From contig JAEOTC010000030.1 of assembly GCA_016840035.1 (NCBI GenBank), forward strand, positions 32,001 to 96,000: a DNA stretch of 64,000 bases, given 5' to 3'. The stretch comes from Candidatus Hodarchaeota archaeon (GTDB taxonomy: Archaea; Asgardarchaeota; Heimdallarchaeia; Hodarchaeales; Hodarchaeaceae). Each line of letters starts with the position of its first letter. Position 1 is the first letter of the stretch. The translations under genes and the position numbers were made by a program. Shown one piece after another: positions 1 through 64,000 of this stretch. The notes below the pieces were generated by a model that saw only the letters and a list, made by a program, of their open reading frames with translations, did no database searches and was not told where the DNA came from.

Positions 1-612
1 ATTCGCTTTTTCGATGATATCCTCAGCAAACTCAACTATCGTACTTTTGGAAATAATTTCAGAAGAAAATTGTGTAAATCGAATACTACCCGGTTTTCCT
101 TTTTTTACGAACACATTTGTACCTTGTTTGATGTGAATGCTCATTGTTTCATTATCAAAAAATTTATCAATTTTCAATTGTTTATCAAGTTGTTTTATCA
201 GTCTTGGTTCGACATATATGGTTTCTACTCCCATTGATTGAGCACTCATATCTTGAATCTTATCCGAAGTAACAAGAATGCCTCCTTCTTTCCATGCTAA
301 TTCACGAATTAATGCATCGATCTCTCCCAGTTCAAATTGGCGTGGTTTTCTTCCTGCTACAGAAAATATAACATCGTTTTCTTCACAGATGGATTTTATT
401 AGTTTAAGCTCTTGGAAACCTTCAGTTCCCTTTTTTTTTTCTTGGTTTGCCTGATTTTCGAGCTCTAAAATAAGTGCAAGATGGATAATCACAGATGATC
501 CTGGAAGAATTTGATCATTTTCAATTAAATTCCTTAATCCTCCATTAATGACCGTAGAAGTGTCTGGAATGTAGCGATTCTGTTCTGAATCGATATTATA
601 TCTTCCTACCAT
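1..612 (-). CDS. PIN-domain ATPase (PINA-type Holliday junction branch-migration ATPase), N-terminal part; runs off window
   Basis: Manual translation from ATG at 612 gives MVGRYNIDSEQNRYIPDTSTVING...ELENQAN...GEIDALIRELA...LVTSDKIQ...FFDNETMSIHIKQG...KKGKPG. These are PIN motifs followed by the PINA linker. The start overlaps the stop of the upstream endonuclease gene. Confidence 0.85.
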   Translation of the reverse strand, partial: MVGRYNIDSEQNRYIPDTSTVINGGLRNLIENDQILPGSSVIIHLALILELENQANQEKKKGTEGFQELKLIKSICEENDVIFSVAGRKPRQFELGEIDALIRELAWKEGGILVTSDKIQDMSAQSMGVETIYVEPRLIKQLDKQLKIDKFFDNETMSIHIKQGTNVFVKKGKPGSIRFTQFSSEIISKSTIVEFAEDIIEKAN

Positions 613-1244
613 CAGATTTCCTCCTCCTCAATGTTATTAGACGGAGAAAACTCATCTTTAAATTCATATTCTAGGTTATTATACTCTAGCTCTAATTGAG
701 AAGCTTGGTAGTATGTGACATCTCCCAACCTATCAATAACAGATAAAAGTAACTTTTTTCTATCAATCTTTGCCTGTTTTACAATTTGATCAAGCAAATC
801 GAGATCAACGTCCTCACCTTCAGGAAGCGGATAAATCACGGTTTTACTTACAGATTCTCCAGGTTTACCCCCTCTTGAGTATATTCTGAACGGAGCAGTT
901 ATTCGAGTGCCAATACTTACCACATATCCTCGATTGCGTAAATCTTTGTAAACTAAATATCGACTCCAAAATTTAGGGTTGAGTTTTGTGAAATGAACCA
1001 CTAGTTCATCTGTGGAAAGAGTTTCTCCCGTTTTTTCTGTTTCTAATACAATCCTCCCTCTATCTAAAAGTAATAATATTTCCTCAGGTTCTAAATATAA
1101 TGTCTCCTCTGAACTCCAACGGCCAAAATACCCATTTTCAAAAATTTCAGTAGCTAGTGGTTTGTTTAATTGTAGCTGAGACATGGACAGACTAAAAGGT
1201 ATAGATGGTGGAGATTCATCTTTGGATGATGGTTCTATTGTCAT
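612..1244 (-). CDS. tRNA-splicing endonuclease, probable non-catalytic (structural) subunit
   Basis: EndA fold motifs LYLEPEEILLL, YLVYKDLRNRGY and VIDRLGDVTYY are present. The GxKFGxDF and catalytic His motifs are replaced (GTRITAPF...GESVSK). Confidence 0.8.
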   Translation of the reverse strand: MTIEPSSKDESPPSIPFSLSMSQLQLNKPLATEIFENGYFGRWSSEETLYLEPEEILLLLDRGRIVLETEKTGETLSTDELVVHFTKLNPKFWSRYLVYKDLRNRGYVVSIGTRITAPFRIYSRGGKPGESVSKTVIYPLPEGEDVDLDLLDQIVKQAKIDRKKLLLSVIDRLGDVTYYQASQLELEYNNLEYEFKDEFSPSNNIEEEEI

Positions 1245-1687
1245 TTCTCTTAATTCCAGTGATTGATTTGGGTGACATCGTGAGAAATGTGAAATCAGAT
1301 AATTTTTCTGTTCCGTTACTAATTTCTCCTCATTTAAGACAATGTAAAGATCATTTTTTAAAATAAATACAATATTAGGTCAAACGATCCTTGACTCTTA
1401 AATGAATGAATAGTGTGATTTTTATCAGAAATAACGACCCTCTAATTTCTATCAATAATATTGTATTCTAATCAGCTGTCTCTCTGTAATTCTTGACTTT
1501 ATATCTCCGAATAGATTTTTCCTCCTTAAAATCATGGAAGAAAAACAAAGAATACCAATAGAGAAAAACAAAAACAAAAAAACCCCAAAGAAAAAGCAAG
1601 AGATAGACGTGTATTAGATTCTACAAAGATATACGGTTCTCAATTGAAGAAATTTTCAAATTATAAAGAGATAGGAGAGCGTAAACG

Positions 1688-2686
1688 TTGGGTCACAGAA
1701 AAAAACATGCACCACATCGAGGATCTCTAGGATATCGAAGAAAGAAAACAAGACGTCATACTTCTCGAATAAGAACTTGGTCTTCATCTACTGAGTCAAG
1801 GTTACTTGGTTTTGCTGGTTATAAGGCTGGAATGACGCATATTGCTTTGATCAATACTGATCGTAGATCCCCCTATTACAAACAAGAACAATTTGTACCA
1901 GTAACTGTAATTGAAACACCTCCTATTGTCATATTTAGCATTAGAACATATATTAAAGATCCAGTGACAAACCAGATCAAAGTTCGTAGCCAAATTTGGG
2001 GTGAGAAAGTTGAAAAAGACCTTGGTTTACGATTACAAGTCCCTAAGAGCAAGCAGAAATTAAAACAAGCTCTTGCATTGGAGAAGGAGACCCTTAATAA
2101 GGTTGTTGAAGTAAGAGTATTAGCTCATACTCATCCAAGAGAAGCTGGACTTTCACAGAAAAAACCCGATATCATTGAAATTAAGGTCGGGGGTAAGGTT
2201 TCAGAAGCATTTGATTATGCTGTCGAAATATTGGATAAAAAAATATCTTTAGATGACGTTTACAAAGCTAGTGATTTTGTAGATGTAAATGCAGTAACTA
2301 AAGGAAAAGGATTTGCTGGGCCTGTCAAGAGACATGGAATTAAAATATTACCTAGAAAAACTCGTAAAGGAAGACGAGTTGTTGGATGTATAGGTCCTTG
2401 GCATCCAGCCAGAGTTATGTGGACTGTACCTAGGGCTGGGCAGCTAGGAAATTTCAACAGAACCGAGTACAACAAGCAGATATTAAAGATTGGAGAGGAT
2501 GGAGAAGAAGTCACGCCTTCTAATGGGTTTAAACGATATGGTAGAGTTTCTCGACATTGTCTAATCCGTGGAAGCGTTCCCGGTTCAACAAAAAGATTAA
2601 TCCGATTACGGGACCCAATTAGACCAAAACCTGTTGATATCGAGGATTTACAAATAACATATATCAGCACTGCTGCGAAGAATTAG
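1688..2686 (+). CDS. rpl3: 50S ribosomal protein L3
   Basis: GYKAGMTH, TKGKGFAGPVKR, GCIGPWHP; TTG start. Confidence 0.97.
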   Translation: MGHRKKHAPHRGSLGYRRKKTRRHTSRIRTWSSSTESRLLGFAGYKAGMTHIALINTDRRSPYYKQEQFVPVTVIETPPIVIFSIRTYIKDPVTNQIKVRSQIWGEKVEKDLGLRLQVPKSKQKLKQALALEKETLNKVVEVRVLAHTHPREAGLSQKKPDIIEIKVGGKVSEAFDYAVEILDKKISLDDVYKASDFVDVNAVTKGKGFAGPVKRHGIKILPRKTRKGRRVVGCIGPWHPARVMWTVPRAGQLGNFNRTEYNKQILKIGEDGEEVTPSNGFKRYGRVSRHCLIRGSVPGSTKRLIRLRDPIRPKPVDIEDLQITYISTAAKN

Positions 2687-2699
2687 CAAGTTTGAAGAG

Positions 2700-3506
2700 A
2701 TGTGGAAAGAAATGAAATCTACAAAGGTACCAGTTTTCGATACTGAAGGAAAAGAAGTTGAAAAAATACAGATTGCAGAAATATTTCAAACTCCTTTTCG
2801 GCCAGATTTAATAAAAAGAGCGGTTCTCGCTAGTCGTCGTAACAGACAGATTCCCTATGGAGTCGATCCAAGAGCAGGAAAGCGAACATCTGCAGAAAGC
2901 TGGGGAACTGGTCGTGGTGCAGCCAGAGTACCACGTGTAAAAGGATCCAGAACTCATTCGGCAAGTCGCGCGGCGTTAATCCCATTTGCAGTCGGTGGTC
3001 GAAGAACTCATCCACCAGAAGCTGATCAGAATTTCACTGAAAAGATTAATAAAAAAGAAAGGCTCATAGCTAGAAGCTCGGCAATTGCAGCTACATCCGA
3101 TCCAGTGCTGGTGGAATCACGAGGACACATAATTGAAGAAGTTAATTTCTTACCTTTAGTTGTATCTGATGACCTTGAATCTTTGAAGAAAACTAAAGAA
3201 GTTCACTTAGCATTTAAAAATTTAGGATTATCTTATGATTTGGCCAAAGCAAAACGTAGAAATTCTCATGTGCGTGCAGGAAAAGGTAAACGACGAGGAA
3301 GAAAATATAAAACTGGAAAATCCGTTTTACTTGTAGTAGCTAATGATATGGGGATACTTAAAGCTGCTAAAAACATTTCTGGTGTTGATGTTGTATTTAT
3401 CGATCAATTAAATACTGAACATCTTGCTCCAGGGACACACGCTGGACGCTTAACAATATGGACCAAATCTGCAATTAATTATCTTAAAGAATTAGAAAAG
3501 AATTAA
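2700..3506 (+). CDS. rpl4: 50S ribosomal protein L4
   Basis: SAESWGTGRGAARVPR, RAGKGKRRGR, LAPGTHAGRL. Confidence 0.97.
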   Translation: MWKEMKSTKVPVFDTEGKEVEKIQIAEIFQTPFRPDLIKRAVLASRRNRQIPYGVDPRAGKRTSAESWGTGRGAARVPRVKGSRTHSASRAALIPFAVGGRRTHPPEADQNFTEKINKKERLIARSSAIAATSDPVLVESRGHIIEEVNFLPLVVSDDLESLKKTKEVHLAFKNLGLSYDLAKAKRRNSHVRAGKGKRRGRKYKTGKSVLLVVANDMGILKAAKNISGVDVVFIDQLNTEHLAPGTHAGRLTIWTKSAINYLKELEKN

Positions 3507-3540
3507 ATCTAAGAAATTGAAATACCTAGGTTGGAGTTAA

Positions 3541-3816
3541 ATGAAATTCGACCATCCTCAAGACATAATTAAATACCCTCTAATCACAGAATCGGCGTTC
3601 AACAAGATGGACGACATAAATGAAAATGCCTTAGTTTTCATTGTCGATCGTCACGCTACAAAACACCAGATCAAACAGGCTTTCGAGTCACTATACAAAG
3701 TCAGTGTGGTGAAAGTAAACACACTTATCACTCCACAAGGTAAAAAGAAGGCCTTTATCAAGCTTGTTCCTGAAAATAGTGCTTTAGATCTAGCAACAGA
3801 AGTAGGAATAATATAA
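3541..3816 (+). CDS. rpl23: 50S ribosomal protein L23
   Basis: YPLITE, KVNTLITPQGKKKAFIKL; operon position. Confidence 0.96.
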   Translation: MKFDHPQDIIKYPLITESAFNKMDDINENALVFIVDRHATKHQIKQAFESLYKVSVVKVNTLITPQGKKKAFIKLVPENSALDLATEVGII

Positions 3817-3829
3817 AAAGGTGATTTAA

Positions 3830-4576
3830 ATGGGAAAAAGAATTTTAGTACAAAGGCGAGGACGTGGATCCCCAGTTTTCCGTGCATTATCGCATCGAAG
3901 AAGAGGAAAAGCACGTTATCTACCTATTAAAGAACCAGAACTCACAGGTAAAATCGGATTTACGATAATCGATTTCATTCATGAAATGGGTCGTGGACTT
4001 CCCTTAATGCTTGTACGGTATGATGATGGGGATGAGTGTCTTTTACCTGCTCCTGAAGGAGTTCATGTAGGTCAAAAATGCGAACAAGGAGAATCAGCAG
4101 AATTAGAGGTTGGAAATGTTGTCCCAGTACACAAAATCCCTGAAGGAGTTTGGATCTGTAACATTGAGATGCGACCCGGAGATGGTGGAGCACTTTGTCG
4201 CGCATCAGGGACACATGGTCAAGTTCGTGGTCAATCTAAATCTGGACCTTCAATTCAACTCCCCTCAAAATATACGCGACAAGTTCACAAAAATTCCCGA
4301 GCGATGGTTGGTGTAATTTCTGCTGGTGGTCGCCCTGATCGTCCGTTTCTGAAAGCCGGATTAAAAAGAGCATTTATGAGAGCAAAAGGTCATAAGGCAT
4401 TCCCTGTCGTCCGAGGCGTCGCAATGAATATTGTATCACACCCATTTGGTGGTGGGGCACATCAGGGGCCAGGACAACCTACTACAGTTTCGCGAAATGC
4501 TCCTCCAGGTCGAAAAGTAGGCTTGATTGCTGCACGAAGAACTGGTCCGAAAAGAGGACGAATAAGAAGAGAATGA
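3830..4576 (+). CDS. rpl2: 50S ribosomal protein L2
   Basis: MGKRILVQRRGRG, VRGVAMN..SHPFGGG, PPGRKVGLIAARRTG. Confidence 0.97.
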   Translation: MGKRILVQRRGRGSPVFRALSHRRRGKARYLPIKEPELTGKIGFTIIDFIHEMGRGLPLMLVRYDDGDECLLPAPEGVHVGQKCEQGESAELEVGNVVPVHKIPEGVWICNIEMRPGDGGALCRASGTHGQVRGQSKSGPSIQLPSKYTRQVHKNSRAMVGVISAGGRPDRPFLKAGLKRAFMRAKGHKAFPVVRGVAMNIVSHPFGGGAHQGPGQPTTVSRNAPPGRKVGLIAARRTGPKRGRIRRE

Positions 4577-4584
4577 GGGTAAAA

Positions 4585-5229
4585 TTACCCAGATATTTTC
4601 TTTTTCACTTTTTTTAACCTTACGAAAGATTCTCTCTCACGTTCGGCTAAAGTTAGGCGTATCCACTTTACAGTTGCTACAATTCTTGGAATGATTATGT
4701 AGTTTAATGCATTAACTCGTCTTTTTGTCTCAATTATCTCTTTAGATAATCGAGAAATAGCAGACTGGACTTCTGCTAACTGAATAATTGCTTGTAAGCA
4801 TTCTTTAAATAAAAATAGATTTTTATCAAATTTGGCTGTTGTTCGTTTCAATGAATATGAAATATTCTTTTGATTATCTTCCTCCGTATCAATTAGATTA
4901 AACATTGGAACTGAAATACCCATTAGACTTCGTTTTTTACTTTCTAGTTGATATGCCTGTTTGAAGTTAGATACAACTCCTCTTAATTCTGTAATACCCA
5001 ATTGAAGCTCTAATTTCCTATATTCATCTTGGGCAAGTCTAGTTTTTTCCAGAGCTTTCTCTCGTTTTTCCTTGTAGGTATTCACAGAGGTAAGAAGTTC
5101 TCCAGTCAGCGCTTCAAGTTTTTCGCTAAGTAATTCATATCCTTTTGTAGCTAACTCCAATCGTTGATTGAGCTCCAATAGCTGCATACGAGTTGGGGTA
5201 ATTCCTGGAATAATCTCTTCCGTACTCAT
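4585..5229 (-). CDS. atpD: V/A-type ATP synthase subunit D
   Basis: PTRMQLL...GYELLSEK; ETKRRVNALNYIIIP; ERERESFVRLKK. Confidence 0.95.
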   Translation of the reverse strand: MSTEEIIPGITPTRMQLLELNQRLELATKGYELLSEKLEALTGELLTSVNTYKEKREKALEKTRLAQDEYRKLELQLGITELRGVVSNFKQAYQLESKKRSLMGISVPMFNLIDTEEDNQKNISYSLKRTTAKFDKNLFLFKECLQAIIQLAEVQSAISRLSKEIIETKRRVNALNYIIIPRIVATVKWIRLTLAERERESFVRLKKVKKKISG

Positions 5230-5377
5230 CTTGGAACCTCTAAATTCATTTGGTTAATCTTTATAAACAGAATCAGTAAAAGTCTGTTATTTCTGACTTC
5301 TATTGGGTTTTAATGGGTTTATTTCTTACAAGCTTTGATTTTATTACTGATCTTTATCACTTTGCATATTTTATTAA

Positions 5378-5492
5378 TGCGGGGGGTGAGATTTGAACTC
5401 ACGAAAGTCTACACTAACAGATCTCTTCATCTATCTCTTGATGAGAACAAATCTTGAGTCTGTCCCCGTTGACCTGGCTAGGGAACCCCCGC
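5378..5492 (-). tRNA. tRNA-Leu(CAA) with 30-nt intron at 37/38 (5423-5452)
   Basis: Reverse strand reads GCGGGGG...ACAGA-CT-CAA-G[30 nt]A-TCTGT, long variable arm, GTGAG TTCAAAT CTCAC CCCCCGC A. The scaffold is near-identical to the intronless Leu tRNA at 22556. Confidence 0.93.
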
Positions 5493-5592
5493 TATCAGTA
5501 CCATATCATCTACATAATTTTTATGTGAGTATCAATCAAATAAGAAGGAAATTTAAAGATTTCGGGAATGAAAATCGCTGATTTCTTACCCT

Positions 5593-6465
5593 TCATATAT
5601 CCTCAAGTCGACTAAACGTAATCATCATTGCCTCTTCTAATCTCAATGATCGTGTACCATATTTTTCCAAAATATTTACACATGTATCAAAGATATCCGT
5701 TATTTTTTTTCCTTCAGCTTTCAGTAATTTGGGAATTCCACTATATGGCCCTCCAAATACAATTATCATATCTTTTTTCATATCTATCTTCTGATTTAAG
5801 GTAGAAAAGGGTTCACAGGTTCTGGAGGTTGCTATTTTGTATTCAGATCTGTTTGCTAATACTTTACTCAGTGTTTGCTGATAAGCATTTACAGAATAAC
5901 CCCAATATTCTTTTTTGGGAGGACTGGCTAAGACCTGTGCCTTGAATCTTCCATTAGCCTTGATTATCTGCACTGTGACACGGATAGTCTTATCTTTTAG
6001 TGATTTTTTCCATCCCACGACCTCAAGAAGTTCTTTTCCTCCTACATCAGCAACTACACGATTTTGATTTAGAAAAATCACGCCCTCTCGTATTTCATTT
6101 CGTTTTAAATCACGAGTTTTCATGTGATGAGGAATGGCAAGCGGGGATAATATTCCAACAGCTGCAGTATCTCGTGAGAGAGGAAAAAGTCGTTTTCGTA
6201 AGTACTGAGGGCATTCAATATATTTTAAGATTCTAGTAATGATTCTTCGCTCTCGATTTGCACGAGCAGGTTTTAATAGAGGATCATGATATATTATAAT
6301 GTTACTAATCTGAAATATGGCTGCTATCCTGCTTAATTGAAAGAGCTTTTCAGTTTTTGACCGTAGATCGCTGTTATCGCTTACAGCGGAATCAGGTATA
6401 GCTATGGAGCGATGTAGAGGCATAATTCTCATCAACCTTCTGGTGATGTAATAAAGTAATAACAA
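5593..6465 (-). CDS. SPOUT-class RNA methyltransferase (DUF171/MTH1-like)
   Basis: SIAIPDS, ECPQYLRKRLFP, PLAIPHH, YWGY, FGGPYSG, GTRSLRLEEA. Confidence 0.9.
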   Translation of the reverse strand: MLLLYYITRRLMRIMPLHRSIAIPDSAVSDNSDLRSKTEKLFQLSRIAAIFQISNIIIYHDPLLKPARANRERRIITRILKYIECPQYLRKRLFPLSRDTAAVGILSPLAIPHHMKTRDLKRNEIREGVIFLNQNRVVADVGGKELLEVVGWKKSLKDKTIRVTVQIIKANGRFKAQVLASPPKKEYWGYSVNAYQQTLSKVLANRSEYKIATSRTCEPFSTLNQKIDMKKDMIIVFGGPYSGIPKLLKAEGKKITDIFDTCVNILEKYGTRSLRLEEAMMITFSRLEDI

Positions 6466-6506
6466 TCAAATTAATTTGAATTTAGTCTAATTCTTCCTAT
6501 GACGTG

Positions 6507-7409
6507 TTATGATTCTCTCTCCTTGTCATATTCAAATATATATGCGCGGATAATATCTCTTGTGTTGATAATCCCCAAGATATCACCACTGACACTAACT
6601 ACAGGCATTTGATCCAGATTTTTCTGAACCATTTTTTTAGTAACTTCATGAATTGTCGTTCCAGTGTAGCAGAGTTCGACATTTCTTTCCATAATATCAA
6701 TTACTTTCATATTGCTAGGAAGAGTAAGCGTCTTTGATCCAATAATTAGTACCGATTCACTATCCCAAGAAGAACTATCATTTTCCGCACCATGCCCAGT
6801 ACGGCTGGTACTTTGAGAATCCAAAATCTCTGCCACCTTTAAGAAGTCATTCTGAGTAATAATCCCAATCATCCCAGACTCATTAAGAACTGGTAATCCT
6901 TTTTGGTGACTAACTCGAAGTATCTTAGCCGCGATATTTACCGGTGTTTCTTCCCATATCGTTGTTACATTAGGATTAAAATAACTCTTGACATCTAATT
7001 GAATTTTTGCTTTAAGAATAACTTTTTTGATGATATCATTCCTAGCCACTAATCCAAGGAGAGTTTTATCATCCTCATCAACAATAGGAATTCTTTGGAA
7101 TACATTGTCTCTATATATTCTAGCGGCATCGATTACAAGATCAGTAGGTTTTAGAGTAATAACATCTCTTTTCATCAATAATGATAGTTGAGTTTCATCA
7201 GGATTTCTGAATAGATCGGATCTAGATAGGATTCCGACAAATTCATCAGAATCTTTTCTTAATACAGGGTAAACACTCAAACCTGTTTTACGAATAGCTT
7301 CAATCAATACATCTCTATTACCAGGGATTCTCATCGTAACGAGATCTTCTTTTTGAGTCATTATTTCAGAAATAGGAATATTTTCCATTATCATACTCAG
7401 CCTATTCAT
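6507..7409 (-). CDS. Tandem CBS-domain protein (4 CBS)
   Basis: Repeated hPVh...GIh(S/T)xxDh CBS motifs. Confidence 0.9.
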   Translation of the reverse strand: MNRLSMIMENIPISEIMTQKEDLVTMRIPGNRDVLIEAIRKTGLSVYPVLRKDSDEFVGILSRSDLFRNPDETQLSLLMKRDVITLKPTDLVIDAARIYRDNVFQRIPIVDEDDKTLLGLVARNDIIKKVILKAKIQLDVKSYFNPNVTTIWEETPVNIAAKILRVSHQKGLPVLNESGMIGIITQNDFLKVAEILDSQSTSRTGHGAENDSSSWDSESVLIIGSKTLTLPSNMKVIDIMERNVELCYTGTTIHEVTKKMVQKNLDQMPVVSVSGDILGIINTRDIIRAYIFEYDKERES

Positions 7410-7474
7410 ATTGTATTTATTTAACTTCTAGAAGCATGCAGAAAAAAATTCTGCTAAAAATGTTAGATCTGATG

Positions 7475-7651
7475 TTATTGAAGCAGATTTAAGATGAGAA
7501 TAAGTCCTACAAATGCGATCGCTAGTCCAACTGTCCAATAAGGGCCAATTTTTAACCCTGGTGAATCCGATTCGGAATAAAACCTAATTAATCCTGCACC
7601 TGTGGCAGGCATCGGAGAATCATCACGTTTTTTCGTTTTTCTGACACTCAT
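7475..7651 (-). CDS. sec61b: Preprotein translocase subunit Sec61beta (not in ORF track)
   Basis: Manual translation gives MSVRKTKKRDDSPMPATGAGLIRFYSESDSPGLKIGPYWTVGLAIAFVGLILILNLLQ (58 aa), with the AGLIRFY...GLKIGP signature and a C-terminal TM. Confidence 0.93.
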   Translation of the reverse strand: MSVRKTKKRDDSPMPATGAGLIRFYSESDSPGLKIGPYWTVGLAIAFVGLILILNLLQ

Positions 7652-7872
7652 ATTCTAAGCTCCTGTCTTAAATGCCTAGATCGATGTGAACATCGTTTCA
7701 AGTAGTCTGATTCCTGATTTACTTAAGAAGTTTTACATCCAGATAAACATTTGGTTGAGACTGCAGTTAGTTATTGAGTCTTAATATCCGAAATTCTTCT
7801 TAGCATTCGAATTGTCGATTGTTTATCAATTAAGAATATTTTGTAGAGTTCAATTTCGAAGGGTTATCTACC

Positions 7873-8676
7873 TCATTCTGACCAAATCAATCCAGAAATA
7901 AAGGCGACTCCTTTATCTAATCGCCACCATATCCAGTCTAACCAATCTGCGAACTGGTCAATTATTGGAACGCCCATTCGCTCAATGATTAGGGCAAACA
8001 AGATCGTTCCGAAGAATCCAATTATTTTAGATGAAACATCATGTGCCCAGTAAAAGGCTGTTTCGGAATCCATTCCAAATTGTGTAACTAAGAAAGATAC
8101 ACACCAAAGATGGAATGTAATTCTTAATGTATTTCCAATGAATAAGGCAAAGAAAAACACAGCGCTTGCTTGAATCTTAGCCTTCCAAGTTGCTTCGGCA
8201 ATCATTATAATAGCAATGAGTAATCCTCCAGCTTGCATGCCAGTACATGCCTTTACAATCCAATAATCACCATTTGTAGATGGAATATGAATTCCTGGAG
8301 TTTGTGATGTTGCTTCAAGAAATGGAAATTCCCCTCCTTTCAAAAAATCAGGAATAACAGAAGTTGGATCAAGAGTTGGGATAGGTGAGTTTTCAATGTT
8401 TAGAAAAGTAAGTATTTCGTGAATAATGTTTCGTGTAGGGATTTCTAAAAAGACCCAATCAGGAACAGTATAAATCAAAAATGTTATTAAAGTGGCTATT
8501 AGCAAAGATGATACCATTAATTTGTCGTTATGGAATCGTTTAAGTTTGGTGGAAGGAGTTATTTCTTCAATTAAATGACCTTTTCCTTCTTCTGGTTGAT
8601 TTCCCACAAATTCATTGTTTGATTCACTGCTACTAGTCATCACATTACACTTCGAGTACCCTTTTCGATAGGCCAT
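7873..8676 (-). CDS. Archaeosortase/exosortase family membrane protein
   Basis: Multi-TM; catalytic triad-like motifs ACTG (Cys), GNTLRI (Arg) and WAHD (His). Confidence 0.82.
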   Translation of the reverse strand: MAYRKGYSKCNVMTSSSESNNEFVGNQPEEGKGHLIEEITPSTKLKRFHNDKLMVSSLLIATLITFLIYTVPDWVFLEIPTRNIIHEILTFLNIENSPIPTLDPTSVIPDFLKGGEFPFLEATSQTPGIHIPSTNGDYWIVKACTGMQAGGLLIAIIMIAEATWKAKIQASAVFFFALFIGNTLRITFHLWCVSFLVTQFGMDSETAFYWAHDVSSKIIGFFGTILFALIIERMGVPIIDQFADWLDWIWWRLDKGVAFISGLIWSE

Positions 8677-8866
8677 TTTGTTGTTTAGATTAATACTTTA
8701 TTTCGAATGCAAAATTCGATAATTAATCCACTAATATGAGAAGTTCGATTAGTCCTTAAAATTGTTTATTTTCGTTTCTCAAATTAAATTAACTTCAGTA
8801 GACTACGAGATTACTCGAGAATTAGTATTTAAACAATTCTTTCTTCTGATCTGAAGTTCTTTCGGT

Positions 8867-10513
8867 TTAGGAAATGAAATGGTCTGGATTTTTAAGTGTA
8901 TACCAGCCATAAGTAACCTTACAGATATCTTTATCAACAAGCTCTCGTAATACCTGTTTAATCTGATCTTTTGACAATTTTACTTCTGAAGTTAGAAGAT
9001 TAGACTGCGCTTTGTATTGTGGACGTTGTAATAATGCTTGAATAACTTGGATTTCGGAGTTTGAAAGATCTACTCCCTTTGGGACTTTTAAATCAGGTCT
9101 AGTAGAAGTCGTAGAATCTGGACTTTGGGTACCTCTTCTCTGCTCCAAAATATGCTTATCTTTCAAAATATACCAACCATAAGACACCCTTAAAATACCT
9201 TTATCAACTAGATTTCTTAATACTTCCTTTAGAATACTTTGTTTTAGGCCTGTTGGGCGTGTTAATAAATTTGATTGGGCCTTTAAGTTTGGTCTTGATT
9301 TTATTGCTTTAATTGTAGCAATTTCTTCTGATGTAAGACCTTCTCCTGTCCGAGAAATTCGTGGGGATTTTTTCTTCTTCTTTTTCCGATTAGAGTCCGA
9401 AAATGTTTTTTTGAAGAACGGTAAATGACTTTTCTTTATTATAAACCATCCAACTTGCGTCCTAAGAAGGCCCTTTGATATCAAATTCCGTAAATGTTTT
9501 TCTGCTTCTTCTATCGGAACGTCCATATCTTTCGCTAGTATTTCAGGTTTCGTGCGATGTTTTATTCGGGCGAAAGTTCTATCTAGAATTTCCATTTCCA
9601 TTTCTGTAGGTAAATCTTCCTCCCAGTTATCCTTTCGGAATAATCCTGTTGTTTGTTTTAAATATGGGGCAACATCATCAGAATAGGATTTTTCAGGGGG
9701 TTCCATTTTAAATAAATCTGCTTCTGGATCTTGATCTTTGGATGTAGTTTCAGATACATCAGAGGGGGGTTGTTTAAACAAACTTTGCTCATCAAAATCG
9801 TCTGTATCTTTTTCGAATTCAGACATGTCATCAGAAGAAGTGTTGTTATCCTTCAATGGTGGTTTTTCCGAGATTTCGGGAGTAATGGGTTTGTCAATTT
9901 TCTTAATTTGTGGAGTTTGTGTTTCTAGAGTGCTTTTACTTGTTTTAGTCTCCGTTGACGATTTTGGTTTCGCTTTAGTCATTACTGGAGAAATAGTTGG
10001 CCGTTTTTGTCTTTCTCCCAGCTTTGATGCATTAGATATCTGTGATGGCCGTTTTTGTTTCGGAACAGGTTCTTGTGTTGGTTCTGAACCGAAAATTAAA
10101 GTCTTCTGTGTTTTATCAAGGTTGACCTGTGCAACATTGAATAATGCCTCGATTTTTTCCAAAAATGAATCGAATGAGGATCCCATCCCTGTGACTTCGC
10201 ATATAATTTCCTCATTAGTTTCAGTGATTAAGTGAAACTTTGATCGAACTTTTTGTGTATTTAATTTATTTAGGCTGAAAAACTCCCTAATTTCTCTGTT
10301 CATTACACTTGATTCATTACCATGAATCTCTAGAACATATTGTAGAAGTTTTGGTTCAGTACGAGTCTCTTCGATATAGAAAATAATCGAAGGGAAATCA
10401 GGTATACGAGGAGTAGCATGAACGCTATTATCGATAAATTCTATCTCCCGAAATCTTCCACGCGCTTTTAGAAAGTTCACAAAATCATTTAAAACAGAGT
10501 TTTGCCGGAACAT
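8867..10513 (-). CDS. Hypothetical protein: N-terminal globular domain, long disordered linker, three tandem winged-helix-like repeats
   Basis: Three repeats ending LR(N/E)L(I/V)(S/D)K(G/D)x4(V/Y)GW(F/Y); S/T/P/K/D-rich linker. Confidence 0.75.
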   Translation of the reverse strand: MFRQNSVLNDFVNFLKARGRFREIEFIDNSVHATPRIPDFPSIIFYIEETRTEPKLLQYVLEIHGNESSVMNREIREFFSLNKLNTQKVRSKFHLITETNEEIICEVTGMGSSFDSFLEKIEALFNVAQVNLDKTQKTLIFGSEPTQEPVPKQKRPSQISNASKLGERQKRPTISPVMTKAKPKSSTETKTSKSTLETQTPQIKKIDKPITPEISEKPPLKDNNTSSDDMSEFEKDTDDFDEQSLFKQPPSDVSETTSKDQDPEADLFKMEPPEKSYSDDVAPYLKQTTGLFRKDNWEEDLPTEMEMEILDRTFARIKHRTKPEILAKDMDVPIEEAEKHLRNLISKGLLRTQVGWFIIKKSHLPFFKKTFSDSNRKKKKKKSPRISRTGEGLTSEEIATIKAIKSRPNLKAQSNLLTRPTGLKQSILKEVLRNLVDKGILRVSYGWYILKDKHILEQRRGTQSPDSTTSTRPDLKVPKGVDLSNSEIQVIQALLQRPQYKAQSNLLTSEVKLSKDQIKQVLRELVDKDICKVTYGWYTLKNPDHFIS

Positions 10514-10679
10514 TTTTGGTTATTTCCTTTTTTATTTCAGAATGAACCCCAAGATGAATAAAGTAATACTTTAATGCCGTTAGAAGCTAAATTAACTTAT
10601 AATGAAAAACTTTTCTTAAATTCCTTCGTTAAGAGATGATTTTTGGCCTTTATTTAATGTAATAGAGAGAGAATATAGA

Positions 10680-11123
10680 TTATTCTTCAAGTTCACCTTC
10701 ATTTTCTTTTCTGAAAAGAGGTTTCAAAGGTCCAGGAACCGTGAAAGTGGTGTTTTCTAGCTCTCGAATGTTAATTTGATCATTCTCTCTTGAAATATCC
10801 TCCCATAGTTGATTATATTTATTTAAAGGAAGTCCTAGGGGCGGAAATTGAGCTGGATTCAGGTTGGTTAAATCATGTTCAAGTAATTTTCCAGATTTAG
10901 GATTTTTTTCATTATTTGCATGTTTTGATGATGTATCAGATAACTCAATTAGGCCAAACCTCTGTAGTTCAGCTATAAATGCAATAAGTGTTTGCGGATT
11001 TACACCTTGTATTTTTTCTATCATTTGAGAGATGGAGAGATCATTATCAACGAGATGTTGTAAGACTTCTTTTACCAATGGTTTCTCTAGCAACCTTTGA
11101 ATCATAGAGTCAATTTCATTCAT
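10680..11123 (-). CDS. Hypothetical protein with N-terminal winged-HTH-like motif
   Basis: EVLQHLVDNDLSISQM...PQTLIAFIAELQRFGLIE. Confidence 0.6.
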   Translation of the reverse strand: MNEIDSMIQRLLEKPLVKEVLQHLVDNDLSISQMIEKIQGVNPQTLIAFIAELQRFGLIELSDTSSKHANNEKNPKSGKLLEHDLTNLNPAQFPPLGLPLNKYNQLWEDISRENDQINIRELENTTFTVPGPLKPLFRKENEGELEE

Positions 11124-11371
11124 AATTTAATTTCCATTTGTGTTTATCACAAATAACTTGCACCCTGATTATTCTTTATATATTTCCGAAGGTATCAATT
11201 CAGATTCTTATCAGAATTTAGGTGTGATCTTACTAAGCTTTGAACGCTATGAAATAACAGATTTTTTTCATGAATAAAAATGTTAATAACTCCAAAGTGA
11301 ATCGCTCCTTTGACCTAGTAATCAACTAAATTGTAATATTCAATCATATAGAGTTGTTGAAGGCGGTTTAA

Positions 11372-12073
11372 ATGGCATCAGGACAAGAAATTGTTGTAGA
11401 ATGTAAAAATTTAAGGAAATCCTACATCTTAGGAGAAGTGAGGGTAGATGCTTTGAGAGGGATAAATATGCAAATTAATAGAGGCGAAATGATTTCAATA
11501 ATGGGCCCAAGCGGATGTGGAAAAACAACTCTTCTAAATATTGTTGGTTCATTAGATAATCCCTCTTCTGGACAAGTTTTACTTGAAGGGAGCGATATTT
11601 CACGCGCGAGTGAGCAACAACTTACAGAAATTCGACGAAAAAGTGTCGGCTTTATTTTTCAATTTTATAATCTCCTACCGGTTCTTACCGCATTAGAAAA
11701 TGTTGAACTGCCTATGCTAATTGCAGGAATTCCAAAAGATAAACGTGTGAAAAGAGCAACAGAACTACTAGAGAAAGTAGACTTGCTGAGACGAAAGGAT
11801 CATAAACCTGATGAGCTAAGTGGTGGAGAACGTCAGAGAGTTGCAATTGCACGGGCTCTCGCCAACAAACCAACAATATTGCTAGCGGATGAACCTACAG
11901 GCGATTTAGATACTGAATCTGGGCAAGCAGTTTTGAGTTTGTTGAAAGAAGTAAACAAAACAGAGAACCAAACATTGATTCTAGTAACTCATGATTCCAA
12001 CATCGCTAGAGAAGCGAATAGGATCTTCCATATTAAGGACGGAATCGTAGCTTCTGTTGAAAATGTATCATAA
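11372..12073 (+). CDS. ABC transporter ATP-binding protein (LolD/MacB-type)
   Basis: GPSGCGKT, LSGGERQRVAIARAL, LADEPTGDLD, VTHD. Confidence 0.95.
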   Translation: MASGQEIVVECKNLRKSYILGEVRVDALRGINMQINRGEMISIMGPSGCGKTTLLNIVGSLDNPSSGQVLLEGSDISRASEQQLTEIRRKSVGFIFQFYNLLPVLTALENVELPMLIAGIPKDKRVKRATELLEKVDLLRRKDHKPDELSGGERQRVAIARALANKPTILLADEPTGDLDTESGQAVLSLLKEVNKTENQTLILVTHDSNIAREANRIFHIKDGIVASVENVS

Positions 12074-12088
12074 AACAAAATTAATGCT

Positions 12089-13027
12089 CTAAACAAGCAA
12101 AGATTGGAGCGGATCGTGACCATCTTTTGACGATTCGGCATCAATAATTCTTACTAATTCCTTAAAGCGGTTTCTGATTGTTACTGGGGTTATTTTGGCT
12201 GCAGTAGCGATTTCTTGTTGTGTACGGCGTTCTCCAGTCTGTATGGTTGCAATGTATAATGAGGCTGCGGCAAGACTCATTGGGTTTTTGCCAACTGTAG
12301 CTCCCCGTAATCTAGCAATGTTTAAAATTTTCACTGCTTGACGACGTGCTCTCATGGTAACACGGAGATTTATCCCGAGACGGTGAACTAAGGCAGAATA
12401 ATCACTTGGACTAACTTTCAAGTCTAATTTTTGTAAAATAATTCTTATACACCGGCCTAGTTCTTTGGATGATATATTCGATACGGAGGCTATGTCTTTT
12501 AAGGTTTGAGGAAGTTTTTTCTTTCGACAGGCAAGATAAAGACTTGCTGCGATCATCCCGTCAATAGAGCGTCCACGAATTAAGTTTTTTTTCAAGGCCT
12601 TCCTGTAAATCATGGCACCCATTTCAGCAACATCTTCAGGTAATTCAAGCTGGCTTTTAATCCGTTTGAGCTCCTTTAGAGCGAAGCGTAGATTTCTGAT
12701 TTCCGACTTTCTAGTTCTATTATCAATCCGAGAAAGTCTTCGGTATTTTGTTTGTGAAGAAAAAGGAAGAGTCCTTCCCGAAATATCTTTCCTAATATTT
12801 CCTATCTGAGTTCGCAGTCCCATTTCTGCTTTAAGCGGAGTTATGGGACCTCCAGCTCGAGCCCGTTCTTGAAGTTCAGTTGAATTATAAGCACGCCACT
12901 CTGGTCCCATATCAATTTGTAAGTCAATAACAAGTCCACAAGAGGCACAAATTGAAGTGCCTTTTGTCATATCCATGACTATATCGTTACTACCGCATTC
13001 GGGACATTTTTGTTCAGGTGGTGACAG
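12089..13027 (-). CDS. tfb: Transcription initiation factor IIB (probable CTG start at 13027)
   Basis: Zn ribbon CPEC...CASC (first half lies upstream of the ATG at 12976), GPEWRAY B-reader, two cyclin repeats (GRSIDG; GKNP...TIRNRFKEL). Confidence 0.95.
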   Translation of the reverse strand: MSPPEQKCPECGSNDIVMDMTKGTSICASCGLVIDLQIDMGPEWRAYNSTELQERARAGGPITPLKAEMGLRTQIGNIRKDISGRTLPFSSQTKYRRLSRIDNRTRKSEIRNLRFALKELKRIKSQLELPEDVAEMGAMIYRKALKKNLIRGRSIDGMIAASLYLACRKKKLPQTLKDIASVSNISSKELGRCIRIILQKLDLKVSPSDYSALVHRLGINLRVTMRARRQAVKILNIARLRGATVGKNPMSLAAASLYIATIQTGERRTQQEIATAAKITPVTIRNRFKELVRIIDAESSKDGHDPLQSLLV

Positions 13028-13058
13028 GATACTTGCCCTCCAGTTGAGACCTCCGATG

Positions 13059-13070
13059 GGATTTATATAC
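13059..13070 (-). promoter_or_regulatory. Putative TATA box for tfb
   Basis: Minus strand GTATATAAAT about 35 nt upstream of the proposed CTG start; GGAGG SD-like motif lies between them. Confidence 0.4.
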
Positions 13071-13509
13071 TAGATAGGCTTTTAAATAAGTATTGGAAAA
13101 GAACCCCACTTTTCATATCAGATGTAAAGCACTGTTCTAGATTAGGAAATTCAAAAGTCATTAATCCAGTATTTATACATTTTACTTGGAAATTTTACAT
13201 AATTCAGCCACTTACAGAGCAAAAACCTTGATATTAGGGTTTTGCTGGAATTTTCAGTTGTCTTATTAGTAATTCTTCTTATTCCAAAGAGGAGGAAATT
13301 TTCTAACCTTCGGGAACTGGCTGTATTAAGTTTCATTTGAATTAATGGTAAATAAAATCCTAGCTCAGCTTATAAACCTTATAAATGCTTATAAGTTTGG
13401 TTTTTAAATAAGTAGAAGGGTCTGTATATATTCTCAGAAGAATAGAATTTCCCTTAATTTTTCTTCATATTGTATTCTGGCTCTTAATCTTGTTGTGATT
13501 GTGATTATT

Positions 13510-14103
13510 ATGTCAAATGAGTCAAATAAAGATGATTTGTTTGCTGAGGTACAGAATGTTGTAGCTTCAGTAGATTTACGTTGTAAAATTAAACTTGAAA
13601 GAGCTGCGAGTCGTCTTCCCGGGGATGTTCAAGTATCGTATATTCCAGAGCAGTTTCCTGGAGTCGTAGTCAAAATAAAAAAGCCTAAAGTGTCCATATT
13701 AGTGTTTTCTTCAGGAAAGCTAGTTGTAACCGGTGCTAAGTCAGTAGAAATGATTGAAGAAGCAGTTGAAGTTATTTCAGAACTCTTACGCCAAGCAGGG
13801 CATAATGTAAAGCATGAAGCTACAATTACTGTACAAAACATTGTTGCTTCTGGAACTTTAGGAAAACGAATTAATCTTGAATTGGCAGCGTTATTATTAG
13901 AACATTCTATGTATGAACCAGAACAATTTCCTGGTTTAATCTACCGAATGCAAGAACCTAAAGTTGTTCTTCTCCTTTTCCAATCAGGAAAGCTAGTTTG
14001 TACAGGTGCGAAGAAAGAAGAATATGTTTATCAATCCATTCACAAAATATATTCAATTCTTGAAGAAATAGATGCATTTGAAGCAGATAGTTTGCAGTTT
14101 TAA
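13510..14103 (+). CDS. tbp: TATA-box binding protein
   Basis: Two repeats QNVVAS...Y.PEQFPG...FSSGKLV.TGAK. Confidence 0.97.
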   Translation: MSNESNKDDLFAEVQNVVASVDLRCKIKLERAASRLPGDVQVSYIPEQFPGVVVKIKKPKVSILVFSSGKLVVTGAKSVEMIEEAVEVISELLRQAGHNVKHEATITVQNIVASGTLGKRINLELAALLLEHSMYEPEQFPGLIYRMQEPKVVLLLFQSGKLVCTGAKKEEYVYQSIHKIYSILEEIDAFEADSLQF

Positions 14104-14105
14104 GA

Positions 14106-15617
14106 TTAATCTTCGTTAATAAAATCCCAACTCAATTGAATTGCTTCAGGAATCTTCGATACTAAGTTCATTGTCGAAAATTCTCTAAAAGCAAGCTCAC
14201 CAGCTTTTCCGTTAATAAAGGCTGCAATCGATGCGGCGTAGAAAAGTTCGCTAGTTTTGTTTGCATAACAAGCAGCTAAACCTGCCAGTATATCCCCTGT
14301 GCCTCCCCGTGACATTTCAGGTATACCTGTCTTATTGATTTTGTATCTTTTAGAGTCAGATATAATATCCCAAGGACCTTTTACTAACCAGACAGCCTTA
14401 GAATTTTGGGTGATACTTCTTACTTCTTCAATTCTTCTAGCAAATGAAGAAAAGCCAGAGGGTAAAGTTTTTCCAGAAAGAACAGCAAATTCACCAGCAT
14501 GGGGTGTAAGAATAACCCCTGAATATAATTGTTTTTGATTGATCATATGTAATGCATCGGCGTCGATTACAATAGGAATTTTTTTTGTTTTCGAGAATTT
14601 GAGAATTTCTTTAACAGCTATCTTTGAATCGGAATGACGACCTAATCCTGGTCCAAGAACTATTGAATCTGTATTTTCTATCAAGTGATAGGGTATGGAA
14701 TCAGATGTTAAATGTGGATGTGGGTAATCTACAACGATAAATTCTGGTGTGTAAGACCGAATCGCTTGTGTAACTTGTTCTGGAGCAAAAATTGTTACCA
14801 AATCCGAACCCGCATTTAGTGCTCCCATTGCGGATAAAGCGGGAGCTCCAGAATATTTTTCATTCCCTCCGATTATCAATACCTTCCCTTGATCTCCTTT
14901 TCTCTGCCATTTAGATTTATCGGAAATCGCTAGTAAATCTCCAGGACCGGCAATAAATTCTGCTTCTGGGGGAATACCGATTGGAACAATTTTAATTTTT
15001 CCTGAATTTCTTACATTCAACCCCTTTTTTTGTTTGTGGAAGACTACTGTATGGTGAGCGTTTATAGATAAATTTGCTCTTTTCCCCGTATTTGGATCGA
15101 CTCCTGAAGGGGTATCTACAGAGATGATAATTCCACCTTGAGCATAGTGTGAATTTAGCTTTTCAATCACCTTTGCATAAAGCCCTCTGACATTCCCATG
15201 GACCCCGGTACCAAAAATTGCATCAATAATGATTGAATCTTCATGAATTTTAATATTATCAAGTTCTGTTGAATCTTTCACCTCATCTAGACAAAGAGAA
15301 TGACTCATATTTTCCAGAATTTGCCAATTTTTTCGAGTTGATTCTTTTTTGATATCTCTTTTCTCTCCTATTAAGTAAAGGGATACTTTGGCCTTTTTGG
15401 CTAAATGTCGTGCAGCTACCATCCCATCACCCCCGTTCCCTCCTTTTCCAGCGATGATTACAATGCCTAACCTATTAGTTTCCTGACTAACCTCCCAAAT
15501 AAAATCAGCAAGTCCTTTACCTGCATTTTCCATTAGAAGAAGTCTTTTAACACCTAGAAAATCTGCGTTGACATCTACAATAGACATTTCAAGAGTGGAA
15601 ATTGTATTATTTCTCAA
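14106..15617 (-). CDS. nnr: Bifunctional NAD(P)HX epimerase/dehydratase
   Basis: LLMENAG, GKGGNGGDG, DTPSG; GPGLG, VIDADAL, LTPHAGEF, GGTGDILAG. Confidence 0.93.
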   Translation of the reverse strand: MRNNTISTLEMSIVDVNADFLGVKRLLLMENAGKGLADFIWEVSQETNRLGIVIIAGKGGNGGDGMVAARHLAKKAKVSLYLIGEKRDIKKESTRKNWQILENMSHSLCLDEVKDSTELDNIKIHEDSIIIDAIFGTGVHGNVRGLYAKVIEKLNSHYAQGGIIISVDTPSGVDPNTGKRANLSINAHHTVVFHKQKKGLNVRNSGKIKIVPIGIPPEAEFIAGPGDLLAISDKSKWQRKGDQGKVLIIGGNEKYSGAPALSAMGALNAGSDLVTIFAPEQVTQAIRSYTPEFIVVDYPHPHLTSDSIPYHLIENTDSIVLGPGLGRHSDSKIAVKEILKFSKTKKIPIVIDADALHMINQKQLYSGVILTPHAGEFAVLSGKTLPSGFSSFARRIEEVRSITQNSKAVWLVKGPWDIISDSKRYKINKTGIPEMSRGGTGDILAGLAACYANKTSELFYAASIAAFINGKAGELAFREFSTMNLVSKIPEAIQLSWDFINED

Positions 15618-15773
15618 ATCGTCACATCAGGAGAATGATTGAGGTTTAATAGTTCTGTACTTCATTTTAGTTTTACTTAAACTGAGAAATAGAAATCTCG
15701 TGTTGAATCAGAAACAACCACAAATTAAATATTTCTTTTTCTTGTCTAAATATGTAAGGTGGATGACAAGTAG

Positions 15774-17234
15774 ATGGATCTCTTTCTTTTTCTAATTCTA
15801 TGGTTAAATCTAATTTCTGCTCTGATCATTATCCCTTATCCGATAAATTTACTCTTTCTAACCATCTGTTCAACAAATTGGAAAGATCCAGTGCCTGTAG
15901 AAAATTATAGCGAATTAGAGCTTCCTTCTGTTACTATTCAAATACCTATATTTAACGAGGAGAAAATAATCCAAAAAACACTTGGGCATCTCGAAAATAT
16001 CAATTACCCATTAAGTAGTTTAAAGATTCAAATTTTAGATGATTCTACCGATGATACTTCGCAAATAATTGATAAATTTACCACCAAAATCAAAAAAAAG
16101 GGAATTTTAATTGATGTAATTCGAAGATCATCGCGAGAAGGATTCAAAGCAGGGGCGTTGGGAAATGGATTGACGCAGGACGATTCTGAGTTCGTAGCAG
16201 TATTTGATTCGGATTTTGAAATTAGCTCCGATTTTCTTGTGGATTGTATCCATTATTTTAAAGGCAATGCTGAAATAGGAGCCGTTCAGACAAAGTGGGG
16301 ATATTCAAATCTGGACTTCTCATTATTCACACGTTCCATGTCTATTGGTTTGGATGGCCATTTTCTTGTTGAGAAATTAGGACGTAAGAGTTTAAATGCT
16401 AATATTACATTTAATGGAACAGGAGGAATCTGGAGACGGGCTACAATTGAAACTAGTGGAGGATGGTCTTCAGAAACTTTAGCTGAGGATTTAGATCTTG
16501 CTTATAGATCTCAAATGAAGGGATATAAAATAATTTATCTTTCTGATGTGGTTAACAGGCAGGAAATCCCTCCCACTCTACGATCATGGATCATACAACA
16601 GAGTAGATGGTCCAAAGGTTTTTCACAGAATTTAAGGAAGAATTTTAGGACATTCTTAGCTTCTGATTGCTCTATAATGTGTAAGATTCAAGGAACTTTT
16701 CACTTAGGTCAGTATCTAATCCCCTTGATGATACTTCTTAATATAATATCGGGAACTCTTCTCATTCTTCATCCATCGATAGACAAAGGTATTTTTTCCT
16801 TTTTTGGATTTCTCTTTGCAGTATCAGCTACATGCGGGATACTCGCCTATTCAGTAGCTGTAGTTCGTGCAGGTAGATCGAAAACAGACCTACTTCTCAT
16901 TCCATTATTTCTCTTCTGGGGAGGAGCATTGATCGTACGTATGACCCTGGGTACCCTTGTAGGTTTCATCAAAGAGGGAGGAGAATTTGAACGAACCCCC
17001 AAATATAATCTATCCAAGAATCTTCCTCAATCAAAACCAAAAATTCATGATCATATTCCTTTAGACAAAATCACAATAGTTGAAATAATATTTTTGTTTT
17101 TCCTTATTTTTGGAGCCTTCCAGTATATATCTCTAGGAAGTTTTTTTCTATTCAATGCAGTTTACTTATTGTTTCTTAGTCTAGGGCTAATTAATCTAAT
17201 TATATCAGAAATTGTACACGCACTGGCTTCATAA
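15774..17234 (+). CDS. Processive GT2 glycosyltransferase (cellulose-synthase-like), membrane-bound
   Basis: QIPIFNE, LDDSTD, KAGAL, FDSD, AEDLD, QQSRW (D,D,D,QxxRW); TM helices. Confidence 0.92.
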   Translation: MDLFLFLILWLNLISALIIIPYPINLLFLTICSTNWKDPVPVENYSELELPSVTIQIPIFNEEKIIQKTLGHLENINYPLSSLKIQILDDSTDDTSQIIDKFTTKIKKKGILIDVIRRSSREGFKAGALGNGLTQDDSEFVAVFDSDFEISSDFLVDCIHYFKGNAEIGAVQTKWGYSNLDFSLFTRSMSIGLDGHFLVEKLGRKSLNANITFNGTGGIWRRATIETSGGWSSETLAEDLDLAYRSQMKGYKIIYLSDVVNRQEIPPTLRSWIIQQSRWSKGFSQNLRKNFRTFLASDCSIMCKIQGTFHLGQYLIPLMILLNIISGTLLILHPSIDKGIFSFFGFLFAVSATCGILAYSVAVVRAGRSKTDLLLIPLFLFWGGALIVRMTLGTLVGFIKEGGEFERTPKYNLSKNLPQSKPKIHDHIPLDKITIVEIIFLFFLIFGAFQYISLGSFFLFNAVYLLFLSLGLINLIISEIVHALAS

Positions 17235-17241
17235 ATGGAAT

Positions 17242-17655
17242 TTACTTGTATAAACCTGTGCACTCATGTTTTTCCGGGAGACGATGATCAGTACAAAAAT
17301 AATTTCCACAATAGGAACACGTGAAACCCATAAGAGTTGTCGCACTACAATACTTACATCGACCCTCCATTTGCGTTTTCTTCTTCATTTTAGATGGTGG
17401 GATAATATTTGGTCGAAAAGAGTCACCTCTTAAGAAATTGCGATGTGATTTAGGATGAGTATCTCTCAAATTCTCCGCTTGAAAAATAAATACATAGGCA
17501 ATTAGAATAGAGAAGAAGATTGAAGTTAGACCCCATATTACAAATAATATTGAAGTATCTGTTCCTGAAAAGATAAGATATGAAAGGATTAAACATAGAA
17601 TAAGTCCAGTGGCAAATACAAGTGAGCTTCGTTCCTTTGGTGTAAATGAATTCAT
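17242..17655 (-). CDS. Membrane-anchored AN1-type zinc finger protein
   Basis: Two N-terminal TMs; C-terminal CKYC...FTCSYCGNYFCTDHRLPEKHEC. Confidence 0.85.
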   Translation of the reverse strand: MNSFTPKERSSLVFATGLILCLILSYLIFSGTDTSILFVIWGLTSIFFSILIAYVFIFQAENLRDTHPKSHRNFLRGDSFRPNIIPPSKMKKKTQMEGRCKYCSATTLMGFTCSYCGNYFCTDHRLPEKHECTGLYK

Positions 17656-17657
17656 AT

Positions 17658-18239
17658 TTAAAAAACCCCCAATATACCTCGAGGATGAAAAAGCCAAATT
17701 ATAGCAGTAAAGCTAAAAACAATGAAGAAAAATACCTGATTCCAATTGTAGACCTTTGCTCCATCTAAAATCGAAAAAGGCAGAAGGTTGAATATCGCAA
17801 TATCAAACGAAGCTTTACTGATAAATAGAATGATTCTGGACCACGAAGGAGGAAGGAAGGTTGAGATGATTAGTAAAGCACCTCCCATAAATATATTTAC
17901 TAAAGGACCCATAACAGCAACATTGGCCCGAATCCGAGAACTAGGAGTTCCAAACCATATTACTGCACCAGGTGCAATTATTTTAATCGGTAAAAGTGCG
18001 GAAAATAGTGACATGAGAGCCATGTTTTGGTCTAAGTAGAATTTTGCGGGATACCCGTATCTAATTGCTGTGTATTTATGAGCTAATTCATGTAATGCAA
18101 ATAGTGGCAGAATCAAGAGACCAGCGATGAATAATTCAAAGAAATCTGAGTCAAAAATTAGTAATGATAGTTCTACTATTACAAAGATCATAGATGCGAT
18201 CAATAGTTGTTGTTTTTCTTCATCAGAAAATGAGTACAT
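17658..18239 (-). CDS. Site-2 (M50) membrane metalloprotease
   Basis: HELAH, GPLVN, FNLLPFSILDG. Confidence 0.9.
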   Translation of the reverse strand: MYSFSDEEKQQLLIASMIFVIVELSLLIFDSDFFELFIAGLLILPLFALHELAHKYTAIRYGYPAKFYLDQNMALMSLFSALLPIKIIAPGAVIWFGTPSSRIRANVAVMGPLVNIFMGGALLIISTFLPPSWSRIILFISKASFDIAIFNLLPFSILDGAKVYNWNQVFFFIVFSFTAIIWLFHPRGILGVF

Positions 18240-18251
18240 AAAACATCAAGA

Positions 18252-18437
18252 TTATTCTTTCTGGGAAATCTGATCTACTAATTTATCCCATGTCTCTCTT
18301 TCCTGCTTCAGCAATTCCTCAATAGCTATTCGCAAGAAATGAGATCTTGATTCATATTGCCCCAAACGGACAAAATTATCAATGAGGATAAGAATTTGAT
18401 CAGGAATTTTGATACTTATTGGCTTCTGACGCATCAT
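18252..18437 (-). CDS. Ribbon-helix-helix (CopG-like) regulator
   Basis: ISIKIP...IDNFV..G.YESRSHFLR.AI..LL. Confidence 0.85.
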   Translation of the reverse strand: MMRQKPISIKIPDQILILIDNFVRLGQYESRSHFLRIAIEELLKQERETWDKLVDQISQKE

Positions 18438-18640
18438 TTTCTATCCATCACTTATTTCAGATTATTCAATATAGGTTTTACTCTTGAAAATATTAAAAGT
18501 GTGTAAACTCGCGGTACTATTATCATAAAGCGAGAGATACTATTTTATTTCTAGAAAAATTTTCTGTTCCAGATGATCTTTAAAGAAAGAATTTTATCTA
18601 AGTGCAGATTCGCATAGAATAATTAATCGGGTGAGTAAAA

Positions 18641-19927
18641 TTGAAAAGTGTATTAGTTTCAGCAGCAGGAGTAATCTTTGGAGAAATTACTTCCGATTCG
18701 GCAAATATATTAGATTCCCTCATGTTCAAAGATAATGACACAATATTAACTGATGAATTTCTAGTTTTCCTTAAAGAACATGAGGAAGAATTACGAAGGA
18801 TATTGCCAGATATAAAAGAAGAGATTGCTTCCGATAATGCAGTGATTATCGAACACTTACGTCAAATAGGGTACGAAGAAGTCCGTTTTGCTAGCACTGG
18901 AGAATTTTCCACATTTAGATCAGAAGTAAATGATTATCTTATAAGAAAATTAGATTTAGCAAGCCCCGCAGAACTTATTTCTATACTAAGAGGTAAATCA
19001 TTAGCTCACACTCAATCACTTTTACGGGAGGACGTTGAGGCAAGGGATAAATATCTCGCTCAGGCAATTAATAGTATTGATGATATTAACTCAATACTTA
19101 ACTTAATTTATGCACGATTATCAGAATGGTATGGAATTCATTTTCCAGAGTTAGTAGATTTAGTGAGAGATAATAATCAATATATACGCCTTGTGTCAAA
19201 AATGAGGGGGAAAGTAAGATCAGAAATAGTCACCGAAGAAATTTCATCACTATCTGAGAGAAGACAAGAGCTGATTCACCATGCAGCTGAAAACTCCTTA
19301 GGAGCTAATATTTCCTCGTATGATATGAACCCGATATCAAATTTGGCCTCATTTGGAGTAGAGATTTTAAAAACAAAGGAAAGCCTAGAAAGCTACATTG
19401 AAGAAAGTATGAAAGAGGTAGCACCGAATTTACAACATCTTGTAGGAAGTTTGCTAGGTGCACGCCTTATTTCTTTAGCTGGAAGTTTAGAGAATCTTGC
19501 AAAACGATCATCGGGAACAATTCAAGTTCTAGGGGCAGAAAAAGCTTTATTTAGGCACCTACGATCAGGAGAAGATCCACCCAAGCATGGGGTTATATTC
19601 CAATCACAATTGATACATTCAGCAAAAAAACATCAGAGAGGAAAGATTGCTAGAGCTTTAGCAGGAAAATTAAGCATTGCTTCGCGTGTTGATTTCTTTA
19701 GTGGTGAATTTATTGCTCCAACTCTCTTGGAAGATGTAGAAAAAAGAGTAAATGAGATAAAAGAATCCTTTCCAGAACCTTCGGAAAAGCAAAGGGCCAG
19801 AAAACAGAAAAAGAAAGAAAAGAAACCAAAAGGAAGACGTGGCAAATATCAGAAAAAAGGTCCAAAGTGGTCTGGATCAAAAAAGGATTTTAAAAAGAAA
19901 AAACACCGCAAAAATAAGAAAGAATAA
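18641..19927 (+). CDS. nop5: C/D box sRNP protein Nop5 (Nop56/58)
   Basis: EWYGIHFPEL, IQVLGAEKALF, PPKHGVIF, RGKIARALA; Lys-rich tail; next to fibrillarin. Confidence 0.95.
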   Translation: MKSVLVSAAGVIFGEITSDSANILDSLMFKDNDTILTDEFLVFLKEHEEELRRILPDIKEEIASDNAVIIEHLRQIGYEEVRFASTGEFSTFRSEVNDYLIRKLDLASPAELISILRGKSLAHTQSLLREDVEARDKYLAQAINSIDDINSILNLIYARLSEWYGIHFPELVDLVRDNNQYIRLVSKMRGKVRSEIVTEEISSLSERRQELIHHAAENSLGANISSYDMNPISNLASFGVEILKTKESLESYIEESMKEVAPNLQHLVGSLLGARLISLAGSLENLAKRSSGTIQVLGAEKALFRHLRSGEDPPKHGVIFQSQLIHSAKKHQRGKIARALAGKLSIASRVDFFSGEFIAPTLLEDVEKRVNEIKESFPEPSEKQRARKQKKKEKKPKGRRGKYQKKGPKWSGSKKDFKKKKHRKNKKE

Positions 19928-19954
19928 GTATTTTCCTCATTCCTTGGTGTAAAA

Positions 19955-20635
19955 ATGAAAATAAAGGAAACAATAATAGAGGGTATGTATCAAATAAAAA
20001 TTGATCAAAAAAATCGCCTTGCAACACGAAATAAAGTCCCAGGTACAAATGTTTATGGTGAGCGATTAGTCAAGATAAATGATGAGGAATACAGACTTTG
20101 GGACCCATTTCGATCGAAATATGCAGCAGCCTTTTTATCTGGAATGAAATTCCTCCCTCAATTAAAGAAAAAGAACATCCTATATCTGGGAGTATCAACA
20201 GGGACAACCCCATCACATTTCTCCGATATTTTAGATAATGGATATATATATGGAGTTGAATTTTCTCCAAAAATCATGAGGAAGTTTTATCGTCTTGCTG
20301 AACAGCGACCCAATTTGATACCGATTCTTGCTGATGTAAGAAGGCCAGAAGAATATTCTTCATATGTTTTTGATGTTGATTTGCTGTATCAAGATGTTTC
20401 TCAACCAGAACAAGCAACCATCTTTGGGAGAAATGCTCAAGAGTATCTTAAGCCAGGAGGAGATGGTGTTATCGCTATCAAATCTCAGAGTATTGATGTT
20501 TCACTCGAACCAGAAGAGATTTTCTCCAAGCAGATGAGTATTTTAGAGGATAAATTCGACCTAAAAGTGATCGAGCATTCCTCAATTGATGCATTTGAGA
20601 AAAAACACGCAGTAATTGTAATAAGAAAAGAGTAG
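19955..20635 (+). CDS. flpA: Fibrillarin rRNA/tRNA 2'-O-methyltransferase
   Basis: VYGE, WDPFRSK, LYLGVSTGTTPSH, YQDVSQPEQ. Confidence 0.96.
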   Translation: MKIKETIIEGMYQIKIDQKNRLATRNKVPGTNVYGERLVKINDEEYRLWDPFRSKYAAAFLSGMKFLPQLKKKNILYLGVSTGTTPSHFSDILDNGYIYGVEFSPKIMRKFYRLAEQRPNLIPILADVRRPEEYSSYVFDVDLLYQDVSQPEQATIFGRNAQEYLKPGGDGVIAIKSQSIDVSLEPEEIFSKQMSILEDKFDLKVIEHSSIDAFEKKHAVIVIRKE

Positions 20636-20649
20636 TTTCTCCACAATTC

Positions 20650-20994
20650 CTATCCATAATCACGCCATGTGAACTTGCACTTCTTGCAACGATAGAAGGT
20701 TGTCGTTGCTTCGTCTGCACTCCTAGTTTGAAGTTGCCAATATACTGCCTCATGATGTCCACATTTTTCGCAACTCGCAGTAGCCGTTGGCATTGTTTCT
20801 ACGGCGTTTTCATCTTCAATTATGACCGTTTTTTCTAGCTCGGAGTGTCGTATGGTTTGTTTTATTTCAAAAGCTTTAGAATTTGTTTGTGAATTAGCCC
20901 CAATTTTCTTCCCACAGGCATTGCATTTCATTACAACAGATCCATCTGGCTGTTTATCAGGGACAAGAAGGGCTCCGCACTCACAAAAATCCAT
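20650..20994 (-). CDS. tfs: Transcription factor S (TFS/RpoM)
   Basis: Two Zn ribbons; QTRSADEATT with intact acidic hairpin. Confidence 0.93.
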   Translation of the reverse strand: MDFCECGALLVPDKQPDGSVVMKCNACGKKIGANSQTNSKAFEIKQTIRHSELEKTVIIEDENAVETMPTATASCEKCGHHEAVYWQLQTRSADEATTTFYRCKKCKFTWRDYG

Positions 20995-21168
20995 TAAAAT
21001 TGTCTCCAGTCAATTTGTGCTCAGTACAAGCAGAAATCTCCCGATGTTTTAAAGAAGCTGTGATTTTTATGTAAAACACCCGATATTTCCAAAAGCTAGA
21101 TATTCAAAAAAATGAGAAATATTAATTATTTCAATGATCAATTTGGAATAAGAGTACTAGAGAGGAGT

Positions 21169-21480
21169 ATGTTGCACAGAACTTCTATTAGACCCTATGA
21201 GGAAATTACTATTTTATCTCTCGATAGTCTTGCTTCAGAAACGAAATTTCAACTCTTTTGCAAGATAAAAGAGAAGGAAGATGCACATATAATATTATCA
21301 GATGAGAAGGCTGAATATAAATTTGCTTCTAAAGATTTAGATCTAGAAGATATTGATGTAGGGGATACAATTCTAGTTTTTGGCCAAAAGGAAGAAGATA
21401 ATATAAATTTGGAGAAACTCATTAAACTTAATCTTGATTGGTCTCTTCTTGTTAAAGCTAGAACTATTGAACAGTTGTAA
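21169..21480 (+). CDS. Small OB-fold protein, RPA3/RPA14-like
   Basis: Single OB-like pattern (IILSD...VGDTILVFG) plus a C-terminal helix LDWSLLVKAR; GAGGAG immediately upstream of the ATG at 21169. Confidence 0.6.
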   Translation: MLHRTSIRPYEEITILSLDSLASETKFQLFCKIKEKEDAHIILSDEKAEYKFASKDLDLEDIDVGDTILVFGQKEEDNINLEKLIKLNLDWSLLVKARTIEQL

Positions 21481-21734
21481 AATCCATTCATATATTCAGA
21501 TACATCAGTTCAAGTGGATTCAGATTTAAAAAGCGACCATCTATCTCAATTATCGTTTTTCGCTAAAATAAGTTCTCTTCCTCCATAGATGCGGAAATAA
21601 ACTTCAGAAAAAATATATATACAAGATAATTGCACATTTAACGAACCAGATTACCGTTACGAAGCAAATTTAGGTTGAAAATCTAAAGGTTTTATTAATA
21701 ACGAAATCTGCTTGTTCTGTAAGGAGGCTTATAC

Positions 21735-22178
21735 ATGTCCATGGTCGGTCAAGCCAAAAGAACTTTTCAAAAAGAAATCTCTGCATTTAACAACAAAAGA
21801 GTAGCAGTTATTCTCAAGAATGGTACAAAATTCGTTGGGGAACTTAAGGGATTATCTCCTGAAACTCTTACGTGTGTACTAATAAAAGCCAAGCGTGATG
21901 ATGATACTAACGAAATTCATCGTATTTGTCTTAATGGCGATCAAATTGCAGAGATCTACTTAGAAGAAGCCCCATTTGATCTTCTAGGTTTAAAAGATGA
22001 ACTTGAACAGATCTTTCGGCGTCCTGGAGACGTGAAAGTCTATGATGAGGCTGGATTGATCGTCGTACTTGAAAGAGTGAAAGTCTCTGAAACAGGTGTG
22101 GAAGGAACAGGCCCCGTCGCAGATAGAGTTAGAGCCATATTTAACCGATATGCAAGTGATCAAGCTTCAGAAGAGTAG
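21735..22178 (+). CDS. Sm-like (Lsm) protein with C-terminal domain (SmAP3-like)
   Basis: Sm1 (V.V.LKNG..F.G.L.G) and Sm2 (ICLNGDQIAEI) motifs plus a 70-aa C-terminal domain. Confidence 0.85.
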   Translation: MSMVGQAKRTFQKEISAFNNKRVAVILKNGTKFVGELKGLSPETLTCVLIKAKRDDDTNEIHRICLNGDQIAEIYLEEAPFDLLGLKDELEQIFRRPGDVKVYDEAGLIVVLERVKVSETGVEGTGPVADRVRAIFNRYASDQASEE

Positions 22179-22186
22179 GAATTTAT

Positions 22187-22543
22187 ATGCTAATAAATGC
22201 AGAAGTATTTCAACTAGAGGAAGATATTGATAATAATCTCTGGTTAATTGACTTTAGAGATGAGAAGTTAGGTCTCAGAGGAAGAATGGAAATACCCTCA
22301 AAATTAGTTGATCTACACGATGCAAAGAATCTTCAAATTGAAGTTGTTGCCGTTAAAAAAAAGACCCCATCGTTTAAAGATGCTAAAGTAGCCTTGAATG
22401 CTATTAACTATAGAACCAAACCCGTTGGAAAAGAGAAAATCTACTCATTTTCCTCAGGTGGATTAACATTCCGGCTATTCTCTGGAAAAGTCATTCCAGA
22501 GTTTAAACTACCACTTAAAGAGTATTTGATTATAGTGCGCTAA
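22187..22543 (+). CDS. rpo8: RNA polymerase subunit Rpo8/RpoG (Rpb8 homologue)
   Basis: YSFSSGGLTFRL matches the Rpb8 (Y.S.GGLLM.L) motif; OB-fold size. Confidence 0.72.
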   Translation: MLINAEVFQLEEDIDNNLWLIDFRDEKLGLRGRMEIPSKLVDLHDAKNLQIEVVAVKKKTPSFKDAKVALNAINYRTKPVGKEKIYSFSSGGLTFRLFSGKVIPEFKLPLKEYLIIVR

Positions 22544-22555
22544 AAATTTTAGTGT

Positions 22556-22640
22556 GCGGGGGTTTCCCAGCCAGGTCAAAGGAGCTAGGTTGAGGTCCTA
22601 GTCGTGTAGGCGTTCGTGAGTTCAAATCTCACCCCCCGCA
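22556..22640 (+). tRNA. tRNA-Leu(GAG), intronless
   Basis: GCGGGGG...CTAGG TT GAG GT CCTAG, variable arm, GTGAG TTCAAAT CTCAC CCCCCGC A. Confidence 0.96.
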
Positions 22641-22800
22641 TTAGCATGTATCACTCTTCTTTTGTTCACAAACCCAGAAACTAATAAGGGGTTGTTGATC
22701 ATTATTTTTATTGCGGAATATTGAATCCAAGAAATTTTTATTATGGTTTGAATTTCTTTGGAAATGAAATCCTCTTAATTGAAATGGCTGGATTTTAATT

Positions 22801-23592
22801 TTGAAAATAAATTTACGGTTTGATTCACTAATCTATAAACTTTATGAACGTAGATTATGGAATCAAATAAAGGGTGGCATTGAGGAGGGTATTCATCCAA
22901 CTCACGTCGCTCTAATTATGGATGGAAATCGACGATATGCTCGTGCGAAACGTCTTCCGAGCACATATGGCCATCGATTAGGACGTGAGAAATTAAAGGA
23001 TATTTTACAATGGTTTTGGGATCTCGAGATTGATTATGTTACACTCTATGCTTTCTCAACAGAAAACTTCGAGAGGTCCAATGGGGAGGTAAATGAGTTA
23101 ATGAATCTATTTGAATCAACCTTTCAGGAACTTATCGACCATCCAGAGTTTAAAAAAAGAAATGTGAAAATTAAAGTCATTGGCCGAACTCATTTATTAC
23201 CGATGAGAGTCCAAGAAGCAATTAAGAGGGCAGTAAATAGTACTGATACAGAAAAACAAGGCCCGACATTAATCATCGCAATCGGGTATGGAGGTCGAGC
23301 CGAAATGATTGATGCAATGAAATCAATTGCTAGAAAGGTTGTTAACAATGAAATTGATGTTGAGGAGATAGATGAGCTAGTAGTTGAGCGACATCTTTAC
23401 ACCAATGGAATTCCTGATCCTGATTTAATTATACGTACATCAGGTGAAGAACGATTATCAGGGTTCCTTACTTGGCAATCTGTCTATAGTGAACTCTATT
23501 TTGCTGATGTTTTCTTCCCTGGATTTAGAAAGATTGATTTGTGGAGAGCTATTCGTACCTATCAATCACGAAAGCGACGTCATGGACGGTAA
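22801..23592 (+). CDS. uppS: cis-prenyltransferase (UppS family)
   Basis: HVALIMDGNRRYA, YAFSTENF, IRTSGEERLSGFL. Confidence 0.96.
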   Translation: MKINLRFDSLIYKLYERRLWNQIKGGIEEGIHPTHVALIMDGNRRYARAKRLPSTYGHRLGREKLKDILQWFWDLEIDYVTLYAFSTENFERSNGEVNELMNLFESTFQELIDHPEFKKRNVKIKVIGRTHLLPMRVQEAIKRAVNSTDTEKQGPTLIIAIGYGGRAEMIDAMKSIARKVVNNEIDVEEIDELVVERHLYTNGIPDPDLIIRTSGEERLSGFLTWQSVYSELYFADVFFPGFRKIDLWRAIRTYQSRKRRHGR

Positions 23593-23608
23593 ATTCTTAG
23601 AGTTTAGA

Positions 23609-24364
23609 TCAAGTATACATACGCTTATTTGCTAAATTTTCACCTTGACTTTCCTCAATTGGAGCAAGTTGACGTTTAATTTCCTCTTCTATTGTCTGAG
23701 CATTTTGAACTAATTCGTTCGTATTGATGCTGATATTTAGGACTTCGTTGAGTTTCTCAATTGTTGAAACGGCCCCAAGTGGATCAGGACGCTCCCTTTG
23801 TGCATATGCTAGAAGGCCGATAGCTGGAAACATACTCATATCAAGATAGCCTAACATTATTGCTAGAGGGCCAGCCACAAATAGACCTGGATCAAGTAAA
23901 TTCATCTTGACTTCACTTAGGAAATCAGAATTAAGGGATGTCGATTGTAAAAATGCTCTTGTTGGAATATATTGGATATTATTCTCAGAAGCTTTCAACC
24001 GTGCATCAACTCCTCCAATAAAATAAGCCTCGGAGAATGTGTTCTGTTTTAGGATCCATTCAGACATTTTTTCGGAAAATTCGATTTGTACGTGACGATA
24101 TGGTTGAAGGTGAGGGATGAAGACCGCAAAATCGTATTCATCTTTTCCGTATATCTCAAAAGGTAATCTCAATTGACTATTTTGTACAGAAATGAAGGGA
24201 GGAGCTCCACTTGACATGATAGTTGCTATTCTTTTTAATTTGAGGTCCTCAATCATGTGAGATACTGTTATATATCCAATCTCCCCTAATCCATGCCATC
24301 CCGCTATAAATCTGTTACACTGATTTAATATTTCTTGATCTTCATGAAAAATTTTGAATTTCAT
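23609..24364 (-). CDS. PAC2 family proteasome assembly chaperone
   Basis: GWHGLGEIGYI, GPLAIML, PDPLGA...L...A..IE pattern. Confidence 0.8.
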   Translation of the reverse strand: MKFKIFHEDQEILNQCNRFIAGWHGLGEIGYITVSHMIEDLKLKRIATIMSSGAPPFISVQNSQLRLPFEIYGKDEYDFAVFIPHLQPYRHVQIEFSEKMSEWILKQNTFSEAYFIGGVDARLKASENNIQYIPTRAFLQSTSLNSDFLSEVKMNLLDPGLFVAGPLAIMLGYLDMSMFPAIGLLAYAQRERPDPLGAVSTIEKLNEVLNISINTNELVQNAQTIEEEIKRQLAPIEESQGENLANKRMYT

Positions 24365-24387
24365 TCGTTTTCAACCATCAATTCTGT

Positions 24388-25050
24388 TCATTCAAGTCGA
24401 TCTTCTCGTGCTATATATCGTGCACGACTTTGGATTTTTTTCATCTGTTCATAAGTATTCTTCCCCTCAGGATACACACTTAGATACCCATCTAAAAATG
24501 TGCTGAAGAGAATTTTTGACGCTGGCTGAATAGCTTTCAATGTTGAATAGAAAGTGAGTATATCATCAGCCTTTGACTCTATTTCATTAGATATCCTCCC
24601 CAGTCCAAAATCAATTATTATTGGTTTATCCTCTAGTTGAATAATTACGTTAAAAACCGTTAAATCTCCGTGAATTATGTCATTACAATGTAAAAGACCA
24701 ATTTGTGATCCTAGACTGGAAAAAATCGGTTTTAGTCTCTGAATAGGGAGTAAATCCATTGTTTCATAGAGTAATTTTCCATCAATCTCCTCTATAAGCA
24801 AATAACTCTCTTGAATATTAATACCAATAAGACTTGGAACAGAAGCTCCAATTTTTCTTGCAATAGACATGACTTTAGCTTCTGATCTTAATCGGTGTAA
24901 TCTTATCCGATGGTCAATTTCTGGGTGTCGGTATGTTTTTGGTAACCGTTGTTTGATTATTACTGGATTTTGAAGGTAAGTGCCTTGATAGATTATTGCC
25001 TCTGCACCTTTGGCAATTCTAGCAGCTTTATCTAATCTCATTCTATCCAC
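24388..25050 (-). CDS. bud32: KEOPS kinase Bud32
   Basis: KGAEAII, KTYRHPEID, HGDLT..N, IDFGLG, RARY. Confidence 0.93.
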   Translation of the reverse strand: MDRMRLDKAARIAKGAEAIIYQGTYLQNPVIIKQRLPKTYRHPEIDHRIRLHRLRSEAKVMSIARKIGASVPSLIGINIQESYLLIEEIDGKLLYETMDLLPIQRLKPIFSSLGSQIGLLHCNDIIHGDLTVFNVIIQLEDKPIIIDFGLGRISNEIESKADDILTFYSTLKAIQPASKILFSTFLDGYLSVYPEGKNTYEQMKKIQSRARYIAREDRLE

Positions 25051-26030
25051 CCGACCTGAACTTGATCAGTTCTCCATCTAGGTTTCACCTGACTGTCCTC
25101 AACAGAGAGAATTTTCCCAGTGTTAAATAGATGAGTTCCTGCGAAAGCAATCATAACACCATTATCCCCTGCTAGGTTTCTTGGAACAGCCTGAAATGAA
25201 GTGTCTTGCTCTTGAGCGACTTTCTGGATAATAGTCTGTAAATGAGCATTAGCTGCTACTCCTCCTGTTAATAATACTGAAGGCTTCTTAGTGCAGGATA
25301 AAGCGCGTTCAGTAGCTTCAGCAAGTATTGCAAAAGTATACTCTTGAAAAGAATAACACACATCTGGAATTGAATGATCATGAAGGAGCTTCTTTGCTGC
25401 AGTCACCATTCCCGAGAATGAAAATGACATTCCCTTTATCGTATAAGGAAGCGTGAGGAGTTTATTGCCCGATTGTGCTTGTTTCTCGATGTGAGGACCT
25501 CCAGGATGAGGTAAATTCATTTCTCTTCCAAGTGTGTCTAGTGCATTTCCGATTGCGATATCCAAAGTTTCTCCTAATACTCTGTACCGCCCATTTAAGA
25601 ATGTAATAAGTTGAGTATTTCCTCCGCTCACATACAGAACCAATGGGTCATCTACAGGAGTCACCGTTCTTCCTAGTTCAACATGAGCAATACAATGATT
25701 AACTCCTAGAAGTGGAATGTTCAATCTTAATGAAATTGCTCGCGCGACCGTTGCTGTTGTTCTTAAGCACGGTCCTAATCCAGGGCCTTGAGAAAAAGCG
25801 ATTCCATCAATCTTATCGATTTTAAAAGGTAATCGTTTGAATACTTTATCTATAAGAATCGGGAATTCTTTTGCTAGAAAGATTGCAGCTTCTCGTGGAT
25901 GAATGCCCCCTTGAGGAGGGAAATAAGTTGCTGATTCATTGACAATAACTTCCCTTCCTTTTATCACAGCGACCCCTGCAGTATGTGCTGTACCTTCTAA
26001 TCCTAGTATAATTGGTTCGATAGATGCCAT
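25038..26030 (-). CDS. kae1: KEOPS t6A threonylcarbamoyltransferase Kae1
   Basis: GLEGTAHT, GPGLGPCL, NHCIAHVE, VSGGNTQ, DNGVMIA; start trimmed to the ATG at 26030. Confidence 0.96.
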   Translation of the reverse strand: MASIEPIILGLEGTAHTAGVAVIKGREVIVNESATYFPPQGGIHPREAAIFLAKEFPILIDKVFKRLPFKIDKIDGIAFSQGPGLGPCLRTTATVARAISLRLNIPLLGVNHCIAHVELGRTVTPVDDPLVLYVSGGNTQLITFLNGRYRVLGETLDIAIGNALDTLGREMNLPHPGGPHIEKQAQSGNKLLTLPYTIKGMSFSFSGMVTAAKKLLHDHSIPDVCYSFQEYTFAILAEATERALSCTKKPSVLLTGGVAANAHLQTIIQKVAQEQDTSFQAVPRNLAGDNGVMIAFAGTHLFNTGKILSVEDSQVKPRWRTDQVQVGWIE

Positions 26031-26050
26031 ACTGATTTCATGATTCAAAA

Positions 26051-26236
26051 TTAGAATTCTGTATATCCACATAAGCCACAAGATGCTCTTCCTTTGTGTT
26101 TAGCTAAAAAAGACCCCTTACATCTTGGACAAAATTTATTTGTTCTTTTTATGGTTCCTTTTTTATAATCAACCTTATAATATGATTGAACTGGATTTCT
26201 ACGAACTGGCATTGTTTTAGTCCTCTTTTTGCTCAT
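26051..26236 (-). CDS. rps27ae: 30S ribosomal protein S27ae
   Basis: FCPRC..SFLAKH..R..CGLCGYT. Confidence 0.95.
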
Positions 26237-26519
26237 TTTCTATAATTTTATTTCTCTTAAGAAGGAATTTAGGTTCGTAAACAGACACATCCTCCACTTT
26301 GTCATAGCAGTGTACAGTTAATTGTGATTTTGGTTCACCAAAATGGCCTTCTATTTTTTGGATTACAACACGTTCAAGATCAAAATTCATTTGTGCTGCT
26401 ACCTTGGACCTTACAGCTTCTCTAGTGGGTGTGATTTCCCCTAGATGCGTAATAAGGGCTTTAATTTCGTTTCGGCCAATAAGTGGATTGTGTTTTTCTT
26501 CAGTAATCGTAATCTCCAT
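26217..26519 (-). CDS. rps24e: 30S ribosomal protein S24e
   Basis: [25 protein letters not shown]. Confidence 0.94.
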
Positions 26520-27099
26520 TTCTATATTCCTCGTGAAATTCGAATTTATCTAATAAGCCTTGTACTTGTTCCTTCAGGGAAGTAGTAATCACTGCTACAA
26601 CAAGGCCTTCTTCAGTGGTAATGGGAGGTTGTCCGTAAATGACAATGCTTCCAAGAGGTAGGGAAATTATCACAGGGATAATTAATAAATCCTCTTCACC
26701 GTCAATCCTTACTGCTATGCGGCAATTGTTGGAGGTAGAAAAAGCTATTGCATTTTCGATTTCCTGAATCGCACTCTTAAGGATCCACTCTTTAGGATTA
26801 GATGTACGATATATTGAATATTTTTCAAGATTCATTGAAACTGGGCCAGTTCGTTGAGTTTTTCCATCAAAAATAATAACATTAGGATAATATTCTTGAT
26901 CAAGGAAAGATTTTGCACATACGTCTCCAATAGCTACAACTAAACCTTCATTCGACTTTCTAATGTAATTTATTGCGTTCCTAGCTGATGCAGAATGCTC
27001 TCCAGTAAATAATTTACCAATAGGCGTTCTTAATGATTTTCGAAGAGAAATGGGGAGCTTATATCCCACCAGAAATCCCTCAACGAACTTTAATAGCAT
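26500..27099 (-). CDS. GTP-dependent dephospho-CoA kinase (DUF359)
   Basis: IGDV, DGKTQR, DGEEDLL, YGQP; conserved operon position. Confidence 0.9.
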   Translation of the reverse strand: MLLKFVEGFLVGYKLPISLRKSLRTPIGKLFTGEHSASARNAINYIRKSNEGLVVAIGDVCAKSFLDQEYYPNVIIFDGKTQRTGPVSMNLEKYSIYRTSNPKEWILKSAIQEIENAIAFSTSNNCRIAVRIDGEEDLLIIPVIISLPLGSIVIYGQPPITTEEGLVVAVITTSLKEQVQGLLDKFEFHEEYRNGDYDY

Positions 27100-27274
27100 A
27101 TTTTCCGGGACGGTTAATATTCAGCCTCTTTGCAATCTTACTATCTTTAGGCTCACGAATGATTACCATCCCAACAAAGCTCTTGGATAGGTGATTGTGT
27201 GTTTTACAGATAGGACATACTTCCTCTCCATGGACGATGCTATTACATTTTTTGCAGGCTTTGATTTTTACCAA
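27080..27274 (-). CDS. spt4: Transcription elongation factor Spt4 (RpoE'')
   Basis: KACKKC...CPIC...SKIAKRLNI..PGKYAIKVR. Confidence 0.95.
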   Translation of the reverse strand: MVKIKACKKCNSIVHGEEVCPICKTHNHLSKSFVGMVIIREPKDSKIAKRLNINRPGKYAIKVR

Positions 27275-27820
27275 CTAGGCTGCCTCCTTTTGTTCATCAA
27301 TCCAACTTTTCAGACCTAATCCCTCACCTTTCATGGTGACAGCAATTTTCATGCTTACGTGATCAACGGTTGCAGTAATTATTTTTCCACGGACTAAATC
27401 CCCTGGTCTAATAGTTCTACCTGATTCTCTTCCTACTAAAACTCCTGAAGATCTAGAAGACATTTGAAAATATTCATCAGCAATTTGACTTATATGTGCT
27501 AAAGCATCGGTACAACCGATTCGCATAAAAAATCCAAATTTCGTTGTTTCAACAACTTCTCCTTCTGTTACTTCATCATCCAAAGGACGAAAAGTGATCG
27601 CTTCATATTCCACATCATGAAAAGTTGCTCCGTCCCCAGGAACAATTCTTCCTGGAGAAATTTCTTTAACTGCCAAGATAGCAACAATCATTCCTACATC
27701 TCCTCCAATTGTGGTTTCATTCTTTGATCTTGAGATATCAAGAATAACCTCTTCTAAAGGCTGTCCGAATCTGTTTGGGGGAATGCGGATTGTTTCACGG
27801 ATTTGAGTCATGTAATACAT
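27275..27820 (-). CDS. rpo7: RNA polymerase subunit Rpo7 (RpoE')
   Basis: IRIPPNRFG, GRIVPGDG, S1 domain HISQI, GLG..SWI. Confidence 0.95.
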   Translation of the reverse strand: MYYMTQIRETIRIPPNRFGQPLEEVILDISRSKNETTIGGDVGMIVAILAVKEISPGRIVPGDGATFHDVEYEAITFRPLDDEVTEGEVVETTKFGFFMRIGCTDALAHISQIADEYFQMSSRSSGVLVGRESGRTIRPGDLVRGKIITATVDHVSMKIAVTMKGEGLGLKSWIDEQKEAA

Positions 27821-27947
27821 TTATCCAGTGCCTCTTTACGCTGACCTCAGTCAAGCTATACTGAAAATAGAATCATTAAAGGCTTTCTTTATTGGACTAT
27901 TGAGTCTTTCCAAGTGAGTTTATGATTCGAGAGGTATCCAAAGTAAT

Positions 27948-27968
27948 AAAAAAAGGAAAAAAAGGGGA
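27948..27968 (-). terminator. Putative oligo-U terminator downstream of hppA
   Basis: Two U runs on the minus strand about 30-50 nt after the stop codon. Confidence 0.4.
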
Positions 27969-27996
27969 GGATGAATATTTCAGGGTTGTTAGAAGT

Positions 27997-30429
27997 TTAT
28001 TCATCTTCAGTGTTGAAGGATATTGCTGACTTTCTGGAACTTTTTCTATAAGCCCATACGAAAGCGACAAAAAGTAATGCACCAACTATTGCTAAAATGA
28101 AAGTTAGCGTAGAATCCTGTGTTGATTGAACTAGCAGCGGAGCTAGTATAAGACTAATCAAATTAATCACTTTTATCATGGGATTCAATGCTGGGCCAGC
28201 TGTGTCTTTTAATGGATCTCCGACTGTATCTCCAACAACACCAGCTTTGTGACGCTCCGATCCTTTTCCTGTATTCTTTTCTAGATCTCTTGGCTCATCT
28301 TCAATAGCCTTTTTGGCATTATCCCATGCTCCACCGGCATTAGACATGTATACAGCGAGTAATTGTCCACTAACAATAATTCCTGCTTGAAAACCACCCA
28401 GTACTTCAACACCAGATCCAATTAATTGTGCATTGTCTACCTGCCCAAGAGCAATGGTAAAGAATATCGCCATAAAAATTGGTACACTAACAGCGATAAT
28501 TGTCAGGCTAATTAGTTCTCTTTGAGCAGCAGCTGTTACAATTTTGACAACATTCCCATAGTCTGGCTTCTTGGTACCCTCCATGATTCCTGGAATTCGG
28601 AATTGCCTTCTAACTTCATTAATTGTTTGACCAGCGGCTCGATTTACTGCTCTGATATTAAAAGCGGAAAAAAGCCACGGCAGTGCTGCTCCAATAAGTA
28701 ATCCAATAAAGACTGCAGGAACATTGATTCGTAAACCATAAGCAAGTGGACTTGTGATTTCCAGGTTTTCAGCAACAATTCCCACGTCTATTACAAACGA
28801 GGCGAATAAGCTAACTGATGCTATCACAGCAGATGCAATTGCAACTCCCTTGGTAATTGCTTTTGTAGTATTACCTACAGCATCTAATTCTTCTAAGACG
28901 TGTCTAGATTCTTTGTCCATACCTGTCATTTCTGCAATACCTTGTGCGTTATCACTGATTGGACCGAACGAATCCATTGCAACATTATTACCTGTGTGAG
29001 AAAGCATTCCTATTCCTATCAATGCAATTCCATATAGTATTGCTGTTCCTAGATCCTCCTGTGAAACTATCAGATTATGCTCCAATCCATTGACAAATGG
29101 TAATCCAGTATTATCGGGGAAAATTGCATATGTTACAATTGCGAAAATAAATGAAATACAAATTGCTACAACAGCCCATACACTACTTTCATATCCCAAG
29201 GCAATACCACTCAATATTGTAGTTGCTGGACCTCCTTCGGTGGATTCAAATACTTCAACGACTGGGCCACCAGCTTTTGCAGTAAACCGAGCCGTAATGG
29301 GATTAAATGATACTGCTAACAATACTCCGACTGCGATTAGGAAACCAAGTCTCCAATCACCAGCGTAAAATGTGGCAAGAATTAATGATGTAATTATTGT
29401 GATAGCACTAGAAATTTCATAGGATTGAAACATAGCTTTTTCTGCATCAGGAGTTTTCCATAATGCAACCGCATAAGTACCTACAATCGAACTGATTACA
29501 CCCACAGCTCTGACAATTAGGGGAAACATAATCCAAACGATTCTTCCATCGATTCCAAAAAGAACCAGTCCTAATATTAAAGAGGAGACAATAGTAACTT
29601 CATATGACTCGAAGATATCTGCGGCCATACCTGCACAATCCCCAACATTATCCCCAACAAGATCCGCAATAACACCAGCATTCCTTGGATCGTCCTCTGG
29701 AACGTCTTTTTCTACTTTACCAACAAGGTCTGCACCGACATCGGCTGCCTTGGTGTAAATACCTCCTCCAACTCTCATAAATAGAGCTAGAATCGTACCA
29801 CCAAAACCAAAACCAAGCAAAGCATCAGGAGCGGCTTTTCCAAAGATAATGAAAATAAGAGTACCACCTAGTAATCCAAATCCATCAGTTAGCATTCCTG
29901 TGACAGTACCAGCATGATATGCCACAGATAGTGCTTTGTTGTATCTCTGTCCAACATCTAATGGGTTACCAGATTCATCAGTGGCTTGAGATGCAGTAGC
30001 AGCTACTCTCAAGTTACCTTGAACTGCAATCCGCATACCAAATTGGCCAACCATCATTGAAAATGAGGCACCCATTATGAATGCAAGTGTACGCCCGAAT
30101 GCTATGATAAGTACTGGATCCAGTCCTTCAAATTCATCTACCGCTGCGTGAGTTGGTTCAACAAGATATACACTAAAAAATAATGCTACCGTGAGAATAA
30201 GTACAATAGGTAGAATCGTTTTGAGTTGACGCATCAGATAGGCATTTGCGCCTTCATTGATAGCTTCCCATACCTCTTGCATCTCCTCCGAACCTGTATC
30301 ATGGCTGAGGACATCTTTACGAAGCCACCATGAATAGATAAAGGAAATAATTGCAACAACGATTACAACACCAAGGGTTAACTGTTCAATGGGGGCTAAT
30401 TCCAAAAAAGTTTTAAGCACTGTTTTCAC
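27997..30429 (-). CDS. hppA: Membrane H+-translocating pyrophosphatase, K+-independent type
   Basis: GGGIYTKAADVGADLVGKVE, EDDPRN, GDTVGDPLKDTAGP; GNTTKA has Lys at the K+-dependence site. Confidence 0.95.
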   Translation of the reverse strand: MKTVLKTFLELAPIEQLTLGVVIVVAIISFIYSWWLRKDVLSHDTGSEEMQEVWEAINEGANAYLMRQLKTILPIVLILTVALFFSVYLVEPTHAAVDEFEGLDPVLIIAFGRTLAFIMGASFSMMVGQFGMRIAVQGNLRVAATASQATDESGNPLDVGQRYNKALSVAYHAGTVTGMLTDGFGLLGGTLIFIIFGKAAPDALLGFGFGGTILALFMRVGGGIYTKAADVGADLVGKVEKDVPEDDPRNAGVIADLVGDNVGDCAGMAADIFESYEVTIVSSLILGLVLFGIDGRIVWIMFPLIVRAVGVISSIVGTYAVALWKTPDAEKAMFQSYEISSAITIITSLILATFYAGDWRLGFLIAVGVLLAVSFNPITARFTAKAGGPVVEVFESTEGGPATTILSGIALGYESSVWAVVAICISFIFAIVTYAIFPDNTGLPFVNGLEHNLIVSQEDLGTAILYGIALIGIGMLSHTGNNVAMDSFGPISDNAQGIAEMTGMDKESRHVLEELDAVGNTTKAITKGVAIASAVIASVSLFASFVIDVGIVAENLEITSPLAYGLRINVPAVFIGLLIGAALPWLFSAFNIRAVNRAAGQTINEVRRQFRIPGIMEGTKKPDYGNVVKIVTAAAQRELISLTIIAVSVPIFMAIFFTIALGQVDNAQLIGSGVEVLGGFQAGIIVSGQLLAVYMSNAGGAWDNAKKAIEDEPRDLEKNTGKGSERHKAGVVGDTVGDPLKDTAGPALNPMIKVINLISLILAPLLVQSTQDSTLTFILAIVGALLFVAFVWAYRKSSRKSAISFNTEDE

Positions 30430-30837
30430 CTTATATTTTAACTAAGAAGAATTCATATAGTATAAATTCTATGGACCTATAATGAGAATTAGGTCATAAC
30501 TAAGTAAGTTGCATTTTTTGCCTATGGTTAATAAAAAATATCAATGAAAATTACTAGTTAGAAATGTACTAAAATATTTGTAAAGTAATTAAAATCAATA
30601 AATCTTCATTTACAGATGAATTTTAACCCAAAAATTATTGAATAATTCTCAGTGAATCGTAGAATCAAAAATAATCTAAATTTTTTTACAGTTCGAGATT
30701 TGAGTATTTTTAAGGTAATGAGATACAAAAACTTAACATCTTCTCCTTTACAGTAGTTTCTTAAGCCCACTTTCAATTCCTATTATTTAATAAGATATCA
30801 CATGATTAATGAATTTATATTGGAATCGTGGAATAAA

Positions 30838-31287
30838 ATGGCTGAAAGGACTTTATTAGTAATTAAACCAGATGCAGTGCAAAGAGGTCTCATAGGAAAT
30901 ATTATTTCCCGAATTGAAAGAAAAGGGTTAAAGATAATTGCTCTTAAAATAATGATGTTAACAGACGATGAAGTAGATAAGTTATATGACATCCATATGG
31001 ATAAAGTATTCTATCCTCTTTTAAATTCCTTCATAATATCTGGACCATTGGTAGCTATCGCCATTCAAGGGAAAAATAGTGTTAAAATTGTACGAAAGCT
31101 AGCAGGTGTCACTAATTCACCTGAAGCTGAACCCGGGACCATTCGTGGAGATTTCGGAGTGGATCTTACGAAAAATATCATACACTCTTCGGATAAACCT
31201 GAAAGAGCAGAATATGAGCTCAGCGTACTATTTAAGGAAGAAGATTACGTGTCTTATAGCTTAATAAATGAATCATGGGTTGAATAA
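30838..31287 (+). CDS. ndk: Nucleoside diphosphate kinase
   Basis: ERTL.VIKPDAVQR, PGTIRGDF, NIIHSSD. Confidence 0.96.
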   Translation: MAERTLLVIKPDAVQRGLIGNIISRIERKGLKIIALKIMMLTDDEVDKLYDIHMDKVFYPLLNSFIISGPLVAIAIQGKNSVKIVRKLAGVTNSPEAEPGTIRGDFGVDLTKNIIHSSDKPERAEYELSVLFKEEDYVSYSLINESWVE

Positions 31288-31310
31288 CTCCCACGTGCGA
31301 GACGGCATAG

Positions 31311-31967
31311 ATGAAAAGACGATCTCCTTATAAACGAATTAAGATTAGGAATATCACTGGTTCAGAGCTTTTAAAAGATAATGAAGAACGTTGGCGTCTA
31401 AGAAGTTCAAATGGATCCAGCTTATTTCGTATTTGGATTGTTGGGGTAATTACGGAAATTTACCAGGGGCAAAATAACTATATTGGATTGAAAGTAGAAG
31501 ATGGGAGTGGTGCAGCAATTGTTAAATCTTGGGATGGTAATCTAGAATCATTCTCTCAGTGGGATAAAGTAGAAATTCTTGGTCAAATTCAAATTTCTGA
31601 ACAAGATGAGAAAATTGACGTATTTATAACCCCAGATATCATAGAAAAGATTGTGGATGACAATTGGTTTATCTATCATCGATTGAAAATTGCTCAACAA
31701 AACGCTTTTCTTGACACAGAAATTACAGTAAAATCTGCCGTCGTTGAAGGAATCGATCTTGGAATAGCGTCCTTAGAAGATTTGAAAACTAAACTTAAGA
31801 AACTTGTTAAGCAATTAGATAAAGGTAGTGGAGTTACAATGGATGACATCATCGAAAAATTACCAAAAATAGATGAATCACAGATTTATGATGCAATTAC
31901 CGAATTATTGGAATCTGGAGAGTTTTTTGAACCTCAAGTCGGTATATATTCGATCGCATTTGAATAG
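31311..31967 (+). CDS. RPA2/RPA32-like protein (OB fold + C-terminal winged helix)
   Basis: RIWIVGVI...VEDGSG...KVEILG; C-terminal AITELLESGEFFEP. Confidence 0.78.
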   Translation: MKRRSPYKRIKIRNITGSELLKDNEERWRLRSSNGSSLFRIWIVGVITEIYQGQNNYIGLKVEDGSGAAIVKSWDGNLESFSQWDKVEILGQIQISEQDEKIDVFITPDIIEKIVDDNWFIYHRLKIAQQNAFLDTEITVKSAVVEGIDLGIASLEDLKTKLKKLVKQLDKGSGVTMDDIIEKLPKIDESQIYDAITELLESGEFFEPQVGIYSIAFE

Positions 31968-31976
31968 GACCCGAAT

Positions 31977-32525
31977 TTACGGCCTATTCCACTGGAACAC
32001 GTAGTAACGGATTTGTTGATCAGATAAGACTGTTGCTATTACATATCTTTTTCGAACTGAAGTTGCCAATCTACCAGCTCTAACTAAATCGATAGGCTCA
32101 ATGGTTGATTCCTTCGGAATTATAGAGACTAAAAATGGTGCATGATCAATTCCTGGCCCTCTTCTGTATACGGAAAAATCTGTTCCAAATTTTAGTCCAG
32201 GACGTACAATATATCGTTTTGCTCGTAAGTCTTTATAAACAGTAAATAAATCCTCAAATTTTGTGAATCGTTCTATACAAATTGTTGTGTATTCACTAAA
32301 GGAAAGCTCTCTCTCATCTTCTGTAATTTTTATCTTGTCATCCTCAAGTAAAAACGCCGCTTCTAGCAGGGTTAGTTCTAGAGGTCTTTCAAATCTCGGA
32401 GATTTGGGTTTTCTTATTCCCACAGGCTTTCCAAAGTAACCTAGTTGATAAATTTGACTTCCTTGCTCATGGTTCCAAATAATGACGTGTTTATCCACTA
32501 ATTGAGCTGGAATAGGAGTTTCCAT
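31977..32525 (-). CDS. endA: tRNA-splicing endonuclease catalytic subunit
   Basis: GLKFGTDFSVY(Tyr)RRGPGIDH(His)A...SVRK(Lys). Confidence 0.93.
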   Translation of the reverse strand: METPIPAQLVDKHVIIWNHEQGSQIYQLGYFGKPVGIRKPKSPRFERPLELTLLEAAFLLEDDKIKITEDERELSFSEYTTICIERFTKFEDLFTVYKDLRAKRYIVRPGLKFGTDFSVYRRGPGIDHAPFLVSIIPKESTIEPIDLVRAGRLATSVRKRYVIATVLSDQQIRYYVFQWNRP

Positions 32526-32561
32526 TTTTTACCTCCAGATTGTTCTGTCTTCGAAGAATAA

Positions 32562-33176
32562 TTAATTCTTCTTTCTATTAAACTTTGGTGCTATAATTCG
32601 TAAAGCGAGTATAAGGTTAAGAATGACTAGAACAAGTAAAAAGGTTATAGCAGAGTTTAAATTTGCTAGTGAAAAGTCTTCTCTTTGATCATTTACCGTG
32701 ATATGTAAAGCATTACTGTAAGCTAGGAATTCTGTATCTGAAATCTCAGATACTCGGTAATAAACCTTTGCAGCATGGAGTTGATAATCTCCTGCTTTAT
32801 GTGCAGTGATAATATAGCTAAATTTGCGTGTTTGATTGGGTTCAATCCAACTGTAAGATAATTTTGTTAATCCAGCCACAGTAAAAACGTATGCAGAATT
32901 TAATGTATCAATGAAGGTGACATTATATGCTGTACTATTACCAACATTCACAATCGTAATCGTTACTACAAAAGAATCATTTTGGGTAATTTCTGTGTTT
33001 TCAACACTCTTAGTGACAAATAAACTCGGATATACTTCACTTGTGTTTGTGGATCTAGATGGGGAAGCCTGAAGTTGTGTTAACATAAAATTAAAGCAAA
33101 GAATCGTAAAAATAAAGCTTATAACTAGCTTTCTACCAAGTTGAGACCTTCTAGGTACAGTCCACATTAATATCAC
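32562..33176 (-). CDS. TRAP-beta (SSR2)/BatD-like Ig-fold membrane protein
   Basis: Signal/TM, L.V.KS...V.ITIVNVGNSTAYNV.F.D...I.P......Y.I...KAG.Y....A.V.Y, C-terminal TM plus basic tail. Confidence 0.7.
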   Translation of the reverse strand: MILMWTVPRRSQLGRKLVISFIFTILCFNFMLTQLQASPSRSTNTSEVYPSLFVTKSVENTEITQNDSFVVTITIVNVGNSTAYNVTFIDTLNSAYVFTVAGLTKLSYSWIEPNQTRKFSYIITAHKAGDYQLHAAKVYYRVSEISDTEFLAYSNALHITVNDQREDFSLANLNSAITFLLVLVILNLILALRIIAPKFNRKKN

Positions 33177-33270
33177 CTAAAATAGGTATAATGAATCCCA
33201 TTTTCTTTATCTAGTTAAATCTTAGTACTTAACAAAAGATTCATGTTTTAGTTATTTACCCTCTCCTTCT

Positions 33271-34218
33271 ATGTCAAATTCATTATTCAACAAACATTTT
33301 CTATTTTTTGGTGGAAAAGGGGGAGTTGGAAAGACTACAATGGCCGCAGCGACCGCTATTCGAGCTGCTGATTTAGGTCACAATACATTATTAGTTTCAA
33401 CTGACCCAGCTCATTCTGTATCAGACAGCTTAGATCAAAAAATTGGTGGAGACGATTATATTAAAGTAAATGATGTTGAAAACTTGTGGGCGATTGAATT
33501 GAATACTGATCAGGCAATGAGCACTTATTCAGAAATGATAAGTCAGCAGGATCCCACTGGCGCTTTCAATGAATTATTAGGGGATGGTGATCCAAGTTCT
33601 CTTTCACCACCTGGAACTGATGAAACTGTTGCCTTTATCCAGTTACTAGAGTTTATCCAGAATCCTGAGTACGATATTGTTGTATTTGATACAGCACCCA
33701 CTGGACATACTTTAAAACTTCTACAGCTACCAGAATTAACCCAAAGTTGGTTGTTTCGATTAATAAAAATGCGCCGTCGTCTTGGAGGTTTGATGGGAGG
33801 ATTTAAATCACTATTTGGAGGAGGATCAGAACTTGATGAACAAGATGCATTTGATAAACTTGAGGAATTAAGGGATCAAGTTGAGATTGCTAGAACTCAC
33901 CTTAGTAATAATGAGGAGACCGAGTTTGTAGCTGTTACGATCCCAACTATTATGGCGATCTGGGAAACGGAGAGACTTATTCGTGCTCTATTTGAAGTGG
34001 CCTTCCCCATAACTCGAATCTATATCAATCAGCTTCAGCCGGAAAATCCTGACTGTTCCTATTGTAAAAATCGATATACAGAACAACTCAAGAACATCGA
34101 AAAGATCAAAGACTTATATGATGAATTTGATCTACACGAAATTCCATCATTTGAGTATGAGATCCGTGGAGTGGCACATCTTCGTAAATTGGCAAATATT
34201 CTATATGGAAAAAAATAA
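33271..34218 (+). CDS. get3: Get3/TRC40-ArsA family ATPase (single domain)
   Basis: GGKGGVGKTT, STDPAHS, FDTAPTGHT, CxxC (CSYC). Confidence 0.88.
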   Translation: MSNSLFNKHFLFFGGKGGVGKTTMAAATAIRAADLGHNTLLVSTDPAHSVSDSLDQKIGGDDYIKVNDVENLWAIELNTDQAMSTYSEMISQQDPTGAFNELLGDGDPSSLSPPGTDETVAFIQLLEFIQNPEYDIVVFDTAPTGHTLKLLQLPELTQSWLFRLIKMRRRLGGLMGGFKSLFGGGSELDEQDAFDKLEELRDQVEIARTHLSNNEETEFVAVTIPTIMAIWETERLIRALFEVAFPITRIYINQLQPENPDCSYCKNRYTEQLKNIEKIKDLYDEFDLHEIPSFEYEIRGVAHLRKLANILYGKK

Positions 34219-34232
34219 ATCAGAAGAAAGGT

Positions 34233-34841
34233 CTACTTTTCTTCATCCCATCCCTTACGAATTCTAGAGAACGCTTCTTTAAGCTCCATGTTCATTTGAG
34301 CTTTCAAGCTCATTGGGGATGGACGTGCTGCCTGAGGTGGTGGTGTTTGTGGGCCACCCATTGGCGCGCCTACGCCTGGAGGAGCTAAACCGGGAGATGC
34401 AGGGGTTGGTGATTGTCCTGGTAATGGTGGAAGACTTGATGGCGATGGCGCTTGTGTTGTGGACGATGGTGGACTATTAGCTGTCATAGGAGGAGAAATT
34501 GCCGTTGGTTGTGCCTGAACTGGTGATGGGGGAGTTGGAAATGCGGGTGGAGTGGGTAAACTGGGAGGAGGAGTGGTAGGGGGTGTAGGAGCAGTTATTG
34601 GTGCTGTAGGTTGTGAAACTGGTGGTGAAGAACTAGGTGCTGGTGCAGAAAGGGGAGGGGGAGCCGCACTTTGTTGTGAAACTTGACTAATTTTTGTACT
34701 TAGTTCTGCATATTTACGTTCCAGTTCATCGACAATCTCTGCTAATTGTGAGACAAAAACAAAGAATTTTTTCGTAACAGCGATCAATGTGTCAACATTT
34801 TGAGATTGGTTGTCTCCAAAGAATTCATCTAAATTGGTCAA
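34233..34841 (-). CDS. Hypothetical protein: N-terminal coiled coil, polyproline region, C-terminal amphipathic helix
   Basis: Long open frame in a GC-rich patch; PPP/PxxP runs; C-terminus SLKAQMNMELKEAFSRIRKGWDEEK. Confidence 0.8.
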   Translation of the reverse strand: MTNLDEFFGDNQSQNVDTLIAVTKKFFVFVSQLAEIVDELERKYAELSTKISQVSQQSAAPPPLSAPAPSSSPPVSQPTAPITAPTPPTTPPPSLPTPPAFPTPPSPVQAQPTAISPPMTANSPPSSTTQAPSPSSLPPLPGQSPTPASPGLAPPGVGAPMGGPQTPPPQAARPSPMSLKAQMNMELKEAFSRIRKGWDEEK

Positions 34842-34896
34842 AGTATAAACCTACATTGAAGTTCTAAAAATATCTTTCATATATCCAATCTCTAAA

Positions 34897-35766
34897 TCAC
34901 TTATAAGAAGTTTCTTTTTCAATTAGGGATTTCAAGTAATCGACCACTAAACAAGCATCCTTTGTTTCTTCAACATCATGTGTCCGAATAATGTGAGCTC
35001 CATTTCTAATTGCGATAGATGTAGCTGCTAGAGACCCCCATAATCGTTGTTCAGGCTTTTTTCCAGTTACTGCACCAATGAATGATTTTCGGGATATTCC
35101 AACTAATATAGGATAACCTAGTTGCCTTAATTCCTCTAATCGATCGATAATTTGATAATCGTCCTGAGTTTTTCTCTCTGGAACCCACCCCCCTAATCCA
35201 GGATCTAAAATTATACTCTGTTGTGATATACCTGCGTCAAGTGCTAAGCTAATACTTTTACGTAATTCAACGAGTATATCCGAGATTTTAAACACATCCC
35301 CTGGTTTTTTTTTACATGCCATTAAGGTAACTGCTGCGTCATATTCAGATACCGTTTTCGCCATCATTACATCTGACTTTAAACCTGAAATGTCATTAAT
35401 CATTGTAGCACCAGAATGCAGGGCGTAATTCGCAATTTTATGGGATTGTGTATCAACAGAAATAGGAATTTTACAATCTATTTCCTTTATGGCTTCAAAA
35501 AATATTCTTATTCTCTCTTTTTCTTTGGAAATTGAGAGGTCGTCTACAGAATCATAAAGAAATGATGGAGCACTCGAGATTGCACCAACATCAATGAAAT
35601 CAGCTCCTTGCGAAATAAAATCGAGAACTCTCTCCTGAATCGATTCTGAAGTATCAGCAATGCTTCCTTTGTAGAACGAAGCTGGCGAGAGATTGATAAC
35701 ACCCATAATAGCGGTTTTATAATTATCACCAAAAGAAATATTTCCAATCCGACTAATAATTTTCAT
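34897..35766 (-). CDS. folP: Dihydropteroate synthase
   Basis: MGVINLSP.SF, ISVDT, INDISG, LDPGLG, GISRKSF, IRTHDV. Confidence 0.93.
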   Translation of the reverse strand: MKIISRIGNISFGDNYKTAIMGVINLSPASFYKGSIADTSESIQERVLDFISQGADFIDVGAISSAPSFLYDSVDDLSISKEKERIRIFFEAIKEIDCKIPISVDTQSHKIANYALHSGATMINDISGLKSDVMMAKTVSEYDAAVTLMACKKKPGDVFKISDILVELRKSISLALDAGISQQSIILDPGLGGWVPERKTQDDYQIIDRLEELRQLGYPILVGISRKSFIGAVTGKKPEQRLWGSLAATSIAIRNGAHIIRTHDVEETKDACLVVDYLKSLIEKETSYK

Positions 35767-36575
35767 ATAAACTTACCTAGATTTTTTTTATTCTTCCAAA
35801 GGGGGCCCATGTAAATACAATGAACAGGATCCATCTTCATCTGTTCATTATTCTCATAATCGTCTTCTATTATTTGTAATGGCAAATTTTTAAGGCCTCT
35901 TGCAATAACAACTGGTATTCTTTCATTTGATTCTCCCATTAGTATTTCTGCACCACAAACAAGATTATCTGCTAAAGCTCTTGTCGTAATTTTCATTTTA
36001 CGATCAAACAAATCTCGAGATCCTCTATCATCAATAATTGGGGAGAATCCAGAGACTCCTAACGCAAATCCTGATGTCCCTCTCCGTAATGGATGTGTCT
36101 TGGAGTCAGCAATTATAACTCCGATCGAAATACCTAGCTTTTTTTCAAGACCTAGACGGATTTTATTAGCTGTATCAATGGGATCACCTGGTAAAGTAAT
36201 GTAATAATCAATACCGCCTGAATTACTCTGATCAACACCTGCATTCGCCTGAAGAATCCCGTTTTTTAGTGCAAGAACCGCTCCTGGTACTGCTCCAACT
36301 ATTTCATCCGATTCACGAAAAATTAGTTCTACAAACCGCGGATCAAGTCGAGATTTATCTGCAAGTTCCTGAGCTTTTTCTCTGACATTTCTAATTTCAG
36401 AAATTTTATGTTGATGACCTTCTACAGTAGAAATAATTTTGCTAGCAATGATAATTACATCATTATCATGGATTTCATGATGGTTTTCCTCTAAGGAGTG
36501 TACTATTACTTGGATGATATCTTTATCACTGGAGGTAACAAGCTTAGTTTTTATCCCAATAAATTCAATCCTCAA
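35763..36575 (-). CDS. cofE: CofE-family gamma-glutamyl ligase (coenzyme F420-0:L-glutamate ligase-like)
   Basis: ASKIIST.EG, NAGVDQSN, ADS.T.PLRRG, D.RG..DLF, MGESNE..P. Confidence 0.9.
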   Translation of the reverse strand: MRIEFIGIKTKLVTSSDKDIIQVIVHSLEENHHEIHDNDVIIIASKIISTVEGHQHKISEIRNVREKAQELADKSRLDPRFVELIFRESDEIVGAVPGAVLALKNGILQANAGVDQSNSGGIDYYITLPGDPIDTANKIRLGLEKKLGISIGVIIADSKTHPLRRGTSGFALGVSGFSPIIDDRGSRDLFDRKMKITTRALADNLVCGAEILMGESNERIPVVIARGLKNLPLQIIEDDYENNEQMKMDPVHCIYMGPLWKNKKNLGKFI

Positions 36576-36905
36576 TCATATTCACCATCTAGACTTGTGA
36601 AGTTTCCGTCGTTCCCTATTTTAGCATTATAGACTGTCTGCTTCAAACAACAAGTCATTTATTGAGTATTTCTCATTCTAAATTAACAGATAATTAATTT
36701 ACCTCTTGATAAACCAAAGAACGTAAACATTCTGGTACATAAAACAGACAATCTTTTAAGGTCGCGATAGAGGTAGTTCTTAAAATATTGAAAAAGAACA
36801 AGACTGAACAACAAACAAAGAAAAAATAGAAAAAGGAAATTTTATTAGTTTTTTTTAGGATATTAATTACGATAGATTAACAGTGAATAGTATGGAGATT
36901 TAAAG

Positions 36906-37661
36906 ATGTCAATGGAAGATCGTGCTAAATTTGGAATCCCTCTCTTAGACGACGCTTTAGGTGGAGGAGTTCCTCGTGGATCCATAATATTAGTGGAAGA
37001 TGAAGTAGGGATTAATACGGAACATATCCTTGTACAATTTTTGTCTGAAGGATTAAGAACTGGGGAATATGGGTATATACTTTCAACTGAACATCTTTTC
37101 TCTTATTATTCTCCGCTATTTGTCCCCTACAATATTTCGGAAGTGACTTTCGAGACAAAAAGACTCGTTTTCTTAGACGCATTCTCAAATCCATTTGGTT
37201 ACTCTGAAGGTCGACCAAGTACAGCTGGAGAAAACGTAATTCGAGATATCACCCAACCCCGTCAGGTCACAGATCAGATTAGAAGAGCCTTATTACATGT
37301 TCGTTCCCAACCTGTTCGTGGTGTCTTGGATTCATTAACAACTATACTCCTCGTTTCAGAAACTCTCAAAGCCCCGATGGCTTTCCTTCAACATAAAATC
37401 GCTACAGATAAAGAAATGGGAATTGTAAGTATTCTTACCCTTCACAGAGATGTTCACTCTCCGCATATCATACAAGCAGTAGAACATTATTGTGATGGAG
37501 TACTTAGATTAACAAAAGAGACCTCGGATGGAAAAAGTCTTGCACCGACTGATCTACTTCAGATAATTAAAGTTCCTGGTATGTCTTTATCTGAATTAGA
37601 AAACACTCAATTTTCATTTCAACCGAGTCCCGGTCATATTGAATTATCACCAGTATTGTAA
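36906..37661 (+). CDS. RecA/KaiC-superfamily (RAD55-like) protein with degenerate Walker A
   Basis: FGIP.LD..LGGGVPRGS start and LDSLT Walker-B-like motif; P-loop reads EDEVGINTEH. Confidence 0.78.
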   Translation: MSMEDRAKFGIPLLDDALGGGVPRGSIILVEDEVGINTEHILVQFLSEGLRTGEYGYILSTEHLFSYYSPLFVPYNISEVTFETKRLVFLDAFSNPFGYSEGRPSTAGENVIRDITQPRQVTDQIRRALLHVRSQPVRGVLDSLTTILLVSETLKAPMAFLQHKIATDKEMGIVSILTLHRDVHSPHIIQAVEHYCDGVLRLTKETSDGKSLAPTDLLQIIKVPGMSLSELENTQFSFQPSPGHIELSPVL

Positions 37662-37681
37662 AATCAATTATTGAACGCGAT

Positions 37682-37906
37682 GTGAGAAAAATTCCAGTTA
37701 AGAAGAATTGCGATGTAGAAGGTTGCTCGAAGGAGAGCAAGAAAACAGTATCTAGAGAAAAAGCAGGTGCCGCAATTAAAGAAGCAGGGCTAAATTTATC
37801 ATTAAAAGAAAAGGTGACTAAGGCTCATTTATGCGCTGATCACTATAGGAAGATCAAAAAAAGATTGAAGAAAGACCGTGAAATTGAACGCCTTCGCTGG
37901 GGTTAA
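37682..37906 (+). CDS. Small basic zinc-finger-like protein
   Basis: CDVEGC...LCADHY; Lys/Arg rich. Confidence 0.7.
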   Translation: MRKIPVKKNCDVEGCSKESKKTVSREKAGAAIKEAGLNLSLKEKVTKAHLCADHYRKIKKRLKKDREIERLRWG

Positions 37907-37941
37907 GAAAAGAAAATTTTTTCTTTGTCCTTTGTTATGTG

Positions 37942-38862
37942 TCAGAGAAACTTAATCTCCATTGCATCCTCCGGGCATGCTCCAACACAATCCAGACAAT
38001 TTGTGCAATGTTCACTCCTAACTTTTTCTGGTGGATGAGACATAATCCTAACTCCCATTGGACACACATCTTCACAAATTCCACAATGTGTACATTTTGA
38101 AATATTTCTGCCAATTCCAATAATAGAATTCTTTCCTATCTGTCCCATAATTATTCCTACAGGGCAAAACCATCGACACCAACCTCTAGGAATGTAAACA
38201 ATGAGGATTAATCCACCAGCGAAGATTATAAATCGGATCCAAAAAAAGATGTCTATTTGGACTAAAGTATTCCAATTGAGTAGGCTTTCTATTCCTCCCC
38301 AGTAAAAGAGAGCGGGAATGACTGTGAAAAGGAACGTCGCTGGACTTAAAGCGGTCCAGGGTTGCTCTGAAAATACACCAAAGGATGCCTTGACTTGCTC
38401 TGTATCACCTAAACCAACTCCGACCCCTATAACAACTGCCACTAATACAGTCCCTCCAGTGATAAACTCACCAATTTGTCTATAACTATCGTTCGTATCC
38501 TTGGTGGGTTCATATTTATTAAATCTAGAGGTGATTAGCCCAATTATGTCCTGAAATAAACCGAATGGACATCCCCATGAGCAAAACATTCTTCCAAATA
38601 CAGCTCCAATCAGAAAAAAAGACGCTAGTGGTACCAATGGGATAATAGCTGTTGTAAGCATTCGTTGAAAAAGATCAAAAGCCCCTTCTGAAGTGGTGAA
38701 TATACCTCTAGGATTTACTACAGGTAAAACTAACCAAGTTGCACCTATTAGGAAAAAAGACAAATTCATCAACAGAAACATAACAAATTGAACAAAAATC
38801 CTAAATAGTCGGAGTTTAGTTAGATTAACCTTACCCTTCTTGTGCCAAGTCATTTTGATCAC
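37942..38862 (-). CDS. NapH/MauN-type membrane polyferredoxin (4Fe-4S binding)
   Basis: GRMFCSWGCPFG, WCRWFCPVG, two CxxCxxCxxxCP motifs. Confidence 0.9.
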   Translation of the reverse strand: MIKMTWHKKGKVNLTKLRLFRIFVQFVMFLLMNLSFFLIGATWLVLPVVNPRGIFTTSEGAFDLFQRMLTTAIIPLVPLASFFLIGAVFGRMFCSWGCPFGLFQDIIGLITSRFNKYEPTKDTNDSYRQIGEFITGGTVLVAVVIGVGVGLGDTEQVKASFGVFSEQPWTALSPATFLFTVIPALFYWGGIESLLNWNTLVQIDIFFWIRFIIFAGGLILIVYIPRGWCRWFCPVGIIMGQIGKNSIIGIGRNISKCTHCGICEDVCPMGVRIMSHPPEKVRSEHCTNCLDCVGACPEDAMEIKFL

Positions 38863-39009
38863 CTATGGAGTGGGAATCCCCGCGAGTGCGCTTGATGTAA
38901 TATCTACTATTAAATCAGCAATATCTCCAAATTGACCTTCTGATATTGCTGTAGCAAGGAGAATAATTCCAATACTAAAGGCGATGAAGGCTTTTGCATT
39001 ACTTTTCAT
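38863..39009 (-). CDS. 48-aa membrane peptide (not in ORF track)
   Basis: Manual translation gives MKSNAKAFIAFSIGIILLATAISEGQFGDIADLIVDITSSALAGIPTP. GAGGA precedes the ATG, and the stop abuts the polyferredoxin start. Confidence 0.65.
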   Translation of the reverse strand: MKSNAKAFIAFSIGIILLATAISEGQFGDIADLIVDITSSALAGIPTP

Positions 39010-39147
39010 GTCTAAGATTCCTCATATGAATTATTAGAATAATTACTGGCTTTCTCTGATGAGATCTGACATTTTTACTCACCGTAGTCGTATTATTAAA
39101 TATCTTCACTTAACATTATGAAGTATTAAATCTTGTGTCATTACTGA

Positions 39148-40374
39148 TTAGAATCCCCAATCTCGACTTTTACTAAATCCATATGCCACTGTACGAACCT
39201 CGTTTATTCGTCTCAAATTTGAAGGCTTTTTTAGCGCTTTTAGCAATAAAATAATTTTCTGAAAATTAGAAATCTCCGTTATATCCCAACCATTCAATAA
39301 TGAACCAAATGTATCTAAGTCTGCTGGTGAAAACTTGGAATATATAATTTTATGAGCTTCTTGGATCACTGGATCAGAATAGGGAAAAGAATCCATTCGA
39401 GTTTGATATTCTGATAAGAAATCTTCGTCAAATCTCTGAGCTTCATGTGCTTTTATTGCCATTTCACCAGCAAGCATACCTGTGTGTATACCAATTGCAA
39501 TACCCCCATAAAATATTGAATTTGTCATACCTGCTGCATCTCCAGCTACCAAATAATTATCGCAGTACCTCTTTGGAATAGGACCACTAGCAGGTATTAT
39601 TCCAGCGATTTCCTTGAATATTTCACTTTCTTTCAAATTTGGATTTTCTAAGTAATCTATAAATTCGTTTAATATTTTTCTCGGCTTAGATGCGGTATCA
39701 GTCACGACACCTACATTCGTATGTCTTCTCTTCGGAAAAACCCACCCATAATGCATTTTAGGAAACTTTTCGAAATTGAAATAAAAATCTAAAGCATCTG
39801 TATGCACACCATCAATTTTACATTCGACACCTTGTACATATTCCTTAGGTGGTGACAGATCCATCATTTTTACACTGTGAGCAGAAGGGCCATCACATCC
39901 TATGACAAACGGGGCGATATACTTCTCTTTTTGGGTTGATATTTCCAATTGTTGAGCATTACGGGTTATCCCAATCACTTGTGAATTTAATTTGATTGTT
40001 GCTCCATTTTCTTCAGCTTCTTTTGCAATCTGCCTGTCAAATTCTGGTCGATCAATTGTTACAGTATTTAGGTGCGAGGTAGCTACTCCACTCTTTCCAA
40101 AGAAGAATCGCTGGTATGCAATTTCACGCTCAATGAAAGAGTGTTTCTTCTGTAGTTTTAGTTCTGTTGAATAATCATCTTGTGAAATCCGAGGCATATT
40201 CTCTAATGTTAATAATTTGTCTCTAGATATTCCTTCACCACAAGCTAATGGATTTCCTATTTCAGAATGTTCCTCTAAAACAACGGGTTTTAATTCGCTG
40301 TTTTTTGTTATTGTAATTGCGGTAGAAAGTCCTGTTGGCCCACCACCAATTATTATGACATCAAAAGAGTTCAA
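39148..40374 (-). CDS. Geranylgeranyl reductase family flavoprotein
   Basis: DVIIIGGGPTG, P.ACGEG, DRPEFD, YGWVFPK, AGDAAG. Confidence 0.9.
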   Translation of the reverse strand: MNSFDVIIIGGGPTGLSTAITITKNSELKPVVLEEHSEIGNPLACGEGISRDKLLTLENMPRISQDDYSTELKLQKKHSFIEREIAYQRFFFGKSGVATSHLNTVTIDRPEFDRQIAKEAEENGATIKLNSQVIGITRNAQQLEISTQKEKYIAPFVIGCDGPSAHSVKMMDLSPPKEYVQGVECKIDGVHTDALDFYFNFEKFPKMHYGWVFPKRRHTNVGVVTDTASKPRKILNEFIDYLENPNLKESEIFKEIAGIIPASGPIPKRYCDNYLVAGDAAGMTNSIFYGGIAIGIHTGMLAGEMAIKAHEAQRFDEDFLSEYQTRMDSFPYSDPVIQEAHKIIYSKFSPADLDTFGSLLNGWDITEISNFQKIILLLKALKKPSNLRRINEVRTVAYGFSKSRDWGF

Positions 40375-40518
40375 TCTCTTGTATCTCCTTATATTTCTGG
40401 AAGTAGATATTCTTAAATTTATTTTTTCTTCTTTATCATCTAACTTGATTTCTAAAAAAAATTTATCAGAGAAAATATTGAAAGATGATTCACGAATTTA
40501 TGTTATTCAGGTAATCTA

Positions 40519-40845
40519 ATGGCACCATCCTCAATGCAAATAGGAAAATGTACTGTCAAGACACAAGGTAAGATTCTCGTTCAACTTAAGGGAATAAATC
40601 TTCCTAAGATTGGATCCAAAGCTTTTGTCTCCAAAGAAGGAAAATCGAGGCAACTTGGTGATGTAGTTGAAGCTATTGGCTCAACCCAGCACCCATGGAT
40701 TGTGATATCTGCCAATAAAAAAGCCTATGAGCATATCCAGATAAATGATGAAATCTATACTTTAGAGAGAATCAAAAAGAAGAAATCAAAAAAATTCCGG
40801 GATCGACAAAAAAGAATGCGAGAGGAAAGATATAAGCGTAGTTAA
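40519..40845 (+). CDS. gar1: H/ACA sRNP protein Gar1
   Basis: PKIGS..F......LG.VVEAIGST.HPW; basic tail. Confidence 0.75.
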   Translation: MAPSSMQIGKCTVKTQGKILVQLKGINLPKIGSKAFVSKEGKSRQLGDVVEAIGSTQHPWIVISANKKAYEHIQINDEIYTLERIKKKKSKKFRDRQKRMREERYKRS

Positions 40846-40917
40846 GATTGCCCAAATATTGAAGAAGCCCTTCTAATTGGCTTTCTAGTACAATCTCGTT
40901 TAATATAAACTGAGGAA

Positions 40918-41301
40918 ATGCAAATGGCACGATCACAAAAACGATCCGTACGTAAACCTAGTGGCGGGCGTTATCATACAGCAGTAAAGAAGAAAAAGAG
41001 AGATCTATCTCGTCCACCAGCCCTTACTATCCTTGGTGATCAAAGGAGAAAACTCATTAGAACGCGTGGTGGGAATCGAAAAATCCGTTTATTATCCCAT
41101 AAATTTGCCAATCTTTCTCATCAAGATAAAAAAACTTCTGAAAAGGTAGAAATTCTGGATGTTGAATCCAATCCAGCAAATAGAGACTTTGCTCGTCGTA
41201 AAATTATTACTAAGGGCGCAATTATCGAAACTAAAAAAGGTAAAGCGCGGGTAACTTCTCGTCCAGGACAAAATGGTACTGTTGACGCCATTCTAATATA
41301 A
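40918..41301 (+). CDS. rps8e: 30S ribosomal protein S8e
   Basis: RKPSGGR, RTRGGN.K, NPAN, ITKGAII, TSRPGQ.G. Confidence 0.96.
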
Positions 41302-41400
41302 ATGGCTTTAATTTTATCCTCTGCTCTCAATTGATCTTTTTGGTTAAGATCGTGATATTGACAATCATTTTCTTTTAATTTTACTAAGTGGACGATCCAC

Positions 41401-42177
41401 TTAGCTCTGAATTTCTTTAGATTTACTTTCGTTTTTTATTCTTTTCTTCAAATAACGCATACTTAGTAAGTATAGACTCAATATCGCCAAAGCAAATACT
41501 AAGAGGATTAGAAAGAACATATTTAGGTCCTCTTCGGCCCATGAAACCAGTTCTGACCCTATTAAGATGTAAAATAGAACCCTAGGAATTGTTCCGATGA
41601 CCGTTGGGATGAAGTAGTTCCAAAATCTAATTCGTGTAAAACCAGCTCCGTATGAAACAGCATCAAAGGGGATAAATGGTGTTAGTCTACCGATTAAAAC
41701 GAACCAAAATCCTCGTTCCTCAATGAGATCAAAAAAGTACTCGGAATCTTCATCAATAAATCGTGCAAGGAAATTAGCGATTTTTGTGAGGTAAATTTTT
41801 TTCCTATTACTCTCTACGATTGACTCTTCTCCTTTTGTTGAATAAGGATCAACAATTCGCGTCTTTAGGATGGATTGTACACCCCTGGCAATGTAAAATG
41901 CAATTATTGCACCCAGAAGGGACCCAATGATTCCTCCTATGAATGCTAAGATTAATCCCTCATCTCCATAGACCGTATAAAATCCATAACCAGCTGCAGC
42001 CAGAACTGCTTCTGATATAATTGGAGCGACAATTGCTTGAACTACCATCGCAATTATTAAACCCCATATTCCGAACTCTTCAACCAGATTTAATAGAATT
42101 TCATTCAAGGAATCCCAAATAAATAGAAATAAGTCAAAAACTGGATCAAGTAACGCTAAGAAGTGAGAAGATGTCAT
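41401..42177 (-). CDS. DedA/TVP38 (VTT domain) membrane protein
   Basis: Q..VAPI.SE...AAG, RLTPFIPFDAVSYGAG.T. Confidence 0.88.
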   Translation of the reverse strand: MTSSHFLALLDPVFDLFLFIWDSLNEILLNLVEEFGIWGLIIAMVVQAIVAPIISEAVLAAAGYGFYTVYGDEGLILAFIGGIIGSLLGAIIAFYIARGVQSILKTRIVDPYSTKGEESIVESNRKKIYLTKIANFLARFIDEDSEYFFDLIEERGFWFVLIGRLTPFIPFDAVSYGAGFTRIRFWNYFIPTVIGTIPRVLFYILIGSELVSWAEEDLNMFFLILLVFALAILSLYLLSMRYLKKRIKNESKSKEIQS

Positions 42178-42363
42178 AGAAAACCTCTGTTACACATTTT
42201 CTATTCGGAGAAATGATTAATGTGCCGCTGGGGCATCTCTAGTTTGTCATTATAAACACTTCAGAAAAGAAACATTTATCATTCATAAAAGTTCAAATGA
42301 AAGTATACTAAATGTTAAGGACCTCATAATAGTACAATTTCATTTTCAGAGTGAGGCAATAAT

Positions 42364-44037
42364 TTGGAATCCGAGAAATTAGAATTACATCAGGAAGTCT
42401 TTCGAAGACGATCAAGACTTGATTTGAAACGTGAAATCGAGGATTGGTTATCTTTAAAGAATTTTCCAGACGAAACCAGAGTCAATCTTTCACTAGCTGG
42501 TCGTCGGTTCGTATTCCAACATAGTAGAATGCAAAAAGCTTTAGGCCCAGTTGTAAGTCGTACTCAATGGTCTCGATACCGTTCAAATCCAGAAATGACC
42601 ATACCTCTCTCAACAATACGTATGCTGGTTGAAAATGAACGAGAACTATTCATGACATCGTTCACGGTAACAAGTATCGGTAACAAGAAAAGTCAGCTCC
42701 CAATAAAACTTCCAGTGAAAACAGAGAGTAATTCTTTAGCGAAATTGTTAGGATTACTCACCTTATCCAAGAATGTATTTCAAACTGGGACCTACCAAAC
42801 TGATCAAAAAGGGAAAATTGAGAGTTTCATTGAAACATTTGATTCGGTATTTGATGTAAATCTATGTCCAGATGGAGAAATTGCCCAGAATCAACGAGGT
42901 TATTATGTTAAAATTCCCGTTCAACTATGTTCTGCCATTGTAAAAGCATTCACAGGAGAATTTCAAAACAGTTTTCCACAAATAATTTTATCTGTCTCAA
43001 AGTGTAAGGATGAACAGGATATTTTAGATTTTGTTACAATGTGGTTGAAATTTTCTCGCCTATATAGGTTTGAAGGGGACGAGGAAAATTTATTCATGTT
43101 CAGATATAATGATGAGACACGAGAAATTGCAAAACTGATTGAAAAATTGGGTGTTAGGTACGAGACAGCATCAATATGGGATCGAGGAAGTGTTGTACCA
43201 GTTTATCGGATCCCTAATGTAGACGACAACAAGGTCATCTTGAACACTGCATCAATTGTAAACAGATTGAAAGATAAAATTGTTAGTCAAGAAGCACGTA
43301 TAAAGGAATTAGAAGCGATAAAAGAGGATTTGGAGGTTGAACTTGAAGGTACGACACAGAGTTCACATGAAAAACTTTCCTGGTCTAGAGCAATTGATGA
43401 AAGGTTAGCAGATAACTTATCGGAGAAATTATTGGAATTTGAAAGAATTTTAATTACGACTAAACGTGAAAATGAAAAACTGAAGAATCTCTTACGAGAA
43501 GGAGGCACTATATCTCCTGAAATCTTAGAAGAAAGCTCTGATAGTACTGTAATAACATCTGATATAGCTAATTTGCGTGAAGAAGTCAATCTCATAAAAG
43601 AAAGACTAACAAATTTGAAAGAACAAAGCCAGGGTGGAAAAGAATTAAGTTACAAGGTAACAAAAGAGATTACAATGAAATCGGGAGGAAGCACCGTTGG
43701 AATGGAGATGGATCTTCGTCCAATAGTGAAAGCACTTCTCGCATCACCTGATAACTGGATCTTATTTGTGCTTGGAACTAATCAACAACTATCAAAAGAA
43801 CAAATTAGTCAAATTTTAGGAATTCCTGCTGAAAAACGGTTAGATTTACAGAGAAGACTAAATGAATATGTTGATAGACGAATAATTAAAGTAATAGAAA
43901 CTCCAGAGGAAGAACTTTATCAGCTAGATAGATGGGAATGGTCTGATCTGATCGGATCCTATACAAACACAATACTAGGGAATAAAGAAGGCGTTCCTTT
44001 GGATGTCAAACAATTAGTAAGGTATATACTACGATAA
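42364..44037 (+). CDS. Hypothetical protein: degenerate LAGLIDADG-like domain + coiled coil + C-terminal winged helix
   Basis: IKLP...LAKLLGLL, FIETFDSVFDV, FPQII...LDFV, EIAKLIEKLGV; heptad region; LSKEQISQILG...LNEYVDRRII. Confidence 0.6.
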   Translation: MESEKLELHQEVFRRRSRLDLKREIEDWLSLKNFPDETRVNLSLAGRRFVFQHSRMQKALGPVVSRTQWSRYRSNPEMTIPLSTIRMLVENERELFMTSFTVTSIGNKKSQLPIKLPVKTESNSLAKLLGLLTLSKNVFQTGTYQTDQKGKIESFIETFDSVFDVNLCPDGEIAQNQRGYYVKIPVQLCSAIVKAFTGEFQNSFPQIILSVSKCKDEQDILDFVTMWLKFSRLYRFEGDEENLFMFRYNDETREIAKLIEKLGVRYETASIWDRGSVVPVYRIPNVDDNKVILNTASIVNRLKDKIVSQEARIKELEAIKEDLEVELEGTTQSSHEKLSWSRAIDERLADNLSEKLLEFERILITTKRENEKLKNLLREGGTISPEILEESSDSTVITSDIANLREEVNLIKERLTNLKEQSQGGKELSYKVTKEITMKSGGSTVGMEMDLRPIVKALLASPDNWILFVLGTNQQLSKEQISQILGIPAEKRLDLQRRLNEYVDRRIIKVIETPEEELYQLDRWEWSDLIGSYTNTILGNKEGVPLDVKQLVRYILR

Positions 44038-44045
44038 AATTCCCA

Positions 44046-44393
44046 CTACAAATTATCAATTACCTTCAAAGCTTGTAAAAGTTCCTCTTTCTCTGAAGAT
44101 TCTTTTTTATCCCCATTAGCTTTCTTTACTAACATTTCCTCCGTTACTGTAAGATCAAATTCATCCTTTTCTGGTAGAAAGATATCTGAAGTAATTTCTT
44201 CAATTTTTGGAGGAATATCAGATATTGAGGGTGAATCTTCATGAGTTATCCTTCTCAAGGATTCTTTTAACCAGTCTATATCATTTTGCAGTTTATTAAT
44301 CGCTCTACTTTGAGTTTGGATTTGGTCACCTAGTAATCTTGCAACTTTGGTTAACGTTTCAATTTTTTTTGCGTTTAATTCACCTAAGTCCAA
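44046..44393 (-). CDS. Hypothetical coiled-coil protein
   Basis: N-terminal heptads, acidic linker, C-terminal helix EKEELLQALKVIDNL. Confidence 0.7.
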   Translation of the reverse strand: MDLGELNAKKIETLTKVARLLGDQIQTQSRAINKLQNDIDWLKESLRRITHEDSPSISDIPPKIEEITSDIFLPEKDEFDLTVTEEMLVKKANGDKKESSEKEELLQALKVIDNL

Positions 44394-44613
44394 TTTTATT
44401 CATTTCCTAGAAACCATAGAAAAGATAGATTTGTAGGTAATCCCTGTTAATTTGTTAGCAATCTTAAGGAATTAAAAAACTTCCTTTTGATAAGAAGCTC
44501 AGAATTTCTAATAAAGATTTTAGAATAAACACATAAAAGATTCCAGTTCTCAGTATAAAATAATTAATGAATCACTCTTAAAAAAAGCTTTAGAAGTCCT
44601 AGGGGTTTTCTAG

Positions 44614-47172
44614 ATGAGTAAAACCAATTCTATCAGAAACTTTGGTTTAGAAGAAGATAAGGATTATCTTTTATTAAGTACTGTTTATGATGCGAAGAGT
44701 AACGGTGCAGGAATAAAGCTTCTTGACATTAAAAAAGGTAAAATGGTCTATATCACTGACCCATTTAATCATGAACCATACTGCCTGAGTAATCAAACGG
44801 TACAAGAAATCCAAAACAAGAAAATTCCTTCAACTGTCATCAAACGTCTTTCTACAATTGAAAAACGCGATTTATTACATAGCAAAAGTCTAAACTTAAC
44901 TCAAATTTTTACTCCGACTCCAAGCCAAGTCCCAGAGGTTAGAGAGATTCTTGGAGAGACTTGGGAATCTAGAATTAAATATCATCGAAACTGGCTGTAT
45001 GATCAACAACTAGTTCCAGGAAGAATTTATAGATGGAATCCTGAAAAGAAAGATTTTTACATTCCAACGGATCAAAAATCAGGTTTAAACCTTCCATCAA
45101 CTGTAACAGATCACTTAAATAAATATAAAGGACTTCTAGATAACTATTTGTACGATTTTACTCAGGAAATTCCAGAAATTCCAATTGTTTCTTGTGATAT
45201 TGAAACAGAATATGCTGAAAATCAAATACCACAAGCTACTGATCCAAAACATCGAATAACTTGTATTTGTTTTTTTGATAACTCAAATAAATCCTATGCA
45301 CTTGTTTTAGAACGAAAAGAAATAGAAAAAGGCCAAGAAATAGGTAACGATTCCGAAAGTAGTAATATTAGCCGCTTTAAAGATGAAACCGATTTAATCA
45401 AGAAAGCTTTCGAAATTTTAAGTGAATATCCAGTTATTGTAACCTTTAATGGAGATAATTTTGATTTTCCTTATTTGCACGAACGTGCACGAGAACTTAA
45501 AATCAATAGCTTTAGTCCAATCTTATGGAATAGAAGAAATAGGGAGTGTACGCTAAAAAACGGAATTCACATTGATCTTTATCGTTTCTATCAGAATGTC
45601 GCAATTCGAACTTATGCTTTTGGAAATAAATATCAACAAACTTCATTAAATGCTATTGCACTAGCATTATTGGGTGTTGGCAAAGTTGAGTTGCAAAAAG
45701 AAATCGCAGATCTTTCGGAATGGGAATTAATTCATTATTGTCTACGAGATGCGAAAATCACTCTCGATCTCATCCTATTTGATGAAAGTACTCCTTTAAG
45801 ATTGATTTTTATGTTATCTCGGATCACTCGTTCACCCATTGATGATTTAACACGAACTGCTGTGTCGAATTGGGTTCAAAGTCTTTTTTATTCTGAACAC
45901 CGTCGAAGACATTACTTGATACCAAATGCAGAGGATATTCAGAAAGAAAAAAGCATATTTAGAAGTTCAGAATCCATTATCAAAGGAAAAAAATACAAAG
46001 GAGCAACCGTTATAGACCCAGTTCCAGGAGTTCATTTCAATGTCACCGTATTAGATTTTGCTTCTCTTTATCCCTCAATCATCAGTGCCTTTAATTTAAG
46101 CTATGAAACGATTTTATGTAATCATTCAGAGTGTAGGGAGAATTTAGTTCCTCAGACGAATTATTGGGTATGTAAGAAAGAACGCGGGATAATTGCAGAT
46201 ACTATTGGGTTTATAAAAGATGTAAGAGTCCAGTGGTTAAAACCTGAATCAAAAAAGAAATCTAATCAGCAGGATTATTACAAAATTCTCGAAAGAAGTC
46301 TCAAGGTATTAATCAACGCATCATATGGTGTTTTAGGGAGTGATCGTTTTCTTTTATATTGTCTTCCAGTAGCTGATTCAACAACTGCATATGGAAGAGA
46401 TTCAATTGAACGTACTATTGATAAAGCTCATAGTCTTAATGTCAAAGTGCTTTATGGTGATACAGACTCTGTTTTTTTGCTCTCTCCTTCTCCAGAACAA
46501 ATCAAGGACATTATAGACTGGAGTCAACAATCCTTGGGTGTGAGTTTGGAAGTAGAAAAAACCTATCGGTATGTTGTGTTATCAGAGAGGAAGAAGAATT
46601 ACTTTGGGGTATATCCTAACTCTGATATTGATGTCAAGGGATTGATGGGAAAAAAAAGAAATACTCCCCCATTTCTTCAAAAAGCTTTCAAGGACGTATT
46701 GAAAATCCTTGCAGAGGTAAAATCGGAAGATGAGTTTAATTCCGCTCAAAAACATGTAAAAGATTATATACGTAATGTATACCGAAGATTAGAAAAGGGA
46801 AAATATTCGAGTGACGATCTTGCCATCACAATGCAAATGACACAACAATTACATAAATATGCTGTAAATGCTCAGCATGTGAAAGCAGCTTGGCAATTAG
46901 AAGAGATGTTTCAACGACAGCATCATAATAAACCATTGAATAAATCAGTTCCAGCAGAATTTATCAAATCTGGGCGGTTTATTAGATTTGTCAAAACAAA
47001 AAACCCTGATCGTGTGACAGCTTTAGAATTGATGTCTAATAAATCTAAAATTGACATTAAAGCATATCGTTCAATGATTGATACTATCTTTGAACAATTA
47101 ATCGGAGCCTTAGATATCGAAGTTGAGGAATTATCATCTGGTCAAGTTAATCTGATGGAATTTTTTAGTTAA
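44614..47172 (+). CDS. polB: Family B DNA polymerase (PolB1-like)
   Basis: Exo motifs CDIET and FNGDNFD; pol motifs DFASLYPS, K.LINASYG, YGDTDS; C-terminal PIP-box QVNLMEFF. Confidence 0.95.
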   Translation: MSKTNSIRNFGLEEDKDYLLLSTVYDAKSNGAGIKLLDIKKGKMVYITDPFNHEPYCLSNQTVQEIQNKKIPSTVIKRLSTIEKRDLLHSKSLNLTQIFTPTPSQVPEVREILGETWESRIKYHRNWLYDQQLVPGRIYRWNPEKKDFYIPTDQKSGLNLPSTVTDHLNKYKGLLDNYLYDFTQEIPEIPIVSCDIETEYAENQIPQATDPKHRITCICFFDNSNKSYALVLERKEIEKGQEIGNDSESSNISRFKDETDLIKKAFEILSEYPVIVTFNGDNFDFPYLHERARELKINSFSPILWNRRNRECTLKNGIHIDLYRFYQNVAIRTYAFGNKYQQTSLNAIALALLGVGKVELQKEIADLSEWELIHYCLRDAKITLDLILFDESTPLRLIFMLSRITRSPIDDLTRTAVSNWVQSLFYSEHRRRHYLIPNAEDIQKEKSIFRSSESIIKGKKYKGATVIDPVPGVHFNVTVLDFASLYPSIISAFNLSYETILCNHSECRENLVPQTNYWVCKKERGIIADTIGFIKDVRVQWLKPESKKKSNQQDYYKILERSLKVLINASYGVLGSDRFLLYCLPVADSTTAYGRDSIERTIDKAHSLNVKVLYGDTDSVFLLSPSPEQIKDIIDWSQQSLGVSLEVEKTYRYVVLSERKKNYFGVYPNSDIDVKGLMGKKRNTPPFLQKAFKDVLKILAEVKSEDEFNSAQKHVKDYIRNVYRRLEKGKYSSDDLAITMQMTQQLHKYAVNAQHVKAAWQLEEMFQRQHHNKPLNKSVPAEFIKSGRFIRFVKTKNPDRVTALELMSNKSKIDIKAYRSMIDTIFEQLIGALDIEVEELSSGQVNLMEFFS

Positions 47173-48547
47173 ATTCTTTAAATCCAATTTTGAATATCGA
47201 GAAACCCTCTGTTTCATTAACATGAGGAAACAAACGCTGTGCGTTCGGAAATTTTGGACTTGGTGTACCTATGAATATTTCTTGGTCTTTCAGTTCAAAT
47301 TTTGGATTTTGTTTAAGAAATTTTTCAATTACATCTTCATTTTCCATCGGGAGGAGAGAGCATGTAGAATAAATTAGAAATGAAGAAGAATTTTCTCTCA
47401 ACATTATTGAAACATTTTTTAGGAGTGTCAGCTGAAGTTTATGTAACCATTTCACTTGATGACGATCAATTCTCCATTTAGAATCTGGGCGAGAGGAAAA
47501 AGTCCCTGATCCTGAACAGGGTGCATCTAGAAGTATTTTATCGAATACTATCTTGAATGGCCTTTCTAGTCTCATATCTAGTATGATGGGTTGTATACTT
47601 TTCAGGTTATACGTGTCTATTTTTCGAATTAATTCAGTCATTCTTCTTTTGTGATTATCTGTAGCAATAATATATCCTGAATCATGTTGTAGAGTAGCTA
47701 GATGTGTTGTTTTACCTCCTGGTGCAGCACAAGCATCGAGTATTACTTCTCCTTCCTTTGGATTGAGAATATGAGATATTAATGAGGAACCCATTGTTTG
47801 CATATAGTAGTAATCAGCTCTAAAGGAGTGTAGACGGGGTAAAGGTAGGTCAGTCGATACAACTTTTACCACATCATCCATGACAGGATCAAGTTCAACA
47901 GAGACCCCCTCCTCAGCTAATACTGAAACAATTGTATCTTTCCTAAATTTCAGAAGATTCAATCTAAGATATACTGGTAAAGTTTCATTATTTGCTTTCA
48001 AGATATTTTTAGTAAGTTCAGGACCATAAAATGCATTTAAATCACGTACCAACCAAGTAGGATGTGCAAACTCAACACCAAGCCGTTCTTCCTCATCATT
48101 AATTGATTCAAGGAGAGTTTCTAATTTCCAATCACGAAAATATACCTTCAGTGCTGAAAAAAGCTGTTTTGAATATTTTAAATCCAGTGAATGTAAAATT
48201 TTGGTATATGCTTGATCCCAATACTGCTCTTGGTGGCTTTCAGGGGCCAGAATTGCCAAGTAAATAACAATTCTTAGAATATTTCGAGTATTCTCTTTTA
48301 ATTTCTCGTTTAATTTATTTTGAATTTGCTGGTGGATTATTCGATTGCAGACATTTTGATATCGGACAGTTTCAAAAACTAACGCATGCACTTGTGAATA
48401 TGAGTGTCTATCATCATCTTTTGAGAAGTTTGAATACATCTTCATCGCATTTCTTAGTGAAACTTGCCTCTCCTCATAAAATGAAATAATTTTTGAGGCA
48501 ACTTCGATATTGTTGATGTATCGTTCCAGATTATCTTCATTATTCAA
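47165..48547 (-). CDS. RsmB/NOP2 family m5C RNA methyltransferase
   Basis: LDACAAPGGKT, LDAPCSGSG, YSTCSL...ENE. Confidence 0.94.
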   Translation of the reverse strand: MNNEDNLERYINNIEVASKIISFYEERQVSLRNAMKMYSNFSKDDDRHSYSQVHALVFETVRYQNVCNRIIHQQIQNKLNEKLKENTRNILRIVIYLAILAPESHQEQYWDQAYTKILHSLDLKYSKQLFSALKVYFRDWKLETLLESINDEEERLGVEFAHPTWLVRDLNAFYGPELTKNILKANNETLPVYLRLNLLKFRKDTIVSVLAEEGVSVELDPVMDDVVKVVSTDLPLPRLHSFRADYYYMQTMGSSLISHILNPKEGEVILDACAAPGGKTTHLATLQHDSGYIIATDNHKRRMTELIRKIDTYNLKSIQPIILDMRLERPFKIVFDKILLDAPCSGSGTFSSRPDSKWRIDRHQVKWLHKLQLTLLKNVSIMLRENSSSFLIYSTCSLLPMENEDVIEKFLKQNPKFELKDQEIFIGTPSPKFPNAQRLFPHVNETEGFSIFKIGFKEFN

Positions 48548-48578
48548 TGAATTTGTCCACCCCTAAAATTTTATCAAA

Positions 48579-49673
48579 TTATTCTCTCAGGATAATTCTA
48601 CCTTCATAAACTATCCCCCAAAAAGTATCCCCTTCTGATAAGCTTGCCAGTTCGGTTGAATCGACATATTGACTCTCAAAATTAGATAAATTCATAATTT
48701 GTGCCAAGTTCTCTGCTTTTTCAAAATGAACTACTTGAAATTCCTCAAAAGGTCTATCGAGTGGTTTTGGATCAAGTTCATCAAACGTTTTAACAGATAT
48801 TCGCCTAATTGTATTATTTATGACATCTAAACACGCTATTTTAAAATTAGAATAACCTTTTACCCTGAATACCTGGTTTTCAATTACAATATAATCCCCT
48901 TCTTGGTATTTTGGTAGAGCAATTAGAACAACTTGTTTCCTTGGATATTCTTTGGATTTCGATTTATCAAACCCTGCAAATTCAGTTGTAAGATGTAAAA
49001 GACCCCCTTTATCTCGCGCGAAGATTCTACCTATTGATTGGGCTGCAGATCTCGACCGAAACATAGCATCAAGTCCATTTTTAATTTGTATTAATCGGAA
49101 AAGGGGATTTTTCCCATCAGAAAGTGGAAAATCCTTACTTATCTTCTCTATCTCATCTCCCCATTGATCAATCACATCAGGATCAATTTCTTTCTGGGAT
49201 CTTACTTGTATTTTCGAAGTATACAAACCACTAGACCGGGTTTGACAATCAGAGCAGTCACCCCAATTTATATTTACCGAAAAATCCTCTGTAATAGTTA
49301 TTAATGGAACAAATACATCAGGACTGGCTGAAATAATTACATTCCCGTTAATTGATTCTAATTCATCATTTTCGTTGTATTCTTGAAGCATGTTTTGAAT
49401 TTCGATTTTTGTTGGTCGATAAAAGAATTTCCACTCTTGCTGAATAAAACTCGTAATTTTCGGAAAAATCTTAGGAGAATCTAAGTCATTAATAAAGAAT
49501 TTGGACCAATGGCCTTTAAATGCAAGAAGACCGCATGATAAACAGATAACTATTTCCAAATCGACTTTTTCTTTCAGGATTGGGTTCGATTCAAGATAAC
49601 ATGACTGACACAAATGCTGGAAAAATTCTTCGTCTACACCACAGACAATACAGGGCGGAGACATAAGCATCAC
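48579..49673 (-). CDS. nmd3: Nmd3 family ribosome maturation protein
   Basis: CIVCG..LCQSC, CLSCG, CSDC...SG.Y..KIQVR. Confidence 0.85.
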   Translation of the reverse strand: MMLMSPPCIVCGVDEEFFQHLCQSCYLESNPILKEKVDLEIVICLSCGLLAFKGHWSKFFINDLDSPKIFPKITSFIQQEWKFFYRPTKIEIQNMLQEYNENDELESINGNVIISASPDVFVPLITITEDFSVNINWGDCSDCQTRSSGLYTSKIQVRSQKEIDPDVIDQWGDEIEKISKDFPLSDGKNPLFRLIQIKNGLDAMFRSRSAAQSIGRIFARDKGGLLHLTTEFAGFDKSKSKEYPRKQVVLIALPKYQEGDYIVIENQVFRVKGYSNFKIACLDVINNTIRRISVKTFDELDPKPLDRPFEEFQVVHFEKAENLAQIMNLSNFESQYVDSTELASLSEGDTFWGIVYEGRIILRE

Positions 49674-49681
49674 TCAAAATA

Positions 49682-50044
49682 TTAAATTGGAGGAATTGAG
49701 AAAATAATCAGATGTGGTATCCTTTTTCCATCTTCACTATTAAACCAAAGAACGGCATCCTTATTGATAATATTCTTTTCTATCCCCAGATCCAAAACAG
49801 ATCCAAGAGCATTAATATTGGTGTATCTCCGCATTAAATCTAAAGCATCTGATTTGGAAATATAAGTACCTTTGTAAAATCCAAGTGGAACTTTCATTCT
49901 AGTGGTACTATTAGACAGCTCCTTTCCCAGAAGGGCTTCATCACAAATAGCAAGAATTTCAGTTTTATCCTTACGATGAATCTTAAAAAGAACACGTTCA
50001 GAACGGTGCTTACTTGACTGCTCCACGGGCACCACAAGCTTCAC
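49682..50044 (-). CDS. DUF424 family protein
   Basis: LAICDE.LLGK...FYKG; typical neighbour of aIF2beta/nmd3. Confidence 0.85.
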   Translation of the reverse strand: MKLVVPVEQSSKHRSERVLFKIHRKDKTEILAICDEALLGKELSNSTTRMKVPLGFYKGTYISKSDALDLMRRYTNINALGSVLDLGIEKNIINKDAVLWFNSEDGKRIPHLIIFSIPPI

Positions 50045-50426
50045 AAACTTTAATTAGAATTCGTCCTTCTCTGACGAGTTTAGTATCTGGTTTTCCACAT
50101 TCTTCACATAATACAAATTCTTTCACATAAGCAGTAAGCTCCCGATTTATCATGGTTCGGGAGAATTTTCCTTGGAGATACAACCGACCTCGTTCTTCAG
50201 TTGCTGAAGTGGCAAATTCTCCAGCTAAATGTTTCGCAAGATGATCGGCGTCGTTTTCACGATTCAATATTTTTAGAATTCGATTCCAATCGGTGATCCA
50301 GGTTCTATTCCCTTCTTGAAAGATATCACCTTGTGGAATCTCAAAACGAGACTTTTCAAATACATGTGCGGGAAGATTTTCACGTGCCCGTTTTAAACTA
50401 GCAAGATAGTCTTTTTCAGATGTCAA
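50010..50426 (-). CDS. eif2b: Translation initiation factor aIF2 beta
   Basis: RFEIP, EGNRT, YVKEFVLCEECGKPDT, CEACGA. Confidence 0.95.
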   Translation of the reverse strand: MTSEKDYLASLKRARENLPAHVFEKSRFEIPQGDIFQEGNRTWITDWNRILKILNRENDADHLAKHLAGEFATSATEERGRLYLQGKFSRTMINRELTAYVKEFVLCEECGKPDTKLVREGRILIKVCEACGARGAVK

Positions 50427-50818
50427 GATTAATACTTTCCTTGAAATAGGCAGGCAACATTACTTATGTCAAACCTTAGTTACTGGAAGGGATTCTTTTA
50501 TGTAAAAGATGATTCTAGTATTATTTTTTTCCTATTCCTTCTATGTTACTATTTTTGGAAATGAGTATTTTTTTGTTATTATCTAATATATTTTTTTTCC
50601 AAAATAATTGCGAAGATCGTTTACTAAATTCAGTCCTATTGAGGGAGATATAGTTGTGACATGAAATACATTTTTTAACCCAAAATCAACTAATTTTAAG
50701 ACAATATATGTCAATATTCGGTGAACAATGGGCATTTATGCCTGAACTGTAAATAAAAAGATGAATAGAATTATCCTTTCCCCATCTTTAAACTAAAGAA
50801 GAAATGAGTATTTGATAT

Positions 50819-51595
50819 ATGAGACGTAGAAAAGAAAATCGCTGGGTTTTCGAGCTCATCAAAATAAGTGATGTAATTTTAGAGGTTGTAGATGGAAGGT
50901 TCCCTCATCTGACTAGAGTTTCATCCATTGAAAAACATATATCTAATTTAGGATGCCCCCTGATCATTGTGCTTAACAAATGTGACCTTATCCCTAGAGA
51001 AATCTGTGAATATAATAAACAGATCTTGAGTAAGGAATTCCCTACCGTATATATATCTGCTCAGAATAGACTAGGAACTAAAAAGTTAAGACAACAGATT
51101 TCACGCCTGTCTCCGAAAAGAGAAACAGTTATATCAATAGTAGGTGTTCCCAATACTGGGAAAAGCAGCTTATTGAACATTTTAAGAGGGAAACATGTAG
51201 CACCAACAGGTCAAAAGCCAGGTGTGACACGTCATAAACAAATAGTAAGAATTTCAAACAGAATCTTAATCTATGATTCGCCAGGAGTAGTACCGTTTGA
51301 TCATCCAGACATAAATCTGCAGGCGTTTCTAGGAGCATATGAGATAAGTAATCTGCCAGATCCAATTGATACTGTAAATTATTTTTTGGATCGAATAAAA
51401 ACAAATAATTTTCAAGGATTGAAGGATAGGTACAAACTTCCCTCAGAGAACGAAAGTAATGATGAAATCATTACTCACATCGCACGAAAACGAGGACTCA
51501 TACTGAAAGGTGGAAAGTTGAACTTGGTAGAGGCCGCAAAAGTGATTATGCGAGAGTTTTCAGCAGGAAAGATTCCATATTGGGAAAAAGTCTAA
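50819..51595 (+). CDS. Circularly permuted ribosome-biogenesis GTPase (YlqF/RbgA/Lsg1-like)
   Basis: G4-G1-G3 order: LNKCD, GVPNTGKSS, YDSPG. Confidence 0.92.
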   Translation: MRRRKENRWVFELIKISDVILEVVDGRFPHLTRVSSIEKHISNLGCPLIIVLNKCDLIPREICEYNKQILSKEFPTVYISAQNRLGTKKLRQQISRLSPKRETVISIVGVPNTGKSSLLNILRGKHVAPTGQKPGVTRHKQIVRISNRILIYDSPGVVPFDHPDINLQAFLGAYEISNLPDPIDTVNYFLDRIKTNNFQGLKDRYKLPSENESNDEIITHIARKRGLILKGGKLNLVEAAKVIMREFSAGKIPYWEKV

Positions 51596-51826
51596 AAAAT
51601 CGAGACACTGAAAGAAATCTTAGAATTTCTGATGATTTTCAAGGTATTCTGTTCAAACAGAAGATATTTTTTAAATAATTTAAGGAAATTGCTTCTTAAG
51701 TAGTTTAATGAGATGCTTAAACTCAAACAAATACTAGTTTATGTAACACCCTCATTCAAAGATGAAAAATTGATTGAATTCCCTCTGAAATAATCACCTT
51801 AAAACAAATCAAGTATGGTATGAAAA

Positions 51827-53386
51827 ATGAGTATCGATAAAGATTTAAAACAATTTCTTGAAAAGATAACAGCTTTTGCAAGTAGAACAGGAATTGCTTA
51901 CCGCACCGGTGATATTTATGGAGGTTTGGCTGGATTTTGGGATTATGGGCCTATAGGTGTAGAAATTAAAAACCGGATTAAGGATACATGGTGGACTGAT
52001 TTCGTTAGAAATCGTGATGATATTGTTGGATATGATGGAGCAATTATTACACATCCCAAGGTATGGGAAGCTTCTGGTCATCTATCAAGTTTTACAGATC
52101 CCCTAATATTTTGTCAAGGTAAATGCAAGAAGAAGCACAGACTCGATCACTTATTAGAAGATAACTTAAAAATTCATACAGAGAATCTGGATCTTGAAGG
52201 AATGGGGGATCTTGTCATTAAGGAGGAGCTTTCCTGTCCAGAATGTGGGGGGAAATTGGGAAAACCAATAACGTTCAATTTAATGTTTAATACTCAAGTT
52301 GGACCTGTCCAAGATTCTGCTTCGACAGCTTATCTTCGTCCAGAAAACGCTCAATTGATTTTTTCTGGTTTCAGGAACGTAATAGACTCAACTCGCGTAA
52401 AAATGCCATTTGGTATTGCTCAATCGGGAATTGTTTTCAGAAATGAAATTTCTCCCCGAAATTTTCTGTTTAGAGTTCGTGAATATGAGTTAATGGAGTT
52501 TGAATATTTCACTGATCCCCAAAAGACAAACGAATGTCCCGTATTTGATGATGTTGCACATAATATGGTAAATATCCATTCTAGAACAGATCAAGAAACG
52601 GAAGATGCAGTGGATTATACCTCAATGACTATCGGAGATGCTTGGGAGAAAAAGATTTTCAAAAATAAATGGCAAGCATATTGGATGGTGATATCTAACG
52701 AATGGTTTATTCATAAAATGGGAATAAATCCTGATAAATTACGATTCAGACAACATCTAGAATCAGAATTAAGCCATTATGCCTTAGATACTTGGGATAT
52801 TGAGTATCAGTATAAATTTGGATGGAAAGAGCTGATGGGTTGCGCTAACAGAACTCAATATGATTTAGAGCAACATCAAAAGCATTCAAAGGCAAAACTA
52901 CAGTTTAGTGAAACCGATAAATCAGGTGTTAATAGATTTGTACCTTACGTTGTTGCAGAACCATCTGTGGGTCTTGGGCGTATTTTATTAACAGTAATTG
53001 CTGATGGTTATCAAGAAGAAACCGTGAAAGATCGAAAACGAGTAGTTCTCAAGATTCATCCTAGACTAGCCCCCTACGATGTGGCTGTATTCCCTCTTCA
53101 GAAAAAACCTCAGATTATCTCAAAAGCACAAGAAATTTTCAAATATTTAAGAACAGAAGGGTTTATTGTTAATTTTGATGATGGTGGATCAATTGGGAAA
53201 AGATATCGAAGACATGATGAGATTGGTACACCTTTCTGTGTCACGGTTGATTTTGAGACTCTTGAAGATGAAAAGATCACAATTCGACATAGAGACACCA
53301 TGGAGCAAACAAGATTACCTATTAAAGGGCTTGTCGAAGAGCTAAAGAATTTAGGTAGTAATTATTTAGCAGCAAAAAGAATTTAA
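51827..53386 (+). CDS. glyS: Glycine--tRNA ligase (archaeal/eukaryotic type)
   Basis: WEASGH, YLRPE.AQ, FRNEISPR, EPSVGLGR, GSIGKRYRRHDEIGTP. Confidence 0.96.
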   Translation: MSIDKDLKQFLEKITAFASRTGIAYRTGDIYGGLAGFWDYGPIGVEIKNRIKDTWWTDFVRNRDDIVGYDGAIITHPKVWEASGHLSSFTDPLIFCQGKCKKKHRLDHLLEDNLKIHTENLDLEGMGDLVIKEELSCPECGGKLGKPITFNLMFNTQVGPVQDSASTAYLRPENAQLIFSGFRNVIDSTRVKMPFGIAQSGIVFRNEISPRNFLFRVREYELMEFEYFTDPQKTNECPVFDDVAHNMVNIHSRTDQETEDAVDYTSMTIGDAWEKKIFKNKWQAYWMVISNEWFIHKMGINPDKLRFRQHLESELSHYALDTWDIEYQYKFGWKELMGCANRTQYDLEQHQKHSKAKLQFSETDKSGVNRFVPYVVAEPSVGLGRILLTVIADGYQEETVKDRKRVVLKIHPRLAPYDVAVFPLQKKPQIISKAQEIFKYLRTEGFIVNFDDGGSIGKRYRRHDEIGTPFCVTVDFETLEDEKITIRHRDTMEQTRLPIKGLVEELKNLGSNYLAAKRI

Positions 53387-53433
53387 TTTACTACTAACTC
53401 ATTTGGTTATAGGATAAAAGAAGTGTATGGATT

Positions 53434-54864
53434 ATGATTGAAGAATCTCCCTCCTCCGTTATCACATATTCCACAGTATCATCAATAGCAGGGCCTTTAT
53501 TATTTGTAAAAAATATTAAAGGAGTAGCTTATGGTGAAATTGTGCACGTCCTTACCCCAGATGGGGAAAAACGGACTGGACAAGTTCTAGAAGCAGCAGA
53601 AGATATCGCAGTTGTGCAAGTTTTCGAAGGAACACAGGGACTTGATACACGTAAAACTTCTGTACGGTTTTTGGGAGAAACAATTAAAATCGCAGTCTCT
53701 CAAGATATGCTTGGCCGTATCTTTTCTGGGAGTGGTAAAGCTATCGATGCAGGACCGCAAATATTCGCAGAAGAGCGTTTAGATATAACTGGAGCCCCAA
53801 TAAATCCATATTCTCGCGAATATCCAAGAGAATTTATACAAACTGGAATTTCATCAATTGATGGACTCAATACTTTGATTAGGGGGCAAAAATTACCAAT
53901 CTTCTCTGGAAGTGGGTTGCCCCATAATAATATCGCAGCGCAGATTGCTCGTCAATCCAAAGTTCTTGGGAAGGAAGAAGAATTTGCGGTAATATTTGCA
54001 GCAATGGGAATAACTACTGAAGAAGCTCGATTTTTTAGGGAAGATTTCGAAAAAACTGGTGCTCTTGAACGTGTTATTCTTTTCTTAAATCTTGCAGACT
54101 CCCCAGCAGCAGAGCGATTGATTACGCCACGAATCGCACTTTCCGTTGCAGAATATTTAGCCTTTGAATATGATTATCATTGCTTAGTTATCCTTACAGA
54201 TATGACAAATTATGCAGAGGCCTTACGTGAAATCTCCGCAGCCCGTGAAGAGGTTCCTGGACGTCGTGGATATCCTGGATATTTATACACAGACCTGGCA
54301 ACCATATATGAAAGAGCAGGAAGAATCAAAGGCCATACTGGAACAATAACACAACTCCCCATCCTTTCAATGCCGTCAGATGATATAACTCATCCGATTC
54401 CAGACCTTTCGGGCTATATTACGGAAGGACAATTAATTGTAGATCGTGATTTAAATCGAAGGGGAATCTACCCTCCCATTGACCCGATGCCTAGTCTTAG
54501 TCGGCTTATGCGTGAGGGAATTGGAAGAGGTAGGACTCATGTATGCCATAAACCAGTAGCAGACCAAATGTTTGCTGGTTATTCACTTGGTAGGAATTTA
54601 AGAGACCTCGTTGCAGTAGTTGGGGAAGAAAGCTTGAGTTCAACAGACAAGAAATACTTAAAATTCGCTGATAGGTTTGAAAGTGAGTTTTTGCGTCAAG
54701 GTTATTATGAGAGTCGTGAAATCTTTGATACACTAGAGCTAGCATGGAATCTCCTTTCTGATCTCCCAGAGGAGGAATTAAAACGAATCCCTCCCAGACT
54801 TTTAGAGAAATACCATCCAAAATATCGTACAAGTAAGCTTGCAATTGATGATCCAGAACCTTAA
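53434..54864 (+). CDS. atpB: V/A-type ATP synthase subunit B
   Basis: [38 protein letters not shown]. Confidence 0.96.
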
Positions 54865-55092
54865 AGAGAAGAGCTCTCTCATTGACATAGGTATGGATGA
54901 ATTTATTCTAAATACAAATTTTAAAAATGAATAGGATCTCTAGAAACATACCCAAAATATTTACACAATAAAGTACTTACAATGTATTCGGTCGAAATAT
55001 CTTTGAATAATTGAGAATTATATTTAAGTCGAGGAATATAGGAATTATAATGATGCAGTGACTTGCGACAAAGAAAGTAGGGTGAAGAACAA

Positions 55093-56340
55093 ATGGCTAT
55101 TTGGAAGGTTCGTTTCGCTTTAGGGGCTGGTCAGGAGGAGGAAATCGATTTATCCGACGTTGAGGATCTAGTTGATTGGGATCCTGAATTTCAGGGAAAA
55201 TTAATATCAAGTTTTTTCGATACAGACTATCATTGGTTGCTTGCACTGAAAACAGTCATTCGTGAAGATGTTGAATTTCCATCAAAGAATTTTCTATTGA
55301 TAGTCGGTAGAAAATGGGGAGAAGATAAGAAAAAAACAGTACCTCTTGGAGTTCTATTCGAGTTTTCTGAAGGAGATCTTAAACTTCGTGCTGTTGGTCC
55401 TCAGAGTTTAGCAGCTCAAGCTGGAGGAGATAACAACCTTCTCCTAGATCTAGTTAATGAATTATTTGATTTCCCTCAAAAATGGCGGAGTAAGAGTGTG
55501 ATCTGTGGAATTTCAAAAGCAGAATGGAGTAAAATTGCTGATATCATTGGAGAGGAACCTTGGCGACTCATTGATTCAGGAAGAAGACTTCTATCTACAG
55601 ACCCTAGGAAAGCAATATCCGACTTTCAAAAGGCTTATCAGATTTTCTCAATTTTAGCAGATCTGAACGGTCAATTTCATGCCATGTTTGCACAGCTAGA
55701 AGTAGCCTTAGATTCAAAAAACTACACCCTGGCAAAAGAGCATTTAGAAATTGTTAGACAATATTCTTTGGAGCTAGGGAATCCTATGCTTGAAGAGAAT
55801 GTCTTTTCAACTGAAGGTATTATTCTCTATGAAGAAGATAATTTTCAACAAGCTGTTTCGGTTTTTGAAAACGCATTAGAGAAAGCAAAAAAAGCTAATA
55901 TGCATTCACATGTTGTAAATGCTCATTTAAATATTGGTGAATGCTACTATCGATTAGCCAATTATGATGGCGCCCTTAAGAATTTTGACATTGCACGAGG
56001 ATATGCAGAAGAGCGTAATGATAAGCTTAATTTGGCTGTTTCCCAGATAAATATTGCAAAAGTCTTATGTCAGAATTTAAAGATGGGAGATGTTTCTAGT
56101 GATGTTCAAGCTACTCATTATTTAACTGAAGCTAAAGAGTACTTTGAAAAAGCCGGTGATAATAGAAACCTAATGCTAGCTTACCAAATATTCGGAAATC
56201 TTGAAGATTCGAAACAAAACTTCGATTCCGCCATGCTATACTATGAGCAGGCAGCAGAAATTGCTCAAAACCTGAATAACGATGTTCTTCACGATTTCTA
56301 TTTTCAGAAGTCTCAGGCAATGAGAAGTAATTTGTATTAA
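55093..56340 (+). CDS. Tetratricopeptide-repeat protein with uncharacterised N-terminal alpha/beta domain
   Basis: About 5 TPR-like units (e.g. AHLNIGECYYRLANYDGALKNF). Confidence 0.85.
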   Translation: MAIWKVRFALGAGQEEEIDLSDVEDLVDWDPEFQGKLISSFFDTDYHWLLALKTVIREDVEFPSKNFLLIVGRKWGEDKKKTVPLGVLFEFSEGDLKLRAVGPQSLAAQAGGDNNLLLDLVNELFDFPQKWRSKSVICGISKAEWSKIADIIGEEPWRLIDSGRRLLSTDPRKAISDFQKAYQIFSILADLNGQFHAMFAQLEVALDSKNYTLAKEHLEIVRQYSLELGNPMLEENVFSTEGIILYEEDNFQQAVSVFENALEKAKKANMHSHVVNAHLNIGECYYRLANYDGALKNFDIARGYAEERNDKLNLAVSQINIAKVLCQNLKMGDVSSDVQATHYLTEAKEYFEKAGDNRNLMLAYQIFGNLEDSKQNFDSAMLYYEQAAEIAQNLNNDVLHDFYFQKSQAMRSNLY

Positions 56341-56342
56341 TA

Positions 56343-56360
56343 TTTTCCTTTTTTTTTTTC
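56343..56360 (+). terminator. Putative oligo-U terminator
   Basis: TTTTCC followed by a long T run immediately after the TPR gene stop. Confidence 0.45.
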
Positions 56361-56417
56361 TAGTTATTAAGCTAGAATCTGTAAAGTACTAATAGAAAGA
56401 GAAGAATCTATTCCTGA

Positions 56418-56870
56418 TTAACCTAGGATCTCGCCAATCTTCTTTGCGGCTTGTTTCATATCGAGGAATATCAACCCTAGTTTAACCGATCTGTTTGCTG
56501 AGGCTGTTAACACTGCTTTTGTGCCAGATTGAACTGAAATTAAATAACCATCCTTTCCTTCAACTAGAATGCGGTTCATTTCCCCCTTCCCTGTTTCCAT
56601 GACAGCTCTTTCCCCTAAACTGAGTATTGCTGCAGTCATCGCTGCAATTCGCACATCATCCAAATCACCTGGCAGTTTAGGTGGCCAAGAAGAAATAGGA
56701 AGTCCTTCAAGACTAACAACGCTTGCAAAGTCTATGGCTGGCAATTTACTAACAAATGCTTCCAAGACTTCAACTATTTCTTTATGCATTTGTAGATCTG
56801 CATCACTATCGGGAATGTACATTCTTACACCCATGTAAACAAAATTCCGCACATATCTTTGCTTAGACAT
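56418..56870 (-). CDS. Roadblock/LC7 (MglB-like) protein
   Basis: VVSLEGLPISS...IAAMTAAILSLGER...LGLIFLDM. Confidence 0.92.
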   Translation of the reverse strand: MSKQRYVRNFVYMGVRMYIPDSDADLQMHKEIVEVLEAFVSKLPAIDFASVVSLEGLPISSWPPKLPGDLDDVRIAAMTAAILSLGERAVMETGKGEMNRILVEGKDGYLISVQSGTKAVLTASANRSVKLGLIFLDMKQAAKKIGEILG

Positions 56871-57114
56871 GTGAATTTAAGCTACTCTCCTATAAATATA
56901 TTTCTAATTCCGAGATTTTTCCGAAAGAGAAGGTGTACAAGGAGAATAATCCTACTAACATCATTCTTTCCACTCAAAGTAATATAAGATGCTAATATGT
57001 AGATATTACGAGGAAAAATTCACTCTATTGGCTTAAAACAAATTAGATGAATCGAGAGAAGTGGATAGCAAAAATATTTGATTTGCTTCCAAAATCGCTG
57101 TAGAATAAGAGGTT

Positions 57115-57390
57115 TTGAAATTCATGCCAAATGTACATCGACTAAACCTGCGTAATATCCGATCATCGCCTTCAAGTCTCCAAGTAGGTAAAAAAGGTCT
57201 CTCTGAATCCTTCCTTATTGAACTTGAGACCAGGTTAAAGAAGGAAAAGACTGTAAAAATCAAATTTCTGAAAAATTCTCCTTTCAGTTCGCGTCAAGAA
57301 GCCATATCTTCTCTAAGTTTAGTATTAGAAGGTAAAATTAGAGTTCTAGAAACACGAGGGTGGACAGCTATCGTACAAAAACAGAGCTAA
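57115..57390 (+). CDS. yhbY: YhbY/CRM RNA-binding protein
   Basis: LQVGKKGL.E..L.EL...LKK...VKIKFL; RG.T. Confidence 0.8.
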   Translation: MKFMPNVHRLNLRNIRSSPSSLQVGKKGLSESFLIELETRLKKEKTVKIKFLKNSPFSSRQEAISSLSLVLEGKIRVLETRGWTAIVQKQS

Positions 57391-57968
57391 CCACTCTGAG
57401 ATGTTTTTGTACCATAAAGTTGTATCATTAAGATTTCACGGGCTAGAGATTGAAAGGCACGTTTTATTCCAATTCCTGTTGTTGCTACTGTTTCATATAT
57501 GGGGAATTTTGATAGGCTTAATTTTTCGACTAGTTCGGATCGTGTTAAAGCATTTTCAACATCGCGCTTATTTAATGTGATCACTAGAGGAATTGTAGTC
57601 CCCAATTCCTCCCCTAAATGGCCTGTTAATTCCTCAAAGGATTCAAGATTCTCTTGGATTTGATCTGATGAAGAATCCACAACAAATAATATCCCATCCA
57701 CTCCCTGAATTACGATTTTGCGTTGATGTTTATGCCTTTCTTGACCCGCAGTTGTATAAACATCAAATACTACTCCTGTTGTAGCTTGCATGGGTGCAAA
57801 GTCAAAGAAAAGAGTCCGGCCATGGGGATCTGCTAATTGAGTGAATTTTCCTTTTTCGAGCCCATCAACTTTATGATAAAGCCAACCAAGAGTTGTAGTC
57901 TTTCCACAAAGAGAAGGGCCATAAAATACTATTTTAAATCTGTGACGACCTTCTGCGTCTTTTCGCAA
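57387..57968 (-). CDS. Small Ras-superfamily GTPase, MglA-like
   Basis: KIVFYGPSLCGKTT, RTLFFDF, TTAGQ, GVDGILFVVDS, LNKRD, ETVA. Confidence 0.9.
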   Translation of the reverse strand: MRKDAEGRHRFKIVFYGPSLCGKTTTLGWLYHKVDGLEKGKFTQLADPHGRTLFFDFAPMQATTGVVFDVYTTAGQERHKHQRKIVIQGVDGILFVVDSSSDQIQENLESFEELTGHLGEELGTTIPLVITLNKRDVENALTRSELVEKLSLSKFPIYETVATTGIGIKRAFQSLAREILMIQLYGTKTSQSG

Positions 57969-58010
57969 TTAGCTTGGCTCCTTCGTTAACTAGGAGGTTA
58001 AGAGTATTGA

Positions 58011-58535
58011 TTAGAACTTTTCAAGTTCTCGCAATGCGGCTTCAAGTTCATCCTTTTCAAGGCCTGTGCGGACTTCGGGTGATTTGGAAGGAGTGCCTGG
58101 GATTGCTCGAGATGGTTGGCCTGCTAGAAATTCATCAAGAATAGAGCTAAGTTCTTCATTGGCTTTTCTCATAAGTAAACGAATCATACCGATATTTACT
58201 TCAGCATCTGAGATTATTGTTAAAATTCCTCGTCCACAAGCACTGGCAAATATCTTTCCAGTGTCAAATTCTGAGGTAACTATGTCCAATCCACCAATTG
58301 TGAGATTAGATCCTTGTTCTGCTGAAGCCATGAAAACAGCGGAAGCAATCGCTCCAATACCATCCACATCGACAGAAACATAACTAAACTTGGAAACATG
58401 GGCGATCGTTAGGCCAGTCCGGTCGACTAGAATTATTTTTCGAATACCGGGTTCACTTTTAATGATTTTACTGAGTACACTGTCAAACCTTCGAGGATCT
58501 ATCAAACTAGTAATCTCCTGCTTGTCTTTTTCCAA
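58011..58535 (-). CDS. Roadblock/LC7 (MglB-like) protein with C-terminal extension
   Basis: ILVDRTGLTIA...GAIASAVF...VNIGMIRL, then a linker and a terminal helix. Confidence 0.9.
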   Translation of the reverse strand: MEKDKQEITSLIDPRRFDSVLSKIIKSEPGIRKIILVDRTGLTIAHVSKFSYVSVDVDGIGAIASAVFMASAEQGSNLTIGGLDIVTSEFDTGKIFASACGRGILTIISDAEVNIGMIRLLMRKANEELSSILDEFLAGQPSRAIPGTPSKSPEVRTGLEKDELEAALRELEKF

Positions 58536-58755
58536 GTTCAGAGAAAATTAAATAAATTTTATCTCCGTATACCAATGCAAGATTAGTTCTTAATAAATTT
58601 AGCTTATTAACCTTTCATAGATTTGAAAACTTTCTTGAAAAAATTGACCCTACTACTATTCAAACTTCATTAGCATTAATTCTGATAACTTATACGAAAA
58701 TAATCGTAGTTTCCTTTGAGTATACATTTGATGATAAATGTTACACTTTTTTCCC

Positions 58756-59583
58756 TTATGCAAAATAAGCAGTAATAACGAAAATGGCATTTCCTAGTAG
58801 TAGTTCCAATAAAAAGCCTAATAATATGAATAAAATGAATGGAAGAGAAGGTTGAACCCATATACTTTGTTTATCATGAGTTATAGTTTGTTGAGCAACG
58901 GTCATTTTTCTTTTAAGGTCATCTTCTGGGGTATCAAGCCGAAGTTTGAAGGTAAATTTCCAACCACTTTCCTCATTATACTCTTCTAAAAAATCGAAAT
59001 GCCATGGTTTTCTCTCTATCTCTTCTAAAATGAATTGAGTTCTTCGTGGATAACCAATAAAGTATAGCGCAAATCTCTTTGTCATTGATGCATTTGATAT
59101 TCCGTAAAGCTCACCAGTTCTAATTTTTCTTATGAGATTATAACAGAAAATAATAACTGGAGCACTTATAGCCAATAAATAGGCGTTGAAAAATGTCCCC
59201 ACAATTTTCGGAGTGATAGTAAAGATTATGTCATATTTCGGATCTGTAATTGAAAAAATCGGCTGTAAAATAGGTGTGATAAATGAGATAGCTACAAAAG
59301 CTATTCTATCTGCTTCTCCTCCTAATCCTGATATAGAAAGAAAAAGAGCTAGTATTATTGCAAAAAAAACATTTCCTAACCAAGTGAAAAGATAATTTTG
59401 AATTGAAGTACCATTATATAATAATAAAAGAATTTGAAGGCTGTGTAGTACACATCCACTAATAGCAATTACCACCCAAATCCAATCCACAACTTCACGT
59501 GTTTTTAAATCTTGAATTGACCCAATTAATAAAATAAAAAGCGCAATTAAAACAAGAAAGAGGTTTATTAGGAATTCTAACAT
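58756..59583 (-). CDS. Type IV prepilin/prearchaellin peptidase (A24 family)
   Basis: QDLKTREV.D, GGEAD, C-terminal IWVQPSLPF..FI..G. Confidence 0.85.
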   Translation of the reverse strand: MLEFLINLFLVLIALFILLIGSIQDLKTREVVDWIWVVIAISGCVLHSLQILLLLYNGTSIQNYLFTWLGNVFFAIILALFLSISGLGGEADRIAFVAISFITPILQPIFSITDPKYDIIFTITPKIVGTFFNAYLLAISAPVIIFCYNLIRKIRTGELYGISNASMTKRFALYFIGYPRRTQFILEEIERKPWHFDFLEEYNEESGWKFTFKLRLDTPEDDLKRKMTVAQQTITHDKQSIWVQPSLPFILFILLGFLLELLLGNAIFVITAYFA

Positions 59584-59950
59584 TGTTGATAGATCCGTTT
59601 TACGGATTGATCTTCTTTGGTTTTCATCTATTCACATTCACACAAATCTGACTGAACTAATTGCTCCTTCTAACTTAAATGTTCCCAAATTTTGTTAAGA
59701 ATATTGAAGTAATTTAAATTTAATTTTCAATGTTAAATTTCCTTGATCGTTAACAGATCAGGGGTTTTCCATTAAAATAAGTGTATAAATCATGCGAATC
59801 CACATTTTGGCTGGTGAAATCGCTTTTTTCCGATATTAATTGCAATATATAGAACCTAAGTAACAAGTAAAAACATTCTAAAATAATCATGAGGGGAGTT
59901 TTAATAGATCGCTAGATCAAGTAATTCCAAATCAAACTAAAAATTTGACA

Positions 59951-60116
59951 GCCACTGTGGCTTATGAGATTTTCTATTGATCATCTCGGCAAAGCACGGT
60001 TATAGCGCCTCCTTGGTATTACTCACGGATTTACTGATGAGAAACAAACAGGAGGATGTCGTGGGTTCAAAAAATAGCAATTTGTGGATTACTGTTTGAA
60101 ATTCCCACCAGTGGCT
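59951..60116 (+). tRNA. tRNA-Thr(GGU) with three predicted introns (14/15: 59965-59993; 37/38: 60019-60049; 59/60: 60072-60102)
   Basis: Acceptor GCCACTG/CAGTGGC, anticodon stem CCTCC/GGAGG with GGT, T stem GTGGG/CCCAC. Removing the three inserts gives a 75-nt cloverleaf. Confidence 0.88.
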
Positions 60117-60317
60117 TCATACTTTACTTGATCCATCCTTTTTCTAATGGGAAAATGTCCTTAGACAAGAATTCATTCTTCTAAAAGCTTTTCTTATACA
60201 TTCGATATATTTTAAAATCAAATTCGGGGTATTTACACAGATTCTCCTCCACTAGCTATTTTATCTTGTCATGATTCTGGCTTTTCAGGGAATATCAAAC
60301 ATCAACAAGTAATAATT

Positions 60318-60968
60318 TTGAGAGAATTTATTGGAGGAATTTATTTGGACTACGATAAATTAATTGAACTATGGAAAAATGAAAGATCCAATTCTTCGCT
60401 GTGCAATATTCCTAAAGACCTGTATGTTACTCTTGATGGATTTCTTGTTAATATCTCTGCTGATATTCAGCAACCAACAAATAAAAATATCGCTAATGCA
60501 GTATTAGATAGAATTTTTTTTATTAGAAAAGATATCGTTCAATTAAGGCTTGTTAAAATAGTAAATCTCGTCATTAATAATATTTCCTTTGATGAAAATG
60601 TCTTAACATGGGGGGAACGAAGAATAGCAAAAAATCTACGTCTCACGATTGAAACGATTGGCGTTGAGAAACCAAACATTTTAGATGAAATTGAAGTTTC
60701 ACCCAAAATAGACCAAATTGAAAATTCTAACGTAGTTCTAGACCCCTTTAAGGAGAATAGTGAGAAAAAAACTACTGTGATTGAATATTCAACAGTCAGA
60801 ATGCTTTATGATATTGAAGCGTTCATTGGTTTGGATGAAATCTCATACGGACCATTAGAAAAAAATGATATCGTAAATCTTCCGTTAGAAAACGCAACTG
60901 CCTTGATAGCACGTGGAGTTGCTCGTCTAATAGAAACCCCCGAATTGAAAACCCCTGGTGAATCATAA
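60318..60968 (+). CDS. GINS complex protein (Gins51-type, A+B domain)
   Basis: E.....L..IP.D.Y...RL.KI...LT..E; B domain FIGLDEISYGPLEKNDIVNLP.ENA..LI.RG.A. Confidence 0.85.
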   Translation: MREFIGGIYLDYDKLIELWKNERSNSSLCNIPKDLYVTLDGFLVNISADIQQPTNKNIANAVLDRIFFIRKDIVQLRLVKIVNLVINNISFDENVLTWGERRIAKNLRLTIETIGVEKPNILDEIEVSPKIDQIENSNVVLDPFKENSEKKTTVIEYSTVRMLYDIEAFIGLDEISYGPLEKNDIVNLPLENATALIARGVARLIETPELKTPGES

Positions 60969-61162
60969 TGAAGAAGAAATATATTCCTCAACCCCGCTCA
61001 AATTTCCTTAAAGTCTCATGTGAATGTGGAAATGTTCAGGAAATTTTTTCCCATGCAACTACACATATTAATTGTCGTGTTTGTGGGAAAGTACTTGCTG
61101 AACCTCGTTCTGGAATCACCCGACTCTTTGGAGAAGTTATTGAAATTCTAGATAATAAATAG
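60968..61162 (+). CDS. rps27e: 30S ribosomal protein S27e
   Basis: P.P.S.FLKV.C.CGN.Q.IFSHA...C..CG..LAEP. Confidence 0.95.
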   Translation: MKKKYIPQPRSNFLKVSCECGNVQEIFSHATTHINCRVCGKVLAEPRSGITRLFGEVIEILDNK

Positions 61163-61172
61163 GTGAAATAAA

Positions 61173-61958
61173 ATGGACTCAAAATTTCCTGCAGTTGGTG
61201 AACTAGTTGTTGGATCTTGCTCAAAAGTTACACCCCATGGAGCATATTTCGAAATATTCGATTATGAAGGACTAGGAACAGAAGCAGGATTTGTTCATAT
61301 TTCAGAATTGAGTCGAACTTGGGTTAGGAATATTAGAAGTCAAGTCCGCGAAGGACAAAGAGTTGTAGCGAAGATCTTGCGTATTGACTCCGCACGGGGA
61401 GAAATAGATATGTCTATTAGGAGAGTTTCAGAACCTCAGCGACGTACGAAGTTAACTGAACTGAAACAAGAGAATAGGGCTAGGGGAATCGTTGCTGTTG
61501 CTTGTGAAAAATCAGAAGTTGAAACAGAGAGAATAGAAAAAATTCTTCTTACTCAGTATGGATCTATTTATGAGGCACTTCTTCAGCTACGTGAACAATC
61601 AGTAAAAGTGTTGACAAAGATCGAAATACCTGAAGAGGTTGCCACTATGTTGTATGATCTTGCTGTAAAAGAATTACAACCTCCTACAGTCCGTTTACTT
61701 GGAAAAATTTCCGTTACCTGTTATGATTCGGATGGTGCTGTAGTACTTTCAAACTTCTTCAAAAAATATAAACAAACTTTTAAGAAAAAGCACAAAGGTT
61801 CAGATCTATCAATGCAAGTAATCTCTCCTCCAGATTATAGATGTACAATTGAGAGTGCTGATTGGAAAACTGCTGAAACAGTGTGGAAAAACGTCCAAAA
61901 AGAGGTTCAAGATAGCCTTAGGGGTCATGAAATTGAAATTGCTTTCGAAAGAAAATAA
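61173..61958 (+). CDS. eif2a: Translation initiation factor aIF2 alpha
   Basis: P.VGELVVG, HISELSRTWVRNIR, IDMS.RRV. Confidence 0.93.
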   Translation: MDSKFPAVGELVVGSCSKVTPHGAYFEIFDYEGLGTEAGFVHISELSRTWVRNIRSQVREGQRVVAKILRIDSARGEIDMSIRRVSEPQRRTKLTELKQENRARGIVAVACEKSEVETERIEKILLTQYGSIYEALLQLREQSVKVLTKIEIPEEVATMLYDLAVKELQPPTVRLLGKISVTCYDSDGAVVLSNFFKKYKQTFKKKHKGSDLSMQVISPPDYRCTIESADWKTAETVWKNVQKEVQDSLRGHEIEIAFERK

Positions 61959-61986
61959 ATAACTGTGAGATAATTCTGGGATCTAA

Positions 61987-62163
61987 ATGCGTCTATTAAA
62001 AAGGTGTAATTGCAGATATACAATAGATCAATCTCTTAAAACATGTAATTCATGTAATCATTCTTTTAAATCTGCTTATCCACCAAAATTTTCTCCACAT
62101 GATAAATACGCAGAATATCGTAGACGAATGAAACAGGAAGCGAAAAACAGGGGTATCTTATGA
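61987..62163 (+). CDS. nop10: H/ACA sRNP protein Nop10 (not in ORF track)
   Basis: Manual translation gives MRLLKRCNCRYTI...CNSC...SAYPPKFSPHDKYAEYRRRMK; canonical position after aIF2 alpha. Confidence 0.93.
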   Translation: MRLLKRCNCRYTIDQSLKTCNSCNHSFKSAYPPKFSPHDKYAEYRRRMKQEAKNRGIL

Positions 62164-62654
62164 CCGAACAGACTTCAGTAATCATCAGAAATTTCGAATT
62201 AAAAGACCTGGATCTTGTAATTAATATAAATCGGAAGTGCCTGCCAGAGAACTACCCCGAAGGATTTTTTCGGACGATTTATTCTGAATGTCCCAAAGGA
62301 TTCATTCTTGCTGAAGTTAATGGAAGTATTGTCGGTTATACAATGGGTCGGATTGAAAGTGGTTTGAGTCTTTTTTCCATCTTTCATAGAGCAAAAAAGG
62401 GCCATACTGTAAGTATAGCTGTTCTACCAGAATATCGACGAAATAAAATAGCTACAAAACTGATAAACGCCTCTGCAACTGGAATGAGAGAATATGGGGC
62501 AGAAGAGCTCTTCTTAGAGGTAAGGATGTCAAATACTGCTGCTGTTAAATTATATGAGGCTCTAGGATACAAAATCCTCAAAGAATTGCGCCATTATTAC
62601 CGTGATATGGAAGGAGCATATTTAATGGCACAAAAAGTCAAGAAAAAAGACTGA
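62160..62654 (+). CDS. ard1: N-terminal acetyltransferase (Ard1/RimI GNAT)
   Basis: N..CLPENY, GH.VSIAVLPEYRR, LEVRMSN, YY.D.E.AY.M. Confidence 0.9.
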   Translation: MTEQTSVIIRNFELKDLDLVININRKCLPENYPEGFFRTIYSECPKGFILAEVNGSIVGYTMGRIESGLSLFSIFHRAKKGHTVSIAVLPEYRRNKIATKLINASATGMREYGAEELFLEVRMSNTAAVKLYEALGYKILKELRHYYRDMEGAYLMAQKVKKKD

Positions 62655-62977
62655 ACTATTTTTATTCCCTTTTAAACACTGGTAATGCACGGGAACCAAG
62701 ATAATTCAATGTTGGATTGGGGTTGGACTTTTAGGAAAGAATAAGATCTTAAATGCCTATTTACAGTAACTTCCTTTCTCTGTATGAGACGAGTTCTTGG
62801 AGTTTGGGAGGTATTTGTAAAACTACTAGAGGAGTATTAGATAATTCTGTACACACCTGAACATAAAGCTTTAAAAGGTTTAAAATCGTTACAAATGTGA
62901 ATAACGGATATTGACGATTTTAATACGTTGAAATTGTGTGAAATAATTTCTAACAATATATTTAAGAGAAAATTAAA

Positions 62978-63979
62978 TTGGTGACTCTTGCTTTGAGAGA
63001 AAAATACCAAAACGCAAGTAATGCGCTAAATAAACTAAGTAATGCAGCTACCATTAAAGCTAAGCATCTATCTGATGTGGTTATCAAATCTTACTCACAG
63101 TTCCAAGAGATTCGATATCAGAGTGAGACTGTACCTGATATTATTATGCACTCCGATAATAAAAAATCGAATCTAAAAGAAAGTGGGGAAATTCGCGTTG
63201 CTCAGTTATTATCAGCTATTCTATGTGATCAAATAACAGAGAAATCTAATAAGTTGACGGAGGATCTTGAATTTGGAAGTATGGATCTAGATCTTCGTTC
63301 GGAAATATTAGAGCTTCGTGAACAAATAACAAGATTGGAAGAAGTAGTACAAGTTCAAACTAAACTCGCTAATGGAGCACCAGTTTCAACCGAGGGAATT
63401 AAGAACTTGCAAAAGAAGTACGATTCCCGAATTAAACAATTAGAGAATACGCTTCTTCGACAAGAGGGACGTTCACTTACTATAACAGCGTTAGATGCAA
63501 CCCAAAAACCAAAAATATTTGGAAAAGGAAAATTTATTGATAATTTAGCTGATTTAGTTCTTGAACAAGGAAAAACTCTTCGTGCTAGCGCAGGTGGTTA
63601 CATTTCCATGGCAAACCTGTATACTTCGCTGAGAGATAAAGTTCCAGATATAAAATTCTCTTTGAAAGATCTAGAAAAAGCCTGTAAACAGTTAACCAAG
63701 CAATCATTAATCGAAGGGATTTCTACTCAATCTGGAATTAAAATTGTCGAATTTACGCCAGTTTCTCTGGGAAAAGATGCTCGAAGCATATTTAATATCG
63801 CAGTTGAGAAGGGTTACGTTACAATTGAGGAAGTTATGATTCATACCAAATGGGATCAACAGCGAGTAACACGAGTATTAGATAGTCTTGTAAATCAAAA
63901 TATTGCACGAAAAGTATCATCACTTGATTCGGGAGATCAATATTACTTCCCGGGGTTATATGGAGATGATGATTGGTAG
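62978..63979 (+). CDS. ESCRT-II Vps22/Vps36-like (EAP30) protein with N-terminal coiled coil
   Basis: Tandem WH: GGYISM..LY...FS.KDL.KAC..L; KGYVT.EE......W...R...VL..LV....A......YYFPGL, matching the Vps22/SNF8 pattern. Confidence 0.85.
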   Translation: MVTLALREKYQNASNALNKLSNAATIKAKHLSDVVIKSYSQFQEIRYQSETVPDIIMHSDNKKSNLKESGEIRVAQLLSAILCDQITEKSNKLTEDLEFGSMDLDLRSEILELREQITRLEEVVQVQTKLANGAPVSTEGIKNLQKKYDSRIKQLENTLLRQEGRSLTITALDATQKPKIFGKGKFIDNLADLVLEQGKTLRASAGGYISMANLYTSLRDKVPDIKFSLKDLEKACKQLTKQSLIEGISTQSGIKIVEFTPVSLGKDARSIFNIAVEKGYVTIEEVMIHTKWDQQRVTRVLDSLVNQNIARKVSSLDSGDQYYFPGLYGDDDW

Positions 63980-64000
63980 GTATAAACGATGGCTGAACCA

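Follow-up and report, generated by a model that had tools for sequence, protein, structure and literature searches.

A conserved LAGLIDADG-fold protein of the Hodarchaeales that lacks the catalytic acids: evidence for domestication and a proposed role as a dimeric DNA-binding regulator

Introduction

Has the scaffold of a homing endonuclease been turned into a cellular protein in the Hodarchaeales, at present regarded as the order of archaea nearest to eukaryotes? The question is raised by one gene in a 64,000-nucleotide stretch of DNA from a Candidatus Hodarchaeota archaeon (GCA_016840035.1, JAEOTC010000030.1:32001-96000), here called the window. A preliminary description, made from the sequence, read the gene product as a catalytically dead, domesticated LAGLIDADG protein fused to a coiled coil and a winged helix, and proposed that it is a dimeric DNA-binding or chromosome-organising protein. 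The chief documented recruitment of a LAGLIDADG homing endonuclease to cellular regulation is WhiA, a bacterial protein. Other LAGLIDADG proteins, the maturases, bind RNA. In full-text literature searches, no account of a domesticated LAGLIDADG protein from Asgard or other archaea came up. With this in mind, we analysed the fold, conservation, distribution and surroundings of the Hodarchaeales protein and weighed several readings of its function.

Results

The gene and its upstream region

Translation of the window reproduced the 557-aa ORF exactly, at 42364-44037 (+), as 557 codons and a stop with a TTG start. A Shine-Dalgarno-like GTGAGG lies at 42351-42356 (+), 7 nt 5' of the TTG, and the start together with GGGTGAGG is kept in four sister species. 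G+C is 32-40% throughout the window, and the composition of the ORF is unremarkable.

Comparison between species also revealed an upstream block at 42262-42285 (+; 24 nt, or 42247-42285 at its widest) that contains two TATA-like elements and lies in the 186-nt divergent intergenic region common to this gene and a VTT/DedA gene. The block is identical across five species despite synonymous sites that are near saturation between them, and it occurs once in the genome; on these grounds it is probably the promoter of the ORF. As it has no second genomic copy, the idea of a repeated binding site was rejected. A promoter at the TATA-like elements would give a leader of ~60-90 nt. A scan for sigma-70-type promoters, which does not apply to archaea, stayed at background level. 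A search of public sequencing runs listed no RNA data set that holds the sequence.

Sequence searches define a narrow family

Searched at full length against Pfam and NCBIfam, the 557-aa protein gave no significant match, only sub-threshold coiled-coil noise that included weak Rootletin and SMC matches in the helical region. The PDB sequence library returned nothing, whether searched with the protein or with a profile. A word-indexed search recovered 66 homologues, nearly all of them full length (~520-630 aa) and a few partial, from MAGs labelled Hodarchaeales, Heimdallarchaeota or Promethearchaeota; all the named ones are annotated 'hypothetical'. When a profile of the N-terminal 296 residues was run against 1.84 billion cluster representatives, 16 clusters were found, all of them the protein's own family or its fragments. 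The family is thus narrow, and HMMER finds no link from it to other families. A language-model search with the C-terminal part reached unnamed bacterial clusters only (score 0.85) and was uninformative.

Searches directed at LAGLIDADG and intein families were similarly faint. LAGLIDADG Pfam families gave no match at E <= 0.1 in any of 32 family members, and an hhalign comparison with a single free-standing Heimdall LAGLIDADG protein (P0082) gave a probability of <1%. Against 33 canonical endonuclease domains taken from inteins of Heimdall genomes, the first lobe aligned with an E of 0.011 and a probability of 3.9%, which is not significant alone, and the second half aligned out of register. 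Neither the protein nor the 32 family members matched the Intein_splicing or Hint domains, or the WhiA_N, LAGLIDADG_WhiA and HTH_WhiA signatures of Pfam and NCBIfam.

Structure models place the core in the LAGLIDADG fold

AlphaFold2 models were made of the full-length protein (mean pLDDT 75) and of residues 1-296 (pLDDT 87.6, pTM 0.84). The core without catalytic acids spans residues 111-296 (42694-43251, +), and in the models residues ~118-296 take a two-lobed LAGLIDADG fold. Residues 125-293 of the N-terminal model follow the order alpha, short beta hairpin, alpha, beta-beta, alpha, all of it twice. Lobe 1 is built from a helix at 125-132, a short hairpin at ~138-146, a helix at 149-163, strands at 175-183 and a helix at 186-197. 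Its counterpart, lobe 2, has helices at 204-213 and 217-230, a hairpin at ~234-247, a helix at 250-261, strands at 267-273 and 276-284, and a helix at 287-293. The first hairpin of each lobe is modelled much shorter than in active enzymes, and the short hairpin of the second lobe is partly deleted in eight family members.

A VIA-align search of 48,161 representative chains, which is independent of Foldseek, returned LAGLIDADG proteins in all of the top 15 places (Z 13.3 to 5.4), and the next, unrelated chain had a Z of 4.3. The best match was the TliVMA intein endonuclease (7qsu; Z 13.3, 172 aligned residues, rmsd 3.2 Å), followed by WhiA (8dy9_I; Z 11.3, 163 residues, 3.7 Å), PI-PfuI (1dq3; Z 10.8, 162 residues, 3.5 Å) and I-DmoI (2vs8; Z 10.6, 156 residues, 3.5 Å). 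Lower ranks, down to Z 5.4, included I-Tsp061I, PI-SceI, the WhiA of T. maritima (3hyi_A, Z 9.4) and I-WcaI. Foldseek agreed for both models in placing LAGLIDADG proteins on top, with a probability of 0.91-1.00 in all 50 of the matches listed and an E of 1e-4 for PI-SceI (1vde).

The preliminary description had let its reading stand or fall with a duplicated LAGLIDADG fold of the dodecapeptide type, and this fold is borne out by the topology of the model and by top matches that are LAGLIDADG proteins only. The motifs that it quoted are present in the translation, and the three kinds of protein that it had named for a fold search (I-DmoI, WhiA and intein endonucleases) are all among the top matches. 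One further chain, PI-PkoII (2cw8), was also considered as a homologue of the N-terminal domain, as 251 residues aligned, the N-terminal region among them; it was set aside with a Z of 10.1 that is not above the core-only matches.

Both catalytic positions are empty

Homing endonucleases bind their metal ions through an acidic residue (Asp or Glu) placed at each signature-helix base, such as D20 and E117 in I-DmoI (PMC3384342). The first signature helix of the Hodarchaeales protein (LLGLLTLSK; residues 125-136, 42736-42771, +) ends in T-L-S-K, with Ser/Lys at the position of the catalytic Asp. The weak hhalign alignment sets S135-K136 against the D-G of the 33 Heimdall intein endonucleases, which fits the structural placement. 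The second signature helix (FVTMWLKFSR; residues 217-232, 43012-43059, +), present in both models as helix 217-230, ends in F-S-R, where S231 and R232 are nearly invariant. In the family alignment, columns 123-146 and 223-236 are free of Asp and Glu in all 32 sequences. Conserved acids do occur in the second signature helix, as E217, D219 and D222, but at its other (N-terminal) end. The absence of acidic catalytic residues, claimed earlier for this one protein, thus extends to the family, and the alignment supports a core that is non-catalytic and has lost catalysis. Canonical intein endonucleases of the same genome keep intact motifs, so the loss is specific to this gene. The most invariant residues of the protein lie in the short saddle hairpins (TGTYQT, NQRGYY, FR and Y281).

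The protein was also said to lack intein splice residues. This agrees with the null result for Hint and Intein_splicing domains and with an ORF that stands alone, has its own conserved start and Shine-Dalgarno-like element, and begins with a helical region, not the beta-rich Hint fold.

A basic HTH-like domain precedes the core

Residues 25-110 (42436-42693, +) form a basic helical domain (pI 10.5) with helices at 44-50, 54-60, 66-74, 82-88 and 92-99 in the N-terminal model. VIA-align related it weakly to XRE-type HTH proteins (Z 3.8 and 3.5). Of the HTH-like segment announced ahead of the core, the basic helical region is therefore there, and its identity as an HTH is weakly supported by these two values.

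The domain and the core were also matched as one unit in the ESM Atlas. Residues 24-296 resemble a 371-aa archaeal cluster (TM 0.70, 265 residues), 66% of whose members carry LAGLIDADG_3, and a 452-aa Iainarchaeota cluster (TM 0.69, 262 aligned residues). The language-model neighbours of residues 22-116 are archaeal clusters, several with LAGLIDADG_3 (scores 0.77-0.89), which we treat as a lead only. From the unit-wise match and these neighbours, a joint descent of the core and the HTH-like accessory domain from an archaeal endonuclease is probable. That ancestor may have been free-standing or intein-borne.

A helical region and a winged helix that is predicted to dimerise

Residues 297-445 (43252-43698, +) form long heptad-rich helices with flexible breaks, either a coiled coil or a linker. 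Heptad scores peak in this region, and the full model has helices at 298-334, 339-379 and 399-423. Most of the region is modelled at low confidence, with pLDDT <50 at 382-401 and 418-447. The ~130-aa coiled coil of the preliminary description is thus upheld in its long helices and heptad signal, but low-confidence breaks interrupt it in the model. On the opposite strand, a 102-aa ORF (43287-43595, -) lies inside the part of the gene that encodes these helices; it probably owes its existence to the repetitive Glu/Leu/Lys codons and is unlikely to be a gene.

Residues 446-557 (43699-44034, +) comprise a winged helix with flanking helices. In the full-length model, Foldseek matched the winged helix to PefR of the MarR family (E 0.036, probability 0.99) and also to an O-methyltransferase. 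Sub-threshold Pfam matches were to TFIIE_alpha (seven members), HTH_20, MarR (one member, E 0.017) and ScpB. Together these matches sustain the C-terminal winged helix that had been proposed.

The support for the proposed dimeric state comes from a model. Folded as a homodimer, residues 286-557 reached 0.59, whereas none of the three controls exceeded 0.00; the score of 0.59 may reflect likeness to the winged-helix dimers that are common among solved structures. The mark applied for a dimer was reached by 20 of 30 proteins solved as same-chain pairs and by 1 of 23 solved as single chains, counts that are approximate here since the alignment supplied was our own. The runs agreed in at least 51% of contacts, with a partner pLDDT of at least 56. 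Confident contacts fall at 451-472, 483-486 and 521-557, and within the helical region at 306-316 only, which puts most of the predicted interface in the winged helix, along helices 451-472 and 521-557. Outside the HTH-like domain, the protein's three other parts (core, helical region and winged helix) have acidic pI values of 5.1-5.2.

The gene is single-copy, confined to one order and under purifying selection

The window's own genome has one copy. In a sample of 400 genomes of the phylum, the gene was present in 20 of 21 other genomes of the same genus and in both genomes of a second family of the order (22/23 other Hodarchaeales), and it was found in 0/376 of the remaining genomes, which include 31 of a sister family in the same class. 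The one same-genus genome in which it is missing is 74% complete, and contamination is 9% in the one genome where two copies occur.

Pairwise dN/dS against close relatives was 0.025-0.086 overall and ~0.03 in most pairs. By part, it was 0.000-0.039 in the HTH-like domain, 0.004-0.076 in the LAGLIDADG core, 0.000-0.109 in the winged helix and up to 0.12 in the helical region, which is the least constrained. The marks of a mobile gene, namely an intron, an intein or sporadic multiple copies, were not seen, as there is one copy per genome in the same neighbourhood in the same-genus relatives examined. The two checks suggested earlier, on dN/dS and on distribution among Asgard genomes, thus point the same way, and the claim of domestication holds up well: a single copy at a fixed locus, order-wide presence with none elsewhere in the sample and strong purifying selection support a domesticated gene that is not mobile.

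The neighbourhood is inherited synteny

Close relatives keep the whole neighbourhood, in which a Gar1-like gene, S8e and a VTT/DedA membrane protein stand on one side of the ORF, and a small coiled-coil ORF, polB, an RsmB-like methyltransferase and NMD3 on the other. The neighbours of distant members are others: CTP-transferase-like and PCMT-like genes; an Arf-like GTPase and an RHH protein; or a CDP-alcohol phosphatidyltransferase and NMD3. The position near polB, to which the preliminary description had drawn attention, is therefore real in close same-genus relatives only and is lost in distant members. This indicates inherited synteny and is no indicator of function, and we reject polB as a functional link. 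No conserved neighbour or operon that would point to a pathway was found in the close or distant family loci examined.

The small coiled-coil ORF (115 aa; 44046-44393, -) runs towards the gene on the opposite strand and has stayed beside it in close relatives (L001 9708-10076, L002 9709-10041). It was considered as a conserved partner through a BLASTP match (E 1e-4) to a 110-aa ORF close to a distant member of the family (L004 8225-8557) and was rejected, as tblastn did not recover the match at seven loci from distant members. No counterpart was found at another locus, L005. Elsewhere in the window, a KaiC/RecA-like ATPase at 36906-37661 (+) also exceeds the threshold that Pfam sets for PAXNEB, the family of Elongator Elp4 (29.9 bits against 28), and its position is conserved in relatives.

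Discussion

A proposed dimeric DNA-binding regulator

Taken together, these analyses suggest that the protein is a dimeric DNA-binding regulator built on a non-catalytic, domesticated LAGLIDADG core, a reading to which we give a probability of roughly 60%. We infer the DNA binding and the role from the folds. It probably descends from an archaeal LAGLIDADG homing endonuclease that already bore an HTH-like accessory domain at its N-terminus. The long helical linker and the C-terminal winged helix would have been added in the ancestor of the Hodarchaeales, where the gene would have become fixed as a single cellular copy. The present protein is predicted to be a homodimer held by the winged helix and the start of the helical region, which would leave two modules of HTH-like domain and LAGLIDADG core on flexible arms. 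The basic HTH-like domain and the winged-helix dimer would probably contact DNA, and the acidic core with its shortened hairpins may be a rigid scaffold that, as in WhiA, binds a partner or contributes contacts to the DNA backbone. Such a protein would be expected to regulate transcription at specific sites or to bridge DNA.

The pI of the HTH-like domain counts for DNA contact and the acidity of the other parts against it, and the HTH assignment, with a Z below 4, also speaks against the regulator reading. The acidic core (pI 5.2) and the shortened hairpins argue against classical saddle binding. Nevertheless, the invariance of the hairpin residues also fits a direct role of the saddle in the recognition of DNA, RNA or a partner.

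Alternative readings

The protein might instead be a structural one that organises or segregates chromosomes by bridging distant DNA through coiled-coil arms, and not a gene-specific regulator; we think this unlikely. It would account for a predicted dimer whose two putative DNA-binding ends are set apart by ~150 aa of heptad-rich helices, for single-copy conservation across the order, and for a sub-threshold ScpB match in some members and low-probability MukF matches of the full model. The ScpB and MukF signals are weak, however (Pfam E 0.067; Foldseek probability 0.35-0.38), genes for partners such as SMC or ParA are not linked to the locus, and the helices are interrupted and of low confidence, with confident pairing in their first turns only.

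A somewhat more doubtful reading is that of an order-specific architectural factor, in which the winged-helix dimer would form a hub for two former endonuclease modules on flexible arms. With the same tentative standing, the saddles could recognise one long asymmetric site in DNA or in structured RNA, and the dimer could pair two distant copies of it, for example at replication or segregation loci. If true, this mode would be one not described for any LAGLIDADG-derived protein.

We consider it improbable that the protein binds RNA in the manner of the LAGLIDADG maturases, with the remnant of the saddle reading a conserved RNA (rRNA or an intron element) and the dimer serving in RNA processing or ribosome biogenesis. 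The placement of the most invariant residues on the short saddle strands does suggest one target shared across the order, and the neighbourhood of close relatives has genes for ribosome and RNA functions (S8e, Gar1-like, an RsmB/Nop2-like methyltransferase and NMD3), of which S8e or NMD3 is near distant members too. Among the same neighbours, however, are polB, redox enzymes and a membrane protein, and archaeal synteny of this kind is weak evidence that is not conserved gene by gene. In addition, HTH-like and winged-helix domains are typical of DNA binders, and no RNA family or intron is linked to the gene.

That the protein is a still-active endonuclease or selfish element with a non-canonical active site is very improbable: it has the endonuclease fold and keeps acids elsewhere in the core, but E217, D219 and D222 are far from the helix base where metal ions bind, both canonical acid positions are empty in 32/32 members while the canonical intein endonucleases of the same genome keep their motifs, and the gene is a single copy at a fixed locus with a dN/dS of ~0.03 and no intron or intein host.

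Under the preferred reading, that of a dimeric DNA-binding regulator, a strongly conserved, lineage-defining 'hypothetical protein' gains a fold-based hypothesis, and the gene would offer a compact natural example of the reuse of a selfish nuclease scaffold.

Comparison with known systems

The best structural matches are to archaeal LAGLIDADG homing endonucleases (7qsu, 1dq3, 2vs8 and I-Tsp061I, 2dch, with Z 13.3, 10.8, 10.6 and 9.6, and also PI-SceI, 1vde). A faint echo of them is left in the first sequence block, as a P-rich lead-in, a helix with G/A at position 3 and an F..F block. In contrast to these enzymes, the Hodarchaeales protein is without both catalytic acids, its first hairpins are shortened and its core is acidic; its gene has neither a Hint domain nor an intron as host, and is single-copy, syntenic and under strong purifying selection. 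Free-standing LAGLIDADG_3 proteins of DPANN archaea (the Atlas clusters of 371 and 452 aa) match the N-terminal domain and the core as a unit, but are shorter and are without the long helices and the winged helix.

Related genomes also hold LAGLIDADG proteins of the usual kind. Two genomes of another Heimdall family (G085 and G086) have 10-11 LAGLIDADG_3 matches each, mostly in ~520-550-aa ORFs. The one of these ORFs that was read (L038 484-2052, +) keeps its GDG and DADG motifs intact and carries an extension at the N-terminus and an XRE-like HTH at the C-terminus. The ORFs of these two genomes resemble active free-standing endonucleases that occur in multiple copies. A genome of the same genus encodes a 550-aa free-standing LAGLIDADG protein (L040 1351-3003, -) with intact motifs and apparent repeated HTH units in front, which illustrates the combining of HTH accessory domains with the LAGLIDADG fold in this lineage. 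In the window's own genome, ORFs of 1154, 1096 and 1722 aa with canonical LAGLIDADG_3 lie on contigs C25, C17 and C2 (L019-L023) and are presumably inteins.

The closest parallel in cellular use is WhiA/DUF199 (3hyi, 3hyj, 8dy9). Both proteins have a monomeric two-lobed LAGLIDADG fold without an acid at either signature-helix base, both tether this core to a separate HTH-type DNA-binding domain, and both are encoded by single-copy conserved cellular genes. In WhiA, the separate HTH makes base-specific contacts, and the endonuclease-like domain serves to bind WhiB and, by a different surface, to touch the DNA backbone (PMC10243135, PMC3384342). The HTH is C-terminal and sigma-4-like in WhiA, whereas the HTH-like domain of the Hodarchaeales protein is N-terminal. 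The latter also adds ~150 aa of long helices and a C-terminal winged helix that is predicted to dimerise, and its family is archaeal, confined to one order and unrelated to WhiA in sequence at the HMM level. Since no WhiA Pfam domain is matched, the order of domains differs and residues 24-296 resemble free-standing archaeal LAGLIDADG clusters (TM 0.70), the Hodarchaeales protein probably has an origin separate from that of WhiA, as the preliminary description had supposed in speaking of an independent domestication. The family would then be a second, apparently separate recruitment of a LAGLIDADG protein, with a new domain architecture, and an archaeal parallel to WhiA.

Follow-up and report, generated by a model that had tools for sequence, protein, structure and literature searches.

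Heavily interrupted tRNA genes have been documented in Asgard archaea since 2024. In Atabeyarchaeia and Freyarchaeia, 92-95% of the tRNA genes are interrupted, over half are multi-intron genes, and some of the interrupted genes were found only through manual structure checks (Valentin-Alvarado et al. 2024, PMC11291895). In a 2026 preprint, Goswami et al. described genes with as many as five introns, repeated intron gains and, for most genomes, two EndA paralogues. They found that about 30% of the intervening sequences in Asgard archaea escape tRNAscan-SE and that most of those missed are in the D-arm; among the missed insertions, a canonical motif was present in 63% of those in the T-arm versus 33% of those in the D-arm (10.64898/2026.10.13.758758). 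Hidden disrupted tRNA genes had been predicted in Asgard archaea by Kaneta et al. 2018 (PMC5829648). The two recent studies (PMC11291895; 10.64898/2026.10.13.758758) centre on Atabeyarchaeia, Freyarchaeia and Jordiarchaeia, and Hodarchaeales are named in the main text of neither.

Here, we describe a locus at positions 59951-60116 of the forward strand of the window, that is, of the whole 64,000-nucleotide stretch of Hodarchaeales DNA that we analyzed. We found that it is very probably a functional, and apparently the only, tRNA-Thr(GGU) gene of its genome, carrying three protein-spliced introns that would be handled by an (alpha-beta)2 EndA and RtcB. Because heavily interrupted Asgard tRNA genes are already in the literature, the locus is a well-supported new example and not a new phenomenon. 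With it, Hodarchaeales join the Asgard lineages in which tRNA genes with multiple interruptions are found, while existing knowledge of the working of such introns is unchanged. A preliminary description of this DNA had placed triple-intron tRNAs mainly in Thermoproteales, a statement that is out of date given the heavily interrupted genes of Atabeyarchaeia and Freyarchaeia (PMC11291895). It had further proposed an under-recognized multi-intron system in an Asgard lineage; the Asgard host stands, but the under-recognition does not, as the subject is already the topic of one study (10.64898/2026.10.13.758758) and was anticipated by another (PMC5829648).

The locus resembles the genes of Atabeyarchaeia, Freyarchaeia and Jordiarchaeia (PMC11291895; 10.64898/2026.10.13.758758) in its Asgard host, in having several introns per gene, in the presence of two EndA paralogues and in repeated gains among close relatives. 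D-arm, T-arm and 37/38 sites are used in both, with weak-motif, annotator-missed introns in the D-arm and mostly canonical bulge-helix-bulge (BHB) introns in the T-arm. In contrast, the introns of those classes have a median length of 22-23 nt as compared to 29-31 nt at this locus, and the Hodarchaeales host shows a lower burden, with a maximum of three introns found, while values in the focal families go as high as 2.2 per gene, with a maximum of five.

Thermoproteales (Pyrobaculum, Thermofilum, Caldivirga), whose two- and three-intron genes enter here through the citations of Sugahara et al. 2008 and Fujishima et al. 2010 in PMC11291895 and 10.64898/2026.10.13.758758, likewise carry BHB introns at non-canonical positions, several per gene, together with an (alpha-beta)2 EndA with the Crenarchaea-specific loop. 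They differ in phylum from the mesophilic, AT-rich genome studied here, and about 28% of their introns fall into families shared across tRNA types (10.64898/2026.10.13.758758), whereas no donor was found for any of the three introns described below. The tRNA-Thr genes of Aeropyrum pernix, which contain standard and non-standard introns, share the isotype and the (alpha-beta)2 EndA type; their transcription and maturation are reported to have been shown experimentally (PMC3241643). The Hodarchaeales gene, predicted from DNA, carries three introns. Last, the D-loop intron of our locus, which is relaxed and has no exon outer helix, is similar to the HBh' intron of Methanopyrus kandleri, which is processed by a heterotetrameric EndA. 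The M. kandleri enzyme has no L1 loop and a constrained substrate range, whereas Asgard EndA has been reported with the loop (PMC5829648).

The locus and its spliced product

The locus lies in a 734-nt gap (59584-60317) that is overlapped by no ORF of 60 aa or more, in keeping with the intergenic setting first described. An A24-type peptidase homologue is encoded upstream and a Gins51 homologue downstream, and genes for an Arf-like GTPase, a Roadblock/LC7 protein, aIF2-alpha and an EAP30/Vps36 protein are close by, which is a typical Asgard neighborhood. Eukaryote-signature genes flank the locus on both sides: the Arf/Ras-like GTPase gene adjoining that for Roadblock/LC7 (57387-58535, minus strand) and the EAP30/Vps36 (ESCRT-II) homologue (62978-63979, plus strand). 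The locus itself consists of four exons and three introns, as follows.

59951..59964, plus strand: exon 1, 14 nt; acceptor 5' strand, positions 8-9, D-stem 5' strand and A14
59965..59993, plus strand: intron 1, 29 nt; D-loop, 14/15; equivalent placement 59964-59992; relaxed BHB
59994..60018, plus strand: exon 2, 25 nt; G15 to A37, comprising the D-loop remainder, D-stem 3' strand, anticodon stem 5' strand and GGT
60019..60049, plus strand: intron 2, 31 nt; canonical position 37/38; relaxed BHB
60050..60071, plus strand: exon 3, 22 nt; A38 to A59, comprising the anticodon stem 3' strand, variable loop with C48, T-stem 5' strand and T-loop bases 1-6
60072..60102, plus strand: intron 3, 31 nt; T-loop, 59/60; strict hBHBh'
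60103..60116, plus strand: exon 4, 14 nt; T60, T-stem 3' strand, acceptor 3' strand and discriminator T; CCA not encoded

In silico deletion of the three introns yields a 75-nt sequence that ARAGORN calls as tRNA-Thr(GGT), with 7/4/5/5 stems, a TTCAAAT T-loop and both G15 and C48, the pair that the preliminary description had reported as restored. The acceptor, anticodon and T stems are perfect, while the D stem consists of three pairs plus a mismatched T13/T22 that is kept in all orthologues. Once the introns are removed, the cloverleaf has the features of a tRNA-Thr(GGU), including a 7-nt anticodon loop with U33 and R37, and the conserved T8, A14, G18-G19, G53, T54-T55-C56, A58, C61 and the R15:Y48 pair are all in place. 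The anticodon and T-loop boundaries are fixed. At the D-loop boundary, a shift of one A (13/14 or 14/15) leaves the product unchanged, and only excision of a 29-nt intron at one of these two positions leaves a legal mature D-loop.

In its intact form, the locus is invisible to the programs that we used, in line with the earlier suggestion that standard scanners could miss it: ARAGORN run on the whole window reports tRNA-Leu(GAG) alone, and a search with all Rfam models, including that for tRNA, gave no match at the gathering score. The gene is missed by ordinary tRNA finders because three short archaeal-type introns split it in four. ARAGORN still calls it when the canonical intron is retained but fails when either the D-loop or the T-loop intron is left in place. 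Similarly, the Rfam tRNA model recognizes an orthologue with the canonical intron alone (L018, 52.5 bits) and one with the D-loop intron alone (L031, 35.9 bits), while orthologue forms carrying two or three introns go unrecognized. A pipeline that misses the gene would report an incomplete tRNA set, as this is the sole decoder of ACC and ACU found in the assembly.

Other kinds of interrupted gene were considered and rejected. The inserts are merely 29-31 nt long and Rfam intron families gave no match, which excludes self-splicing group I or II introns. The locus is colinear and in one place, and hence neither a split nor a permuted tRNA. A C/D-box guide RNA within the anticodon intron was also considered, since TGATGA is followed there by CTGA-like bases; however, these are unconserved in the orthologues and 31 nt is too short.

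Conservation across the genus and apparent need for the gene

We found one orthologue of the locus per congener in 20 species of the same genus, including Ca. Hodarchaeum mangrovi. The 21-nt core of exon 2 is present in 21 GTDB species genomes, nearly all of them Hodarchaeota/Heimdallarchaeota MAGs and among them Ca. Hodarchaeum mangrovi and B3_Heim; the sequences from these genomes are identical to the same-genus orthologues. The full set of three introns is retained in four genomes (L002-L005), with 87-92% identity. Elsewhere in the genus, orthologues with an empty site exist for each intron. L010, L013 and L018 lack the D-loop intron and have an uninterrupted D-arm; G001/L020, G017 and G011/L031 lack the anticodon intron, with exon 2 joined straight to exon 3; and L007, L011, L012 and L014-L019 lack the T-loop intron and have an uninterrupted T-loop. 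For all three introns, every empty-site junction coincides exactly with the predicted splice point. Thus, the intron boundaries are fixed independently of the BHB motif, and the presence/absence pattern across the genus amounts to a motif-free proof of all three. Together with the ARAGORN call on the spliced sequence, it bears out the cryptic tRNA-Thr(GGU) and the 14/15, 37/38 and 59/60 coordinates proposed at the outset.

Conservation follows the same boundaries, with identities across the genus of 89-100% in the exons and 40-93% in the introns. Exon 1 is the same in all but one of the 21 distinct orthologues, and that one carries a compensated T6>C. Among the 19 distinct 75-nt spliced orthologues, three stem pairs are doubly changed (TA to CG; TA to CG or GC; GC to CG or AT) and none is broken, while the remaining substitutions are confined to the D-loop and one T-loop purine. 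The T-loop intron helix also shows a compensated change between L001 and L002. The strongest support for the locus is, in our judgment, comparative, consisting of the empty sites, the conservation and the compensation. We consider that these data already refute a chance cloverleaf produced by the free choice of three deletions in AT-rich intergenic DNA, a reading to which we give no weight. The loop-intron scan described below does yield occasional spurious long-intron models, with four dubious loci in the real genome versus one in the reversed genome. However, the null held no compact model with introns of about 30 nt, orthologues without each intron set the boundaries independently, and the GC content of the exons is 56% as compared to 36% for the genome.

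The genome also appears to need the gene. The assembly measures 4.3 Mb in 293 contigs at 36% GC, is 87% complete and contains 20 matches to the Rfam tRNA model. Whether another Thr(GGU) gene exists had been raised in the preliminary description; neither intron-allowing ARAGORN, the Rfam covariance model, BLAST with the locus nor a structural scan found one in this 87%-complete assembly. When GGT anticodon arms, with introns allowed, were sought by regular expression, about 140 low-quality matches came up, examined in part; only the one at 59951-60116 combined a GC-rich stem with a properly spaced T-arm. The other Thr genes detected by intron-allowing ARAGORN are an intronless Thr(TGT) and a Thr(CGT) with one canonical intron. 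ACT plus ACC account for 32 per 1000 codons, about half of the Thr codons.

These data bear on the possibility that the locus is a pseudogene in decay, derived from a tRNA-Thr gene that accumulated insertions and is no longer processed. Such decay would fit the failure of ARAGORN and Rfam to recognize the intact locus, as well as the relaxed form of two of its three BHB motifs. It is hard to reconcile with exons that are under strong purifying selection over 20 species while the introns drift, with stem changes that are all compensatory, and with a sole Thr(GGU) candidate in an 87%-complete assembly in which ACY codons are frequent. A true decayed copy, found in L008, looks different, with mismatched stems and a truncated T-arm. 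We therefore regard decay as exceedingly unlikely and retain the reading of a functional gene.

The decayed copy in L008 (451-620, plus strand; genome G013) is a degenerate second Thr(GGT) located about 1 kb upstream of the intact gene. Because its acceptor and anticodon stems carry substitutions and the 3' half of its T-arm is lost, it is likely to be a pseudogene.

Splicing motifs, enzymes and proposed processing

We scored the BHB motifs in a standard register: the last four exon bases ahead of the 5' bulge pair with the last four intron bases ahead of the 3' bulge, and each cut falls after the second base of its bulge. Scores were compared with those of 300,000 random genomic placements.

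60072..60102, plus strand: T-loop intron BHB, score (4,5,5); central helix 4/4, outer T stem 5 bp, intron helix 5 bp
60019..60049, plus strand: anticodon intron BHB, score (3,5,1); central helix 3/4, outer helix formed by the 5-bp anticodon stem, hairpin with one mismatch
59965..59993, plus strand: D-loop intron BHB, score (3,0,5); central helix 3/4, no exon outer helix in the standard register, intron helix 5 bp

The T-loop motif, in which two 3-nt bulges flank a 4-bp central helix, is matched by 1 in 300,000 random placements (3e-6). Its strict form had been laid out in the preliminary description (GTGGG/CCCAC, bulge ATT, TTCA/TGAA, bulge AAA, AATAG/CTGTT), which proved exact. The motifs of the anticodon and D-loop introns are relaxed, with 3/4 central pairs plus one 5-bp flanking helix. 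In the anticodon intron, G35 stands opposite a conserved A within the central helix. Since 16% of random placements yield a 3/4 central helix on its own, this motif is of little evidential value when taken alone. A score as good as that of the D-loop motif occurs at about 0.15% (1.5e-3) of placements. The D-loop motif had been described as relaxed from the start, and the pairings then listed exist, including an extra outer helix (A4-G9 with C16-T20) that is present as pairing potential outside the standard register. The other 59/60 introns of the genome (Asn, Gly and Pro) share a YGAAAT 3' end, owing to pairing with the universal T-loop, and their similarity is confined to this end. With one strict and two relaxed motifs, the locus provides ready-made substrates for testing an Asgard (alpha-beta)2 EndA.

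The weakness of the D-loop motif raises the possibility that the gene is functional but that one insertion, most likely this one, is retained, trimmed otherwise or spliced a few bases off. It is favored by the 3/4 central pairs, the missing exon outer helix in the standard register and the position of the 3' junction inside a helix in the minimum free energy fold, and many D-arm insertions are known that have no canonical motif (10.64898/2026.10.13.758758). On the other hand, intron-free orthologues show precisely the D-loop predicted by 14/15 excision, and the mature sequence of one orthologue (L014) is identical to the spliced 75-mer. All five carriers preserve the helix within the intron as well as the base pairing between the intron GGC and the D-stem strand. 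In addition, given established tRNA architecture, a retained 29-nt insert would destroy the contacts between D-loop and T-loop, and broad-specificity (alpha-beta)2 EndA has been reported to cut relaxed motifs (PMC5829648). We thus consider it very unlikely that one of the insertions, the D-loop one being the likeliest, escapes EndA cleavage at its stated junction, and favor removal of all three introns.

The D-loop motif had also been taken to be incompatible with the acceptor stem and so to imply ordered splicing. We found that its central helix competes with the D stem and not with the acceptor stem, since the relaxed motif needs only the D-stem 5' strand. A constrained fold with intact acceptor, anticodon and T stems displays all three motifs together at -45.6 kcal/mol, as compared to -51.8 kcal/mol for the minimum free energy fold. 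Because the D-loop motif forms in one conformer with the acceptor stem intact, ordered splicing is, according to these fold models, possible but not implied.

Both EndA homologues of the genome are encoded in the window, and together they supply the two subunits expected of the host by the preliminary description: an alpha subunit and a beta-like paralogue without the catalytic His.

31977..32525, minus strand: EndA catalytic (alpha) subunit, 182 aa; Pfam tRNA_int_endo_N plus tRNA_int_endo
612..1244, minus strand: second EndA paralogue, beta-like (structural), 210 aa; Pfam matches

Among PDB structures, the alpha subunit is matched best by its A. pernix counterpart (3p1z_B, E 5e-42), in an alignment that runs without gaps through the Crenarchaea-specific loop region. 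This suggests that the L1/CSL region is present. The catalytic Tyr, His and Lys are retained. In the beta-like protein, alignment to the EndA of M. jannaschii places a Val at the position of the catalytic His, and there are weak matches to the structural subunits of A. pernix and N. equitans. As judged from these alignments, the pair agrees with the description of Asgard EndA by Kaneta et al. as an (alpha-beta)2 enzyme with an L1 loop (PMC5829648). The genome also encodes RtcB (C173:5021-6331).

From these features, we infer the following transcription, cleavage and ligation of the precursor. The locus would be transcribed as an RNA of about 166 nt plus leader and trailer, in which the 3' part of each intron would pair with the exon bases just upstream of its 5' splice site to form the BHB. 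An (alpha-beta)2 heterotetramer of the two EndA proteins encoded in the window would cut in the bulges, and the four exons would be ligated by RtcB. RNase P, a 3' nuclease and the CCA-adding enzyme would then complete a 75-nt tRNA, and the finished tRNA-Thr(GGU) would read ACC and ACU. Two flanking elements are candidate transcription signals.

59893..59908, plus strand: putative promoter block; purine-rich, then TATA-like TTTTAATA, centered about 49 nt before the mature 5' end
60139..60143, plus strand: T5 run, 23 nt past the gene

The upstream block is conserved in L001-L005, and a TATA-like AT block occurs at a similar distance in other congeners; as a putative promoter, it would leave a leader of about 20 nt. 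The T5 run is presumably terminator-like, as are those downstream of most orthologues.

Possible intron turnover and the tRNA gene complement

All three intron sites are polymorphic between species of the genus. At the D-loop, the clade of this genome carries the 29-nt intron at 14/15, while most congeners (among L006-L020 and L031) carry an unrelated intron of 45-47 nt at 15/16; the intron at 15/16 in L020 measures 28 nt. For the longer intron, L016 and L017 allow 15/16 only, and L019 and L031 keep the genus-typical G15 only with 15/16; its central helix has 4/4 pairs. Because unrelated introns sit one base apart, the sequences suggest two separate insertions into the same D-loop. G011, which groups with the present clade in an RtcB tree, carries the 15/16 intron alone. 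The species relations come from this tree only, which perhaps mixes paralogues and was used solely to place G011.

The RtcB proteins (L058-L075) of G000, G002, G004, G014 and G011 are set apart from those of other congeners by branches of more than 3 substitutions per site, which reflects either two RtcB forms or a very deep GTDB genus. A further difference among congeners concerns their Thr(TGT) and Thr(CGT) genes (L044-L053, L056, L057), which carry introns of about 31 nt at 59/60 that are absent from the copies in this genome.

No intron donor was found when the locus was compared by BLAST with 61 related genomes. The search returned just 19-22-nt, chance-level matches to parts of the introns (E 0.04-0.5), and one of these, in this genome (C43), falls in coding sequence. 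It is conceivable, although we hold this reading with some doubt, that one tRNA gene records fast and ongoing intron turnover at a few hot spots within a single Hodarchaeales genus, with the D-loop invaded twice, one base apart. Some recent phylogenies place Hodarchaeales closest to eukaryotes. If the reading is true, the genus would offer a natural series in which to trace the arrival of BHB introns, which has been called the central open problem (10.64898/2026.10.13.758758).

To place the locus among the other tRNA genes of the genome, we used a loop-intron scan that proceeds from acceptor pairs to the T-arm and then to the D and anticodon arms, with optional introns, and ends with ARAGORN on the spliced product. 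The scan covers introns in loops and in the variable region and misses genes with introns in stems or junctions. It yielded 32 models in the real genome as compared to one in the reversed-genome null. Four long-span models with three or four introns (C25, C97, C112:1357-1740 and C198), which resemble the null match, and one chimera were discarded, leaving 27 loci. Because introns in stems lie outside the scan model, the counts are lower bounds.

No introns: at least 9 loci
One intron: at least 12 loci
Two introns: at least 4 loci
Three introns: at least 2 loci

Thus, interrupted genes make up at least about two thirds of the parsed tRNA genes, and three is the largest number of introns found in a gene. 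Three tRNA genes lie in the window besides both EndA genes: Leu(CAA) at 5378-5492 (minus strand) with one intron, Leu(GAG) at 22555-22641 (plus strand) with none, and the Thr gene described here. Outside the window, tRNA-Asn(GTT) at G000:C28:56412-56577 (minus strand) is the other gene with three introns and is interrupted in the same three loops: by 30 nt in the D-loop, 33 nt at 37/38 and 30 nt at 59/60, each intron having a 4/4 central helix. Its paralogue at C105:83-217 carries two introns. In addition, ARAGORN detected an intron-containing tRNA with a CTA (amber) anticodon at G000:C184:61714-61821 (minus strand) and a tRNA-Sec(TCA) with a 48-nt intron at G000:C71:6372-6508 (plus strand).
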